From: Mizuhopecten yessoensis
Lineage: Eukaryota
Assembly (NCBI RefSeq): GCF_002113885.1
Contig: NW_018408827.1
Location: 1 to 64,000 of the forward strand
Direction: 5' to 3'
DNA: 64,000 bases
The position numbers and the translations under genes were made by a program. This document shows positions 1 to 64,000 of this stretch, in pieces (within the stretch, counting starts at the first letter, position 1; each line of letters starts with the position of its first letter). A model generated the notes under the pieces. The model was given only the letters and a program-made list of their open reading frames with translations, was not told where the DNA came from and did not search any database.

Positions 1-1049
1 ATCGATTATGTGTAAACACTGTCGATGTATCTCGTATGTATAGATAATGTTTAAAATCAGACTCATTTCCATCTTCTGATAATCATTTTCACTAAACTTA
101 AAAACGTATTTGATCAAATATCACTGTAGTCGGTCATATAACACGTTTCATAGCTGAATTGCTCCCTATTCTCACAACAGACTAATCTATTGAACAAATG
201 CTTTTCTGCGAGTATCAAGGGAGACAATCAAACTATCACGTCACCATACTATAAAGTGTCATTTATCCGATGTAACTGTCAGATAGTGACCGTTAATAAT
301 ATAAGCAGTAGCCGTTCTGTCATCTCTCCCTCAAAATATGTCAAGAAAATAAACGACTATAGGCTACTAAAGGAGAATGTGGGAGGTTTGACTTGTCCTT
401 AACAATGTTTTACATGTGTGACACGTGTCACAAACTGTGTTCATATTGAGTCCTATAGGAGGTGGTAGAATAAAATGTTGTTGAATCACAAACTTTGTGA
501 TTACAATGTACGCCACAAACTATACGCTGATGTCATTTGATTGACAATGCCTCATAAATATTTTTTGAGATATCCTGAAGATCTCAAAGGAATTCCAAAT
601 ATATATATATTTTTTCTATGAAAAGAGCGTCTAAAAATAAGAGGGAATTGGATCGAGTTTGAGATTTTGTTTATCAAATGCCTAACAAATGTAATCATCT
701 AAAATAATAAAATGTAGCTATTGAAGCTGAAAAAAAAGCAATCACCATACAAATTCTCATTACTGTGAATAATGATGTCATCGTTTTGATTCTTATGACG
801 TCACAATGAATTATATTACACTTGAAAAGTTTCGTATCCAAAATGTAGGTATATGTAACAGTGACGAAATACGATATTTCTGAGTGGTTTGTAAATTCAT
901 CAATGATGTTTTCTGTAAAGAATAAGATAAGCGTCAAAACGGTAGTGGTCAAAACGTGCTGAAAACTACAAGGTCACTTGCTTGCAAGATCAACTGGGCA
1001 TATGTATGTATCAAACGCAACCAATTTTAAAGGCAAATGCGGTTTCTGT

Positions 1050-1480
1050 GTTCGAAACCCGTGCAGGCTCGGGGAAAGAATAGGTCTGCTGTATCCGATT
1101 GCATGGTCGAAAAGGGTAACTAATGCGGGCCTCCATCAGAATCGAATTGTCGTTTCTTCCACTGTCTTCTATTTAGGGGGATATTCAAGATACCACGAAT
1201 AAACCTAATGTATCCCACTCGAAGTGTGTAAGAGGTGACTAATGTGGACTCCAGCAGACTCGTGTTTTTTCTTCTGTGACTTCTAAGAAGTGGACCATGA
1301 AGGATTCAAAAAGCGATTTGCTGCACCCATTGCAAGAAACGGATTGTTTTTCGTTAACTATCTTTCCTGTCTGCTTTCTTTTCTATCTCTTTTCTCTTTG
1401 CTGTGGTGTCTACGTAGCCATCCGTCCCGATAGGACCCTATCTGTTTCAAGGATGCTAAACCCCAAACAAATAAACAAAA
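1050..1480 (+). mobile_element. Probable degenerate SINE (Meta-domain-like core, internally repeated) with A/C-rich tail
   Basis: Two related blocks, GAATAGGTCTGCTGTATCCGATTGCATGGTCGAAAAGGGTAACTAATG and GAATAAACCTAATGTATCCCACTCGAAGTGTGTAAGAGGTGACTAATG, resemble the mollusc SINE core motif as recalled. The region ends in GGATGCTAAACCCCAAACAAATAAACAAA. Not verified by search. Confidence 0.4.
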
Positions 1481-2509
1481 TTATAGCAGAGATGAAGACT
1501 CATTCATGATATATATTTTTTTTTTCTAAAGCACTAAGTGAACTCGGCATGTTGATAATATACGTGCAGATTTGTGTAACTTTCTACTTAAAGTTACACC
1601 AAGTGCAATGTACAGTAAGTACGAATCAATCATAAATCTCCCTAGACCACTTTCTCCTCGATAATTCACCAACAGAACACGGAATAGACAAATATTTATA
1701 TATCTATATTGTCTGTAATTGTCGAAGGCGGCATCTACACCAGAGTCACGTAACAAACACTGTCGACTGCGTTGGAGAGATATTGTCTGGGACATCTATC
1801 TAAGTACCTATGCACATGAATATCCTCATTCATGAAAACATTTTCGAGACCTAATTTGACCTATTTTCATTCGGAACTATGTCGCGTTCAGTAATTGTTA
1901 AACTGTTGCCCGCTCATATCACTTAAAATTCTGATATAAATTGCAGAAAACGACAACAGTTTTTTTCGTAACATGCGTTTTTATCATTAATTCAAACCAA
2001 TAATGGAATGAAATTGATGTCATCCTATATATGAAATTGGTTTCACTGTATCTTTTTCTGCTCCGATATAAAAGTGTATCATTCATGGTTTATCTTGATT
2101 TACCGTCAGACAGCCAGAATGATTATATCATGCTTCTACGATTGCAGTGCACGACATTTTTTTGTAAATATTATACAACATCCATACAGAAATTGGATAA
2201 AGTTTTGCAACCATCCTTGATGTTTACCTAATAAGCACTTACATGCACTGCCGGAGTTTGGCATGCTATCTGTATTTTGAATGAGTACGTAGGCCTGTCG
2301 ATAGCAGTTTATTATATTGTTTTTCTTGTTTTATTATATTTCAGTAGTAAATGCTCGAGTGAGCAACCTGTGTTTTCTCTGATTGCTATCACAGAGGCCA
2401 GACACGGGGTATTGAATTATCAATAATAACGAATCAAATATTTGTAGGAATGGTTTTCAAATCTATATATAGAGTGGATACTTGAGTTAAGTCACGTTGG
2501 TTCCGATTT

Positions 2510-2700
2510 ACTTCATCCTGGCAACCATGTTTGTTCCCATCAGGTTCATCCAGCCCTGCTTGTTTCCAGCTGCCTCATCCTCGCAGCCAGATTAATTCCT
2601 AGCTGCTTCATCCTCGGCCGTGTTCGTTCCCAGCTGCTTCATCCAGACACATTCGTTGCAAGCTACTTCATCTAGTCACGTTCGTTTAAAGCTGCTTCAA
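2510..2700. repeat. Degenerate ~29-bp tandem repeat (~6-7 copies)
   Basis: Recurring GCTGCTTCATCC...GTTCGTTCCCA units. Confidence 0.7.
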
Positions 2701-4306
2701 TTGGCTTGATTTTGAAATGGTATTATTTTTTGGATTTGTTTCAAATCTATAAGCTCCGCAAGGGTTTGATCTATAAACACTTTGTCTACGGTGCTTCCCA
2801 TGCTTAAAGGGACAAATTAGTGTTTTTGATTACCTGAAAATCAAGTCGAAACTGTTGATAATGACCCGACTTAAAGCCAACGTCCAGTGTGGTCAGTTTA
2901 ATCTTTTGGGAAAGCCGGTGATAAAAATACCTACGACCGAAATAGCGCAATATTGGGGCCTTTCAGTGAGCAGTAAACATATACAGCACTACGCTGTCGA
3001 CCGACAACACAGCAGTGTCTGTTAAGAGTCTGACTTCACACATAACACATTCTTGAATGTACACAATACAGTGTAAGTAAGCATTTAAGGTATTATAATA
3101 TATAACTCTTATCAAATATTTCTGTTCACATTTGGATGTGAATAAGAACAAACAGGTTCAATTAGAGCATACACGCATTGAGGGGGGTGCCGCAGGGAGA
3201 ATTTCAAACCGCAGAAAGTAGGATAGCAATGGATCACTCGATCATTTATAACGATGTTTGAGCTTAAGATGATGTTGGAAGATGATTTTGATTCAGAATA
3301 AATGCATGTACTTGTATTCCAGAGAGGCTAGGTGAAGAAAGCGAGAAGTTACCTTCTCTCCTCGGCTGGCATTCACCGACAGCTGCCGCTAAAACGTACG
3401 TCTCTACAGTTAAAGATTTCTTCCTTACAATTTAAAAACGCCAAGAAAACATGTCTCTTATAAATTTCTCGACATGACTTGTTCATTCGGAGTATTAAAC
3501 TATAAAATGATGAAGAGTTTTGTAACAAGTTTACAAAAACAACTTGTGGGAAATTATGGCCGCATACATGTACTATCTTCAAAAATATAAACGTAAACCA
3601 TACGATTTTCGTATTTATTAAATTTCAAACTGTAAAATATCATGAATACTTCGTTGGATACAATCTTATAACTTCACAGAAGTGAGGATTTACGACATTT
3701 TATATCTTTACAAGTGCAGATATCACTCTTAATATTGTCAAATCAGAACGGTAATTTCTATTCACAGTAAAGATTTTCACTTTGAAGTTCAGACAAAGCG
3801 TCAACTATATATAGGGTCCACGGAACCAAATCAAAAATAGATTGTGGGTTTTCCCCTTTTGGGCAGAAGATTTAATAGGAAGGTGAATGCCTCGGGGTCT
3901 GCTGCTTGGATATTTAGGTAGCAGAGGTTTCAAAAGTTTTATGTGTGGGTTGAGCAATATATATAGATGAAATATGCATAAAAAGATGAAAATTGTTCAA
4001 GTCTGCTTTTGTCTGGGTGAGTATATTAAGTGTGTAATTTGTTGTAAAATTTGGTCGATTTTTGGTGCCGAATTCAATACAAGATGGCAGCCCCCATATA
4101 AAAAAAGTTTAAAAAGGCAGAATTTTTAAATATTTTATTAACAGTTGTGTGAGATGATATTCCTCACAATGAGGGCAGATAAACCAGTGTGGATAACCCC
4201 ATTTAACCAGAACAGTGGTAAACGTTAACACTATCTTGTTTATCTTCACTATAAAGCTGTAGTAAATAAAAAAAGGTATGGGTTTTCCCGTTGGATACTA
4301 TACACT

Positions 4307-4468
4307 TAAGCATTGAACTGGTTTTGTATGGTATTTATAATCTATTTGAATGACACAGCTATGCAAGCGAACAACATAATGCGCGCTAGCGCATTATGAT
4401 TTGTTTTCTTACATAGCTGTGTCATTCAAATAGATAATAAACATCATACAAAAACGGTTCAATACTTA
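4307..4468. repeat. 162-bp imperfect palindrome (fold-back/MITE-like element)
   Basis: TAAGCATTGAACTGGTTTTGTATG...TCTATTTGAATGACACAGCTATG...CATAATGCGC-GCTA-GCGCATTATG...CATAGCTGTGTCATTCAAATAGA...CATACAAAAACGGTTCAATACTTA; the arms are reverse complements. Confidence 0.85.
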
Positions 4469-5040
4469 TATTTACGTTTTCTCTGCCTCTTATGTCCATT
4501 TTTTTTTTTTTTTACTTACAATTGATATTTTAAATTTATCGAAATTCCACACAATTTCGTTCAATAGTTGGAACAGCGTGGTGTCGCGTGCTGATTGCCA
4601 AACAAAGTAGTACTTTGAACTTTTAACAAACACTTCAATTTTATTCCACAATTCAGTATCAATACAATTGCGTATGATATAGCTATAGGGTGATTTAAGT
4701 TTATCAATAGAACTCTGAGCTGAAAGTTTGATTTGAAATTGTTTCGATTTTCCCCCGGAACAAATTTCGCGCATGGATAAATACAGTGATACCGTGAATC
4801 CGACCTTGCCCTCCACGAGGGAGTTATTTTGGAAGTAAAATGAGCAAAGAGAAACGTTCACTATTTTCATTAGTATGAGGTAGACTTTTTTTATTTAGCA
4901 ATGATCCCTTGACTGAAGAATCCAGACGTTAAGTTATTTGTTGACTGCAGCCTCGTTATTTGACATGTCATGAAAACGTGGCTGCTAGACGCGTGAAACT
5001 GATAGCGTTTGAATTGAGTGATCTTGCAACGGAGCACAGG

Positions 5041-5156
5041 GGTTCGTTACAAATGTCTGAAATGTTTATGTGTGCTGTGACTCATATCAGTAGGTCTGTA
5101 ACATATGTGCCAGTAGGTCTATAGAATCTGTGTATTTCGGACATTTATAACGAACC
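5041..5156. mobile_element. Small MITE-like element with 23-bp terminal inverted repeats
   Basis: GGTTCGTTACAAATGTCTGAAAT at the left end versus the reverse complement of ATTTCGGACATTTATAACGAACC at the right end (2 mismatches). Confidence 0.65.
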
Positions 5157-7310
5157 GTTGTTAATCAGTGAAGTGTAACAGACGATATTTCTGATAAATT
5201 GTATGAGTGTTAAAATTGTTTCTAATTGCCGGCATTGGTGATTTCAACAGATGTGCATTTTGTACGATATTGTAATAAAAGTAAAAAAAATATATATTTC
5301 CATTTTTCTTTTGCACATACATTTACAATTACATTGTGAAATCTCACAATGCCCAGCGATATTTCAACAGTCGTCATGCTTATTTACATTGGATATTGTA
5401 GTTCCGGTCAGTGATGTATTAATACGCTAAGAATTGTGTCTCGTGATGCATGGTAATTAAAGTCTCATCAACGTCAGCTTTCAAAGAGGCTATATAGTGA
5501 CAATGCCAGGCAAATGTAAATATATGTATATATATATTCCACTTGTATATAACCAACATGTGACAACAACCATACAGAGACAGCGTTTTGGCGAAGTGTG
5601 TCTTCGTAGCAAACTCGAGAGGTGGTGATAAGTTCTTTGACAAGTATCCTTAACCAGGTATTAACTTTTCATTTACTATTCAAAGAGTGGCTACGATTGA
5701 CACTTAAACCGCAGAGATAGTTGATATTTTATTAATATGTGTATTATCACATAAACTATTTGTAAAAATTGCAATAGTTATGTATGATGTTTTACGTAGA
5801 TTATGTGCTGATTACCAAATTGTAGACTTTTTAAAGGCGTGCAGTTAAAACTATTTTCTAGCCTAGGGACACTTATTGAATGCCACTAGTGCAACATGTT
5901 ATCATATTGATCGTGAAAAGAATGTTCTGAACGATAAATTCAATATCATGAATATTCGAAGAATAAAATCAAGTGTGCAGGATCCGTTCACTCGTGGTTG
6001 TTGGACTGTCAGTAAGTGATTTTCATCTGAAGGTCTGGTGTCCAGCAGCTTTGCTGAATTTTCTTGTTATTAATAGAAAACAGAAGATCGCTCCATTCCC
6101 ATAAACACTGACGGCAAGGAATACCCTGCATATGTATGAGGCGTCAAGGTGCATACACAGAATCTGCATATGATTGTATTTTGTAAATCCTGTTCAAATA
6201 TATAATATGGAGAAATATACCTTTAAAAATTAAAGAGTTAGGCTTTAACAAGGTTAATCATTACAACATCAAGAGAATTATTTTTTAAACTGAGAGAAAA
6301 ATAAAACCTATATACAGGAATGTTTATAGTGCTGAATGTGCAAGAACGTCGAGAAAACCCGCATTATTAAATTGTGTAGGTGACGCTCAGACGCTCAAGT
6401 AACACGTAATGACATCAACATTTAAGCTAGGAATAGAAAGAAATGAGAAAAGCACATGACCAACGGCGGATTAAAAAAGATCTACGCACAGTATAACATG
6501 TCCATTTTCTTTGCCAGACGACAGTCAAAATTGGCGTTAAGTTGCAATCGTTTGCGTCTAGCTTATTATGGAACCCCTGCGGTTATTGAAGATTCGGAAA
6601 GTCCATTTTTTGTTTCTGCAGCATGCTTAGTCAGCACTTCGACATGTCAGAATTTGACATAATTGTTGCTCTGAGCAGACCTCACGTGTTCACAAGCATT
6701 GATGCTGTCAGTATAGACGATAATCCGCGAACACATGAGCAAACGTAACCTTTAAGCTTGTCTGGAAGGAACAGGAAGTACGAATACTTCACAAGTGATA
6801 TCTTCTCAGGGTTCTAACTAACTACATTTTATGGAATCGTTATAAAAATCTGTAAGTTCACATAGGAGAGGGATTGCTTAATTGGGCATGAAAAAAGTTG
6901 GTTAGATAGTCAAAATATGGTTATTGTGCGTCTAATTTCAAAATGTGAACTTTGAAAAACACTTTTATAATAAATGATTTGCACTTGTCATTTGAAATCA
7001 TTTTTAAAATATCTTTCCAATAGTGATGAACTGCCGAAAAATAACAATGTCTTTTCTGTCAGTAATGCAAATAAGGTAAAAAAATAATTGTTTGTGTCTA
7101 TTTTTGTTGTATGTCGATAAATTGAAGTGCTACAAAATATAATATAGAAATAATATTTAGTTACGTAGAAATGACCTCGGCAGCTGATGATCTTAGCAGC
7201 ACACTTATACCGGTTTTATCAATGAATTGTTTTATTATTTTCTCCTTATGAACTTGAGCGTTGCAACTATGGAACTTATTTTAGGTTTACTGGGACTACA
7301 CAACTTATCA

Positions 7311-8175
7311 AACAAGAGGTCTCTGGCATTAATGGTCACTAAAGTTGTAATACCATTGACCTTTGCAGTCACCTAAGTCTGAATACCATTGGCCTTAACG
7401 GTCAGTTGTAATATCATATATTGCTATTTGTGGTTGCAATGCAACAAAATCAGATATTACATATTTCTGATGATGGATTCGCCTGACAGAATGATGATTG
7501 TTAAGTGTCCAGCATATCTCATGCATGAAGTTGGTTCACGTAATTGTCAGAAACAAAAGTGAAATGTGATATAACATATTTAACTTTTCCCATATCCAGT
7601 GAGGAATGTGTGATCCGGAGTTGACGAAATTCACAACTTTGACAAATCACTTTAGGACATTTCCATCAATGAATATGAATTGATTCTAACAAATCTGGGT
7701 TTGGAGAAGAGGGTTGTGGAAATTAAAATTTTCAGCTAATTTGACCCTTTGTGTGTGTTAGAGTTGCAATAAGGCTCTCGTTTCGATATCATCAAACTGT
7801 ATAATAGACTTTGCCCCCTCCCAAGGGAGGGATGGCTTACCACGAGCTAATGAGATTAATACTTTTGATAAAGCACCAAATCTGGCACTCTCTAAAATGA
7901 CCATAGCTGTTAATAGGACGTAAAAAAAACACTAAAGCACCTCAGCACCTTTTGATTCATGAAGAACATTTGATGTTACCCCTGTTGGCCTGACCCCTGA
8001 TGGTAGATCCATAAAAGCATTAATTTTTTTTTTTAAATTATGTGATTTTATTCATTTCGGTTAAGTGGTTTCGGAGAAAATTTCAAAAATGTGAATTGTT
8101 TACTAACGAACAGCAAAAGACAAACGACGACGAACAAAAGGGGATTGCAATAGGTGAGCTTAGACTTTGGGTAAG
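7311..8175 (-). mobile_element. Decayed non-autonomous Helentron (HINE)-like element
   Basis: Begins AACAAGAGG, the reverse of the typical CTCTTGTT end. Ends with a (GAC)n-like microsatellite, GACAAACGACGACGAAC, and GGTGAGCT, mirroring the layout of the neighbouring element. Confidence 0.4.
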
Positions 8176-8416
8176 GTCCTTCCTTGGGATCCCGTGTAAA
8201 TGCAAAAATAGGATATGTAAACATCCCTAGTAGTAATTAAGAGAGGATATCCTACGGAACACTATTGGTTTTTCTTATTGGTTGAAATAGATTTTTAAAA
8301 CTTTTATAAAATGTTAACATTCATTTGCTATATCGTCTGTTAATGATCTTTTACAGAACTTTAACAATCATTTCCAAGATGTGCGTAAAAAAAGCAACGA
8401 GATATCCGGTTATCAT

Positions 8417-9958
8417 TTTTAGCCTCCACCATCATCTGATGGTGGACTATTCAAATCACCCTGCGTCCGTGGTCCGTCGTCCATTAGTCCTTAAACAATT
8501 CTTGTTATCGGTATTTCTCCAGAAGTATGAGAGGGATCTTTCTCAAATTTTGAGACTGATCGGTTAAACAACATGGCCGACAGGCAGCCATCTTGGATTT
8601 TGATAGTGAAAGTTTGTTATCGCTATTTCTTGAGAAGTACTAGAGGGATCTTTCAAAAAGGTAATATATATAGGTTCCCCTTGGTACCTAGCTGTGGAGG
8701 GCAACTTTTGAGACTGATCGGATAAACAACATGACCGACAGGCAGTCACCTTGGATTTTGATAGTGAAAATTTGTTACCGCTATTTCTTGGTAAGTGCCA
8801 GAGGGATATTTCTCAAATGTTATATGCAGGTTTTCCTTGGGCCCTAGCTGTGCAGGGCAATTTTTGAGACTGATCGGATAAACAAGATGGCCGACAGGCA
8901 GCCATTTTTGATTTTGATAGTGAAAGTTTGTTATCGCTATTTCTCGGGAAGTACGGGAGGGATCTTTCTAAAATTTTACATGTAGGTTCCCTTTGTCCCC
9001 TTGTTGTGCAGCAGTACCTGAAATGGACGGTCGCCTGCTCGCCAATGAATTTAAAGTCTTGCTCGAGCGACGAAAAGTTGTCAAAAGTGAGGTAGTCACT
9101 GGCCAAACAAAAAAAGTTTTGGCGACTGACGAAAATTTAATGAATAAAAGAAATTATAGTCCCTTCCACATTAACTGGGGGCAGTACATTCGAAATATCC
9201 GTGATTTAGAAAATGTGATGATTTTTTTTCAATTTTCTATATAAATACTGCCTGGGTGTTTTCTTTGAGGTGCGAGTTTTGTGTATTTCTTTATGGGAAG
9301 ATCTGAATGGAGTTGATCATGTCAGGTTTTAACTAGAATTGAAGAATTAAAAATATAATGTTTTATTCTGTTTTACACATTACAAACATTGTCATGTTAT
9401 ATGTTATTTAAATGTGCTCAAGCATTGTGTAAGATGCTGTAGAAATATCTCTTCCCAAAATTATTTGGACCACCAATACTCGCCCAAAAAAACAAATTGG
9501 GCCAGACAATGCAGGTTACCCACTATCCTTTATTGTTCATGTTTACTTTTGAGACTGATCAGTTAAACAAAATGGCCTACCGACAGCCATCTTCGATTTT
9601 TGACATTGAAGGTTTGTTAGTACTATTTCTCAGGAATAACTTGAGGGATCTTTCTCAAATTTGATATGTAGGTTCCCCTTGATCCCTCGTTGTGCATGTT
9701 ATATTCTGAGTCTGATCATAAAAACAAAATGGCTAAAGGAAGAACTAAACAGATCTTTTTCCCATATCTCACTTTGAAGGTTGGCTTTCATACACATCAG
9801 TATTAAGTTTAGATCAAAAGTTACCTCAAGGTGCATTTACTGTTAACATGACTCGATCAAACAGATTAGAGGAAAGAAGAGAAAAGATCGAACTGACAAA
9901 GAACTAATGAAGATGGTTCAATGGCGGGCACCAAGATCCCTCTGGGATCTCTCTTGTT
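8417..9958 (+). mobile_element. Non-autonomous Helentron (HINE) with ~157-bp internal tandem repeats, interrupted by a ~0.5-kb insertion
   Basis: 5' TTTTAGC, hairpin CCACCATCA-TC-TGATGGTGG and (CGTC)n microsatellite. Repeats AACAACATGGCCGACAGGCAGCCATCTTGG start at ~8567, 8725, 8881 and ~9566. 3' hairpin AGATCCC-TCT-GGGATCT followed by CTCTTGTT. Flanks are T-rich. Confidence 0.75.
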
Positions 9959-10619
9959 TATTTTAACATATGTAATTGCCTCTTTTAATTAGCAATGGAA
10001 TAAGGCAAAAGATGAATAACCAGTACGAATTCCTTCTCCTGTTTTTCATTTTTGAAAAATTGTGGCAAAAATGCTAAATACACCAAACTTTGCCTCAGCA
10101 ATTAGATGATCATATTTGATTGCAAGCTGGATGTGTTTGAAGCGTTTTTAAATGATAAGATAACGAGACTTATATGAGAGATAGGAATGACAGTATTTTC
10201 AGATCTTTAAATATGACAGAAAAGCATGACGGGTGTCACATGCGTTGCAAGGAAACGCTTGCCTTTCACCTCCTATTGTTTCGCTTCCGGTTTTTCATTT
10301 TAGTACTTGTTACGTCTTCGTATTTGATTTGGGGTCCTATTGGTGCCTTCTGTTTCCTGTTCATCTTGATCTATGCTAGCTTATTTTCGTCCAAACATAT
10401 CCATCTGTATGGTATATCGTGTTATTTAGTTTTGCATAAGCTACAGACAAGTTAGCGTGAGGTGGATAGGAAGTGCGACAGATGGGCCGTGAAAGGCCGG
10501 GCAAATACAAACTCAATCATGCATGTACTGTTTAGCTAATAGATAGATGGGACCGATACAGAACAAAGGAAATAACAGGCCATAGCACCGACACACTCAG
10601 TTTCGAATGATAATGTGCC

Positions 10620-10706
10620 TTGTTTGTAATTGGTTGATTGGTTGATTGATCGATTGATTGTCCGGTTGGGTGGTTAGTGGTTTGTTTGTTTGTTGGTTGG
10701 TTTGTA
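10620..10706. repeat. Compound tetranucleotide microsatellite (GGTT/GATT/GTTT)n
   Basis: TGGTTGATTGGTTGATTGATCGATTGATTG...GTTTGTTTGTTTGTTGGTTGGTTTG. Confidence 0.85.
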
Positions 10707-12257
10707 GATGTATTCATTCATTGTTCAATGTTGGGTTTTATAAACATATACTACATATATTGTTCCCAGTTTCGATTTTATTTGGCGAGTACTCTAGAAT
10801 GTATATTCTAATAATTAAAACGTGCCGTTCATTATATCACTTCCGGTGTTTATACAATCGTTTTATTTAAACAATACCGTTTCGGAGTAAGATTGAAACT
10901 CGTTAGCCCTGAAAAAGATGTCCACGACAAACACAAGTTATGATGACGATGGAAGTAAATCTTATTTCGTTACTGTAGGAGGATTAACCTTAAAATCTTC
11001 TTTTTTTTGCACTTTAGTCAAATTCTTATTATAAGCTTTGGGCAAATTGTCAGACATTGAAACTCTTGGTCCATTTGTCGATACATTATTGTAAAGTACA
11101 ACACTGACGGAGAATGTCTCAGATTACAGAAAAAGGATATACAGCCTGGGGGATTTTACGTTAACAGATCAAATTCAAACACGCTCCTATTACGACACGA
11201 GAAACTCCCGATAGTGTTTTCTCACTTCAGATGGACGCTTACAACTGTAATTCACGATCGTTTGAACGCTCGAATGCCCTTTCTGTACTTGCTTCTCAGC
11301 ACGGGGTCATAACATCTTTAAAATTATTCATAGCCATCGATTCGTAAAGATAAAAGAAACACCATCACATACAATGACACAATTATGGGAATGTTACATG
11401 CCGTAAAAGAATATAGCTACAGTATTAATAATTCATGAACTAGCTTGTTTGAAATGCTTTAACCGTCTGATATGTAAAGTAGCACGATGGTGAATGACCT
11501 CTTTATTATATATATATGCGTACGTCTTGATTGGTCAAGGTCATGAGGCGAATTTGAATAATTATAAAATGTCGGTTAATCTAAAGTATTGACAACGTCA
11601 CATTTGGTTCACATAAGAATCGCTAGATTTGGCAGGAACATGCTAACTTGGAAGAAAATCGTCTTTTCTCACAGAACCATCACTACCGATGGTGTGCACG
11701 CTGCCGGTAAAAACTGGTTTTCAGCCATAAATTTGTTTTTTTATTACCTCTGATAACGACCAAAAGAATCGCCGACACCCTGGCTTATGTCTAAACAATT
11801 CTTAAATTTGGGAAGTCCGAACCAAGTTTAGTGTTGTATGCATTTTTTCTTTTCTTTTCTTTTTGTGAATTTGTCTTTGGGTTATACATGTATACTACAA
11901 CACCTGCTGAACATGAAATGTGTATTGATTACAAAACATATCCTTTAGCGCGTTTCATTAAAAGAAAAGCGTCAAATGACACAAACTACAGACTGCCATT
12001 TGGCTTATATTTGATATACCTACATAACTGCAACTGCAACAGATTTTCATACAAACCCAGTCATATGTATTGGTATTTTAAAGTAGCACTTAGCGATTCT
12101 GAATTATTATATAAAGCTTTATTAATGTGTTACTTGCATTAAAATCTTAATGTTCATTACGTAGAAAATTGCAATTCAGACAACTCAATACATTTCTCGT
12201 GTCCTTCCAGTAAATATTACATACTCACGTTTACTGCGAAATCATTAACATAATAGA

Positions 12258-12359
12258 AAATAGCATTTAACCGATCATCATCCTGACATACTAGGCATAT
12301 ACATCAAAAATAGCATTTAACCGATGATCATCCTGACATACTAGGCATATACATCAAAA
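12258..12359. repeat. 50-bp tandem duplication (2 copies, 1 mismatch)
   Basis: TAGCATTTAACCGAT(C/G)ATCATCCTGACATACTAGGCATATACATCAAAA at 12261 and 12311. Confidence 0.95.
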
Positions 12360-15189
12360 GCCTGATTTGAGAACTTGTTGTAAGATATCGTTATGGCTAA
12401 TCTGTGAATTAGAATGTTATTATTTTACGACCAAAAGTGCTACGGCCACTTAGAAAAATATACAAGTCTCAATAGTCTCCTCAGCATTCTAGGACCAAAA
12501 GAAATGTGTTCCTTCTGAGAAATCTTGTTCGTGAAGTTGACGATGCTATTACGTTTCACTTCTTAGTGAAATATGACGTAATTTTTGTTCGACTTTGATT
12601 TAAAACCCAACAGATGTCGCGGAATAAACTAGGTACATACATTTCATCAGACATTGACGTTCTATACATCTAAGGGCATTGCTACCTTTCTGCGTCCTTC
12701 AACTCCTTTTACAAAGAGTTCTAGGTTAAAATAGCTTTGCTCAATAGAAACCCCGACACAAAATGTTACGTACACTTACAACGTAGCTTGTAACATTTCT
12801 GTTTATTGTAAACTTGAGGTAACACATACACATGTCAATGTGACGACAGCTGAAACAAAAAACACTTGAATACACAGCAATGTGTTAGAGAAATGAGATA
12901 TTATGGACATGTCTTGTAAAAAGGGAACAACAGATCATCCTTGACCATTTGAATATTGCAGATTAAATGGACACTCAATAAATTAAAGTCCTACGATTCT
13001 GCAGGGAGACCCTCACCAGTCGCCTCACTATGCGCAGACTCCGTAGCATTATAATACATATGTAGCTATAACGATAAAAAGGGCATTATTTTGAGGCGGT
13101 ATATTTTAAGGGTTGAACATAAACTATACGTTTCACATAATCATTTTCTTGTAATACAGTATAATTCTTCTTATTTTTACGATCAAAAAAGCATAGGTGT
13201 CCGTACAATGTAATTACGTCACAAAATGTGACTTAGATTGATTTGTGATCATCATTTTTGTAATTTTTACTTTGATTCATTGTTTCACGAACGGTTATTT
13301 ATTATATCAAGTTATTCATTTTCTTTTTTCATAATGTTTGCTTTGATTCATTTAGTTTCCAGACATCCAGACAATTAGGTCAATAGATGTGGTAAGATAG
13401 ACAATGAAGTAGGGGGAATAGATACATAGAAAGATAGGTGTGGGGGGGGGGGGGGGGGGAGATACAGATATATATATAATGATTTCATGGTTTGAAAAAG
13501 GGACAGTGGTCCTTACAAAGAAAGAAACCTCTTTTTTCTACAAGAAAATAGGGTAGCACATAGGTCGCCTCATACAGTTATATGTATTTCTGTACCAAGT
13601 ATTGATCTATTGGTGGTAATATACAACAAGTAATTTAGAGAATTAAAAATGGCCAATCTGTTTTACTCGTACTTTTAATCCGGGTTTAGTCGTAAGATGC
13701 CATTATCTTCCCGATATTTTTTTAATTAAAACAGAAATTAGTCGACAAATATTGCCATACTTTCTGCGGCTTATTTCTATATTTTGTTACAGTTTTTTTA
13801 ATTCTATTTCATATATTTGCTTCTCTTACCGTCGGATTCATCTTGTCCATCGTTTGGTTTTTATAGTGCTGGCATCCCACTACAAATATATCAACACGTT
13901 TGTTTCATTTCAAAATATTTTATTAAATCAATCCGATTTAATGGGAATTGGGCAACAGGCATTACGTTTGCACCAGATATCCTGCTTCACTATATATTTA
14001 ACCGGACGGGGCACTATATTATGACTGCGTAGTAACCTTGACTGACATTTTACGGACTTATTTACATTACACGGATTGATTTACAATGTGTTGGCGGTTG
14101 TGAAGTGTTCTGACAAGTTAGAGTGAGGCAATGGTGTTTATCAATAAAGTTGATGGTGTATCGCCAGTGGATACACACACATCTAGAATGTATGTAGGGC
14201 AATGTCTCTATGTGTATTTATAAAGAAACACATCTCCTATTTGCGAAATCATTTTCTATTCTTGTGTAAAAGAAAAGTACTTAAAACAACTCTTAGTCGC
14301 ACACAATATAGGTAAATATGTTGACCGTATTTAACGCAATATTCAACCAGATTTTTAGTTTTATTTCATTTTTGTTTACTATGTATATCTGTCTTATCAA
14401 AAATTTAATAATAATAAGATGTAGGACAAAACTGACAATACTTTTGTATTTTAGATTTAAATGTCAGTTGAGAAGAAAAGATAAGACTTACGATCAAGGA
14501 CATGTCTGAAGTAGATTATCATGTACTGAATGAGGATCCTCGTTAGTCCCACGCTTGTAAGAAACGCGTCAACAACACTGTCAATAACGTTAACCGGTCG
14601 ACCTAGTACCTATAAAGCCTAGAGGCTCAATACCGGTTAATTCGGGAAAAGGTAACATATGTAGTACTTAAAATCTAGCAATTGTAACAAACAATATGAC
14701 TTCAATATTAATTTCTTAGTATTAATTTTAAAGACAAATAAGTGGCGGGTTACGGCAAATATCCGTATCAATTTGAACATAAATGAAACAATTATAAAAC
14801 GTGAAAGTATTGATTTTCAAATTTAAAAATAAAATACGATAACAAGCGTGATTGTGAAAGAGGATAGCAAGCTGCTTTAAATACAGAGGAACTCTTCAAA
14901 ATAGTTCCTTTTATGTACACATCACAAGCTTTAATCTGCAACATATAGGTACAGAATGAAGATAATCTACTTGTGTGCTACATGGTATGCTGTATTTTTT
15001 TAGAATGAGGGTTCTGAACTTTTCAAAGAGATAGCAAAAACGTGTAGGATTGCATTGCTGCAGTCCTGGCAAGAAGTTATCAACGAATGTACCAAGGTTT
15101 GATAGGATACACGGTGATGAATTCTCGATCTCTCCACTGTTCTGGATTCGGTAGGAGCGCCTCCCTTCTGTTTCATAATTAGTTTAAAC

Positions 15190-15680
15190 TAGTTTGGAAT
15201 TCCGCCGTTTTCGTCTCTAGCATCACCGATGAGTCCTAGATGGACGAAACAGCTGTATGATGCAGTTACATTTTTTGAGTTTCATTTTTGACATACTGTA
15301 TCTGTTATCAAATCATTAAAGATGCTGTCACTCGTGGACTTGTTACATTCATCTTTAAAGATTCAGTGTCGTAAGCTTTGCTGGTGGATATTGTCGTAAG
15401 TCACAGTAATATCTTTTGGTAAGTGACAAGGTTCATACTACAACACTTTAGTCATTTTATTATTTGAAATTTATCAATGCATGTCTAGGCTTTAACATTC
15501 ATTTACACAATCGGGTTTTACAAACCTCCCCTTTTCTTTCAGCATTGGTTTAGACCCATTCGGATTTTAAACGTTTTGGCCCCTAGCATCATCGCCGAAA
15601 CCCAGAGGGCTAAAATAGAAGTACGGCGTAGTGTTATTCATTTCTTTAATACTGTATCTGTAATCAAGTTGCATTAACCT
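15190..15680 (+). mobile_element. Tandem ~365-bp pseudo-LTR-like unit of a Penelope-like element/retrozyme (about 1.3 copies)
   Basis: CGTTTT..CTAGCATCA at ~15206-15225 and ~15572-15591. Each is followed by ATACTGTATCTGT(T/A)ATCAA (15293 and 15649). The first copy carries the hammerhead; the second is decayed. Confidence 0.55.
15220..15263 (+). ncRNA. Minimal type I hammerhead ribozyme motif (Penelope/retrozyme type; U4C core variant)
   Basis: Stem I GCATCA (15220-25) / TGATGC (15258-63); core CCGATGA; stem II GTCC-TAGAT-GGAC; GAAA; palindromic stem III ACAGCTGT; GTA cleavage triplet, cut after 15257. Confidence 0.75.
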
Positions 15681-16109
15681 TTGTTTGTGTTGTGTCCATC
15701 TTTGAAATTATGTAAACCTGTTTACAATGGTCACAGAACAATGTTTGCCGCAGGCATAGGAGCTTTAGAGTGTGTCATATGTATATAGTCACTAAGTACG
15801 TGGACCTAGCAATGATCCATGAAAACTGCAACACTTAGGGTTTTATTCAGATGTGATTATTATTTCTACGGCCAAAAATTAATCTGTCACTCAAATATAA
15901 GTGTATTCTCTATAACAGTAATCCAGGTATTTGATGGTATGCCGAAGGCACACTGTGCTGCACTTAGTTCCTAGGCGTTAGCTATTTCATTGTTGGTACG
16001 AGAGAGGGCATTGCGATAGTGTTCCCAATAGGCAACTGAGAGGCTGGCATAGAAACTGCTGGTATAAAGATGCACCACTTTTGCTGATTATAGCTCAATG
16101 AGAAAAATA

Positions 16110-17327
16110 TGGTAGCCAGTTTACCAGAGGTGTCTGATAACATCACAACATTGGTAGAAACTGGTTTATCAGAAGTGTCTCTGAAAACATCACCACATTG
16201 GTAGAAACCGGTTTTGTAGAGGTGTCTCTGAAAACATCACCACATTGATAGTTACTGGTTTACCAGAGGTGTCTCTGAAATATCACCACATTGGTAAAAA
16301 CCGGTTAACCAGAGATGTCTCTGAAAACAACAACACACTGGTAAAAACGAGTTCATTAGAGGTGTCTCTGAAAACATCACCACATTGGTAGAAACCAGTT
16401 TACCAGAGGTGTCGCTGAAAACATCAACACACTGGTAGAAACCGGTTTACCAGGTGTGTCTCTGAAAACATCACCACACTGGTAGAAACCGGTTTAAGAA
16501 GTTTCTCTGAAAATATCACCACATTGGTAGAAACTGGTTTATCAGAAGTGTCTCTGAAAACATCACCACATTGGTAGAAACCGGTTTTGTAGAGGTGTCT
16601 CTGAAAACATCACCACATTGATAGTTACTGGTTTACCAGAGGTGTCTCTGAAAACATCAACACATTGGTAAAAACGAGTTCATTAGAGGTGTTTCTGAAA
16701 ACATCACCACATTGGTAGAAACCAGTTTACCAGAGGTGTCTCTGAAAACATCACCGCATTAGTAGAAACCGGTTTAAAAAATGTCTCTGAAAATATCACC
16801 ACATTGGTAGAAACTGGTTTATTAAAAGTGCCTTTAATAACATCACCACATTGGTAGAAACCGGTTTTTTAGAGGTGTCTCTGAAAACATTACCACATTG
16901 ATAGTTACTGGTTTACCAGAGGTGTCTCTGAAACATCACCACATTGGTAGTAACTGGTTTACCAGATGTGTCTCTGAAAACATCACCACATAGGTAAAAA
17001 CCGGTTTAACAGGGGTGTCTCTGAAACCATTACCACATTGGTGGAAACAGGTTTACCAGGTGTGTCTCTGAAAACATCACCACATTGATAGTAATCGGTT
17101 TAAGAAGTGTCTCTGAAAACATCACCACAATGGTAAAAACCGATTTACCTGAGGTGTCTCTGAAAACATCACCACATTGGTAGAAACTGGTTTATCAGAG
17201 GTGTCTGATAATATCACCACATTGGAAGAAACCGGTTTTTAAGAGGGGTCCCTGAAAACATCACCACATTGGTAGAAACTGGTTTATCAGAGGTGTCTCT
17301 GAAATAACACCACATTGGTAGAAACCG
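16110..17327. repeat. 47-bp minisatellite, ~26 copies, with higher-order structure
   Basis: Consensus GTAGAAACCGGTTTACCAGAGGTGTCTCTGAAAACATCACCACATTG. Diagnostic variant series recur from ~16154, ~16527 and ~16807. Confidence 0.95.
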
Positions 17328-17816
17328 AATAGGGGTCCAAGGTATTGCAATGATGTTAGCAGTTGGCATTTCATCTCTTCCGATTTGACCCTATACTAAG
17401 ACACTGAAGGACTATATATCAGCCGTCTATTTCAATCCTGCGTGTCAATTGTTTTACAGATTCTAACCAGTAAGTTAGTTTTGGGTGGAAGCCGTAATGA
17501 GATTACTGGAGTGCCCATCCTCTTTTCTAAACGTCATTCTTCTGGTTGATAAATACTTGTGTTGACGTTAACCAATGTAATATAATAAGGTGTAATTTTC
17601 AAAATATATAATGAAAGCAGTATCTCTTTATACGTGTACCGTGTGGAGCCTAAAAAGAAATGGGAGCGATGCTAACCTACTTTATAGCATTAATGTGTCA
17701 ATCATGGGTAAGGATCAATGGCCAGACAGTTTGATCTAGCTGTTATATGAACCCGTTTCTTTCGAGCGTAATCAACTTCATATGTATCCAAAAAAGAACA
17801 AGGAAACACTACATTT

Positions 17817-17817
<1 letters not shown>

Positions 17818-17849
<32 letters not shown>
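17818..17849. repeat. Poly-G tract (~32 nt)
   Basis: Uninterrupted G run; shorter runs at ~13442-13459 and ~24479-24491. Confidence 0.9.
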
Positions 17850-17850
<1 letters not shown>

Positions 17851-18864
17851 GTTCTGGCAAAATTTCAATATTTCTTTGCTTATTATTCCGTGATGATCTT
17901 TCTGAATCACTGTGTAATCAGAAATTCGTATCGATTTTCGCAATTATAGTAATGCGATCGACTGCTTTTTTATGTTAAACTGACAAATCATTTTTAAAGA
18001 GGTTATTTACCTTTACATACTTTTCAATGGCCTAGGCTTCAGACGTCCCGTTTTTATGACTTACCTTACTCCTTTATATACATGTATAAGGGAAAACTAT
18101 CTGGAAATACGGTTTGCATTAACGTTAGACAAATTAAACATATGAAAATAAGATTTTTCAGTGAATAAGTCAATACGATTTCAATTCAGAATATTTATAC
18201 AACTTCATCAAGTTTATGGCTTATTAAGCAAACGCAAAGTATCATTATTTGATTATGAAGCTCTGCGTTTTCAGTGCAGAGACTACTAAGTCAAACTGGA
18301 TGCCTGTCTCCTTTAGTTTAAATGACTATTTAATATATGTAATCTTCATATTATCCTATATCCTATAGCATATTCGCTAAAGTCTCATGATCACACAGTG
18401 TAAAATACCGCCAATAAGAGAATACTATTTTTGATATAACATATTGACTAAGAGAAGTGTGAACAAGGAATGTAATTTGTTTTGAAGGTGTTATTTTACA
18501 AAGTCTTTAAACATTTCTGATACATATATTGGAATACTCTTTAGTTTTGCAAGCAACAGCTACACCATTACTCTATTTTGAGCCACTTTCTCTCAGCATG
18601 ACTATTATTATATTAGACTAAACTTAATAGTGATATGTCTTTTGGTGAGGAATAGAACAACAGAGTTTTATACGAAATATAATGCAAACTTTTAAGAGGG
18701 AGCCATATTTAAATAAACCCTTTTCTGTTTTGCTGTCGGTTCTCAGTAAGTAATTAAAATTTATATTGGGAGCAAACCCTTGAACACCGAACCGACTGAG
18801 ACATGTAAACACCGTAGTCGAGGGAAGTTTGATTCCATGTTTAGGAAAGCCTAAAGCGGTCAAT

Positions 18865-19545
18865 ATATTTATTGTTATTCAAAGACAACATATCTTTAAT
18901 ATTCATGTCAAAAACTAAACTGAATGACTTGAAAGGACTGTGTTACCAATCCTGATAGCTTCTTCGATAAATTCAGCATCAAATGAAAACAAAATCAAGT
19001 CGACAAAAAAGAGAAAGAGTTTGTCCCGATAGTTTGATGGAATATCTTCCCAAAGAACTTAACGAAGATTTTGTCAGTCAACAGAGAAAAACATTTTTCA
19101 CGATTTTTTTTCTTAACAAATTTCTGAAAGGGCTTCGTCTGGATTTTCAAAGAATACAAATTATGCTCTAAAAACGTTTACAACACTAAAGTTATATCGC
19201 TTTCCGCTTTTCTTAGAAAAGAAGTTCACATAATAAGAGAAAAGGCATTATTTTCGGTTTGGTATGTTATATGTTAGTGTCTAGAATTGAAGTGAAACAC
19301 TTTTGAGGAGAGGAAGCTCAAAGATGTTTAAATATCTTTTGTGTTTTTCTAAATCCACAATACATTTCTGAGTGTAGTGTCACATCACGACTGTAACCCT
19401 GATTTATAGGTAAATGTAATGAGAATGATAGTAAAATAATGTTGACGGCCTTGGTGAACACATAGCAGAGCAAGTGATCAAGAAACGTTGTACAGTCATA
19501 GTTTGCTTTATTGCAAGTCTAATGAAGTAAGGGAAATATACCACT
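18865..19545 (-). mobile_element. Heavily decayed Penelope-like reverse transcriptase relic
   Basis: Minus-strand fragments appear in the expected order: QRFLITCSAMCSPRPS (~QRYIAGS.KCSTKPLS), YSRD, LWI*KNTKDI (~MWILKNSKDL), SILDTNI*HTKPK (~STLYT.IPH.KLK), IFHQTIG..TN...VDLILFSFDAEFI (~FQQ.VGIPMGTNCAP.LADLFLYSYEAEFI), NIKDMLSLNN (~YIDDVLSLNN). Many stops and frameshifts; reference motifs are from memory. Confidence 0.7.
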
Positions 19546-22150
19546 ATAAAACTGTAACTAATTAATTCGTTGAAGGAAATATGAAATTGTCATTAAATGC
19601 TATTTATAACTAAGTTTGTAAGTAATAGACCTTTCAAAGAATAGCTGAATCTATATAATCCATAGTTTATAATAAAATGGCCTAACTGATGAGTTGAGAA
19701 AATGTATTACAATATATAATTACATACTACGGACGAATATAAAAACTTCAAAACATTTAATTGTAGGAATTTTACCATTAAACATGATATGCCGAATATA
19801 ATTGCTTTTCTATCTTTAAATCACATAAAACATTAAAGTACATCGACCATTTCAAGGTTAAAATGAGAACGTTTTAACTTCGCTTTAGAAAGCACCTACA
19901 CATAGTTTCAATAAACAGAGATCGAAATGTGCATGACGTCTTCTAGAGGGCTTGTCTTTTTTCAATACGCAGTTGAATGGAATGTGATGCGGTAACATCG
20001 GTTATAAAGCCTGTATATGTGTGTCAGCGGGACACGTTGCCTAGTTAGAGGTTATTCACTTCCCGCGTGACCTTTCGATGACCTGATATATCGATTCGAG
20101 CAGTTTAACGCCTAGTTCACTTAATATTGCATCCTACTGAATAAAATATTTAAGGATGTATGTTAACATACTGATATTTCATCTCCTTTCAAGGAGATTT
20201 CCACAATATGAAGCATGTAAACCATCCTTGTGTATCGTAGATTGATGTTGTTAATTAGTTTCTTGTGTTTCAAGGTTACCTAATGCAATAAGGTCACGGA
20301 GCCCGAAGATGATCAAGCCACTACACGGTCATTTTAAAGTACAGGTATCACCTTACTGGACATGCAATAAGGTCACGTTATTCTGCCAATAACGAGGGAG
20401 AAGGGCAGCAAATGATCTGTTTGTCTCTTAACTGGTTTAGATAAGATAACCTTAACCCATTGAAAAGATATATATTGAAATACTCTCAAATATTAGATAA
20501 TACGAATTAAACGGTTTTAATAGAGCCACTCCTACACAAATTACATACAACGTCCGGGAATATATCCCCATATTTATTCTTATTATTTGTTTATAAAATG
20601 ACAGAAAACGATTCAAGATCCCATACGTATTAATCCTTCAATTAACGATAAAGAAATAGTCCTTGGATTGTATTAACGAAAATGTGTTCATGCCCTTTTT
20701 TTTTTTATTTCAGTTATCAATTAATTACATTTATAACAATTTACATTTAATGAACAATTTGGGAAAATGTTGGAAAGACTGTATCCGGTTTTCGATGTTT
20801 ACACTTGACTTTTGGGCTCTGTCTCATGATTTAAGCGTGTTACAAAAAGGTTATTTTGAGCATAGAATCCAAGATTATTCAAAAATTGGTTTCAATAGAA
20901 GGAAGAGAACTTTAATTCCTTTTCCGACACAGTAAACTTTAAATGCCTCAACTATTTTCCATTAGTAGGCAAATAACTGTTAACGATTCATGTTATTAAC
21001 TTCAGTTGTTGGAGTTGATGATGTCTTTAAATTCCTGTTGTTTCAGTGGGGTTTTTTCGCTCCCTTTTTTAACATTGACTTTCGGTTCTGATTTGGTAAT
21101 AGTGTACTGAAGTTGTGGTATTTAAATTCGGTTTCATATTTCAAAGTGAATAAGTTTCTAGTGAAAGGTGAAAATGGTTATAGATGAAATGACCTCAGAA
21201 TTTGACCCTACATGTTAGCAGCGAAAAGGTGTACCAGCGCCTGACATTTCCGCTTGTTTCGTCATCGTTCTTGATAACAAAGATACCACCCGAAGAGACA
21301 TTTAAGATAAACGGATCCTACGCTTGTGTAAATAGGTGTAAACGTATTATATTTCAAAGGCAAGCCATACCATAGAAGTGACACAACGGAGATATCCATC
21401 TCTTTAATAATGCGTTTACCTCTTGTGATATCCTGAAAGCAATGCCCCAACACATAACCGCTAACCTATCATTATTCCAATGTGGCAATGATAACGTTAA
21501 TTTATTGCTTTAAAAATAAATGAGAAAAACACCAATTTCCATAACAGCCATATTGCTCATCATTTGACCCTGTATTAAGGAATACATATTCAAATATACG
21601 TCGAAAACAAATGGTGTTTGAAGGGGTAAGGAGTGGGATGGGATCTACATTTATAATTTAACCACATATATCACCAGTAGAAGATTTTATCATAATTATA
21701 GGCATAATTTCAATATTTCCAAGGTTTACATGAAGTAATGTAAAAGTTCTTTTCAAATGCAATACGACTGGAACTTTCTGACCATTTTCTCTTTCAATTA
21801 TTGCTTTAAAAAGGATTTATAGTAACACGACTTCTAACTTTTACCGTTTTGTTCTGGATAGTCTCTTTCTATTACTTTCAAATTGAAATTCCACCTCTTA
21901 TGTCGGTGTTGCAAAGCAAGTTTCTGTTTTTAGTTGAGCTATATTCTATGGTCCTGTACTTGTTTGCCGAGCACATGTCAATTTACTTTTTAGGTTGAGG
22001 AATTCATTCTAGTTTATGTTGTGTTCTTAGTTGAGGAAAACTTGCTAGTTTTTATTGTAAAAGTTATGGAATACGTTCTTATATTTTTATTCTCTTCATT
22101 TTGTTGTTGTTGGGGAATACGTGTATTTTCTCGTTTCTGTACTATATTCT

Positions 22151-22734
22151 TAGTTCAGTGATACATTATATCTAATCTTTTGTTACTAGTTCAGTGATAC
22201 ATTATATCTAATCTTTTGTTACTAGTTCAGTGATACATTATATCTAATCTTTTGTTACTAGTTCAGTGATACATTATATCTAATCTTTTGTTACTAGTTC
22301 AGTGATACATTATATCTAATCTTTTGTTACTAGTTCAGTGATACATTATATCTAATCTTTTGTTACTAGTTCAGTGATACATTATATCTAATCTTTTGTT
22401 ACTAGTTCAGTGATACATTATATCTAATCTTTTGTTACTAGTTCAGTGATACATTATATCTAATCTTTTGTTACTAGTTCAGTGATACATTATATCTAAT
22501 CTTTTGTTACTAGTTCAGTGATACATTATATCTAATCTTTTGTTACTAGTTCAGTGATACATTATATCTAATCTTTTGTTACTAGTTCAGTGATACATTA
22601 TATCTAATCTTTTGTTACTAGTTCAGTGATACATTATATCTAATCTTTTGTTACTAGTTCAGTGATACATTATATCTAATCTTTTGTTACTAGTTCAGTG
22701 ATACATTATATCTAATCTTTTGTTACTAGTTCAG
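22151..22734. repeat. Perfect 36-bp tandem array (16 identical copies plus a partial) within older degenerate copies
   Basis: TAGTTCAGTGATACATTATATCTAATCTTTTGTTAC repeated with no visible variant. Related diverged units (TAGTTGAGGAA...) at ~21930-22150 and ~22727-22830. Confidence 0.97.
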
Positions 22735-23624
22735 GAATACGTTCTACTCCGTGTTATGTTTATAGTTGATGAATACATTATAGTTTTTGTTCTGCTCACA
22801 ACTGATAAAAAAATTAGTTAGTGTTCTGTTTTAGAAAGTCATTGTAATGTTGGTTTAGTTCTGGGTCTAAAAATACTATCCATCGATACATTAGTATATA
22901 TCTGTTTCCTGTGTGTCTGCAAATGACTTAATTTTTATAATAATTACGGATAGGAACATAAGATACGATAGAGAGAAAATGTGTATCTCTTCATGTATCT
23001 ATCTATGTCCGTAAAGGAAATGATTATAAATAATTCATAATCAAGCTACCTCTAATGTTTTACATTTATCTGGAAATTCATATTCACGGAAAACCTTTGA
23101 ATATTAAATAACTTTGAAAACAGTTTAATAAAAGCAGTAAAACTATAATGCCTGACAAAGTATATATGTATCCCTGATATTCGTTTTAACTAATACTGTA
23201 ACATCTTTCGATAATACAATCCGCGTTGGTGTTGCATCCATCCGTGCTAGCACACGAAGTTGATGTGCTGTTTTATTTCACTACCATTGTCTAGAAGTCA
23301 AGCAGGACTACGTACGTGTACGGTTATATTGGCGTACCTACTCTGGATAAGCTCGCCAGTAAAATGACGAGTACCATACTATCGGTTGTTTTCTCCTGTG
23401 ATATACACAGTGTGCTAGAAAAGATCGAGTCACGCACGTGGTGGTAGCTACTTTATGAGTATGAATATATATGCTTATTTACAATTAGATAGTTGGACCA
23501 ATTGTAGGCAAGAGTATCGGTTTGACGTAGCGGGCACACGAAACAGCGCTAATGGCCTATTCATTCTGACGTTTATTAACATACCTCTATGTTAATAAAT
23601 GAAATAGCCTACTGATTCCAGCGG

Positions 23625-23631
23625 TATAAAT
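23625..23631 (+). promoter_or_regulatory. Candidate TATA box for the serine protease gene
   Basis: GCGG-TATAAAT-ACCC, ~118 nt upstream of the putative exon 1 ATG. Confidence 0.4.
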
Positions 23632-23742
23632 ACCCAATCCCATAGGCCCTTAGCACTATACTACGAAAGGGCATTTTATCAATGCACACGAACATTACGA
23701 GAGCACCTGTGTTGTACAGAATCAAGCTGTTGATATTTATAT

Positions 23743-23859
23743 ATGAAATACGTATCGCTTCCTATTATGTTCCGTGGGTCACACACGAGGCCTAGCTCGC
23801 GGAAGGCAGAAGTACTTCTGGCTGTACAGGTGTGTTTAACGATGATGTCTACAGCACAG
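23743..23859 (+). CDS. TSP1-serine protease, probable exon 1 (signal peptide)
   Basis: MKYVSLPIMFRGSHTRPSSRKAEVLLAVQVCLTMMSTAQ ends at a consensus donor CAG|GTAAGT in phase 0, matching the phase-0 acceptor at 44059. Basic n-region plus hydrophobic stretch. The start could instead be the second Met (23767). Not in the ORF track. Confidence 0.6.
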
Positions 23860-26800
23860 GTAAGTGTTTTTAAACTACTTTGTCCATATTGTCTCGCATA
23901 TTAACGTGTCCCTGAATGTAACAACGTATTTGCAGTGGGTAAATAACCTTAAAGTATCAGGTAAAATATAATAAATGGATGATCCGTATATTTTTCTGCG
24001 ACTAAAACATCGTTATACAATAATAAGTTGTTATAATTTGTCTTTTTTAACAAGATTATAGATTATATTTTTATTTAATTTTTTACAATAATGCTCTACA
24101 TGTTGTCAAGACTCTTGTCATTTTCATTACTTAACATTCTTGTCATCATTTTTTTCATAATTGCAAAATAAAGAAATGACTTGAGATTTACAAGTGTATT
24201 TTCACAACATTTTCCCGCGTTATAGTTTTTACAGGGAGAAAATTCGCTTTCATTTTGTATACACACATATAAAATGTATATATACTGTGTGGATTGTCCA
24301 TGGCGAATCAATAAAGCATACTACGTCCGCTTTCGTTTCTGTATTAAAGTGATAGAACTACCACTATGTGCATCGACTGCAATCGAGGTCACCTTGCAAT
24401 GTAGTCCATTGCGGTCTATATATGCTTTCATAGTATAATGTCTGTTAATTGGCGGAGAACGAGGAGTTCGGGTTTGGAGGGGGGGGGGGGGTATTTTGAT
24501 GCATTTCCTTTATCAGCATGTGCTTTTTAAGAATTAAAGAATAATTCTACGTAAAAGCAGCTGTTCGTCACATTTTTTTCGGACACAGATGATATTGTAC
24601 CATACATTCTATTATCTAGGTTTTTTTCCATGTCTTTTAACATGTACATCTTAAACATGATGTATATTTGAAAACAAAAAAAAAGTGGTGTCGTAAAGTT
24701 TATAGAAGATAGTGGTGTAAATTCTTTATGGTGTTGTATATAACAAAATGATTTTACATGCTATATAAAATATGGTGTTGAAAGAAATTAAAAGAGGTTG
24801 GCATATGTATAATAAAGACGTTGAAAGTGCTATCAATAAAACATGGTGTCCTTTATATTATAATTGCTCACGATATTTCTATCTCATGAAAGATGATATC
24901 GAAATACATGTTCAATATTTACTGTTCGATTCGATATCAAGGAAAATATATCAAAGTAATGTTATTCAGGTAAATTAATAGTGTTAACATTATATTGGCC
25001 AGTATATACTTAATTAAACATGAACAAAACCGACAGTAACCCCCATGTCACAAGTGTTCATTAAAGCATGCATTTAACTTATGATGATTGGAACATCCCA
25101 AGCTAAGCACTCTTCTTGTCGCAGCACGTCAAACATTCTTAAAGAAAACCATAAATTACATTTCACCAGAAATGAAGACATTTAAAATTATATTTAAAAC
25201 CAAAATTAGTTTTATAAATAGGTATAGGATAATTGTAATTATTTCAATGCCATGGCTACAATGTAAAATGAACCGGAATTCTTAATATATTTACGAAAGT
25301 ATTTTCGTTGACACCTGAAATTATATGAACACTCTTGTTTTCAGTTTTTCTGTGGCCTTTGGGTTTCGCTATATAATTTGGTTCCAACCATGAAGCAACA
25401 CGAATGTGGCGCAATTACTATTTTAAAACTAAATAATTTTCATGGGAGTTGTTGGTATTATAAAATCTATATGGAGAAGTAAATCTATTCCAAATTTGAG
25501 AACTTGTCTTGAATTATGACTTGAATTAAATGATTTTTTCAGACTAACTATGTCTTAAACTTTTCTTTGCTATGAGATATTATGGGATATATTTGTGATC
25601 GTCAAAGTACATACACCATATAAAACAACACTGTTATGGTGCTAGTAATATGTCCATATTTAGTTTCAAATCTCACTCAAAGTGAAACTGTCTCGAAAAC
25701 TACAGTTATCATGTTTCTATTGTGTTTATTTCCCGCACTTTCTGACCGTTAAAAGCTTAAACAGGAGGCCTCGACTACACATTTTCTCACAAGAAATGCT
25801 TAAATAGTTGATCAAAAATAATTCTGTACATAGAACGTTGTAAATATGCATTTTCCAATGCATTGGGCATAGTGGTTTGTTTCTTTCGTCTGTATAGAAA
25901 TGACCTAAACTGTACCATTCCAACGTGGATAATTTGGACTGATACTTCAATTATAATACCAATTAGCACTGTTTATCTTTCACAACATCTCACCAGGAAG
26001 AGTTTTACCGTGGGGACAAATTCACCTCAACATTTCTGCATGTATGTGTGTTATATCTTAAAACCAGTACGGGAATGACCCCAGTACACGCGTCAGGACA
26101 TACATGTATTTCAGATCAGTAAAACAGCTCACCATGAAGATTGTGTAGTAGGCAGAGAGCTTTGCCATTTTCTTCTTTGCACATCACAGCGGTGTATGGA
26201 CTTATATCGCCTAGAGTAATAAAAGGAAAACCGGGTATGAGTATTTTATATACCAAATAAAATACCAATTTCACTCTCATCTGGCTCTGAAAGCGACCAG
26301 CATATGTCCTGACGTACATCACGTTTCGTCTATGTATATATACTGTATGCTCTGTTACAACGTGTCATGCATGCCGAAAAGGCAGATTATTCTTAAAGTA
26401 CAATAACAAAATAATTCAACAAACCATGGTATCATTATTTCACGAGGTCATTGGTTTGTTCATGATGAAAAACAAAACGTTATTTTCTAACAAATGACGG
26501 TACAATTTAAAAATAAATCGGTTCGACATTTAAAAATGAAAACTAACCATACTTTCTTGATAGCTTTTACTTTATCAAAGAGTTCGGTCCAATAAGGTCA
26601 TTTTGTGTTGTTGTTGTTGTTGTTGTTGTCGTTGTTGTAGGAAGAAGAAGAAGTGTGTGTTAGGTGGCCTTATCGGGTACAGTATTATAAAACATGAAGT
26701 GGGGTACAATGTATAGGGGTAGAAGGTGTTCATATGTAAAAACGTTGTTTCAAAACATAATCAAAGGGGATGATGGGATATTGACTAAAATGTTCAGCTC

Positions 26801-29714
26801 AAATTCTTGATCCTCCTTATACAAACTCTAGATAGACTGGCACTAGCGAACATTGAACAGCGGTCCCACTAATCTCATGGACACCACAGACGCAAGACAA
26901 TTACGCGTCATTTGTCATCTCCGTGGCCTACAGATGTTGCTAAAAGACCAGCGGATGATGGCTGTCTTGGGGACATTGGTATAAATAAAAAATGAAAAAT
27001 AAAATAAAAACAGTTCCGACATAATTTGATATATTAAAGTATCTGTTTTTACTTCAATAAAGCATACAAACGTCGAGAAATGTTTAAGACATGTGCGGAA
27101 AAAGTTAAAAGGAAATAGTTGTGAAAGAACACAGACCCATTTTAGTATACCTATAGCGGTTACACTAGTTTCAAAGGGCCAAATGGGCCACTTTACAGCC
27201 ATCGATTTAGACAATATTTTGAATTATCAGGAATTTCTTTTTCCTGTTCTGTCTATTACCATATTGGTCTTATCACCACTATGTAGAAATTCGCCACCAT
27301 CCGGCAGGTCACGGTATCAAAAAGCCACAAGGCCGTCGGTAACTTAGTGTTTGAATAAAAAAAATAATAGAAGTTTGCACAGAAAAGCAATCAATATCTC
27401 AGAGCGTTGTTTTTTTTTTTTTTTTTTTGCTCAAATGGAAATTTAATTCACAAATACAGGCAAAACGGTTGCATTGATAAAGAATGTGGTGCACATGCCA
27501 TATTTAACTATCCTAGTGTAAAGCTATATAGTTTTTACGGCCGATCACATCCTGCAGTATTTTATGTGAACATGCCAGCGCTATCACGCAAACCCGTAGA
27601 AGTCGTTCTGCCTTAATCGTTGACAGGCATGGAATCGCATGCAGGTTCTGGAACGCAGACATTCCAAAGATAGAACCATTGTATCGCTATTACTTGACAG
27701 CATGACGCGACGTCGCCACGAGTGGGTTGTACTTACTGGGGTGAAACCTATTTGACCTTTTGTGTCAAAACTCAAGGACACCCTCGGGTGGCCGGTGTAG
27801 ACAGAAGCTTCGGTCATCCGAGAGTTTTATTGAGAACGTTTTCTGGTAGAAAATGTTCGCCCCGTGGCCCGGTATTCTGTGTAGTCAGGGCGTGCTGTGT
27901 ACCTCCGGACGTCGGGTGTATTTATAGATGAGGGACTGTTGACTTTCGATAATGTTTCAATGTAATTTGTTTAGTATAGGTTTGAAGTTTCTGTTGATAT
28001 CAAAAGACATCAGTTCATAGATACTAATATTAAGTATTATAAATGTTTTTGCATTTTGTCCGAGTCTGAGTTTTTGTTGGTTAGGGGCTTAAAGTCTTCA
28101 GAAAGCTAAGGCCATATCAAAACGGAATCTGATCCTGAAAAATATATAATGTTTTAGACAAACAACTGCTTCATGCATTTGGTTAAAATTCACTGAGATA
28201 AAATGAAATATATAGTTATGTTACCTAACAGCTTTCTGTCTAGGGGAGTCAGTGGTGCCCAACGTTACAATTATAAAGTCAACAATTGGGTCGTGGCATT
28301 CATAGCTAGCATAAATGCCATCTGACTGTGTTGGAGCTTTATAAGTATATAATTCAGCCCATATCTATATAAAACGAGACTAGTGGCCCAGAATGTCCCA
28401 GTTTTGTAGGCTTTCGTAATGCAGACATAGGACGCCAGTCTTTCGCAAGACTTCACTTCCAAATAGTCTTTTACTCGCTATGCTGCCATGTAGAGTAAAG
28501 TGAATGGTGTGTACGACTGTGGGAATCGAACTCTTAATTGTCTTGTTAGCAGTAGATGCTGCCGCCGAAAGACGGTGATGGTCCAGGTGCGGGAATTGTG
28601 TATGCTTAGCTCTGAGCATATGTCTCATAATTTACTTACTGATTTATTTGTCAGTTATTACGTTTTTATAAGACTACCCTCCTCATCTCCAAGGAAATTT
28701 CAAAAATGCAATTTTCTGAAATTCTAGGTTATTTTGAATTTGCTGGTTGATTGAATGTTGGCGGTTGGGGATTTCAGAAAAGGTCAGGTTCTACTGACGG
28801 TATAATTGACAAAGGAATTATATTAATTAGGTAGATAGGGGTATGATTAATATCATAGCCTTTCTTATTTTAACAATCCACATAATTTATCAATCCGTCG
28901 TGGCAGGAATATTTATTGTCATATTTAAAAAGACGTATATAGATAATGTCTTTCTGCAGGGTTGTAAATAATCGTGTCCTTTGTTAAAGGCCATTAAATC
29001 ATACTCGCTTGTAAGGATGATGACAATGGATGTTAAGGTTTTAACTTTGTCCGATAAAAGAGAAACAAATTTATGGATATCAACCCAGTGCCGAAAGTAA
29101 CGAGGAACATTGAGCCGTTGACCTTATAAATGAGGTAGATAATTATTGACATTAACCTCGTGTAACGTGCTAGAGGCTGTCTCCTTTTTGGGTCATTCTG
29201 ACCTAGTTATCGAGATTTAAGACAACACGGATTTTGTTTACATTATAGCTAGGGTTAGCTATATTTGTAGCTCCTAATTACACAGGATAGATTCAGGATG
29301 ATTATTACAATAACATTTTAAAAGTATTGTTAGCTTATACATTCATTTTCAAGATATAAGAATATCAAATTGTTCCACTTTTCAGAAAAGTGTTGAAATA
29401 TTCTCACCAAATCTTCTTATAATTAATCTTATTGATTTATCACACGCGGTGTTTTTTATCTTACCCAGATTATTGTCAAATATCCGGCGAAAAACTTAAC
29501 ATGGGTTTTTTGGTCAAGTTGATAAAGTCTTAGAAACACCAATTTGTTCTGTCTAGACCCAGAGCAGTCGTCACCATAGGTCGGACTACCTTAGTATATA
29601 AATACGTATAGAAACAAGTAATATTGCTAGTGTAGATGTATGGTTATTTAGACCAAGTAAATGAGTCTGTCGTGGGTCGTTATATTCATATTACAAATGT
29701 ACTATCGTGACTGT

Positions 29715-30130
29715 ATATGGTACTAGTATCATGACGTCATAAATGACATGACTATATAATTATGGTATTATGACGTTATCAATGACGTGATAATATATGG
29801 TATTATGACGTCTTAAATGACGTAACTATATTTGGTATTATGCTGTTATCAATGACAAGACTTTATATGGTATCATTTTGTTATTAATGAGGCGACTATA
29901 TACTGTAGTTTGTTGTTATTAATGAGATGACTTTGTATTGTGTTATGACGTCATTTATGATGTGATTATATATTGCACTATTAAAGTATTACTGGCGTTA
30001 CTTTAAATTGTATTATGATGTTATTAATGACGTAATTTTGTAATATTGGTATTACTGACGAGACATTTCTGGTTTTGGATTGTTATTGAGCTGACTATCT
30101 ATGGTATTGACTTGTTAGTACTGACGGCAA
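29715..30130. repeat. Degenerate ~35-bp tandem repeat rich in TGACGT(CA)
   Basis: Units like TATATGGTATTATGACGTCATTAATGACGTGAC; ATGACG/ATGCTG anchors at 29731, 29770, 29805 and 29840. Confidence 0.8.
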
Positions 30131-33100
30131 TGTCAAAACAAGAATCAAGAGTTCCAATTGTTTGAGTCTTAAGTAACATTGAGCTCATTTTATATTTCAA
30201 CAAAGTACAATCAGTTATTACCAATTAGATGTATTAGCATCATTTACTCTTAATATGACATATATCATTTAGCATTTAATCATTTATTCGGGCAAATACA
30301 GACGTAGGGCATCACTTTCTATAAGCTTGTTACTAACGTTAATCTCGAATGCCCTTACAATGACGTAATATTAGACACGCGTGACTGCCGTCGGCCATTC
30401 GAGGGTAATTGCGTTATGTGTCTTTTCAAAGGGTATCATAGCGAAACAAATCCCACTAAATAAATAAATCATATAAAAGATGTAGCAGCATCCCCCCGTA
30501 GATTGTATAAAACCTATTATCGTGCTGTTCAGTTATTACGAATTAATAAAAAATAAATAAAAAAATGTATAAATGGAGATCGTGATTAGCCACTTAAATT
30601 GTGTCCGTGACACGATTCTTCGTTTGGCGTATTTTATGCTTGAGGTCTAACTGTATTCTTCCAAATTAACTAAAATTGTACATGTTCAATAAGCATTTAA
30701 TTTACTAAATTGGTATTGTATTAACTTTCCTCCGTATTTACTACATCATTTAACTAAGTGAGATACTTTTTCTGTTAATTCCTTTTATCGTTGATTTATT
30801 TGTAAGAGTAACCACCCTTGTCAAGTTTGTTATACATTTAACAAAATTACCTTACCATGATCGAACAATTTCTTCTTTTGAATTTTTCAAATGTGTCATG
30901 CATTCCTGTGTACCTTCTGCATGAATCATCAATTTGGTTAATTGATTCTGAATTAAGTTTCCTTAAATATACAATATACCTGACATGTTCTTTCGTTCCT
31001 TTCTTTTCACAAGCATGTTTCACCTCTGCATAACTATGACATTTACACAACCTATCCTCCGTTCAATTGTCAGCATTATCATCACCTAAGATGGCTCTAT
31101 GTGTGGAAAGTTTTGCAAAACAAAACCAGGAGATGTTTGTGACATTAAGGTGACATTTATCTTTTTATACGTTCTACCAAACCGCACCTAGATTATGTAT
31201 TAAAAAACACTCAGCCGTTGGCGGATTATACCCTCAGTTGATTATTTATCCAGGGGATTAGACACTAGACCCATAAGTTGAACTCCACCGTTCAGCGATC
31301 TTCTACGGACACATAAAAGTAGTATGCATTATATATAACTAACCTGTGATCTATGGTAATTGGTCATATGTTGTCAAACCGTACAATATAACGGCATTGT
31401 ACAAGTTCACCAAAATGTCACTTTTGTCTGCCGTACATATTGCAATAGTTCGTATAACCTGGTTGTCCTTTAAAAGCAGTTCTGGTTCATACCTCTTTGC
31501 AATGTTTTAACACAATCTTGCATCATGAATCCAACATGAAATAACAACGTGGATTAGTGTATGTGTTGTATGAAGATAATAAACCGTATTACACAATGGC
31601 GCAAACAAATACAATACAATCGGTTTTGTGTTGAAAAATGTCTTACGGTGATATATTTAGGGGAAATGAAGATTTAGTCAATTGAATATGAAAAATATTG
31701 CTAAAAGACGCAGATTCCTAAACAAAGCTAGATGTAAGGAACGACGACTCTGGTTAGAGATTACTACGGAGGTCGGCAGAACAGAGTTGATGATCATGTT
31801 ACAAAATTAATGCTTTTGTTCCAGTTTGTAATGATTGCATTGTATTGCATACGCCTCGAAGATTTTCGATAAGTTAAAAGAGGTATGGACGACGTCAAGT
31901 CGCTCATAATATTTCGGTCATTATTTGACATTATACACTGTACAATTATGGACATTTTTTTGGAAGCCAATATCTCTTTTTTTAGGTTCATATCACATAT
32001 TTACCAGCACAAAAGCCTATAACTGTATTTTTATATGATTCACCAAAACAAATAAAGGGGAAAAAAGAAGGTTCTGATCTGCTTGCCATGTTATTTCTTT
32101 TTTCGTCTGTGAGGTCGCGTTCCGGTCTAACTGCGCATGCGCTACGACAGATTCCGGAGATTTTCCATATGGGCAATTTTTAGAAATCGATATGATACCA
32201 GTCAACATGAGTTTTTGAGGACTGGTCACGTGTTTAGGATCCGGCTGATGTGATTGCGAGAAATGTCCAAGCATGTAATAATCAGTGATGAGCCATGACC
32301 AGGATTCCCTGTACATTGTGGATGTCTGTAACAGTATTCACAGGTCTACTCTCATAAGCCTAAATAACAAATAGCATCCAATGCTCATTTACACTTTTGA
32401 TTTCCTTTATGAGATGGCAAGTGCTTTTAACGTAAACGTTTCGACTTTGGGAAAGGAAACAGGGGAAAATGGATTTAGCTCCGACCTTGATCTTCGCTCT
32501 GAACTCCATTTTGTTCATCTACCAAGAAATCAATATTTTTAGTGCACAATGTTATTGTGACCAACATATGGCGTTGTTTTCCTGTAAGATGTACTGGTCA
32601 TGCATCCTTAAAATTATAAAACAGAGTAACCATATCTGTGTGCGACTGGTCACAATAAAATGGTAGAAATAAATGGTCAGGCAGCCCGGATCTAACATTA
32701 TCTACAGCATCAATTGGCATAATAAAGTTTGAATATTGCAGAAATTGTGAGCGTAACGATCATGAACAGGCTGCATGCATGCACGCAAATCGATTATATG
32801 GAGCTTCGTTGGTGTTGGCGTAACGCAACGATTCATGAAATTTTATCAATGAAGTTATTAGCACCATGTTGGATTTTGTTATGTCTACTTTATCTGTCAA
32901 TCATTACTTCCGTTTGTGTAAATCGATAGACATAGAAACCAAAACTACACGTAAATCCTTCTTTGGTACATTTGCACTTGAGAATCTATATTCAAGCATT
33001 CAATTCAAGATATTTTTTAACTGCTTACGTTGACTACAATCGGTGAAAAGGGTGTTATTTTACATTTGATCTAAAGAAATCAGGCCAATGTAGACGATGC

Positions 33101-34023
33101 ATGTGTTGCTTCAATTATAGCAGGCCAATACAGTCGACAAGTGACCGATTTAGTGTGAACAACGGAAAGCAGGCCAAAGTAGCCGAATAAAAATGTCTGT
33201 TGCAATGCATAATCCCATACGAGCCGAACTACTGATTTGATATGATCCAAAATGTGGGCAAAACTCACCAACATATGCAAGAAAACCATTTTTAGTTCCC
33301 AAATCATCAAGTTTCATAGCAGGAAACGCGGTTATGTTTTTTATCAAGAAATAAGTCAGCTGATCCGCCATGTTTGGTATTGTCCGCCATGTTGAATTTT
33401 GCCCGCCATTTTTATATTTTCGTTTCAATGATTACAGAGAAAGTCAAAACAAGATTAAGGTAAAAACATACTGTGAACGGTGTGCATATCTTTCATTCAG
33501 AAGTTAAATTGGTCTTGACTGTGTTATAAAGTAACACTTATAACCCACTGAGCTTCAGAATTCGAATATACGTGTATCAATATACTGTTGTTACAGTAAT
33601 CTTTTTTTGTTTGTTTACTAAATTCTTATTGTAATTTCTGAGGGGTTTTAACCAATAAATACTCGATAATACATACATAAGCTTTTCAGTTCCTACTACC
33701 ATAATCTAGCATGGGGTGTTCTGAAAACTCTTAATTTAATTGGTTCAGTCGACTTTATAAGTGTCATAACTTTTAATGGTCATACGTGTGTACATGAATG
33801 TAATCTATACATTGTCAACGAAATAAATGACGCTTTATTGGTGTTTTGTGTAGCGTATCAAAAGGGCTGATAAAGTTTAGTCATTGATCTGTTTGAACAT
33901 ACTTAGTTGTTTACTTTTTTGCTAAAATTATCACGTGAGAATAAACCGTTAATGAATAAATATGACCAAGAGAAATAAGGCCAAAGTAACCGATAAAAGA
34001 CTATGACTTAAGGATTGAGACCA

Positions 34024-34250
34024 GGGCCCGTTTTCATGAAACCGTTCTCGTGATCAAAATCATATTCTTTGCTCCGGAAATAGGTGAATAAAAAAACACC
34101 ATTTTGTCAACTTTTTCGGAAGAATTTGGGAGAGATTCAAGATGCAGTCTGTTCGAAATGTTCACACTTGATTTAAGCAGGTTACAATACAGTTAATTTG
34201 AGCACAAAACCTATGCTTGAGCATGAAAATGGCCTCATGAATACGGACCC
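34024..34250. mobile_element. MITE with ~20-35-bp imperfect TIRs (possibly PIF/Harbinger-type)
   Basis: GGGCCCGTTTTCATGAAACC versus the reverse complement of GGCCTCATGAATACGGACCC. Confidence 0.6.
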
Positions 34251-35185
34251 CGGTGATCCTCAAGACAAATCGAGCAAAATTTGCGACTAATGAATGCATA
34301 GGGTTATCTTAGACGACTAAGCAAAAATGATTTTCCGGTGAATCCATTGCAAGCAACCCAAATTTAAACATATACTAACGGGTGTATGACCGATTGATTC
34401 CAGGCTAAATCAGTCGATTGCGGTCCAATCTCGTTTACTATCCAACCAATACATAGGTAATGCACGTGATCAAGTGGAATCAGGCCTGGCTAAACAACTC
34501 ATAAATGAGTGTGATCGGTGTTGCAAAATAAACCGACTGATGAACGCAAATGATTGTCGACGTTGACCTGGACATAGTTTGTCCCAGTGAATAATAATGT
34601 GAGCGAAACTTACTTGGACAGCTAATCGAAGAATGTGATGCAAGGAGATCAGGCTAAAGTAGCCGACTATTGAACGAGGATGATAACACATTGCATTCAT
34701 GTACATATTCATCTTGACATTCGCGTTTACAAGTTTGCTCATTATCGTGTATTTTTATCAATAAAAAATACGTTTAGCTGAGTTTACCAGGGACAGGACT
34801 TTGCTATGGATTTAAAATAAAATGGCACTGATCAAGTATGATGTCTGTGACGTTTTATTTCAATATACATTTTGTTTAGCTATTCGTTTGTTTATGTAAA
34901 CCCAACAGTATCATTTCATTAATGTTTATCACATAATGTACTTTGTTATCCAGTGAATATACCCATGTCCTATTTTGTTACGTATTTACCCGTGTAATAT
35001 GACCTATCAGGCCTGCAATTGGTTATACGTTTCAATTGTTTAAATTGTAACGTCAGGCCTACGACAAGTACATGAAGCACAGACTTACACACTGGAGTCA
35101 AAATGGCTTCTTTTTACATTCAAGGTTGCATGAAATTTGTCGTTTTACACGAACAAATGCAACAAATCTTGATTATGGGATAAAA

Positions 35186-35297
35186 AGGATCTTACGCTCG
35201 TTTTCATTTCAAATGAAATTTATGAAACTCGTCACGAAATTTTCATTTTAGCTCGTTTCATAAATCTCATATGAAATGGAAACTCATGTAAGATCCT
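35186..35297. repeat. 112-bp fold-back hairpin element
   Basis: AGGATCTTAC...TTTCATTTCAAATGAAATTTATGAAAC / GTTTCATAAATCTCATATGAAATGGAAA...GTAAGATCCT. Confidence 0.8.
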
Positions 35298-36972
35298 ACA
35301 TGCATTTATAGTATATCTTTATATCTGTTCTATCGTGTGCAATGGTTCTTATTTCGAAGAACTCCAGCGAAACATTCCGACCCTTTTGGAATACAATTGA
35401 TCATGATAAGCCAACGTCTAGACAAATTGACCATATTCGTCACTTGTAATTGAGAAATACGTCACAAGAGATATGATACCGTGCTATATTGCTCTAATCG
35501 ATGACTGCAGAATCGGTCTGACCGACTTCCTAGGACTGACGCGTTCTACGACCTACATTTGGACGTGAACAGAACTTGGCATATATCATGAGAGAAGCGA
35601 CACATCTCAGGCCTGAATTCATAACAGAAACCCATAGTCTAGTATTGAAGTAAGAATACTGTACTAAAATGTGTTTGGCTTTTAGATTTTTCAATTAGAC
35701 CGTCAAATAATTGACAATAAAAGTAATTGAATAAGATCTTTAATCAAAATCTAATAAGATATTTGTTTAAAAAATAGATTTGAAACATGTTTACCAGTGG
35801 AACGTTACATATGCAGGTTTATCCTGAAAAATAAATTGATATTGTTTCTACTTTGATAAGAAAATAATTGTTTATAGTTTGTAAATGTCTGTTGTTCCTG
35901 TAACGTTTGCGTGCTCGCTTGTATTCATGTACCATATATATATAATTATTTGGATGATATTGGATAACCAGTTTTAGAATGGTAAGGTCTTTGGCTAATT
36001 TCAGTCGTTTCATTTTGAAATCCACCTAACAGGGGAAACTGCATCCTCGATACTCCAGGAATTACGCTCACGTACGCTCTCTGCACCCCTGGATTATGTC
36101 ATAGGAACATTGAAGGCAAGCGGCTAGCTATTTAATCAGTCTTGAGTAAAAAAAATACCTGACTAATCGTAGACTGATATATGTCTTTTAAAATTTACAG
36201 AGGAGCGACACCCGACTTCAATGTGAGTCCATCTTACCGTAATGCGACCGACGGATTCTTTTAGTGTATACCAAATGATCAAACTATTCTTCTCTTCTCA
36301 TCCACAAGGTGATTCGCATGGAACCTCTGATTATACTTTGACATATTTAGACTGTTGGCATTATTGTGTGAGTGATATTTGTATATCAATATAATAAATA
36401 CATCAACTCAAAGAAATCCTCCTCGTCGTTTGTCGACGATGTCATGACGAAATCTCCCGATAGCTTTTTTTCTTTTTTAAATGTAAAAATGAAAACTTTA
36501 ACAAATTTTGAAATGAAAAGCTCGGAAACGTCGATTTTCGTTTTGAACTAAATAAGGAAAAATACTGATCCCGTGTAGGATAGGGAAATTCCACCAGAGA
36601 GATTTTCAAATTTGGTAAAACCCGAGGCTTTGCCGAGGAACATTTAACACGACATTTGATTGGTCAATCAAAATAATTTGCGACAGTAAAACCACGATAT
36701 ATTGTCCGCAAATTTATCATTTGCATATGAAGCCCGGATGGCGATTTTTAATGACGTCGAAGACCAAGACTGACCTTAAAACGTCGTGCAATTGATTATT
36801 CATGACATCACGAACAATAGAGTGACCCGAAAAAAGTCAACGTAATTCCGCCGCACTTTTGATATTCCTGACGACACCAATCCAAGACAGAATTTGAATA
36901 AAACACTCAAACATATCTTAAAATCGTCTTTCGATTTTTTGTTTTTATTTTGCTTATTTGAATTAGAATGCA

Positions 36973-37132
36973 GATAACTCTACTGTATTGTGAGATTTGC
37001 GGCGGTATATCGTGATTATACTGTCGCAAATATCCGTTTTACTAGCTCCGCTCCGCTTCGCGAGTAAAACTCAAATTGCGTCTGTATAACCACTATATAC
37101 CGCTACAAATCTCAAAATATAATAGGTTTATC
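36973..37132. repeat. 160-bp fold-back hairpin next to the recombinase relic
   Basis: GATAAC...TGAGATTTGCGGCGGTATATCGTGATTATAC...GTTTTACT / AGTAAAAC...GTATAACCACTATATACCGCTACAAATCTCA...GTTATC. Confidence 0.8.
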
Positions 37133-37427
37133 CCCTTAAAAACTCGAGGTGGAACACAATTAAAACAGAGTATTCGAGATAACGTTATAACAAAGGACAT
37201 TTTTTTATAAAAAGAAATATTTACATTTGCCACTGTTTCTGAATCGATAACCTAAGTGTGAGCAAGTATGTTTATTTCTCAATAACTTAAGTGTAAAACG
37301 TGACCCAGTTCACCACGTATGAATTTATGTAAATTTTGGCGGACTTCTGTCCGCAATACTCATGTCAATTTTTACAAACAAAAGATAGCATTTAGACTAC
37401 CGTGCGTTCGAGACACCAAATGATGTC

Positions 37428-37775
37428 GTGTTCGAGACAAGACAGATCATGTCCATGACCGGTCATAAATATGAAGCTAGCGTCAGAAGCTACAGTCGCG
37501 ATTGTTCGTCGGTACAAAAACGCTCCACCAGCTCCACTCTCTCATCTATGAGTGCCGGCCGCCATGACACAGAAACAATGGCTATCGTTCCTAAAAATGT
37601 AGAGTCAAATTTCTCGTCTCCCAAATGTTACATCAACAGTCACTCGGCCGACAAACGATTTATCCACATCATACAGTTTACATGTCATCTGTACAAACGT
37701 CTGGTTCGCTTACAAACAGCAATTTCAATAACTGCACATTCAACTTCCACCTGGCTTAGCTCGACGACATGGTAG
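37428..37775 (+). pseudogene. Crypton-type tyrosine recombinase C-terminal fragment
   Basis: FETRQIMSMTGHKYEASVRSYSR matches the IMxxTGHxxxxSxxxY box containing the catalytic His and Tyr of Crypton/DUF3504-type recombinases. The upstream R and HxxR motifs are absent. Confidence 0.7.
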
Positions 37776-40700
37776 CACTCTCTATTTCCCGCCTTTGGGC
37801 GCATCACTTTTAACGATGGACGTCCGCGGTAATTAGTATTTTCTACTAAGTATTTTGCCCCAGTACCTTAATTTCATACAAATAAGATAATATTTATTCC
37901 ATTACCTACTAATACAATTATGAAGATACTGTATGAAGTAAAATATGGATATTGTATGTGAATAAAAATATTGAAATGGAGGAACTTTTTTCATTTGTTG
38001 TCACGGATAAAGTGGGCGGGATTTAGCTGTCTGTCAACGGCTTTTGCGAATGGCTGTTCGCATGGATTAACATGACGTCAAAATAATTTTGAACCCAAAT
38101 TACACAAGGTATATGCTTGTATCCGACTCTTTTAATGGTGTTATTGTTAAAAGAAAATATTGTAAATATAAGGATTAACCTTTTATTTTGTTTCGTTTAT
38201 GAGATAGTAAATTCAATGGAGCAGTCGGTAAATTGTTCGTAAACGCGAAACATAACTACAAAAAGGTATGTACATGCACAAACAAAGGTATGTATTGCTC
38301 TGCAAAACAACTGTATTGATAGGCGGTTCTAGGTTAGAGTGTTTTGCTGTACTTTTCCCCCTAGAGACCTCTACGAGAAACTGGGTCAATAGGCCAATGT
38401 TGCAGCAGCCATCCTGATGGTATCGATAACCGACATATTTACGTAAAGACAATCGAATTAGAAAAGGTAAGCAGGAGCTGCTCCGGGCATGTACAATACA
38501 GAGGGTCGATATTGTGATAGATTCATTTTTCTGCCAACTCACCAATTGTTTATGATTTCAATAAAGATATACGTCCCGTCTTTTTTATAAGATAGGTCAA
38601 ATCAAATGATATATTTTTCCCCTGGAAGTTGTATACAGAAAATAAATTACTTACAGTATATATTCAGTGGAACAGAAATAGGCCTGCTCTATCTCACTGC
38701 CTGATAAAATGAACTAATATAGGGTCCCTGCAGAATTGGTGTTATTTTCTGTCTTCTGATTAAATAATATTGCAGAAATCACACGTGATCTGTTACACTC
38801 TTCTAATACTTGGTATTAGAATACCAAGCAAATACTTGGCTTTTACCTTTACGATGTGTCAACAAATTGGATTTGTTTTACACATTTGAAGTAAAAGAAA
38901 CCTGACCAACCGCTAGGCTGATACCTGTTCTTTGAAGATTACAGGGGAGCGACACCCGACTTCAAAGCAAGTCAATTTTACCATTACGCGACCGACAGAT
39001 TCTTTTGATGTACATCAAAGGACCAAACTCGTCTTCTTGTCGCCTCCTCAAAGTGGCGCGCACTGAACCTTTTGATTTTGCTATGATATATTACAGGGGT
39101 GCAGAGGGCTTAAGTGAGCGTAACCCTTGGAGTATCGAGGATGTAATCCAATTTGTTGATAGAGTAATTTGGTTTATATACTTGTATTTCTTATAGTGAT
39201 AATAATGATGGAGTGAACAGCAAGGAGGCCAGTTGTGTTGTATGTTCTCTCTATCTTTAAAATAGTTTTAGAATTAATATTTAATGAATAATTAATATTT
39301 AAACTGCAATTAAGGGCACATTTGTCTCGACTAAAGCTGTTTTCTGTCTAGAATGTAGAAGCCCGAGTTACATGTGCTCTAGATACCCTAGTTCGAAAGT
39401 AATATGGGTAGTCTGTCTTTATAAAGATAGATGTTTCACACAACACTCGCTGAAAAAATGGTTCTATCCTATAAAAGCCCACCTGATTGGCTTTTATTAA
39501 ATGATAGTGGTCACCCATTGCACTATAATTGTTGATACGTGTTACATTGAACATCACTATAAAGAGGAACCATAGGGTGGGCAGTGGAGCTTAGTAGATT
39601 ATAATGTCATAAACACGTCTACTTGGAATATTCTTTGTTTCCTGATGAACACCGCTGGTATTTCAAGAGTGATGAGTTGGTTGGAGATTGTGATATTTTA
39701 GTGAGCGTGTGGAAAATTTAAATCTCTAATGAATTATAACTGTTATTTCTTAAGAAACCGAGGACATTCAGTTGATTTGTTTTTTTATTTTAATTAAAGA
39801 CATGGATAGCGTGAACAGATAGTTCATTTTGCACTTACAAAAATTGTTGAGACAAAGAATGTTATATATATATTGTGAATCGTGTCGAGGTGAGAAATCG
39901 TGCCGTAACAGACGTCACAATCAGAAAATGTAATCACAATCGGCATTGGTTATTTTTCATAGTTTTTAACTTTGCTATCTGATTTGTAGGTTTAGTGTGA
40001 AAATAACAAACAAAATGTTTTTTGGCACAGAAGAAAAAATCAATCAATATTAATTTCACATGTATTTTTATATGAAATGGGCACAATATGATTTCATTCG
40101 GTTGCGGCATGAGTACATGTATAGTCTCATGTCGGACAGAAAACAAGCTCACTACAAAACACACTCCACTATTTAGATAACTGTGAATACTGAATGTACT
40201 CAATATAGGTAAGAGGGAAGCAGCGTCTTACAGTAAAAGTACGTTGGACCAGACTCAACCTAACACATACAAAAATATCACACAGTCAACGACTGTCTTG
40301 AAAGGTGAACATTTATTGAAATTGTATTGTCATATACCAGTTACTTTTTTCGTCCTTTAATTATTTCAATTTATCACTGCGACCATTCTTATAATGCTAT
40401 TACAGCTGACGGTAATTACAAACAAGCTTATTGGTTTAATGACATAATAGTTACATGCATAATAAAATATGGCACTGACCTCATTCCGCCCGTCTCGTTT
40501 ACAATGTAGTAAGTATTACGTTTTTTCTGTCACACTGTTCATTGTACATTGTACCTGTACCGGTCGTTGTAGCTTGCTTTGCCACGCCTCCACAGTGAAA
40601 TTGACACACATGCAATAACGTTACAAGACTTACGATAACAAAATTGTAAATCGTGTTATGACTGCAAACACTGGAGTTATGTTCAAACAAAAGAGCGTTT

Positions 40701-41158
40701 CGGGGGGAGGAGGATAGATTTGTTACTTGAGTGTTAATACATATATTGACATGACACGCGATCGTTTCACTTTATTTTGTTTGTTTAGTTATTCTTAAAG
40801 TATTTGACCTGACCTAAAAAAAAACTGCAAGGACCTTGGTACGTTTATACTAGAAAATGTTGAACTGTATTTGTTTTGTTCTACTTGTGTGAAAGAACAG
40901 GGCATTTTTGTTTTTAACATTGAACATACATGAATATATATGCAGCTTGCCAAAACTCCTCGCTTAAATGGGGAGAACAGAACAAATTTTGTTTTGTGTA
41001 TTTTATATCGACCATGCTTGCCAAATCTCATTGTTTGAATGGGGAGATGTATTGACACAAGAATCAGGAAGATTGCGGACTTTGTTAAATGACATTACTT
41101 TGAGTTGTCATTTTCAGTGACCATTTATTTAATATTGATCACATTGTCACCTACCATA

Positions 41159-42670
41159 GTAATAATAATAATAATAATATACAGCATTTATATAGCGCCC
41201 TATATAATTTGTAAAATTACTCTAATATGGATAATAGTAATGGTTATAATTGTGAAAACAAACAACAAAGGCTTGCAATCACGTTCATACATTTAACAAG
41301 CAATATGAACATAATTGAACAAATAAAAGGGTGGTATTTACATGACGTCTTTGCAAAGATTCTAAAATGCAGACGTGAAAAGGTGAGTTTGTATGTCCCT
41401 CCTGAACTTGGCCAGGGTATTTGACTTCCTAATAGCAGATGGTAAACTATTCCACAACGTAGCCGAAACCCTCCCAAAGCATCTGTTTCCGTAGGTCACA
41501 GTACGAGATTTTGGGACACACAACAAAGATTCTGACTCCGACCGCAGTGATCTTGACGGCTGATACAGGGTAACAAGTTCCTGTAGGTACTGAGGAGCTG
41601 TTCCATTCAGTGCCTTGTATGTGTATACCAGAATTTTGTACTGCGACCTGTATCGTACAGGTAACCAGTGCAACGAATAAAGCGCAGGTGTGATGTGCTC
41701 TCTCTTTCGAGTACGAGTAACTAGCCGTGCTGCAGTGTTCTGAACCCTCTGCAGACGACTAGTTAGTTTGTCAGATATACCACAGAGCAGGGCGTTACCA
41801 TAATCCAACCGAGAGGTAACAAGTGAATGCACCAAAATCTTGCATGCATCTGCAGTTAGAAACTGCCGAATACAGCCGATGTTCCTGATCTGGTAGTAAC
41901 AGGATTTGGCAATAGCGTTCACTTGTTTCTCCATGTTCAGAGAACTGTCAAAGTATACCCCTAGGTTTTTAACAGCTGGAACAGTCTCAATAGTTCTGGC
42001 ACCAACCTTGAGCTGGAGAGCCATTGTTTGCTGACACTTTGGGGAAAAGACGATTAGTTCCGTCTTTTCCTGATTAAGTTTAAGCATGTTGGCGTTCATC
42101 CAGATACTGATATCTGTCAGACAAGGTTCCAGACTTTCTGAGACTGTATTCCAACTGTCCTGTGGTTTTATGACCATGTAAATGTGTGTGTCATCGGCAT
42201 AGCAATGATAGCGAAGGCTATGGCGACGACCATACAATATTTCGTGGTCCTAACACCGACTCTTGAGGAACCCCGAAATCTAGTACTTTGTCATGTGAGG
42301 TGGCAGATCCGATGGCAACACACTGTCGTCGTTCACTCAGGTATGACTGTATCCAGCATAGTGCGGTATCAGTCACTCAATAAGAGTATTCCAGACGTTT
42401 ATAAAGTATGCCATGGTCGATGACGTCAAATGCAGCTGACAAGTCCAGCATGACAAGCACCGCTCTGTCCTTGTTATCCAATGCAGAAGCTATATCACTA
42501 TGTACACGTAGGAGGGCCGTCTCAGTAGTGTCCCATGCGGTAGGCCGATTGCATGTTGTCATGGAGATGAACTTCTAAACGCCGGGATACAACCTTCTCC
42601 AAGATATTAGACTGAAAAGGCAGATTTGAAACTGGGCGGTAGTTTTTCAACTCCTCCTTGTCCATTCCAG
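41159..42670 (-). mobile_element. 5'-truncated, frameshifted L2/CR1-group LINE (RT and C-terminal region)
   Basis: NYRPVSNLPF, TETALLRV, LDLSAAFDVIDH, GVPQESVLGP, CYADDT, SRLDYGN, LQRVQNTAARLV and LHWLPV lie across three frames. The 3' end GGGCGCTATATAAATGCTGTA(TAT)n is typical of L2-clade tails. Confidence 0.92.
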
Positions 42671-44058
42671 TGTAGCATTCTACTTTTTGATCTCCGTTTC
42701 CTGTTCTGTAGTAAGGCATTGAGTTGTCGTTATATACTGCTCGTCCATTGTATATGACGATATTTATATATTCGTTTTAATTAACAAATAGAGTCGAATA
42801 CTTCTTTGATTCTAAATGACCGACACATTAAAAAGATTTGCGCTACAAATTGATACTTTCAGTAAAATGTATGCTCAGACTCAGCTCGATGATGAGTGAA
42901 ACATTCTTGGTCTGTACTCTTTTGAGAAATGACACCGCTTATATAATTTCAATAACTACTTCAGGTTCGAAGATATCTGAAATCATAGTGTAGTTAATAG
43001 GCAAGACAAGGGCGTTGCACAGAACCCATCGTCCGTATATAGTACATGTTTGTAATTTTATGAATTAATTTGCAGTGTATGTACATATTACATGTATGTA
43101 TCAAAGGTGTTCTCTCCAAGTAATTAAGCTTTTTTTTTTTTTACTTGTTTCTTTAGAGCTGTTAAAAAAAGAAAAATGGTGAATATTCCAGCAAAAGTTC
43201 GAACGACGAAATGTCCAAACAAAGGGCCAAATAATTTCATTGCGAATTTAAAAATATCATACATGTATGTAGATTCGACTAGGTACATATGTAGATGCTT
43301 TGTCACTAATGAGTTCGAATGTACAAAACCAGTTACAGTGTCCCTAGAATTGACGTGTGTATTGTTGGAAATTGTACTTTACAATATGAATACCTTTGTG
43401 ATGTTGCTATGACCCGTGTGTGTTATTGGTTCCGGGTCAACACCATGGTTAGTGAATTTGAAGTATCAATACCGCCATATACACATGTATAGATATCAAA
43501 ACAGATGAGCGCCTCCCCTCCAAATTGTTTTGTTCGACTGAAATTGTAAAGGAACTGAACATTCTCCTAGTATATAAAAAAAATCGCGGATTTCCACCAA
43601 TGTCTGCTTGAGTGTCTGTCTGGCTGCCATACTGTGCGTCATTTATTTTCTCTCCGGAGTATTACACCCTTGCTATTTCAACTACGTTGTACGTTTACTA
43701 AAGTTCAGATCTGGTGACCCTTTTATATGTAGAGTTATGGCACGAACATGTGTCCGGAACACTGGTTTCCTATACTTATCAAGTGTCTTGGAAAAACGCA
43801 ATGTCCCCCACTATAATTCGGTCTGACACCCAGCAAAATTTAGAGTTATGACCATTTGTTCATTTTCACAATGCAATACAAAAACAATATTCGAAGCGTT
43901 CACCCAACTCTTTATATCTGATTATCTTGGAGAGGCGGTGTGTTGCATACTTAACATGTAATTTGACAAAGAGTATATGTTTCTCATTGGTTTATTTCAA
44001 TAACGTCTCTTTTCATATTGACAGGCTTCAATAATATATTTCTATTTGTGTTTTTCAG

Positions 44059-44608
44059 ACGACGGAACCATCAACAGACAGAATTAAAAATATGACGAGA
44101 AAAGACAACACAACGTCCCCGACTGAAACAGTTGTGACAGATGGCTTCGGCGAGGCAGACGAAAATAACATTTTCTGTGACTATTACACAGCGTGGTCGT
44201 CTTGGACGCGCTGTAATCGCCACTGTCAACAAACCAGGAAGCGGAAGTGTCGATTTCCTACCTTTTGTGGACACTCGCGCATCCGCGAAAAGCGCCCTTG
44301 TAATAGAAAGAGTGGTCCATGTAAGGAAGTGACGTACAAGGTCATAGGATCAACTAAATCGAACAGAAAGAAAGAAGATTTGCTGTATGACCTCTTCTAC
44401 AAGCCGTGGTCGTCATGGGGAGCTTGTTCGAGGACGTGCAAGAAGAGGCGTCGTCGCCGATGTAAGTTTACGGATGTGTGCGGTAGTGGCTATCTGGAGG
44501 AAGAGAGGTACTGCCGTATCGTTAACGACACATGTCACGGGTCTTACATTATCAGCACCAACAGGTTCAAGGTCCCGGACGAGGAAAAGGAAAGACAAAA
44601 GCATGAAG
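44059..44608 (+). CDS. TSP1-serine protease exon 2: two thrombospondin type 1 repeats
   Basis: Acceptor TTTTTCAG|ACG, donor GAAG|GTAAGA (phase 1). WSSWTRCNRHCQQTRKRKC...C...C and WSSWGACSRTCKKRRRRRC...C...C. Confidence 0.9.
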
Positions 44609-44815
44609 GTAAGATGGCCTGTGCTAACGCCGTCTCTGCAGTCGATTCGGTGGCAACCTTATCCGATTCCTATAGCGATTTGTAAAGTATAGTCTTTTAC
44701 AGATTTTGGAAATGTTAGGGTGTACTGGTTTATAAATCTTCATATTTCTCACAAACGGACGATGTGTGCATTCTAAAATTCTATACACCAAACAATTATC
44801 GTTCTTTGTTTTCAG

Positions 44816-44940
44816 TTGCTGCATCGAATATCACGTTAGAAAGCCTCCAACTCTCGTGTGGTCTGAGACCTACTGGTACATCCGGGCGGTTCAAAATAGT
44901 CGGAGGGCAATATTCCTCCCCAAACAGTTGGCCCTGGCAG
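44816..44940 (+). CDS. TSP1-serine protease exon 3: linker Cys and zymogen activation site
   Basis: Acceptor TTTTCAG|TT (phase 1), donor CAG|GTTTGT (phase 0). SCGLRP...GRFK/IVGGQYSSPNSWPWQ. Confidence 0.93.
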
Positions 44941-45204
44941 GTTTGTTCATTAACATTTGTTTATTTACAAACAAACAAAAATTGTTCAAGATACAGAACG
45001 TTTGAAAATAAAACATCTGATCCGGCAGGTTTTTGGCGATATTTCGCTTAGTCCGAAATAACTGACTAGTTTCACGGTTTATTTGATTAATTAAAGGCGG
45101 TACACTGTTGTTAAGATGTAGATTGTCACTTGGTAGTTCAGGAATATCCTGAAAATCTGTTTTGAAATTATGCATGTCCAGAATCCGCAAAAAACATTTC
45201 ACAA

Positions 45205-48200
45205 ATCTCGTTCAGTTTATAACCTATCGGGATAATCCAGTATCCATACAATCGCATGGCTCTCGTACAATTTACAACTTATCAGGATAGTCCAGTATCT
45301 ATACAAACAAATCGCATGACTCTTGTTCAGTTTATTACCTATCGGGATAGTCCATTATCAATACAAATAAATCGCATGACTCTCGTACAGTTTATTATAA
45401 CCTATCGGGATAATCCAGTATCCATACTATCGCATGACTCTCGTACAGTTTATAACTTATCGGGATAGTCCAGTATCAATACAAGGAAATCCCATGACTC
45501 TCGTACAGTTTAAAACTTATCGGGATAGTCCAGTATCCATACAAAGAAATCCCATGACTCTTGTTCCGTTTATTACCTATCGGGATATTCCAGTATAAAT
45601 ACAAACAAATCCCATGACTCTCGTAAAGTTTATTATAACCTATCGGGATAGTCAAGTATCCATACAAAGAAATCCCATGACTCTTGGTCCGTTTATTACC
45701 TATCGGGATAGTCCAGTATAAATACAAGCAAATCCCATGACTCTCGTACAGTTTATTATAACCTATCGGGATAATCCAGTATCCATACAAACGCATGACT
45801 CTCGTACAGTTTATAACTTATCGGGATAGTCCAGTATCAATACAAAGAAATCCCATGACTCTCGTACAGTTTATAACTTATCGGGATAGTCAAGTATCCA
45901 TACAAAGAAATCCCATGACTCTTGTTCCGTTTATTACCTATCGGGATAGTCCAGTATAAATACAAACAAATCCCATGACTCTCGTACAGTTTATTATAAC
46001 CTATCGGGATAGTCAAGTATCCATACAATCGCATGACTTTCGTACAGTTTATAACTTATCGGGATAGTCAAGTATCCATACAAAGAAATCCCATGACTCT
46101 TGTTCCGTTTATTACCTATCGGGATAGTCCAGTATAAATACAAACAAGTTGCATGACTCTCGAACAGTTTATTATAACCTATCGGGATAGTATAACCTAT
46201 CGGGATAGTCAAGTATCAATACAATCGCACGATTCTCGTTCAGTTAATCACCTTTCGGCAATAGTCCAGTATAAATACAAAGAAATCGTATGACTTTCGT
46301 TCTGTTTATAACTTATCGGGATAGTCAAGTATCCATACAATCGCACGATTCTCGTTCAGTTCATCACCTGTCGGGAAAGTCCAGTATCCATACAAAGAAA
46401 TCGCATGACTCTCGTACAGTTTATTACCTATCTGGGTAGTCCAGTATCAATACAAAGAAATCGCATGACTCTCGTAAAGTTTTTGATCTATCGGGATAGT
46501 CCAGTATCCATACAAAGAAATCGCATGACTCTCGTACAGTTTTTTACCTATCGAGATAGTCAAGTATCTATACAAAGATATCGCATGACTCTCCTACAGT
46601 TTATGACCTATCGAGATAGTCCAGTATCTATACAAAGAAATCGCATGGCTTACGTTCAGTGTATTACCTATCAGGATAGTCCAGTATCCATAAAAAGAAA
46701 TCGCATGACTCTCGTTCTGTTTATGACTTATCAGGATAGTCAAGTATCCATACAATCGCATGACTCTCGTACAGTGTATAACTTATCGGGATAGTCCAGT
46801 ATCTATACAAAGAAATCGCATGACTCTCGTACAGTTTATTACCTATCAGGATAGTCCAGTATCCATAAAAAGAAATCGCATGACTCTCGTTCTGTTTATT
46901 ACTTATCAGGATAGTCAAGTATCCATACAATCGCATGACTCTCGTACAGTGTATAACTTATCGGGATAGTCCAGTATCTATACAAAGAAATCGCATGACT
47001 CTCGTACAGTTTATTACCTATCAGGATAGTCAAGTATCCATACAATCGCATGACTCTCGTACAGTGTATAACTTATCGGGATAGTCCAGTATCTATACAA
47101 AGAAATCGCATGACTCTCGTACAGTTTATTACCTATCAGGATAGTCAAGTATCCATACAATCGCATGACTCTCGTACAGTGTATAACTTATCGGGATAGT
47201 CCAGTATCTATACAAAGAAATCGCATGACTCTCGTACAGTTTATTACCTATCAGGATAGTCCAGTATCCATAAAAAGAAATCGCATGACTCTCGTTCTGT
47301 TTATAACTTATCAGGATAGTCAAGTATCCATACAATCGCATGACTCTCGTACAGTTTATAACTTATCGGGATGGTCCAGTATCTATACAAAGAATCGCAT
47401 GACTCTCGTACAGTTTATGACCTATCGGGATAATCCTGTATCCATACAAAGAAATCGCATGACTCTCGTTCTGTTTATAACTTGTCGGGATAGTCCAGTA
47501 TCTGTACACAGAAATTGCATGACTCTCGTACAGTTTATGACCTATCGGGATAGTCCAGTATCCATACAAAGAAATCGAATGACTCTCGTACAGTTAATGA
47601 CCTATCGGGATAATCCTGTATCCATACAAAGAAATCGCATGACTCTCGTTCTGTTTATAACTTATCGGGATAGTCAAGTATCTGTACACAGAAATTGCAT
47701 GACTCTCGTACAGTTTATGACCTATCGGGATAGTCCAGTATCCATACAAAGAAATCGCATGACTCTCGTTCTGTTTATAACTTATCGGGATAGTCAAGTA
47801 TCCATACAATCGTGTGACTCTCGTACAGTTTATAACTTGTCGGGATAGTCCAGTATCTATACACAGAAATTGCATGACTCTCGTACAGTTAATGACCTAT
47901 CGGGATAGTCCAGTATCCATACAAAGAAATCGTATGACTCTTGTTCAGTTTACATGTATGACCTATCGAGATAGTCCAGTATCTATGCACAGAAACCGCA
48001 TGACTCTCGTACAGTTAATTATAACCTATCGGGATAATCCAGTATCCATACAATTGCATGACTCTCGTACAGTTTATGACCTATCGGGATAGTCAAGTAT
48101 CTATGCAAAGAAATTGAATGACTCTCGTACAGTTTAAATCTTATCGGGATAGTCCAGTATCTATACAAAGAAATTGCATGACTCTCGTACAGTTTGTGAC

Positions 48201-49345
48201 CTACCGAGATAGTCTAGTATCTATACAAAGAAATAGAATGACTCTCGTACAGTTTATATCTTATCGGGATAATCAAGTATCCATACAAAGAAATCGCATG
48301 ACTCTCGTACAGTTTATTATAACCTATCGGGATAGTATAACCTATCGGGATAGTCAAGTATCCATACCAAGAAATCCCATGACTCTTGTTCCGTTTATTA
48401 CCTATCGGGATAGTCCTGTATCAATACAAACAAATCCCATGACTCTCGTACAGTTTATTATAACCTATCGGGATAGTCAAGTATCCATACAATCGCATGA
48501 CTCTCGTACAGTTTATAACTTATCGGGATAGCCAAGTATCCATACAAAGAAATCGCATGACTCTCGTCCAGTTTATTATAACCTATCGGGATAGTCATGT
48601 ATCCATACAATCCCATTACTCTCGTACAGTTTATAACTTATCGGGATAGGCAAGTATCCATACAAAGAAATCCCATGACTCTCGTACAGTATATAACTTA
48701 TCGGGATAGTCAAGTATCCATACAAAGAAATCCCATGACTCTTGTTCCGTTTATTACCTATCGGGATAGTCCAGTATCAATACAAACAAATCGCATGACT
48801 CTCGAACAGTTTATTATAACCTATCGGGATATTCAAGTATCAATACAATCGCACGATTCTCGTTCAGTTAATCACCTATCGGGATAGTCCAGTATCCATA
48901 CAAAGAAATCGTATGACTCTCGTTCTGTTTATAGCTTATCGGGATAGTCAAGTATCCATACAATCGCATGACTCTCGTACAGTTTATAACTTATCGTGAA
49001 AGTCCAGTATCTATACAAAGAAATCGCATGACTCTCGTACAGTTTATTATCTATCTGGATAGTCCAGTATCTATACAAAGAAATTGCATGACTCTCGTAC
49101 AGTTTATGACCTACCGAGATAGTCCAGTATCTATACAAAGAAATAGAATGACTCTCGTACAGTTTATATCTTATCGGGACAGTCCAGTATTTATACAAAG
49201 AAGTAGAATGACTCTCGTACAGTTTATATCTTATCGGGACAGTCCAGTATCTATACAAAGAAATAGAAAGACTCTCGTACAGTTTATGACCTATAGGGAT
49301 ATTCCAGTATCCAAACAAAGAAATCGCACGACTCTCGTACAGTTT
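45205..49345. repeat. Intronic 60-bp minisatellite, ~70 copies (55- and 63-bp variants)
   Basis: Consensus ATGACTCTCGTACAGTTTATAACTTATCGGGATAGTCCAGTATCCATACAAAGAAATCGC. It is the source of the many MTLVQFITYRDSPVSIQRNR ORFs. Confidence 0.97.
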
Positions 49346-50356
49346 TTAACATTTCAATGATTGGATTTTTGAAGTGCACCAAAACACAAGAAGGTTACCT
49401 GATATATGAGACTGGGTTTTTTAAAATCAGCGATTTTATCATAAAACAACAGGGTAATACTTTTTAATTCGAAAATCAGAGCGAAGTGAAGTTTTAAATG
49501 ATAACGCTTGACATTAAACCAAAAGTTTTGAGTTGGTTTTTAAAAAATTGATATTTGAGAACACATATTTAAAAATATTCTCTTACAGTTTATAACTAAT
49601 CGGGAAAGTCGAGTATCAATACAAAGAAATCCCACGATTCTCGTTCAGATTATGACCTATCGGGATAGTCCAGTATCAATACAAAGAAATCGCATGACTC
49701 TCGTACAGTTCCTGACCTATCGGGTTAGTCCAGTATCCATACAAAGAAATCGCATGACTCTCCTACAGTTTATGACCTATCGAGATAGTCCAGTATCTAT
49801 ACAAAGAAATCGCATGGCTTACGTTCAGTGTATTACCTATCAGGATAGTCCAGTATCCATAAAAAGAAATCGCATGACTCTCGTTCTGTTTATGCCTTAT
49901 CGGGATAGTCCAGTATTCATACAAAGAAATTGCATGACTCTCGTACAGTTTATGACCTATCGGGATAGTCAAGTATCTATACAAAGAAATCCCATGACTC
50001 TCAAACAGTTTATGACCTTTCGGGATAGTCAAGTATCTATACACAGAAACCTCATGACTCTCGTACAGTTTATGACCTATCGGTCCAGTATCCATACAAA
50101 GAAATCGCAGGACTCTTGTAGTTTTTAACATTTCAAGGATTGGATTTTTGAAGTGCACCAAAACACAAGAAGATTACCTCATATATGATACTGTTTTTTT
50201 TCTTTCTAATCAGTGATTTAATCATATAACAACAAGGTAATGCTTTTTAAATTCGAAAATCAAAGCGAAGTGAAGTTTTAAATGATAACGCTTGACATTA
50301 AACCAAAAGTTTTGAGTTGGTCTTTAAAAAATGATATTTGAGAACACATATTTAAA
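49340..50356. repeat. ~235-bp non-satellite block duplicated (49340-49575 and 50120-50356) around a second 60-bp sub-array (~9 copies, 49580-50125)
   Basis: GTTTTTAACATTTCAA(T/G)GATTGGATTTTTGAAGTGCACCAAAACACAAGAAG...GATATTTGAGAACACATATTTAAAAA occurs twice. Confidence 0.92.
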
Positions 50357-50379
50357 AAAAAAAAAAAAAAAAGACGCAT

Positions 50380-52352
50380 CAATAATAAAGAATTTCGATC
50401 TTATACTTCATCTACTTTTAAACGTTTTTGAACGTGTAGTCTATAAACATATTTACAACTTATTTAACTCTAATAATCTTATTTACAAATTTCAGTCTGG
50501 ATTCTTACCCAATCATTCTTGTACGCATCAACTCATTGAAATGTACCATTCTATGATGTTAGCATTAGAAAACCATGAACATATAGCTTTTACTTTTTGT
50601 GATTTTTCAAAGGCCTTCGATCGAGTTTGGCATAGAGGGCTTTTATACAAACTTCAACAACATGGTATTTCAGGCAGTCTTCTTAATTGGATAACAAACT
50701 ATCTTTTTGAGCGTAAGCAATCCGTCTTTATTCACGATTCTCATTCTTCTGTAAGAAATATAAACGCCGGTGTTCCCCAAGGTTCAGTGTTAGGCCCTTT
50801 ATTCTTCTTGATTTATATTAACGACATTTCGACCGAACTCTCCTCATTATCTCGTCTTTTTGCTGACGATACGTCGCTTTCATACTCATCACCAAACCAA
50901 GAAAATATTGTAAGTGAAGTAAATAAAGACCTAAAAACTCTAGAGAAATGGTCTAAAAATTGGCTGATGTCTTTCAATCCTAAAAAAAACGAAATCATAA
51001 TTGTTTCTAATACAAATCTACCCTTTCAACCCCAATTTATTTTTAACGATACTTCTATCCTTTTAACAGATAGCCACAAACAACTTGGAGTTATACTAAG
51101 TAGCGACGGTAAATGGAATAAACATGTAGACGAACTTATCAAAAAAAGTGGCTATATATATAGCAGACCTTCGTAAAATGAAATGGTTACTCAGTAGAAA
51201 TAACCTTGAAAAACTATATTTAACGTACATTCGACCATTATTAGAGAATGCATGTGAAGTCTGGGTCAATTGTGGAATGACAAATTCATCAAATTTGAAA
51301 ACATTCAGATAGATGCTGCACGAATTGTTACAGGACTACCTATTTACACAAAAATTGAACATATATTTAATGAAATTGGCTGGGTTCCACTAAGTAATAG
51401 AAGGAAAAACAGAAAATTGTCCCTATTCTTTACAATTAAAAACGGTACAGCTCCTAATTATTTGTGTGACACCTTACCAGATAGCATTGGGAATATTTCT
51501 CGTTATAACCCGAGAAATTCCCAACATTTAAGATAACCAAACTTTAGGCTTGAAACAATGCGAAATTCTTTTTTCCCATCAACTACAAAAATGTGGAATG
51601 ACCTAGATATATCTATAAGGAATTCGGCTTCTCTCAGTTCATTTAAATCAAATATAAAATCAAAAGGTAAACCACAAAATAAATGCTTTCTGGTATGGGC
51701 TTCCCGTTAATCAAATATACTTCATTGCCGTTTGAGAAATCGTGCGAGCTCCCTTAACTATGACCTATTTAGAGCAAATTTATCAAATACAGCTGAATGT
51801 GCATGCGGTAGTCCATGTGAAGACTCTTATCACTTCCTTTGTGTCTGTCCCTTATACACCCAGCATCGTAATCTATTAAAAAGAGAGCTTCAACCTGTTC
51901 GTGATGATTTAACTTAAGACTTGCTCCTATAAGGCGATCCTAAATTCAGCATTAATGTAAATACCTCAATTGCAAAATCTGTCCAAAATTATATCAGCAA
52001 ATGCAACAGGTTTGACTGAATGTGATTATCTTTCTCTCTCTATCACTCTTTTTTTTTCTCCGACTCTACCTGTGTTACTATCATTTACTTCATTACTCTA
52101 TCCGTCTTTTCTTCCACTCTATTTTTCATCTACTCTATCTGTGTTACTATCCTTTACTTCGTTTCGCTCTCCTTCTTTTCTTCGTCTCTATTTTCCATTT
52201 CCATATAAAAACATAATTAATGTATATTGCGTAAATTACCTTATCAAGTTATTGTTTATATTCATGTATTTGAAGAAAAGGACTTTGATAAGTTTGTAAA
52301 ACTTGTGTCCAATTCTTTTGTAAATATTTATTTGCAATAAAATATGTTTAAA
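50380..52352 (+). mobile_element. 5'-truncated CR1-group LINE (RT, Cys/His C-terminus, 3' UTR), disrupted
   Basis: FQSGF, DFSKAFDRVWH, GVPQGSVLGP, LFADDT and AARIVTG motifs, plus CACG..EDSYHFLCVCPLY. Frameshifts and stops after ~51150. Ends AATAAAATATGTTTAAA. Confidence 0.92.
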
Positions 52353-52713
52353 TCTCTACTTTTTACACAAGATGGAAGGAACATTGCACATGTCATTGAC
52401 TAAAGGGAAGTAACTCGGAAAAACGTCTTGTCAACTGGTGGTGGCATATTTCTATATTTCTGTGATCGATAACGAGTTACATATGTCAGCATATACTCTA
52501 AAAGATGTCGACATAATCTGCACATATGTCAGCATATTCTCATAATATGTCGACAAAAAACAAATCCGTGACAATTTCGCAGAGATATGTATTTCTTTCT
52601 GTAACTCATTTCACGTTTGAAGATTATAAAAAAATCCTGATTTATCGATTCTTAGTTTACAAGAAAGATGTAGATATTAATGGTTGTGTATGTTTCGATT
52701 TTCCTTTTTGAAG

Positions 52714-53394
52714 GTTGAACTACTGAACAAACGAAAGAAACACTTTTGTGGAGGGACACTGATTGCGCCCTACTGGGTTCTCACTGCGGCTCACTGTATA
52801 CGTAAACGAGGGAAAACACGGAAGATAATTGTGCGCGTGGGCGAGCATGACGTCACAAAATTGGAAAAGACAGAAAAAGACTACACTGTTTCCAAATATT
52901 TCCCTCATCCTTCATTTAGTTATAAAGCTGTAATGAATGACATAGCATTATTAAAATTGAATACGCCTGTAAGAACTTCTAATATCAGCGGATATGCGTG
53001 CCTTCCGGTGAAATCCAAAAGACTTTCAAGTAGGACTATTTGCAAGACCATTGGCTGGGGTCGAACACAAAGCAAGAGTTTGACAGGGAGTGACGTATTG
53101 AAAGAAGCAGACGTGCCGATAGTCAAGAAAAGAAAATGTCAAAAAGCTTTTGATTTTACTATAACTCGATCACAGCTTTGCGCCGGGTACAAACGAGGAG
53201 GAATAGACTCTTGTATCGGCGACAGTGGAGGGCCACTACTGTGTCCTTTTGTATCTAACAGTAACGACACACGCTGGTATGTTAACGGTGTCACCAGTTA
53301 TGGTGAAGGTTGTGGAGAAAAGGGAAAATTCGGAATTTATACAAATGTTTTAAAGTATATGCATTGGATTCAAAAAATCATTTTTAAGAAGTAA
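52714..53394 (+). CDS. TSP1-serine protease exon 4: trypsin-type (S1A) catalytic domain
   Basis: Acceptor TTCCTTTTTGAAG|GTT (phase 0, WPWQ|VEL). Motifs HFCGGTLI, LTAAHC, NDIALL, DSCIGDSGGP and GVTSYGEGCG are present; stop TAA at 53394. AATAAA at ~53844. Spliced total 1473 nt, about 490 aa. Confidence 0.96.
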   Translation, partial: VELLNKRKKHFCGGTLIAPYWVLTAAHCIRKRGKTRKIIVRVGEHDVTKLEKTEKDYTVSKYFPHPSFSYKAVMNDIALLKLNTPVRTSNISGYACLPVKSKRLSSRTICKTIGWGRTQSKSLTGSDVLKEADVPIVKKRKCQKAFDFTITRSQLCAGYKRGGIDSCIGDSGGPLLCPFVSNSNDTRWYVNGVTSYGEGCGEKGKFGIYTNVLKYMHWIQKIIFKK

Positions 53395-54535
53395 TTAAAG
53401 TCAACGGTCTAAGGAAATCTCAGGAAACAAAAGACTTTTTTCAACCTCATATTTTCAAAGTAGAATCCGGATAAAGACAAATAACGCATTTTCAATATTA
53501 GATACTGAATACCATTTATGAGCCGATGTATATTTACATTTTCCCACTATCTTGTGAATTTCAATTTAGAAATGTGAAAACAATATTCATATGTTTCTTT
53601 GGTGTTGGCTATTTTTGGCCTTGGTTAACTGTCATCTTTTATTGAACAAGCCATCAGCCCCTCGATAATGATGGTACAGTAACTGTATATTTCTTTTTGA
53701 GTATTTTAATTTTCACCGATTGAAGTACAATGTATTTGAAGCACAATGGTGAAATACATAAATACCTCAAAAATGTACAGAATTTCTCGGTTTATTTTAT
53801 TCTGTCGTCTCAGGAAAGCTATCACATCTATAAGATACGGGTAAATAAAATGACATTTATTTAGGAATCTCGGAAAGGAAATATTTTCAAACTCGATTTG
53901 TTTTTTAAATCTGGCAGCTCGACGAGCTGAGTGTTATGAAGTAAGAATTGTGAACAAAAATGAATAAGTGCGACCAATGAGCTATGTACACATTAAACGG
54001 ATGTAAACTTTTGGCAAAGTGTCTTCGATTTATACACTGAGCAGTGAATGGGGAAAACGTTGACAAAAAACAAAGACATACAATCATTTGAATCGGTAGT
54101 CCCTTCCCTTAAAGAATCGTACAAATTATCGACCAAAAGTACAATTGGAATTGATATGTACTTTAGTAAAAGTCGTAGCTTGACTGAAGTATGAATTATG
54201 AATTTTATTTTAGCTATTGACAAGATTCACTGCACTGTCATATGAACAGCAAGCATGCCTCATTTTCTATTATCAATGTTTTGTTTTACAGTAAAAAGTA
54301 CAGATATTTTATAAAAGGGTCAAATTCGGATATAAACAGTTATCGGTGTCGGCAGGAGTTGCTCCCCTTATATTAATCCACAACCAAATTCTATATACCA
54401 AATACGTTATTTGTTTGGTAGCATGGCAAAAAATGAGATTTGCAATTGCTTACACACTTCGAGAAGTTCAAGATTACGAAATCTTCCTTTAAATATTGTG
54501 AATAGTTTGTGTACTCCAGAAGTTATCCCCAGGAC

Positions 54536-54595
54536 CACCCTCGATACTCCAGGAGTTACGCTAGAGCACTAGTGAGCCCTGGAGTATCGAGGATG
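54536..54595. mobile_element. 60-bp TIR-only derivative of the 36042-39143 element
   Basis: CACCCTCGATACTCCAGG-AGTTACGCT...-CCTGGAGTATCGAGGATG. Confidence 0.75.
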
Positions 54596-55442
54596 CCACA
54601 AGACAAACTTCATGCACATCTGTATACATGTGTTTACCAATCGCTACATATTACCAGTTTTTAGCCATTTGTACAAGGCGACGCCATGACACAAACATGG
54701 ACACGCTAATATTAGTGACATAAACAATGATGTACTTCTCTTGTAATTTAACATATTTTAGTCTACGCTCATTTGTGTTTCACATGTGGTCAAAACGAAA
54801 TTGAATTTTTCAAAATGTCCGTGTCAAAATGATTTTTGTTAACATCTTCGAAATGCTCTCGCGATGCACAGTAGCATTTAACAGAACCGATACCGACAGT
54901 GAAACATTTACATTTCGAATATGTCAGGTATTTTGTTTGTTTTTATTAAGTCTATTAAGTTTTTTATCAACCTAAAACCTTTACGTTCAGGATGACACGT
55001 AACCATACACAGGGGCTAGCGGCGATAAACATTGAATAAATAAATAAAATACAATTACGAAGTAATTTGATGAAGAGTTCAGATATATATATATATGCAT
55101 ATATACGGAAGAGACATATACTGACATATTGATGAAACTGTATGATAAAAATAATTGGTGAACAGGTGTGACAGAAACGAGGATTTGAAAAAAAAATGTT
55201 ATAAATATCTACGTCAACCCCTTGTGTACCACGTACAGTTTATTATTGTAAATGCGAACCTCACAATGAATTAGTATACGGGTGTAGTTTGTGACAAATT
55301 TTAGTGAAATAGACTGTTATTCGTCTTTAAAGAAAATGTAGGTTTTAATCGCGGAATTAGATTATCTATCCAAGTCCGTGGTTTGATAAGAAAACGGGTT
55401 CTTTCCTGTCCGGAGTCCTGTGTCACTAACTAGCCCGTTAAT

Positions 55443-56015
55443 GTAATCGTATGTATACATGTCTGTGCGTACATTAGTGTACAGTAATCGTATGTATACA
55501 TGTATGGGCTACATTAGCGTACAGTAATCGTATGTATACATGTCTGTGCGTACATTAGTGTACAGTAATCGTATGTATACATGTCTGTGCGTACATTAGT
55601 GTATAGTAATCGTATGTATACATGTCTGGGCGTACATTAGTGTACAGTAATCGTATGTATACATGTCTGTGCGTACATTAGTGTACAGTAATCGTATGTA
55701 TACATGTCTGTGCGTACATTAGTGTACAGTAATCGTATGTATACATGTATGGGCCACATTAGCGTACAGTAATCGTATGTATACATGTCTGGGCGTACAT
55801 TTGTGTATAGTAATCGTATGTATACATGTCTGGGCGTACATTAGTGAACAGTAATCGTATGTATACATGCCTGGGCGTACATTAGTGTACAGTAATCGTA
55901 TGTATGCATGTCTGGGCGTACATTAGTGTACAGTAATCGTATGTATACATGTATGGGCCACATTAGCGTACAGTAATCGTATGTATACATGTCTGGGCGT
56001 ACATTAGTGTACAGT
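55443..56015. repeat. 41-bp minisatellite, ~14 copies
   Basis: GTAATCGTATGTATACATGTCTG(T/G)GCGTACATTAGTGTACA; contains the palindrome ATGTATACAT. Confidence 0.97.
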
Positions 56016-56243
56016 ATTAGCCGTAGTTGCGTTAATCACAGGCGTGAGGTCGCACCTAAACAAAACACACACAAAAAATAAGAACTTGAGCAAGGCAAAT
56101 GCATATGGTTATATTATTGCAAAATGTCAAAAATACATCTGTGTGTATATATATAGTAAATACATTCTCATTTGAAAACAAAATTAAGAATTTGCAAAGT
56201 AAATTTCAACAAATTAAATGCACAAAATTTGTTAAGATTTCTT

Positions 56244-56303
56244 CAACAAGTTCAGTCACGGTTACTTGTTACCAATTTATAACCATGACGTCATAAGCTT
56301 GAT
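56244..56303 (-). promoter_or_regulatory. Type II SECIS element in the GPx 3' UTR
   Basis: Minus strand: CAAGCUU-AUGAC-GUCAUGGUUA-U-AAA-UUG(GUAA)CAA-G-UAACCGUGAC-UGAA-CUUG. AUGA/GA quartet, 10-bp helix II with one G-U pair, unpaired AAA, apical mini-stem and helix I. Lies ~620 nt after the stop. Confidence 0.92.
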
Positions 56304-56915
56304 TTGTTAACAACGTAAAATGCATTGTTTGAATCGGCATATTAGATGATCCGGATTTTTTCTGGAAATGAATCCTGACTAGGAATTTTCATTGTACCTA
56401 TACATGTAATGTCTTATTGTTTTAACCATAATGTACAATACATAATAAAAATTGAATAGCTGTGATTAGAACTTGTCTTTCTTTCAAATAAAATTCAGTT
56501 AATATTTCAATCCAATCGGGTTCTTCAACCGTTTAGTTAGAATTCACGTTATACATCAATCTAATGTCTCTCAGTTATAAGTGCCACCTCGTCTAACGCC
56601 AACAATTGCGGTTTTCAAATTTCTTTCGACATATTGTCAAATCCCTTTATAACGCCTAAATTAAGACGATTTGTAAAGGTGTCAGTGTAAAAAAATAAAA
56701 TCTGTCATGTATATATTTTCAATTAATTTCATTATTGCGAAGAACTTCATAAACAAACAATTAAAATACTGAAAAATCTGACAGAAGCTTCATTACAATC
56801 GAATTGAAATTAAATTGTATAAATTTGGATTCAAAAACACTTAACTTTCTCAAATTTTACACCCAAATATCGTATACTTCTTCACGATATATTTAATCAT
56901 ATATGCGACCTTAAA

Positions 56916-57203
56916 TTATACCATAGTGAATTTAAGTTCAATTGCATCAAATGTTTCTTCGATAATTTTCACGATATTGCTAGCTGTAGTCGGGTTATTG
57001 GCCGAATCTTCCAATGTCATGGATACCAGGATATTCTCGATATCGTCTGGGGCTACAGCGGATAGTATCCGATATCTTGGCATCCCGTACTTGTCTACAA
57101 TAAACTTCTCAAAGTTCCACACGACATCTGATGGACGGATTGGGTCCCAGAAACTCCGCCGTACCCTGAATGCTGCATTGTCCGGGAGACGGGGACAGGA
57201 GTT
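56916..57203 (-). CDS. GPx: Selenium-dependent glutathione peroxidase, exon 3
   Basis: Acceptor TTTATAG|AAC (phase 0). NSCPRLPD...[28 protein letters not shown]...; stop TAA at 56916. Confidence 0.95.
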
Positions 57204-57556
57204 CTATAAATATAAAGCAGTACCTGTTAACTCGAACTAGAATTTAATCGATTTCCCTCCATAATGTATATCGGAAGAGTCGACCAATCTTTCTCCCTCG
57301 AACTTGGAAGAATCAAATAGCGCGTTTCTTTATTCTACTTTCAAGAAGATGCATGTCACAGTTTTATGTAGTAGACCCTACGTGTAACTTTTTTCCAAAC
57401 CAATTTAGAATTCATCCCTTCTAGTTGACTATTACATACATATAGGATTTGTTNCCACCCCAATTCTTCCCTCCCTCCCTCCCTCCTTCCCTCGGCCTCC
57501 TCCAAGCATACACGCATACACATGTAATACATGCACTACATTTCAAATGAACTTAC

Positions 57557-57798
57557 TTTTAAATAAGTGTAGAAGTGGTCCTCCTGCGGCCCGTTTACAT
57601 TTACTTTCGCCATAAGGTCAAACAATGGAATATAACCACTTCCGGGTCGAACATAATGAAGTCCGTTCAGAAGCTCTGTCTTATTATCGGCGGGTTCCTG
57701 GAGGGCGAACTGGTTGCATGGAAATCCGACGAAAGAAATAGATCTGTTCTCGTGTTTCTTTAGTAGTGCATTTATTTGTCGGTACTGGTACGTGAAAC
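57557..57798 (-). CDS. GPx: Selenium-dependent glutathione peroxidase, exon 2
   Basis: Acceptor TTTTTAG|GT (phase 1), donor AAA|GTAAGT. FTYQY...VGFPCNQFALQEP...LHYVRPGSGYIP...KVNVNG...FYTYLK. Confidence 0.96.
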
Positions 57799-60700
57799 CT
57801 AAAAATAAATACAAAACTTAAACTGATAGGTAACTTGTACGTTTTACACCTAGATCATTAAGTTATGAACCATGTAATATACAAGTAACCATATCGATTC
57901 ACGTTCACGTAACTACACGTGTTCCATAGAAAAGGAACAAGTCTATGATAGTACTTGTCACATGCGTCACAGTTTTTTTCTCTAACCGGTTATTCTCGTT
58001 TTTGCTGGGGAAAGAGTAACGTTACTACTATCTTCACGGTGTGAGAAATCTGCAACCCGAGAGCTAGAAAAACTAAATAATCAACCCAAACGACGGAGAC
58101 TGCTCTGTTACGCCCTTAACGTTAGGAAAAACAATTCTCCTATTATTCCAATTACATGTTTGAAAATATTTTTTCAGCATTTATAATATTTTATCTTGAT
58201 TTGCACATGGCTTCTTCCGTCGAGAGCTGTTTGTGACGTCATACACGTTTTTTCCCCTGATGTCATCGTCTTGTGTCTGCTCACGTGTTATCTGTCATAT
58301 TTCAGAGGGTTTCAGGCAACATACTAGTTGAGCTGATAGAAGAATCATGAACAGGTTAGCAAAGAGAGATAATTCTGAGAATAACAGGAGAAAAACCTGT
58401 CTTCACCCGCCAAGGAAAGAGCTAACACGTGCAATTATTCTGTAAACGTCACCATTAGGCCTAACTAATCATGTATGCAGTGTAAGCGTCTTCAATTTTG
58501 TCACACAATTAATGCGCATTTGAAGATGTCGCTGCGCATTGGTTTCGTCATTATTTTACGAAATGAATAAGGGAGAGTAAAAAAAATAATCACCCTGCTA
58601 TGATATCGACAGAGAAGTCTAAGCCCATAGGATAAGATTTTTGAAGTTAAGTACTGCTAAATAAAAAATAAAAATTGTGTTGGGATGTCTCTATCTGCAC
58701 CATGTCGGAGTGATAGCTTCTATTGCTTTTAACTGCTGTATAGACATAAGGAACATCACAATACATTCTAAACGCCTGGGGTTAGATTTGAACAGCCGTG
58801 AACCTGTACGTGTAACCTACAAACATACACACACCAGTTAAGTTTACTTCAGACCTTCATTGTACATAAACAATCATTCACATTTAACCTAACAATTGCA
58901 GTTTACCTTTATGCATGTTTACACATGCCTCTCTATCATTATGTCAAGCCCCTCTGTCATATACATGTACACAAGCCGTTATTGTCGAGGACAACAAGTC
59001 AAACCAGAAAATGCATAGCTACAAATACACAGCTGTATTTAAATGTATGTGACTGTGTCAAGTTGTAATATAGTTGAATAAATAGTTGAAGAAGGGATTG
59101 CGCTTACAAGGTTTCTCGAGTTTTTCAAGGGCCTCAACTCCATTTTTTTTAAATTGTTACTTGTTCTTGTTAACTATACAAATGTGCGATAGAATACATG
59201 TGTGGGAGTCACGCCGACAAGGTTTTGTACAGGAAGGGCGAATACAACCCAATCCGCCGAACTCTCAAATTCCCAAATTTCCCAACACGCCCTAACCCCA
59301 ACTAATACCGCTACTTCAACCTCCCTGCTGTACTCGTTTGTGTGTGTATAGGGGGAGGTTACATATGTACAACAAATATAGGAAATACTCAGACAACATT
59401 CGAAAACAACATACTGCAAGTGTGTGCTACGCGATAATTACATATACTGTATGATACGCACATTATAAAGTTATTACAGAAAAACGGCATTAATCATTAA
59501 CAATTTAGATAATTAAACGTTGGTGGTAGCAAATAATAGTTGTTTACATAGTAATTTATGCATTAATTCCAGATTTACTGACATGTACAGAACATGTATT
59601 ATAACTGGGCCCGTGTGTAATTCTATGTACGAGATGTACTAAACGTCCCGTACTCGTAGCCATACTGCAAACACAGTTACATTGTTTATCTATAAATCCT
59701 GTCCAGACAACCTCATACCGGAAATAATTGTCTCCTAAAGTAGCAATTTGGTTCGATAATCGGTGCTCAAATGTTTAGCCAGACCAATGTAACAGAGGTC
59801 TTTGTGCGTGTTTTTGGTGTTTTTTTTCATTGCCACCACTTTGGATGAAACTGGGACCTTTGGTTTACTAGTCTGACTCTCTGTATACAAATAACCTAAT
59901 CCAACTTGCTATAATATTGCACAAGCACTCTGAGGCTAACAAGAAGTACCTAAAGCGATTTAATTCCACTAAGAATATTTGGTAAACCTTCTTTTTTTTT
60001 TTAAATCTTTCACGTCTGAAACAGTATCCTTATATACTCTTTAAAAGCTCAAAATTCATTTCAGAGCTTCTAGAATTCATATTGGTTGTACTGATTACTA
60101 TTGATGAAAATGTATGCACCCTGCCTGGTGTTCTGGGTAATTTTACACATTTTAGGGGTTTTGATCAACTTTCGGTTAAAATGCCACCTCCAATTATCGT
60201 ACATATGATCGTTGGGGGTGGAATTTTGACCAAAATTTGATCTCTTCCACTAAAAACATGTAAAATTGCTCTGAACACCTTAGTTTAGGTCCAGATAAAG
60301 CTGTAACATATTCTCAGATCCCTTTGGGTCGTACTACAGTAAGACATTTCAGCTTGGACGCACTTCAACGCATCCTTAGAAAATATGTACAATCTCAACA
60401 AGCAAAGGACGCCCTAACAACAGCTTCCTGTACTGCCACAGGACACACATGTATAACAGTCAAAGTATGTTGACTTCAGGCGCAATATGTCACATACCAA
60501 CAAATAAATAACCGACAGAGTGACGCAAATCTGGAAGCTTACGTCATGAGTCGAGTTCGACAGAAGGAGGAATCTTAACATGAATCATAATAGACCACTC
60601 TGACGTCAGAACTCCAGGGACCTGAACATCGATTGCATGGTGTATATTTCGACCAATACATATTTTAAGGGAGTATTATTATACGTTGGAGGGGTTACAT

Positions 60701-61559
60701 AAAATCATCACACAGTAAACAAAATTATAATGATATCGTTGAAGAGATGGATAAATATTGTTTCAGTAACCTACTATCCACTTGAAATGTGTATGATCCC
60801 CTTGTTCTCCCAAAACACGCGCCATTTAGATAGTTTAAACTTGTGTAAGCTACAGTATAGTGCCGCATTTGGTCTGAAATACTTTCATCTCAATATTTTG
60901 ACTAACCATTTGCAAGAGAGGCATTGTCTTTCAGTCTTCTGCTTGAGCAACGGTGCTTTTGGTTTGTCCAACCACAGAGGGAAAACATTTCAAAGTATTG
61001 CCAGCACGAGCAGGACACAAGTATACCTATTAAATAATTCATATGTTGACACACGATGATAAAATTGACAGTTTCAGCTTATACGGAAAGCAAAATGAAA
61101 GACAACACGAAATGGGGAGACACAATCTTAAACCACAAGTCATTGTGAACTTCCACAAAAAAATCTGGCTTATATAAACAGATGTTCCTTAATAGAGCGA
61201 CAATATTTCAAAATTTGCAACGCCAAGTTGTGTACGGTCAACCGTGGTAATCCAGCCATCTTTGAAAGTTTTCCCACCACAGGTAAATGGATATAGCTAA
61301 AGTAAGAATACTGGGAAAGGAAAGTTTAGAAAAAAGCAATATGGAATCTAAAACACAGACAGTGCGTGGGCAACCGCGGGTTAGTAGCTGCTCAATTAAC
61401 CGACTGAGGGTTCTAAAGTAAAATATGAATGAAATAGTAAAAGTAAAAAAATAACTGTGTTAGTTTAATTAGATCTATGTCATATTAAACATTTAAACTA
61501 CAGTTCCTTCATAGTCAAGTCAAAAGTTAAACTAACATATATTAAATACAAACACCTAC

Positions 61560-61767
61560 CTCAGAAGGTTGCTACGTTCACAATTACTACGACCTCGTCT
61601 TGAAAATCCGACATATATTTACGATTCCCGTCCAAATCGGTGACGTTGTATGCATACATGTTACCATGTCCCCCCTCACATTTTCTATACACGGTCTGTC
61701 CTCCCACAGCCAAAAGGAGCGATAGCGCTACCAAAGCAGGGGATACTGTCACGATGTCCAGTCTCAT
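61560..61767 (-). CDS. GPx: Selenium-dependent glutathione peroxidase, exon 1 (signal peptide; Sec UGA at 61563-61561)
   Basis: CCGCCATG start; hydrophobic leader; VVVIVNVATF-TGA-G|GTAGGT. Splicing restores NVATF-U-G-FT. Total 738 nt = 245 aa; GPx3-like secreted type. Confidence 0.95.
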
Positions 61768-61798
61768 GGCGGATTGTTACAGCCGGCTAAGCCCTCAC

Positions 61799-61808
61799 TA
61801 TTTATATA
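61799..61808 (-). promoter_or_regulatory. TATA box of GPx
   Basis: TATATAAATA starting 41 nt upstream of the ATG. Confidence 0.7.
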
Positions 61809-61833
61809 GAACATATTCAAAGCAAAGCGCAAT

Positions 61834-61873
61834 CGGTCAAAGGTCAAGGGTCAAATTACAGGGTTAAAGGTAA
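61834..61873 (+). promoter_or_regulatory. Cluster of DR1 nuclear-receptor half-sites in the GPx proximal promoter
   Basis: CGGTCA-A-AGGTCA-A-GGGTCA, then GGGTTA-A-AGGTAA. Confidence 0.6.
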
Positions 61874-64000
61874 GGCCTTGCGTTTGTTTTGTACGTAAAT
61901 ATTTATTATACATTACGAAAGAAAGGTTAGCATGTTTACGATTTTACAAATCCTATATTGTTCATGCATTGTAAAAAGTGCAATATGGTATCTTATCTGA
62001 GCCGGAAATATATACAACAACTGTTGATCATCAATGAAATGAAACTTATGACATTAGCTAGGCACTAAATTTTTAGGGACGACAGACGTCGCCTAAGGCT
62101 CACATGTCATCGAATGGACGTGGAAAACAGCCATGTAAACAGTTTACATAAAGGTCTCATGATCACCTCAGTAAAACAACCATATTTCAGACGCATTTCA
62201 CGTGTTCATCGGTTTTTGTCAGGACGAAAATTGCGTGTATATATTTAATACAACAACATTCAAAGTCTTTGTGATTGTTAAATATAAAAATAACAAACAA
62301 AGCGTTTCTAAGTAGCTCGCTCTAGCGCGTTCGCCTCTCTAGAGGTCTACCAGGGGCTTATTTTATTTATTGTTTTGTAATATCCATTAACATATCATTT
62401 GCCATTCGTCAGATCTCTAGTTTGATGATAGACGTCCTACAAAGACACGAGTCATTTGTAAACCGATAATGATCCTTCACTCGACACGTCACCAAAGTTT
62501 TGGTAGAACGAAGTCCCACAACCCCTGAGTGTTGTTCATCATGTCTGTTTTTCTTTTTTACTCTCGAAAGTCTATTTTCAAGAATACGAAAAATGCTGAT
62601 ATTCATTTTCTTTTTTCTAAAAGTACCTGAAGAAATGAAAATTATGAACTCCAGTTAGATAAACGTGACAACAATAGTCAACCTAAATGGAACCTCTCAG
62701 TATTTTTTGTATATTTTTTTTTTGAAATGTAACTGTTTCTTCATAAGTAAGTTATGCAGAGAAAAACAATGTTTATGAGCTGCAGCTAAAAAATATCTAT
62801 TTTGGAAAGCGAGTCGATCGTGAATTACATGTGGACATCTCATGAATACATTTTAGGTTTAACAATCTATTTACATAACTATATTTATATGTTTTTTTCA
62901 AAATGACAATAAAAAGATATTTAAAACTAAAACAAAAAACCCAGGGGCGATAGCTCACCTAAACCACCAATCTGACGACAAAAATAACTAATGAGCATGA
63001 TACTAGTTCAATCAAAGAAGTATCGGTGTTTAACAGATTGCAATATAGTAAGGCAAAAGTCTCCCTCTTCCTCGGTTGTGAAAACGCATATCGTGGTGGA
63101 TATATCTTAAGAAATGGGCTGTGCATAAATACGATTTCGTATTTAAGTTGATATCTTTCCTCATTTGAGTATGTTTCAATAATCCAGCCAGATTTACATG
63201 TTATCTTTTAACATCTTTGTGCTACTTTATACCATCTACCGGTAACATGATACATTCATTGTCATGTGTGGTCAATATATGAGAACACTCAAGAAGAAGT
63301 TGAGAACGACTTGAGAAGAACTTGAGAAGAACTTGGGAACGGATTTTCCAATTTCCTTGCATTTTGACACGTACTTTCTTAACACGAACTTCAGCTCGCG
63401 CCCGGTGATGTCTTAAACCGGAAATAGTATCCATACAATTTTAAATGTACCGAAGGTATCCGCGTAAGAAAATAGTCCCTCATAAACAAATCAAATTAAA
63501 GTTACGAAAACATATTGTGATGATTGCAACACCACTTTAAAAGAAAATGTGCAAATAGAGAAGCCAGTGACGATGATATTGTTTTGAAAAATATTTTTTT
63601 TCTACATAGTTTTATGGTTCATGGTATCTATATGCGCAAATGTTTTTGTTTGTTTACGTTTGTCACCGACCGAGTGTTTGCAATCAATGATCATTGATAG
63701 AAGAAGTCTTTTGGAAAATATGGTGTTTAGCTGACTTTTTTAAATGGAGAAATATATAAAGTAAAAGTATATAGATGATAAACAGTTTATCACACAATAT
63801 TTTCAGTGTTTGTCGTTCAAACAATTCCCTCATCACAAACACGTGGATAAAATCGAGAGGCCACCACAGTAAAGGGGTATGTTCTGAAACTTTGTAGAAT
63901 ATTCTTTAAAACAAATATTTTTGGGTTTACTTTATTTGTCTTTAACTCACAAAATTATAATATTTTCGGTAACACCAGATGATACACCATACGTTTTGTA

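What the first reader, a model, noticed from the sequence alone, without database searches (positions are those of the whole stretch)
15220..15263. Hidden minimal hammerhead ribozyme
Seen: 44 nt that fold exactly as a type I hammerhead. It has a 6-bp stem I (GCAUCA/UGAUGC), CCGAUGA, a 4-bp stem II with a 5-nt loop, GAAA, a tiny palindromic stem III (ACAGCUGU) and a GUA cleavage triplet. Established: such minimal hammerheads with a palindromic stem III occur in the pseudo-LTRs of Penelope-like elements and in retrozymes, and are reported to cleave best as dimers. The core has C instead of U at position 4 (CUGAUGA is canonical), so this copy may be slow or inactive. Neither the ORF track nor gene annotation would show it.
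Basis: partly seen in the sequence, partly recalled or inferred. Interest (0 to 1): 0.7.

Follow-up and report, generated by a model that had tools for sequence, protein, structure and literature searches.

The report
Fossil retrozyme with variant hammerhead core
This is a real hammerhead ribozyme motif inside an old, decayed copy of a short non-coding repeat scattered through this animal genome, likely a retrozyme (a parasite that spreads through self-cut RNA circles), and its unusual core base is shared by most of the family rather than being damage to this copy.

Summary
Observation confirmed: 15220-15263 (+) is a type I hammerhead (Rfam RF00163, 29.8 bits, E 4e-4), the only such motif in the window. 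It is not a Penelope-type 'minimal' hammerhead and not a lone motif. It has the canonical animal 6-bp/4-bp/palindromic-stem-III build and lies in a ~550-bp insertion (15157-15707), about 1.5 head-to-tail units of a 366-386-bp ORF-free repeat with well over a thousand dispersed, ~18%-diverged copies. That matches the non-LTR retrozymes described in mussels. C4 is the family's ancestral state: 73 C, 20 T, 8 other, 9 gaps in 110 copies picked by flank motifs. The T copies are matched by G5>A (22), as CpG decay predicts, and form no lineage. 'C4U repair' is therefore the wrong frame. The second hammerhead here (15586-15629) is degenerate (27/44), so this locus could make neither a cis dimer nor a circle. 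Genomic copies decay almost neutrally. C4 is a known natural variant and recurs in phage hammerheads. Cleavage and expression are untested. Verdict: a new, fossil member of a known kind.

The parts
15157..15707 (+). Whole insertion: about 1.5 head-to-tail units of the retrozyme-like repeat, 5'-truncated, ending at the family's usual 3' end
   Evidence: Local alignment to the family majority sequence, blocks 15157-15707, 77.5% identity outside the two hammerheads; blastn pieces 15163-15362, 15341-15392, 15402-15710
15220..15263 (+). Hammerhead 1, type I, intact stems, 43/44 identical to the family majority (the one difference is in loop II)
15226..15232 (+). Core CCGAUGA; 15227 is C4 (U4 in most hammerheads), the family's ancestral state
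15249..15256 (+). Palindromic stem III ACAGCUGU (2 bp plus a palindromic tetraloop as monomer, 8-bp duplex as dimer)
   Evidence: Sequence; energies; sister family has AUGGCCAU
15257..15258 (+). Predicted scissile bond, after GUA
   Evidence: Position in the Rfam alignment; cleavage not tested
15258..15623 (+). Predicted unit-length RNA between the two cut sites (366 nt); could not be released now because hammerhead 2 is degenerate
   Evidence: Spacing 15220 to 15586
15266..15275 (+). 10-bp insertion private to this copy, just after stem I
   Evidence: Alignment columns and blocks
15312..15402 (+). Head-to-tail junction: the 3' end of unit 1 runs into the start of unit 2 at about 15357
15586..15629 (+). 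Hammerhead 2, degenerate (27/44 to the family majority; core and stems broken)

Best explanation
The motif is a type I hammerhead inside an old, 5'-truncated, 1.5-unit copy of a non-coding 366-386-bp repeat family that is likely a non-LTR retrozyme, and the family was amplified with C at core position 4. Shown: hammerhead anatomy; family membership; head-to-tail unit; no ORF; clustered 3' ends and scattered 5' ends; star-like old burst; C4 ancestral; near-neutral decay; degenerate second hammerhead; same locus present in four other data sets. Inferred from the published retrozyme model: source arrays were transcribed through successive units; each hammerhead cut after GUA, helped by stem-III dimerisation; unit-length RNAs were closed by a host RtcB-type ligase; a Penelope-type reverse transcriptase/endonuclease primed about 85-90 nt downstream of the cut site and copied less or more than one round into new sites. 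C4 would have slowed but not abolished cutting. This locus is most likely a fossil: if transcribed it could at most cut once, slowly.
For: Family: 1717 first-look candidates, the 39 best other loci 72-83% identical; 915-1443 contigs per run lay on the hammerhead region at >=80%. Unit: majority sequence repeats at 386 bp; 18 of 117 loci cross the unit junction vs 0 of 123 reverse-complement controls; longest open frames 49 aa (+) and 74 aa (-); GC 35.8%. Ends: 51 of 114 3' ends fall in offsets +120..+139, 5' ends spread over 20 bins, none above 10. A young Penelope family of this genome ends 73-74 nt after its own hammerhead in 8 of 9 loci. C4: 73 C/20 T/6 A/2 G/9 gaps in 110 flank-picked copies, G5>A in 22; T>C background 5.4%; T4 copies need 23 changes on the tree vs 22.1 shuffled. 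Sister family with U4 and a ~361-bp unit swaps the stem III palindrome; 5 of 24 rows change both sides at two stem III pairs. Mussel retrozymes: ~5000 type I hammerheads in two families, 350-390-bp repeats, kobs ~0.1/min, abundant circRNA (PMC7229834). U4C viroid variant is slow in vitro yet infectious (PMC3088659). C4 cores with full stems in unrelated contigs: 11 of 15 loci hit Rfam hammerhead models.
Against: No cleavage, RNA or circle was observed. No target-site duplications (3 of 51 with >=8 nt vs 1.9% control). Most copies are shorter than one unit; no young intact array of this family was seen. The window's unit folds no better than shuffles (z -0.07) and the majority sequence only modestly (z -2.1, 60 shuffles). 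No pile-up of 5' ends at the cut site (12 events, p 0.21). No homology to the one Penelope family tested, so the mobiliser is inferred. A deep mutational scan found low activity for single mutants of the CUGA turn (PMC9901934). Whole-structure covariation is weak (11 of 500 shuffles reach the score) and reflects two lineages.
Confidence: 0.8

Rival explanations
1. The repeat is the pseudo-LTR/3' end of an old autonomous Penelope-like element; the copies are 5'-truncated ends and hammerhead cutting was dispensable, which let C4 drift in.
For: Fixed 3' end and variable 5' truncation, as in Penelope elements; similar hammerhead-to-end distance in a local Penelope family; a 2026 preprint finds Xenopus retrozymes derive from pLTRs (10.64898/2026.07.22.740005); one locus (L014) has a GIY-YIG frame next to the repeat. 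No 5'-end pile-up at the cut site.
Against: Copies that reach the unit start run into another unit (6 of 13 pass the strict junction test) and none into a shared coding frame. Of 56 ORFs >=110 aa from the 153 loci then held, 1 is GIY-YIG and 0 are RT. L014's frame is on the opposite strand, ~110 bp away, and belongs to a much younger family (92-97% identity, 1525 candidates) with a different hammerhead; about one such neighbour is expected by chance (my arithmetic). The hammerhead lacks the min-HHR build. This rival and the best explanation overlap on origin: a pLTR ancestor is not excluded.
Confidence: 0.1
2. This copy's hammerhead has been kept by selection (or refreshed by gene conversion) and acts in cis on a host transcript.
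For: 43/44 to the family majority while the rest of the insertion is 77.5% (binomial P 1.8e-4); none of 110 flank-picked copies reaches 43 (best 42 in 4); no variant inside it in four data sets; among hammerhead-intact copies C4>T (25/84) exceeds G5>A (6/84).
Against: It was noticed because it is intact; 0.3-19 such copies are expected by chance for 1700-6000 copies. Only 4 variant sites in 1401 bp, so the polymorphism test has no power. No host exon was identified nearby (96 frames >=62 aa in 1-40 kb scanned with Pfam, 1 weak DUF hit). It keeps C4 rather than U4. The C4>T excess is absent in flank-picked copies (20 vs 22).
Confidence: 0.07
3. The family is an ordinary SINE/MITE-like or satellite-derived repeat carrying a dead hammerhead that played no part in its spread.
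For: C4 is expected to be slow; the core is no more conserved than the rest of the motif among genomic copies (83.6% vs 83.8%); pieces of the unit seed minisatellites.
Against: The majority sequence has all three stems and every other core base perfect, which needs selection on the source elements. The sister family keeps the structure with different letters. Neutral decay of inserted copies is expected under any model.
Confidence: 0.03

Closest known systems
Metazoan non-LTR retrozymes, especially those of the mussel Mytilus galloprovincialis (Cervera and de la Pena 2020, PMC7229834)
   Same: Type I hammerhead in a non-coding unit of 350-390 bp, GC under 50%, thousands of copies, two sister hammerhead families, coexisting Penelope elements
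   Different: Here the copies are old (median 82% to the majority), mostly sub-unit fragments; the dominant family has C4; no intact dimer, circRNA or cleavage shown. The mussel hammerhead sequences (their Fig. 3D and S4) could not be seen, so sequence kinship and the mussel position 4 are untested.
Minimal hammerheads of Penelope-like pseudo-LTRs (Cervera and de la Pena 2014, PMC4209133; Lunse et al. 2017, seen only as cited in PMC6765202)
   Same: Type I, palindromic stem III suited to dimer cleavage, hammerhead close to the element's 3' end, partial tandems, 5' truncation
   Different: Helix I 6 bp and helix II 4 bp with no extra base at 9/10.1; no RT-EN frame; no homology to the local Penelope family tested
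Natural U4C hammerheads (viroid variant, Ambros and Flores 1998 as cited in PMC3088659; CYGANGA descriptor in PMC13481778)
   Same: C at core position 4 with otherwise intact core
   Different: Here C4 is the majority state of a large genomic retroelement family rather than a rare variant
Rfam Hammerhead_1 (RF00163)
   Same: Full-length model match, 29.8 bits
   Different: Below the gathering score of 34, so standard annotation misses it

Membership tests
Hammerhead ribozyme, type I | Three helices around C3-A9, G12-A14, A15.1-U16.1, H17, with stem I open | tested here: met
   one core deviation (C4), a known natural variant
Hammerhead ribozyme, type I | Rfam RF00163 gathering score (34 bits) | tested here: not met
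   29.8 bits, E 4.2e-4
Hammerhead ribozyme, type I | Self-cleavage after NUH | not testable with these tools
   Needs in vitro transcription
Non-LTR retrozyme | Canonical type I hammerhead (6-bp helix I, 4-bp helix II, short palindromic helix III) | tested here: met
   against the definition in PMC4209133
Non-LTR retrozyme | Head-to-tail units of 150-450 bp, one hammerhead each | tested here: met
   386-bp period; 366-bp spacing here; 18 of 117 loci cross the junction vs 0 of 123 controls
Non-LTR retrozyme | No protein-coding frame; GC under 50% | tested here: met
   Longest frames 49 and 74 aa; GC 35.8%
Non-LTR retrozyme | No LTR, primer-binding site or polypurine tract | not tested
   Not searched for specifically; the unit structure shows no LTR-bounded interior
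Non-LTR retrozyme | Target-site duplications longer than 4 bp 'when present' | tested here: inconclusive
   3 of 51 with >=8 nt vs 1.9% control; copies ~18% diverged
Non-LTR retrozyme | Highly self-paired unit RNA | tested here: inconclusive
   Circular fold z -2.1 for the majority sequence, -0.07 for the window unit
Non-LTR retrozyme | Expressed as circular RNA | not testable with these tools
   No RNA holder listed
Active non-LTR retrozyme (criterion of Li et al. 2026 preprint) | Two consecutive units with complete hammerheads | tested here: not met
   Hammerhead 2 is 27/44 with broken core; criterion read
Penelope pseudo-LTR minimal hammerhead | Helix II 7-8 bp, helix I 4-5 bp, extra base between 9 and 10.1 | tested here: not met
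Penelope pseudo-LTR minimal hammerhead | Flanks an RT plus GIY-YIG frame | tested here: not met
   No hit of 33 local Penelope frames in the window or unit; 2 of 123 family loci have a separate Penelope piece nearby; nearest RT fragment is 26 kb away

The most novel reading that the evidence does not exclude
A retrozyme lineage spread to thousands of sites because, not in spite, of an attenuated C4 core: slow cutting still released unit RNAs from long transcripts but kept the circles from re-opening. The C4 family far outnumbers its U4 sister in this genome, so the pair would be a natural test of how retrozyme circles avoid cutting themselves, a question left open in PMC7229834.
Probability: 0.15. 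Interest if true: 0.6.

Novelty: new member of a known kind. Interest (0 to 1): 0.3.

Why it matters
As a single locus it matters little: it is one fossil among thousands. The family is a modest addition. It shows that a retroelement can be amplified widely with a core base that standard CUGANGA descriptors and the Rfam cut-off reject, so surveys may undercount such families. The same genome holds a U4 sister family, which gives a matched pair for asking how much cleavage a retrozyme needs and how its circles stay closed. The clustered 3' end about 85-90 nt after the cut site is a testable hint at where a Penelope-type enzyme primes.

Tried and rejected
C4 as decay of this copy: rejected. T4 copies as a sub-lineage: rejected (23 changes vs 22.1 shuffled; flank identity 0.820 vs 0.828; 94 rows, duplicates and short rows left out). 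Selection on the core across genomic copies: not seen (hammerhead 83.8% vs flanks 81.9%, p 0.015; core 83.6%; intact core in 10 of 110; the smaller set left out L117 and other duplicates and gave p 0.10). 5' ends piling up at the cut site as a trace of in vivo cleavage: suggested by the first 21 loci, not supported by 111 (p 0.21). L014 as a joint Penelope-retrozyme insertion: rejected as likely chance. Target-site duplications: not detected. L203's 98.8% duplicate as a young array: it lies across an N gap, likely an assembly duplicate. Summed contig depth of 9,000-33,000 at the hammerhead vs 4-14 in the flanks is not used as a copy number. Expression: no RNA holder listed. Rfam RF00163 search of the genome gave 3 matches from 74 scored candidates, too shallow to count. 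Earlier findings: three look-ups, none shown. Literature: 'hammerhead + U4C' gave 1 paper, '+ CCGAUGA' 1 unrelated paper (listing only), '+ CCGANGA' 0, a variant search 3; none describes a C4 retrozyme family. Lunse 2017 and Ambros 1998 were not held, and the supplement of PMC7229834 and bioRxiv supplements could not be read; these may already show C4 in mollusc retrozymes. The host taxon was not determined.

Full report
1. The observation. Rfam Hammerhead_1 aligns over its whole model at 29.8 bits, E 4.2e-4, under the gathering score of 34, which is why a standard scan of the window returns nothing. A fixed-length descriptor matches once in 64 kb and never in 100 shuffles. Stems I and II form in the isolated 44-mer; stem III is not stable within one molecule but its palindrome forms a -11.1 kcal/mol duplex between two. 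With native flanks the predicted fold is a different one.

2. The surroundings. The window is AT-rich animal DNA with several satellites. No host exon was identified near the motif: 93 frames of 62 aa or more in 1-40 kb gave one weak DUF hit and 3 longer ones none. A search of the own genome with 15100-15700 gave 1717 first-look candidates, of which 40 were scored; the 39 best other loci are 72-83% identical. Contigs of four other runs, from four studies, lay 915-1443 records each on the hammerhead region at 80% or more. The same runs cover the window locus with 4 variant sites in 1401 bp, none in the hammerhead, and no empty-site joint among those shown. So this is an old insertion of a large dispersed family.

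3. The element. A majority sequence from 123 loci repeats with a period of 386 bp. The window copy runs 15157-15707, about 1.5 units, with a second hammerhead at 15586-15629 that keeps 27 of 44 bases. Of 117 loci, 18 cross the unit junction, against 0 of 123 reverse-complement controls, and the unit has no frame over 74 aa. Of 114 well-aligned loci, 51 end at offsets +120 to +139 from the hammerhead start, about 85-90 nt after the cut site, while 5' ends are scattered (the loci were found by searches near the hammerhead, and local alignment ends are fuzzy). Median identity to the majority is 82% and the tree is star-like, 68 of 91 inner branches open. Target-site duplications were not detected. 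These features match the non-LTR retrozymes of PMC7229834 (parts 2-4 of 6 read: results and discussion): mussel repeats of 350-390 bp, about 5000 type I hammerheads in two families, slow cleavage, abundant circles, RtcB ligation, Penelope elements as likely mobilisers. A 2026 preprint (parts 1-3 of 5 read) ties vertebrate retrozymes to Penelope pseudo-LTRs, calls an element active only with two complete consecutive hammerheads, and saw cleavage in 1 of 9 dimers tested. By the definitions in PMC4209133 (parts 1-2 of 4 read) this motif is a canonical animal type I hammerhead, not a Penelope 'minimal' one.

4. Penelope link. Of 56 frames of 110 aa or more from the 153 loci then held, one (L014) is a GIY-YIG endonuclease and none an RT. 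It belongs to a young Penelope family (92-97% identity, 1525 candidates) with its own CUGAAGA hammerhead 73-74 nt before its 3' end in 8 of 9 loci checked. It lies on the opposite strand about 110 bp from the repeat and shares no sequence with the unit; 2 of 123 family loci have such a neighbour, about what chance gives by my arithmetic. The similar hammerhead-to-end distance is suggestive; the mobiliser remains inferred.

5. Position 4. Exact 34-place patterns find 39 copies with C4 and 15 with T4; freeing both CpG sites gives 84 copies with C 57, T 25, A 1, G 1 (counted by hand). To avoid selecting on the ribozyme I gathered 161 distinct loci by four flank motifs; 110 span the hammerhead and read C 73, T 20, A 6, G 2, gap 9 at position 4 and G 69, A 22 at position 5. 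Equal C>T and G>A is the mark of CpG decay from an ancestral CG; T>C occurs at only 5.4% of sites. T4 copies are not clustered on the tree. So the source elements carried C4. One result runs against a purely neutral reading: among hammerhead-intact copies C4>T (25/84) exceeds G5>A (6/84), unlike the flank-picked set (Fisher p 0.004 against the first 34); I cannot explain this. C4 itself is not new: PMC3088659 (section 8 and passages) cites a U4C viroid that cleaves poorly in vitro but stays infectious; PMC13481778 (passages) uses a CYGANGA descriptor; PMC9901934 (passages) finds low activity for mutants of the CUGA turn. I found C4 cores in 11 viral and 4 metagenome stretches, 11 of these 15 with Rfam hammerhead hits and most with full stems, against more than 124 viral stretches with U4.

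6. Selection and covariation. Genomic copies decay almost evenly: hammerhead 83.8%, near flanks 81.9%, ten core bases 83.6%; 10 of 110 keep an intact core. The window copy's 43/44 is a tail case (P 1.8e-4 at its own 77.5%), with 0.3-19 such copies expected in the genome, and it was picked for being intact. A rarer sister family has U4 (8 of 9 matches), a unit of about 361 bp and the palindrome AUGGCCAU in stem III. On 24 hand-picked rows, two stem III pairs change on both sides in 5 rows each; the whole-structure score is reached by 11 of 500 shuffles, and it reflects two lineages rather than many events.

7. Mechanism and verdict. Most likely (0.8) a decayed non-LTR retrozyme copy: source arrays were transcribed, cut after GUA, circularised and copied by a Penelope-type enzyme starting at a preferred site, all inferred from the published model. 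This locus has one intact, probably slow hammerhead and a degenerate partner, so it cannot yield a unit RNA. Rivals are an autonomous Penelope end (0.1), a co-opted copy (0.07) and a passenger dead ribozyme (0.03). It is a new member of a known kind. The one point of note is that a large family was amplified with C4; my searches found no report of that, but the mussel figures and supplements and Lunse 2017 could not be seen and may contain it. Interest 0.3.

Noticed in passing
L144 (G000:C4628, about 696680-696960): A 48-bp minisatellite of about six units made from this family's hammerhead (core changed), followed by a 47-bp array made from the unit's 3' part; its joint has depth 263 in run X14.
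   Followed up: partly
L147, L148, L153 (23-bp arrays); L004, L065, L085, L118, L045, L096: Pieces of the retrozyme unit repeatedly seed tandem arrays of 23-84 bp, including 23-bp arrays from the 3' half of the hammerhead.
   Followed up: no
L209:4077-4120 and 4552-4595; L193, L189, L196, L199, L206: Sister family with canonical U4, stem III palindrome AUGGCCAU and a unit of about 361 bp.
   Followed up: partly
L155-L178, L014:773-1357 (-): Young, high-copy Penelope family with a C-terminal GIY-YIG domain, a CUGAAGA hammerhead in its 3' end and (TA)n-flanked ends; L167 and L169 hold further hammerheads with AGGCCU and AGCGCU stem III.
   Followed up: partly
L214-L228: Type I and type III hammerheads with a C4 core and full stems in unrelated viral and metagenome contigs.
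   Followed up: partly
window 52681-53394 (+): A nearly whole trypsin-like protease domain in one open frame (Pfam Trypsin E 1e-58), probably a large terminal exon.
   Followed up: no
window 41362-42249 (-): Reverse transcriptase fragment (RVT_1, E 3e-5), not hit by the local Penelope frames tested.
   Followed up: partly
window 16119-17327, 45206-50120, 22151-22734, 55443-56016, 8544-8995, 29726-30033: Tandem arrays with periods 47, 60, 36 (100% identical, 16 copies), 41, 156 and 35 bp; a run of 32 G at 17818-17849.
   Followed up: no
window 24530-24760 (-): Weak DUF6768 hit (E 6e-5, below cut-off).
   Followed up: no

What the first reader, a model, noticed from the sequence alone, without database searches (positions are those of the whole stretch)
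56244..61767. Complete selenoprotein recoding system: UGA-Sec glutathione peroxidase plus type II SECIS
Seen: three exons join in frame only if the TGA at 61563-61561 is read through. It falls at the GPx active-site position (NVATF-U-G), with the other tetrad residues present (Q in QEP, W and N in WNF), and a canonical SECIS sits in the 3' UTR. Established: a eukaryotic SECIS directs Sec insertion at UGA. The mechanism is known, but automated pipelines often truncate or mis-splice such genes, so this locus may be unannotated or mis-annotated. The signal peptide and PGSGYIP loop point to a secreted, GPx3-like, probably tetrameric enzyme.
Basis: partly seen in the sequence, partly recalled or inferred. 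Interest (0 to 1): 0.8.

Follow-up and report, generated by a model that had tools for sequence, protein, structure and literature searches.

The report
Scallop selenocysteine GPx3-like gene, mis-annotated
This is an ordinary, well-expressed scallop gene for a secreted-type glutathione peroxidase whose catalytic selenocysteine is encoded by UGA and served by a SECIS hairpin in the 3' UTR; the published model of the gene (PyGPx3-5) misses the first exon and the selenocysteine.

Summary
A three-exon gene on the minus strand (ATG 61767; exons 61787-61560, 57798-57557, 57203-~56106; stop 56918-56916) encodes a 245-residue GPx3/5/6-like glutathione peroxidase. It has an in-frame TGA (61563-61561, residue 69) at the peroxidatic column.

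- **Splicing:** public RNA-seq confirms both predicted junctions exactly, with 383 and 202 raw reads plus contigs from two other studies. The TGA is kept and shows no variant.
- **SECIS:** the 3' UTR is transcribed through a hairpin at 56310-56243 with AUGA, an 11-bp helix II, an AAA bulge, a 3-bp mini-stem and GA. Rfam SECIS_1 scores it 25.3 bits, below the gathering score of 35.
- **Genome context:** the genome has a tRNA-Sec, and five other GPx3-type genes carry TGA at the same column.
- **Annotation:** Table 1 of PMC7824116 gives coordinates that identify the genome as Patinopecten yessoensis and this locus as PyGPx3-5 (56916-60988, 203 aa). That model starts at an ATG inside a rare cassette exon and lacks exon 1 and the Sec codon.

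The mechanism and family are textbook, so interest is low. Sec insertion, secretion and tetramer state are inferred, not shown. The same scan noted other putative selenoprotein genes in this genome; I did not check them.

The parts
61799..61808 (-). TATA-like box (TATATAAATA) upstream of the transcript start
   Evidence: Read directly. It lies about 20 nt upstream of the 5'-most transcribed base seen (61787, X10 contig). Function inferred.
61560..61787 (-). Exon 1: 20-nt 5' UTR, ATG 61767-61765, 68 codons, Sec codon, first base of Gly70
   Evidence: X10 contig is collinear over 61787-61558. Translation. Pfam GSHPx profile positions 1-31 match residues 37-67.
61699..61767 (-). Putative signal peptide (residues 1-~23, MRLD + 17-residue hydrophobic core + GGQ)
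   Evidence: Kyte-Doolittle 11-residue means reach 2.9 over residues 5-21 and fall below 0 after residue 19. No signal-peptide predictor was available, so this is inferred.
61561..61563 (-). In-frame TGA = selenocysteine codon (residue 69) in NVATF-U-G-FT
   Evidence: Retained in spliced mRNA with no variant at a depth of about 350. It falls in the 3-position gap of the GSHPx profile (positions 32-34 = F, U, G) between the exon 1 and exon 2 matches. Five paralogues have TGA at the same column.
57799..61559 (-). Intron 1 (GT..AG, 3761 nt)
   Evidence: Joint skipping 3761 nt, CT..AC on the + strand: 383 raw reads in X19 and contigs in X2 and X10.
60907..61026 (-). Minor in-frame cassette exon (120 nt, 40 codons, no stop), containing ATG 60988, the start of the published 203-aa model
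   Evidence: Joints 61026^61560 side (6 reads) and 57798^60907 side (10 reads) in X19, against 383 reads for the main junction. Translation. Arithmetic: 82+242+285 nt = 203 codons, which matches PMC7824116 Table 1.
57557..57798 (-). Exon 2: GPx core with FPCNQF, catalytic Gln (LQEP, Q103) and the RPGSGYIP oligomerisation-type loop
   Evidence: Pfam GSHPx 72.4 bits, E 2.7e-20, profile positions 35-108. Best PDB matches are GPx5, GPx3 and GPx6, E 4e-19 to 4e-17, against about 1e-4 for GPx4.
57204..57556 (-). Intron 2 (GT..AG, 353 nt; contains a single N at 57454)
   Evidence: Joint skipping 353 nt: 202 raw reads in X19 and contigs in X2 and X10.
56916..57203 (-). Exon 3 coding part: 95 codons with WNFEKF (W179, N180), then TAA 56918-56916
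   Evidence: Translation. PDB GPx6, GPx3 and GPx5 match residues 1-46, E about 1e-5.
56106..56915 (-). 3' UTR (about 810 nt), transcribed through the SECIS
   Evidence: Contigs X10 (56106-57203) and X2 (56130-57203) are collinear with 0 mismatches. X19 raw depth is about 50 over 56247-56443. The poly(A) site was not determined.
56243..56310 (-). SECIS element: helix I 56310-56304/56249-56243; AUGA 56294-56291; helix II 56289-56279/56265-56255 (11 bp); AAA 56278-56276; mini-stem 56275-56273/56268-56266 with GUAA loop; GA 56253-56252
   Evidence: The MFE fold gives helix I, helix II, the AAA bulge and the mini-stem, z = -2.4. Rfam SECIS_1 covers the full model 1-64 at 25.3 bits, E 0.0036 in a 161-nt search, with AUGA, AAA and UGA aligned. 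It is the only strict-pattern hit in the window.

Best explanation
The locus is an expressed three-exon gene of the Yesso scallop for a 245-residue glutathione peroxidase of the GPx3/5/6 type. During translation the UGA at codon 69 is read as selenocysteine. A kink-turn SECIS hairpin about 1.15 kb downstream in the 3' UTR would recruit SBP2, eEFSec and Sec-tRNA(Sec) to the ribosome. Sec69, together with Gln103, Trp179 and Asn180, forms the peroxidatic tetrad that reduces hydroperoxides. A cleavable N-terminal signal peptide probably sends the enzyme into the secretory pathway. Shown here: the sequence features, both splice junctions, retention of the UGA, transcription of the SECIS, a tRNA-Sec gene in the genome, and a conserved TGA in paralogues. 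Inferred: Sec insertion itself, SECIS function, secretion and oligomeric state.
For: Exon translations and frame arithmetic. Pfam GSHPx matches on exons 1 and 2 are collinear, leaving exactly three profile positions for F-U-G. Best solved-structure relatives are GPx5, GPx3 and GPx6, and the RPGSGYIP loop aligns to their RPGGGF/YVP. WNFEKF aligns to GPx3 and GPx6. RNA-seq gives 383 and 202 junction reads, spliced contigs of 1548-1568 nt in two further studies, no variant at the TGA, and a 3' UTR contiguous to about 56106. SECIS evidence comes from the fold, the Rfam SECIS_1 full-length alignment at 25.3 bits and a unique strict-pattern hit. A tRNA-Sec scores 77.3 bits with anticodon TCA. TGA sits at the same column in five other GPx3-type genes of this genome, four of which, like PyGPx1, have a SECIS-like hairpin downstream. 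The literature classes this locus as a Se-GPx of the mollusc GPx3 clade, with highest expression in larvae (PMC7824116).
Against: The SECIS_1 score is below Rfam's gathering score (25.3 against 35) and was filtered out in a 7.5-kb search. There is no protein-level evidence for Sec. In X19 the 3' UTR depth (about 30-110) is several-fold lower than the coding depth (about 350), so some transcripts may end before the SECIS; polymorphism or AT bias could explain this equally well. Many X19 fragment ends pile up at 61760 and 61752, just downstream of the ATG, so the 5' end, and with it the signal peptide, is not firmly fixed in all transcripts. No cross-species orthologue could be compared.
Confidence: 0.92

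Rival explanations
1. The published model is the real product: translation starts at ATG 60988 and gives a 203-residue GPx-like protein without Sec or Cys at the active site (PyGPx3-5 as in PMC7824116).
For: Table 1 of PMC7824116 lists 56916-60988, 2 introns, 203 aa. The cassette exon 61026-60907 exists in a few reads and is open in frame.
Against: The cassette is an internal exon, joined upstream to exon 1 in 6 reads, and is used in about 3% of junction reads (10 and 6 against 383). A protein starting there would lack GSHPx profile positions 1-34, including the peroxidatic residue. In the main mRNA, ATG 60988 is intronic.
Confidence: 0.02
2. The TGA is a genuine stop: the gene is a decaying pseudogene, or encodes only a 68-residue peptide, and the downstream GPx frame is a relic.
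For: TGA is normally a stop. The SECIS is below Rfam's curated threshold. No protein evidence exists.
Against: The downstream frame stays open and GPx-like across two introns (E 2.7e-20). The mRNA is abundant although the UGA would be a premature stop in exon 1 of 3. A complete SECIS architecture sits in the transcribed 3' UTR. Five diverged paralogues keep TGA at this column, and the genome has a tRNA-Sec.
Confidence: 0.04
3. The TGA is an assembly or sequencing error for a Cys codon (TGT/TGC), so this is a Cys-GPx.
For: Cys-GPx homologues are common; a single-base error could create a TGA.
Against: Independent RNA-seq runs from four studies show the reference base at a depth of about 350, with no alternative letter listed at 61561-61563. 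Paralogues also carry TGA.
Confidence: 0.01

Closest known systems
Vertebrate plasma glutathione peroxidase GPx3 (with GPx5/GPx6), e.g. PDB 2r37, 2i3y, 7fc2
   Same: Best sequence matches for exons 2 and 3. Same NVA-x-x-U-G-x-T, FPCNQF-x-x-QEP and WNFEKF motifs. The RPGxGxxP loop typical of the tetrameric GPx1/2/3/5/6 group is present. Hydrophobic N-terminus as in secreted GPx3. Sec encoded by UGA with a 3' UTR SECIS (established knowledge for GPX3).
   Different: An invertebrate lineage-specific paralogue, not an orthologue of a single vertebrate gene. It has three exons, with the intron directly after the U-G codon pair. The C-terminal tail is about 17 residues longer than the solved GPx3 chain. 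There are three N-glycosylation sequons. Oligomeric state and substrate are untested.
PyGPx3-5 of Patinopecten yessoensis as published (PMC7824116, Table 1)
   Same: Same locus: the published coordinates 56916-60988 coincide with the window's stop codon and with ATG 60988. Exons 2 and 3 are identical. It is classed there as a Se-GPx of the mollusc GPx3 clade.
   Different: The published model has 203 aa and starts in a rarely used cassette exon. It lacks exon 1 (signal peptide, first strand of the GPx domain), the Sec codon and any mention of a SECIS. The RNA-supported model has 245 aa with U69.
Rfam RF00031 SECIS_1 (eukaryotic SECIS, form with mini-stem)
   Same: Full-length alignment to all 64 model positions with AUGA, 12 nt to AAA, mini-stem and UGA in register.
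   Different: Scores 25.3 bits, under the gathering score of 35. The mini-stem is only 3 bp, so the type II call is a prediction. The quartet flank is U·A rather than the more usual U·U.

Membership tests
Glutathione peroxidase (Pfam PF00255 GSHPx) | GSHPx domain match above the curated threshold | tested here: met
   Exon 2 alone scores 72.4 bits (cut-off 27), covering profile positions 35-108. Exon 1 adds positions 1-31 at 17.1 bits.
Glutathione peroxidase (Pfam PF00255 GSHPx) | Catalytic tetrad: Sec/Cys, Gln, Trp, Asn at the conserved columns | tested here: met
   The TGA lies in the F-U-G gap of the profile. Gln in LQEP aligns to KQEP of GPx3/5/6. WNF is present in the segment that matches GPx3/GPx6.
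Eukaryotic selenoprotein gene | In-frame UGA retained in the mature mRNA | tested here: met
   Junction 61560^57798 has 383 reads and spliced contigs. No variant or alternative splice removes the TGA.
Eukaryotic selenoprotein gene | SECIS element in the transcribed 3' UTR (AUGA, unpaired AA, GA, helix II of suitable length) | tested here: inconclusive
   All structural features are present and transcribed, but the Rfam score of 25.3 is below the gathering score of 35. SECISearch3 was not available.
Eukaryotic selenoprotein gene | Sec decoding machinery in the genome | tested here: met
   tRNA-Sec at 77.3 bits (cut-off 47), anticodon TCA by ARAGORN. SBP2 and eEFSec were not searched.
Eukaryotic selenoprotein gene | Selenocysteine actually incorporated in the protein | not testable with these tools
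   Needs 75Se labelling, mass spectrometry or ribosome profiling.
GPx3/5/6-type extracellular tetrameric GPx | Closest similarity to GPx3/5/6 and presence of the oligomerisation loop absent from GPx4/7/8 | tested here: met
   E 4e-19 to 4e-17 for GPx5/3/6 against about 1e-4 for GPx4. The loop RPGSGYIPLF aligns without a gap to RPGGGFVPNF.
GPx3/5/6-type extracellular tetrameric GPx | Cleavable signal peptide and secretion; tetramer formation | tested here: inconclusive
   The hydropathy profile is typical of a signal peptide, but no predictor and no experiment were available. Many X19 fragment ends lie downstream of the ATG. The tetramer is not testable here.

The most novel reading that the evidence does not exclude
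The minor features are regulated isoforms rather than noise. One is a 120-nt in-frame cassette exon that would insert 40 residues directly after Sec69-Gly70. The other is transcript 5' ends at 61760/61752 that would remove the AUG and the signal peptide. Together they would give an insert-bearing or intracellular Sec-GPx from the same gene.
Probability: 0.06. Interest if true: 0.35.

Novelty: already known. Interest (0 to 1): 0.22.

Why it matters
The biology is textbook: UGA/SECIS recoding in a GPx. The practical value is a correction. The published scallop GPx catalogue (PMC7824116) lists this gene, and by the same coordinate logic its GPx3 paralogues, as N-terminally truncated models. These models lack the very selenocysteine that defines them as Se-GPx. 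That affects protein lengths, pI and mass values, domain positions, alignments and trees built from them. It is also a clean, RNA-supported example of how annotation pipelines route around Sec codons, here by adopting a rare cassette exon as a false first exon.

Tried and rejected
1. An Rfam scan of 7.5 kb at E<=1 found no SECIS. A 161-nt scan recovered SECIS_1 at 25.3 bits, so the first blank was a filter and E-value effect.
2. Rfam scans of three paralogue 3' regions found no SECIS_1. My permissive pattern scan found SECIS-like hairpins in five of seven GPx 3' regions, this gene included, against a background of 7 per 128 kb.
3. The 30 nt at the 5' end of the X2 contig that do not match the window map to an exon of an unrelated gene on C3225 and C77118. 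I treated this as a chimeric contig, not as an upstream exon.
4. The ubiquitin 'hits' of exon 3 in the PDB search are sums of nine non-significant repeats (each i-Evalue about 1e3), so they are spurious.
5. The mir-297, mir-466 and mir-3149 hits at 55469-56012 are far below their thresholds and reflect a tandem repeat.
6. Shan et al. 2011 (PubMed 21276866), an earlier scallop Se-GPx cDNA, is not held in the library. I could not tell whether that cDNA is this gene.
No search or fold of the full 245-residue model was run. The large protein searches were not used, because the family was not in doubt and their length window cannot reach full-length relatives from single exons.
Full report
**What is in the sequence**

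On the minus strand an ATG at 61767 opens a 68-codon frame. It reads MRLD, then a 17-residue hydrophobic stretch, and ends ...VVVIVNVATF. A TGA follows at 61563-61561, then one G and a GTAGGT donor.

After an AG at 57800-57799, exon 2 (57798-57557) completes a GGT codon. It reads FTYQY...GFPCNQFALQEP...YVRPGSGYIPLF...YLK up to a GTAAGT donor. Exon 3 starts at 57203 in phase 0, contains [20 protein letters not shown], and ends at TAA 56918-56916. This stop is one base off my first reading of the ruler.

The coding lengths are 208 + 242 + 285 nt = 245 codons. The frame closes only if the TGA is decoded. I searched each exon by reference and never joined them; no search or fold of the joined protein was run.

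**Family**

- Exon 2 alone matches Pfam GSHPx at 72.4 bits (profile positions 35-108).
- Exon 1 residues 37-67 match profile positions 1-31.
- The three missing profile positions correspond one-to-one to F68, the TGA and G70. The stop therefore sits at the peroxidatic Sec/Cys column.
- Among solved structures, exon 2 is closest to GPx5, GPx3 and GPx6 (E 4e-19 to 4e-17), then GPx2 and GPx1. GPx4 is far behind at about 1e-4.
- The RPGSGYIPLF segment aligns without a gap to RPGGGFVPNF of the tetrameric enzymes.
- Exon 3 matches GPx6, GPx3 and GPx5 over its first 46 residues. The higher-ranked ubiquitin rows in that search are sums of non-significant repeats.
- In full-length numbering the tetrad is U69, Q103, W179 and N180.
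- Residues 5-21 form a hydrophobic core typical of a signal peptide. There are three N-x-S/T sequons. Secretion is an inference.

**Transcript evidence**

Runs of the same species were found and four were laid on 56050-61950.

| Feature | Raw RNA-seq run X19 | Other runs |
|---|---|---|
| Joint 57798^61560 | 183+200 reads | In spliced contigs of X2 (1548 nt) and X10 (1568 nt) |
| Joint 57203^57557 | 104+98 reads | In the same two contigs |
| TGA 61561-61563 | No alternative letter at a depth of about 350 | - |

- Both joints show GT..AG ends.
- X2 and X10 come from two other studies. Their contigs carry both joints and run collinearly through the 3' UTR to 56130 and 56106.
- The X10 contig reaches 61787, 20 nt upstream of the ATG. 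A TATATAAATA box lies at 61808-61799.

**SECIS**

The minimum-free-energy fold of 56316-56236 (z = -2.4) has these parts:

- a 7-bp helix I (56310-56304 with 56249-56243);
- an internal loop holding AUGA (56294-56291) and GA (56253-56252);
- a perfect 11-bp helix II (56289-56279 with 56265-56255);
- an unpaired AAA (56278-56276);
- a 3-bp mini-stem closed by GUAA.

Rfam SECIS_1 aligns over all 64 model positions with AUGA, AAA and UGA in register. It scores 25.3 bits, E 0.0036 for a 161-nt search of all 4227 families. That is below the gathering score of 35, and a 7.5-kb search did not report it.

A strict pattern of my own (ATGA, 9-14 nt helix II with at least 8 pairs, AA, GA) hits only this site in both strands of the window. 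Shuffles give about 0.9 hits per 128 kb, so a hit inside this 0.8-kb UTR on the right strand has a chance of about 0.006.

The element lies about 1.15 kb after the UGA, about 605 nt after the stop codon, and more than 110 nt before the transcript end. The type II call rests on a 3-bp mini-stem and is a prediction.

**Genome context**

- The assembly (987.6 Mb, 82,659 contigs) contains a tRNA-Sec at 77.3 bits with anticodon TCA.
- Five further GPx3-type genes have TGA at the same column, in N[VG]ATY-TGA-G. They are one on C1459, three on C3722 and one on C4792.
- Most of them, and PyGPx1 on C3892, have an ATGA..AA..GA hairpin 290-440 nt after WNF. The scanner background is about 0.14 per region.
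- Retention of TGA across paralogues that differ at about half of their residues argues for a decoded codon.

**Identity and annotation status**

PMC7824116 catalogues GPx genes of two scallops. Its Table 1 lists PyGPx3-5 at 10997.2:56916-60988, with 2 introns and 203 aa.

- 56916 is the last base of the stop codon found here.
- 60988 is an ATG inside a 120-nt exon (61026-60907). In X19 this exon is spliced between exons 1 and 2 in only 6 and 10 reads.
- The arithmetic 82 + 242 + 285 nt = 203 codons reproduces the published length exactly.
- The coordinates of the other PyGPx genes match my paralogue hits on C1459, C3722, C4792 and C3892. The genome is therefore Patinopecten (Mizuhopecten) yessoensis, and window coordinates equal scaffold coordinates.
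- The published model avoids the TGA by starting in a rare cassette exon. It lacks the signal peptide, the first 34 positions of the GPx domain and the catalytic residue.
- The published PyGPx3-1 to -4 models likewise begin downstream of their TGAs.
- The paper still calls these genes Se-GPx, by homology.
- An earlier scallop Se-GPx cDNA paper (PubMed 21276866) is not held. I cannot say whether it describes this gene.

**Caveats**

- In X19 the depth over the 3' UTR is uneven and three- to ten-fold below the coding depth. Small pile-ups of fragment ends occur at 56905 and 56845. No poly(A) loose ends or canonical signals are seen there. Polymorphism, AT bias and alternative 3' ends are all possible.
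- X19 fragment ends also pile up at 61760 (48 molecules) and 61752 (25), just downstream of the ATG. This could be a library artefact at the 5' end or additional start sites.
- The X2 contig diverges at 61761 into 30 nt that belong to an unrelated gene. I regard it as chimeric.
- None of these points touches the Sec codon or the junctions.

**Verdict**

The thing itself is a standard Sec-GPx with a standard SECIS, in a gene already named in the literature. The new content is a corrected gene model, so interest is low.

Two unchecked first-reader notes from this scan (selenoprotein L and a Sec-MsrA on other pieces of the same genome) are consistent with a Sec-using genome. I did not test them.

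Noticed in passing
G000:C1459:315755-315775 (-); C3722:20599-20619 (+); C3722:19630-19650 (-); C4792:20740-20760 (+): Four other GPx3-type genes carry TGA at the same active-site column (NVATY-TGA-G). The published PyGPx3-1 to -4 models (PMC7824116 Table 1) start just downstream of these TGAs, so they look truncated at Sec in the same way.
   Followed up: partly
L018:4588-4812 (-) = G000:C3722 ~28587-28811; WNF at 27616-27624: A third GPx3-like gene on C3722 (NGATY-TGA-G, PCNQF, WNFEKF) has a SECIS-like hairpin at 27275. It lies at none of the coordinates listed for P. yessoensis in PMC7824116, so it may be an uncatalogued sixth GPx3 paralogue.
   Followed up: partly
window 60907-61026 (-): A 120-nt in-frame cassette exon is used in about 3% of junction reads. 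It would insert 40 residues right after Sec-Gly. It contains the ATG taken as the start codon by the published model.
   Followed up: yes
window 61752-61760 (-): RNA-seq fragment ends pile up at 61760 (48 molecules) and 61752 (25), 7-15 nt downstream of the ATG. These may be additional transcript starts that would remove the signal peptide, or a 5'-end library artefact. Unresolved.
   Followed up: partly
window 55469-56012 (+): Tandem repeat with a period of about 82 nt, just downstream of the gene's 3' end. It gives sub-threshold mir-297, mir-466 and mir-3149 hits. A similar repeat lies at L015 9300-9820, next to the C4792 GPx3 gene.
   Followed up: no
window 60253-60297 (intron 1): A short piece is covered by separate high-depth contigs and reads whose flanks do not match the window (G>A at 60268). 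It looks like a fragment of a dispersed repeat that is expressed elsewhere.
   Followed up: no
L007:1470-1720 (G000:C3225) and L008 (C77118): Two near-identical copies of an exon of an unrelated gene. The 30-nt chimeric 5' tail of the X2 contig maps to this exon.
   Followed up: partly
window 56561: C>A difference in 31 of 78 X19 reads in the 3' UTR, outside the SECIS. Probably a heterozygous SNP.
   Followed up: no
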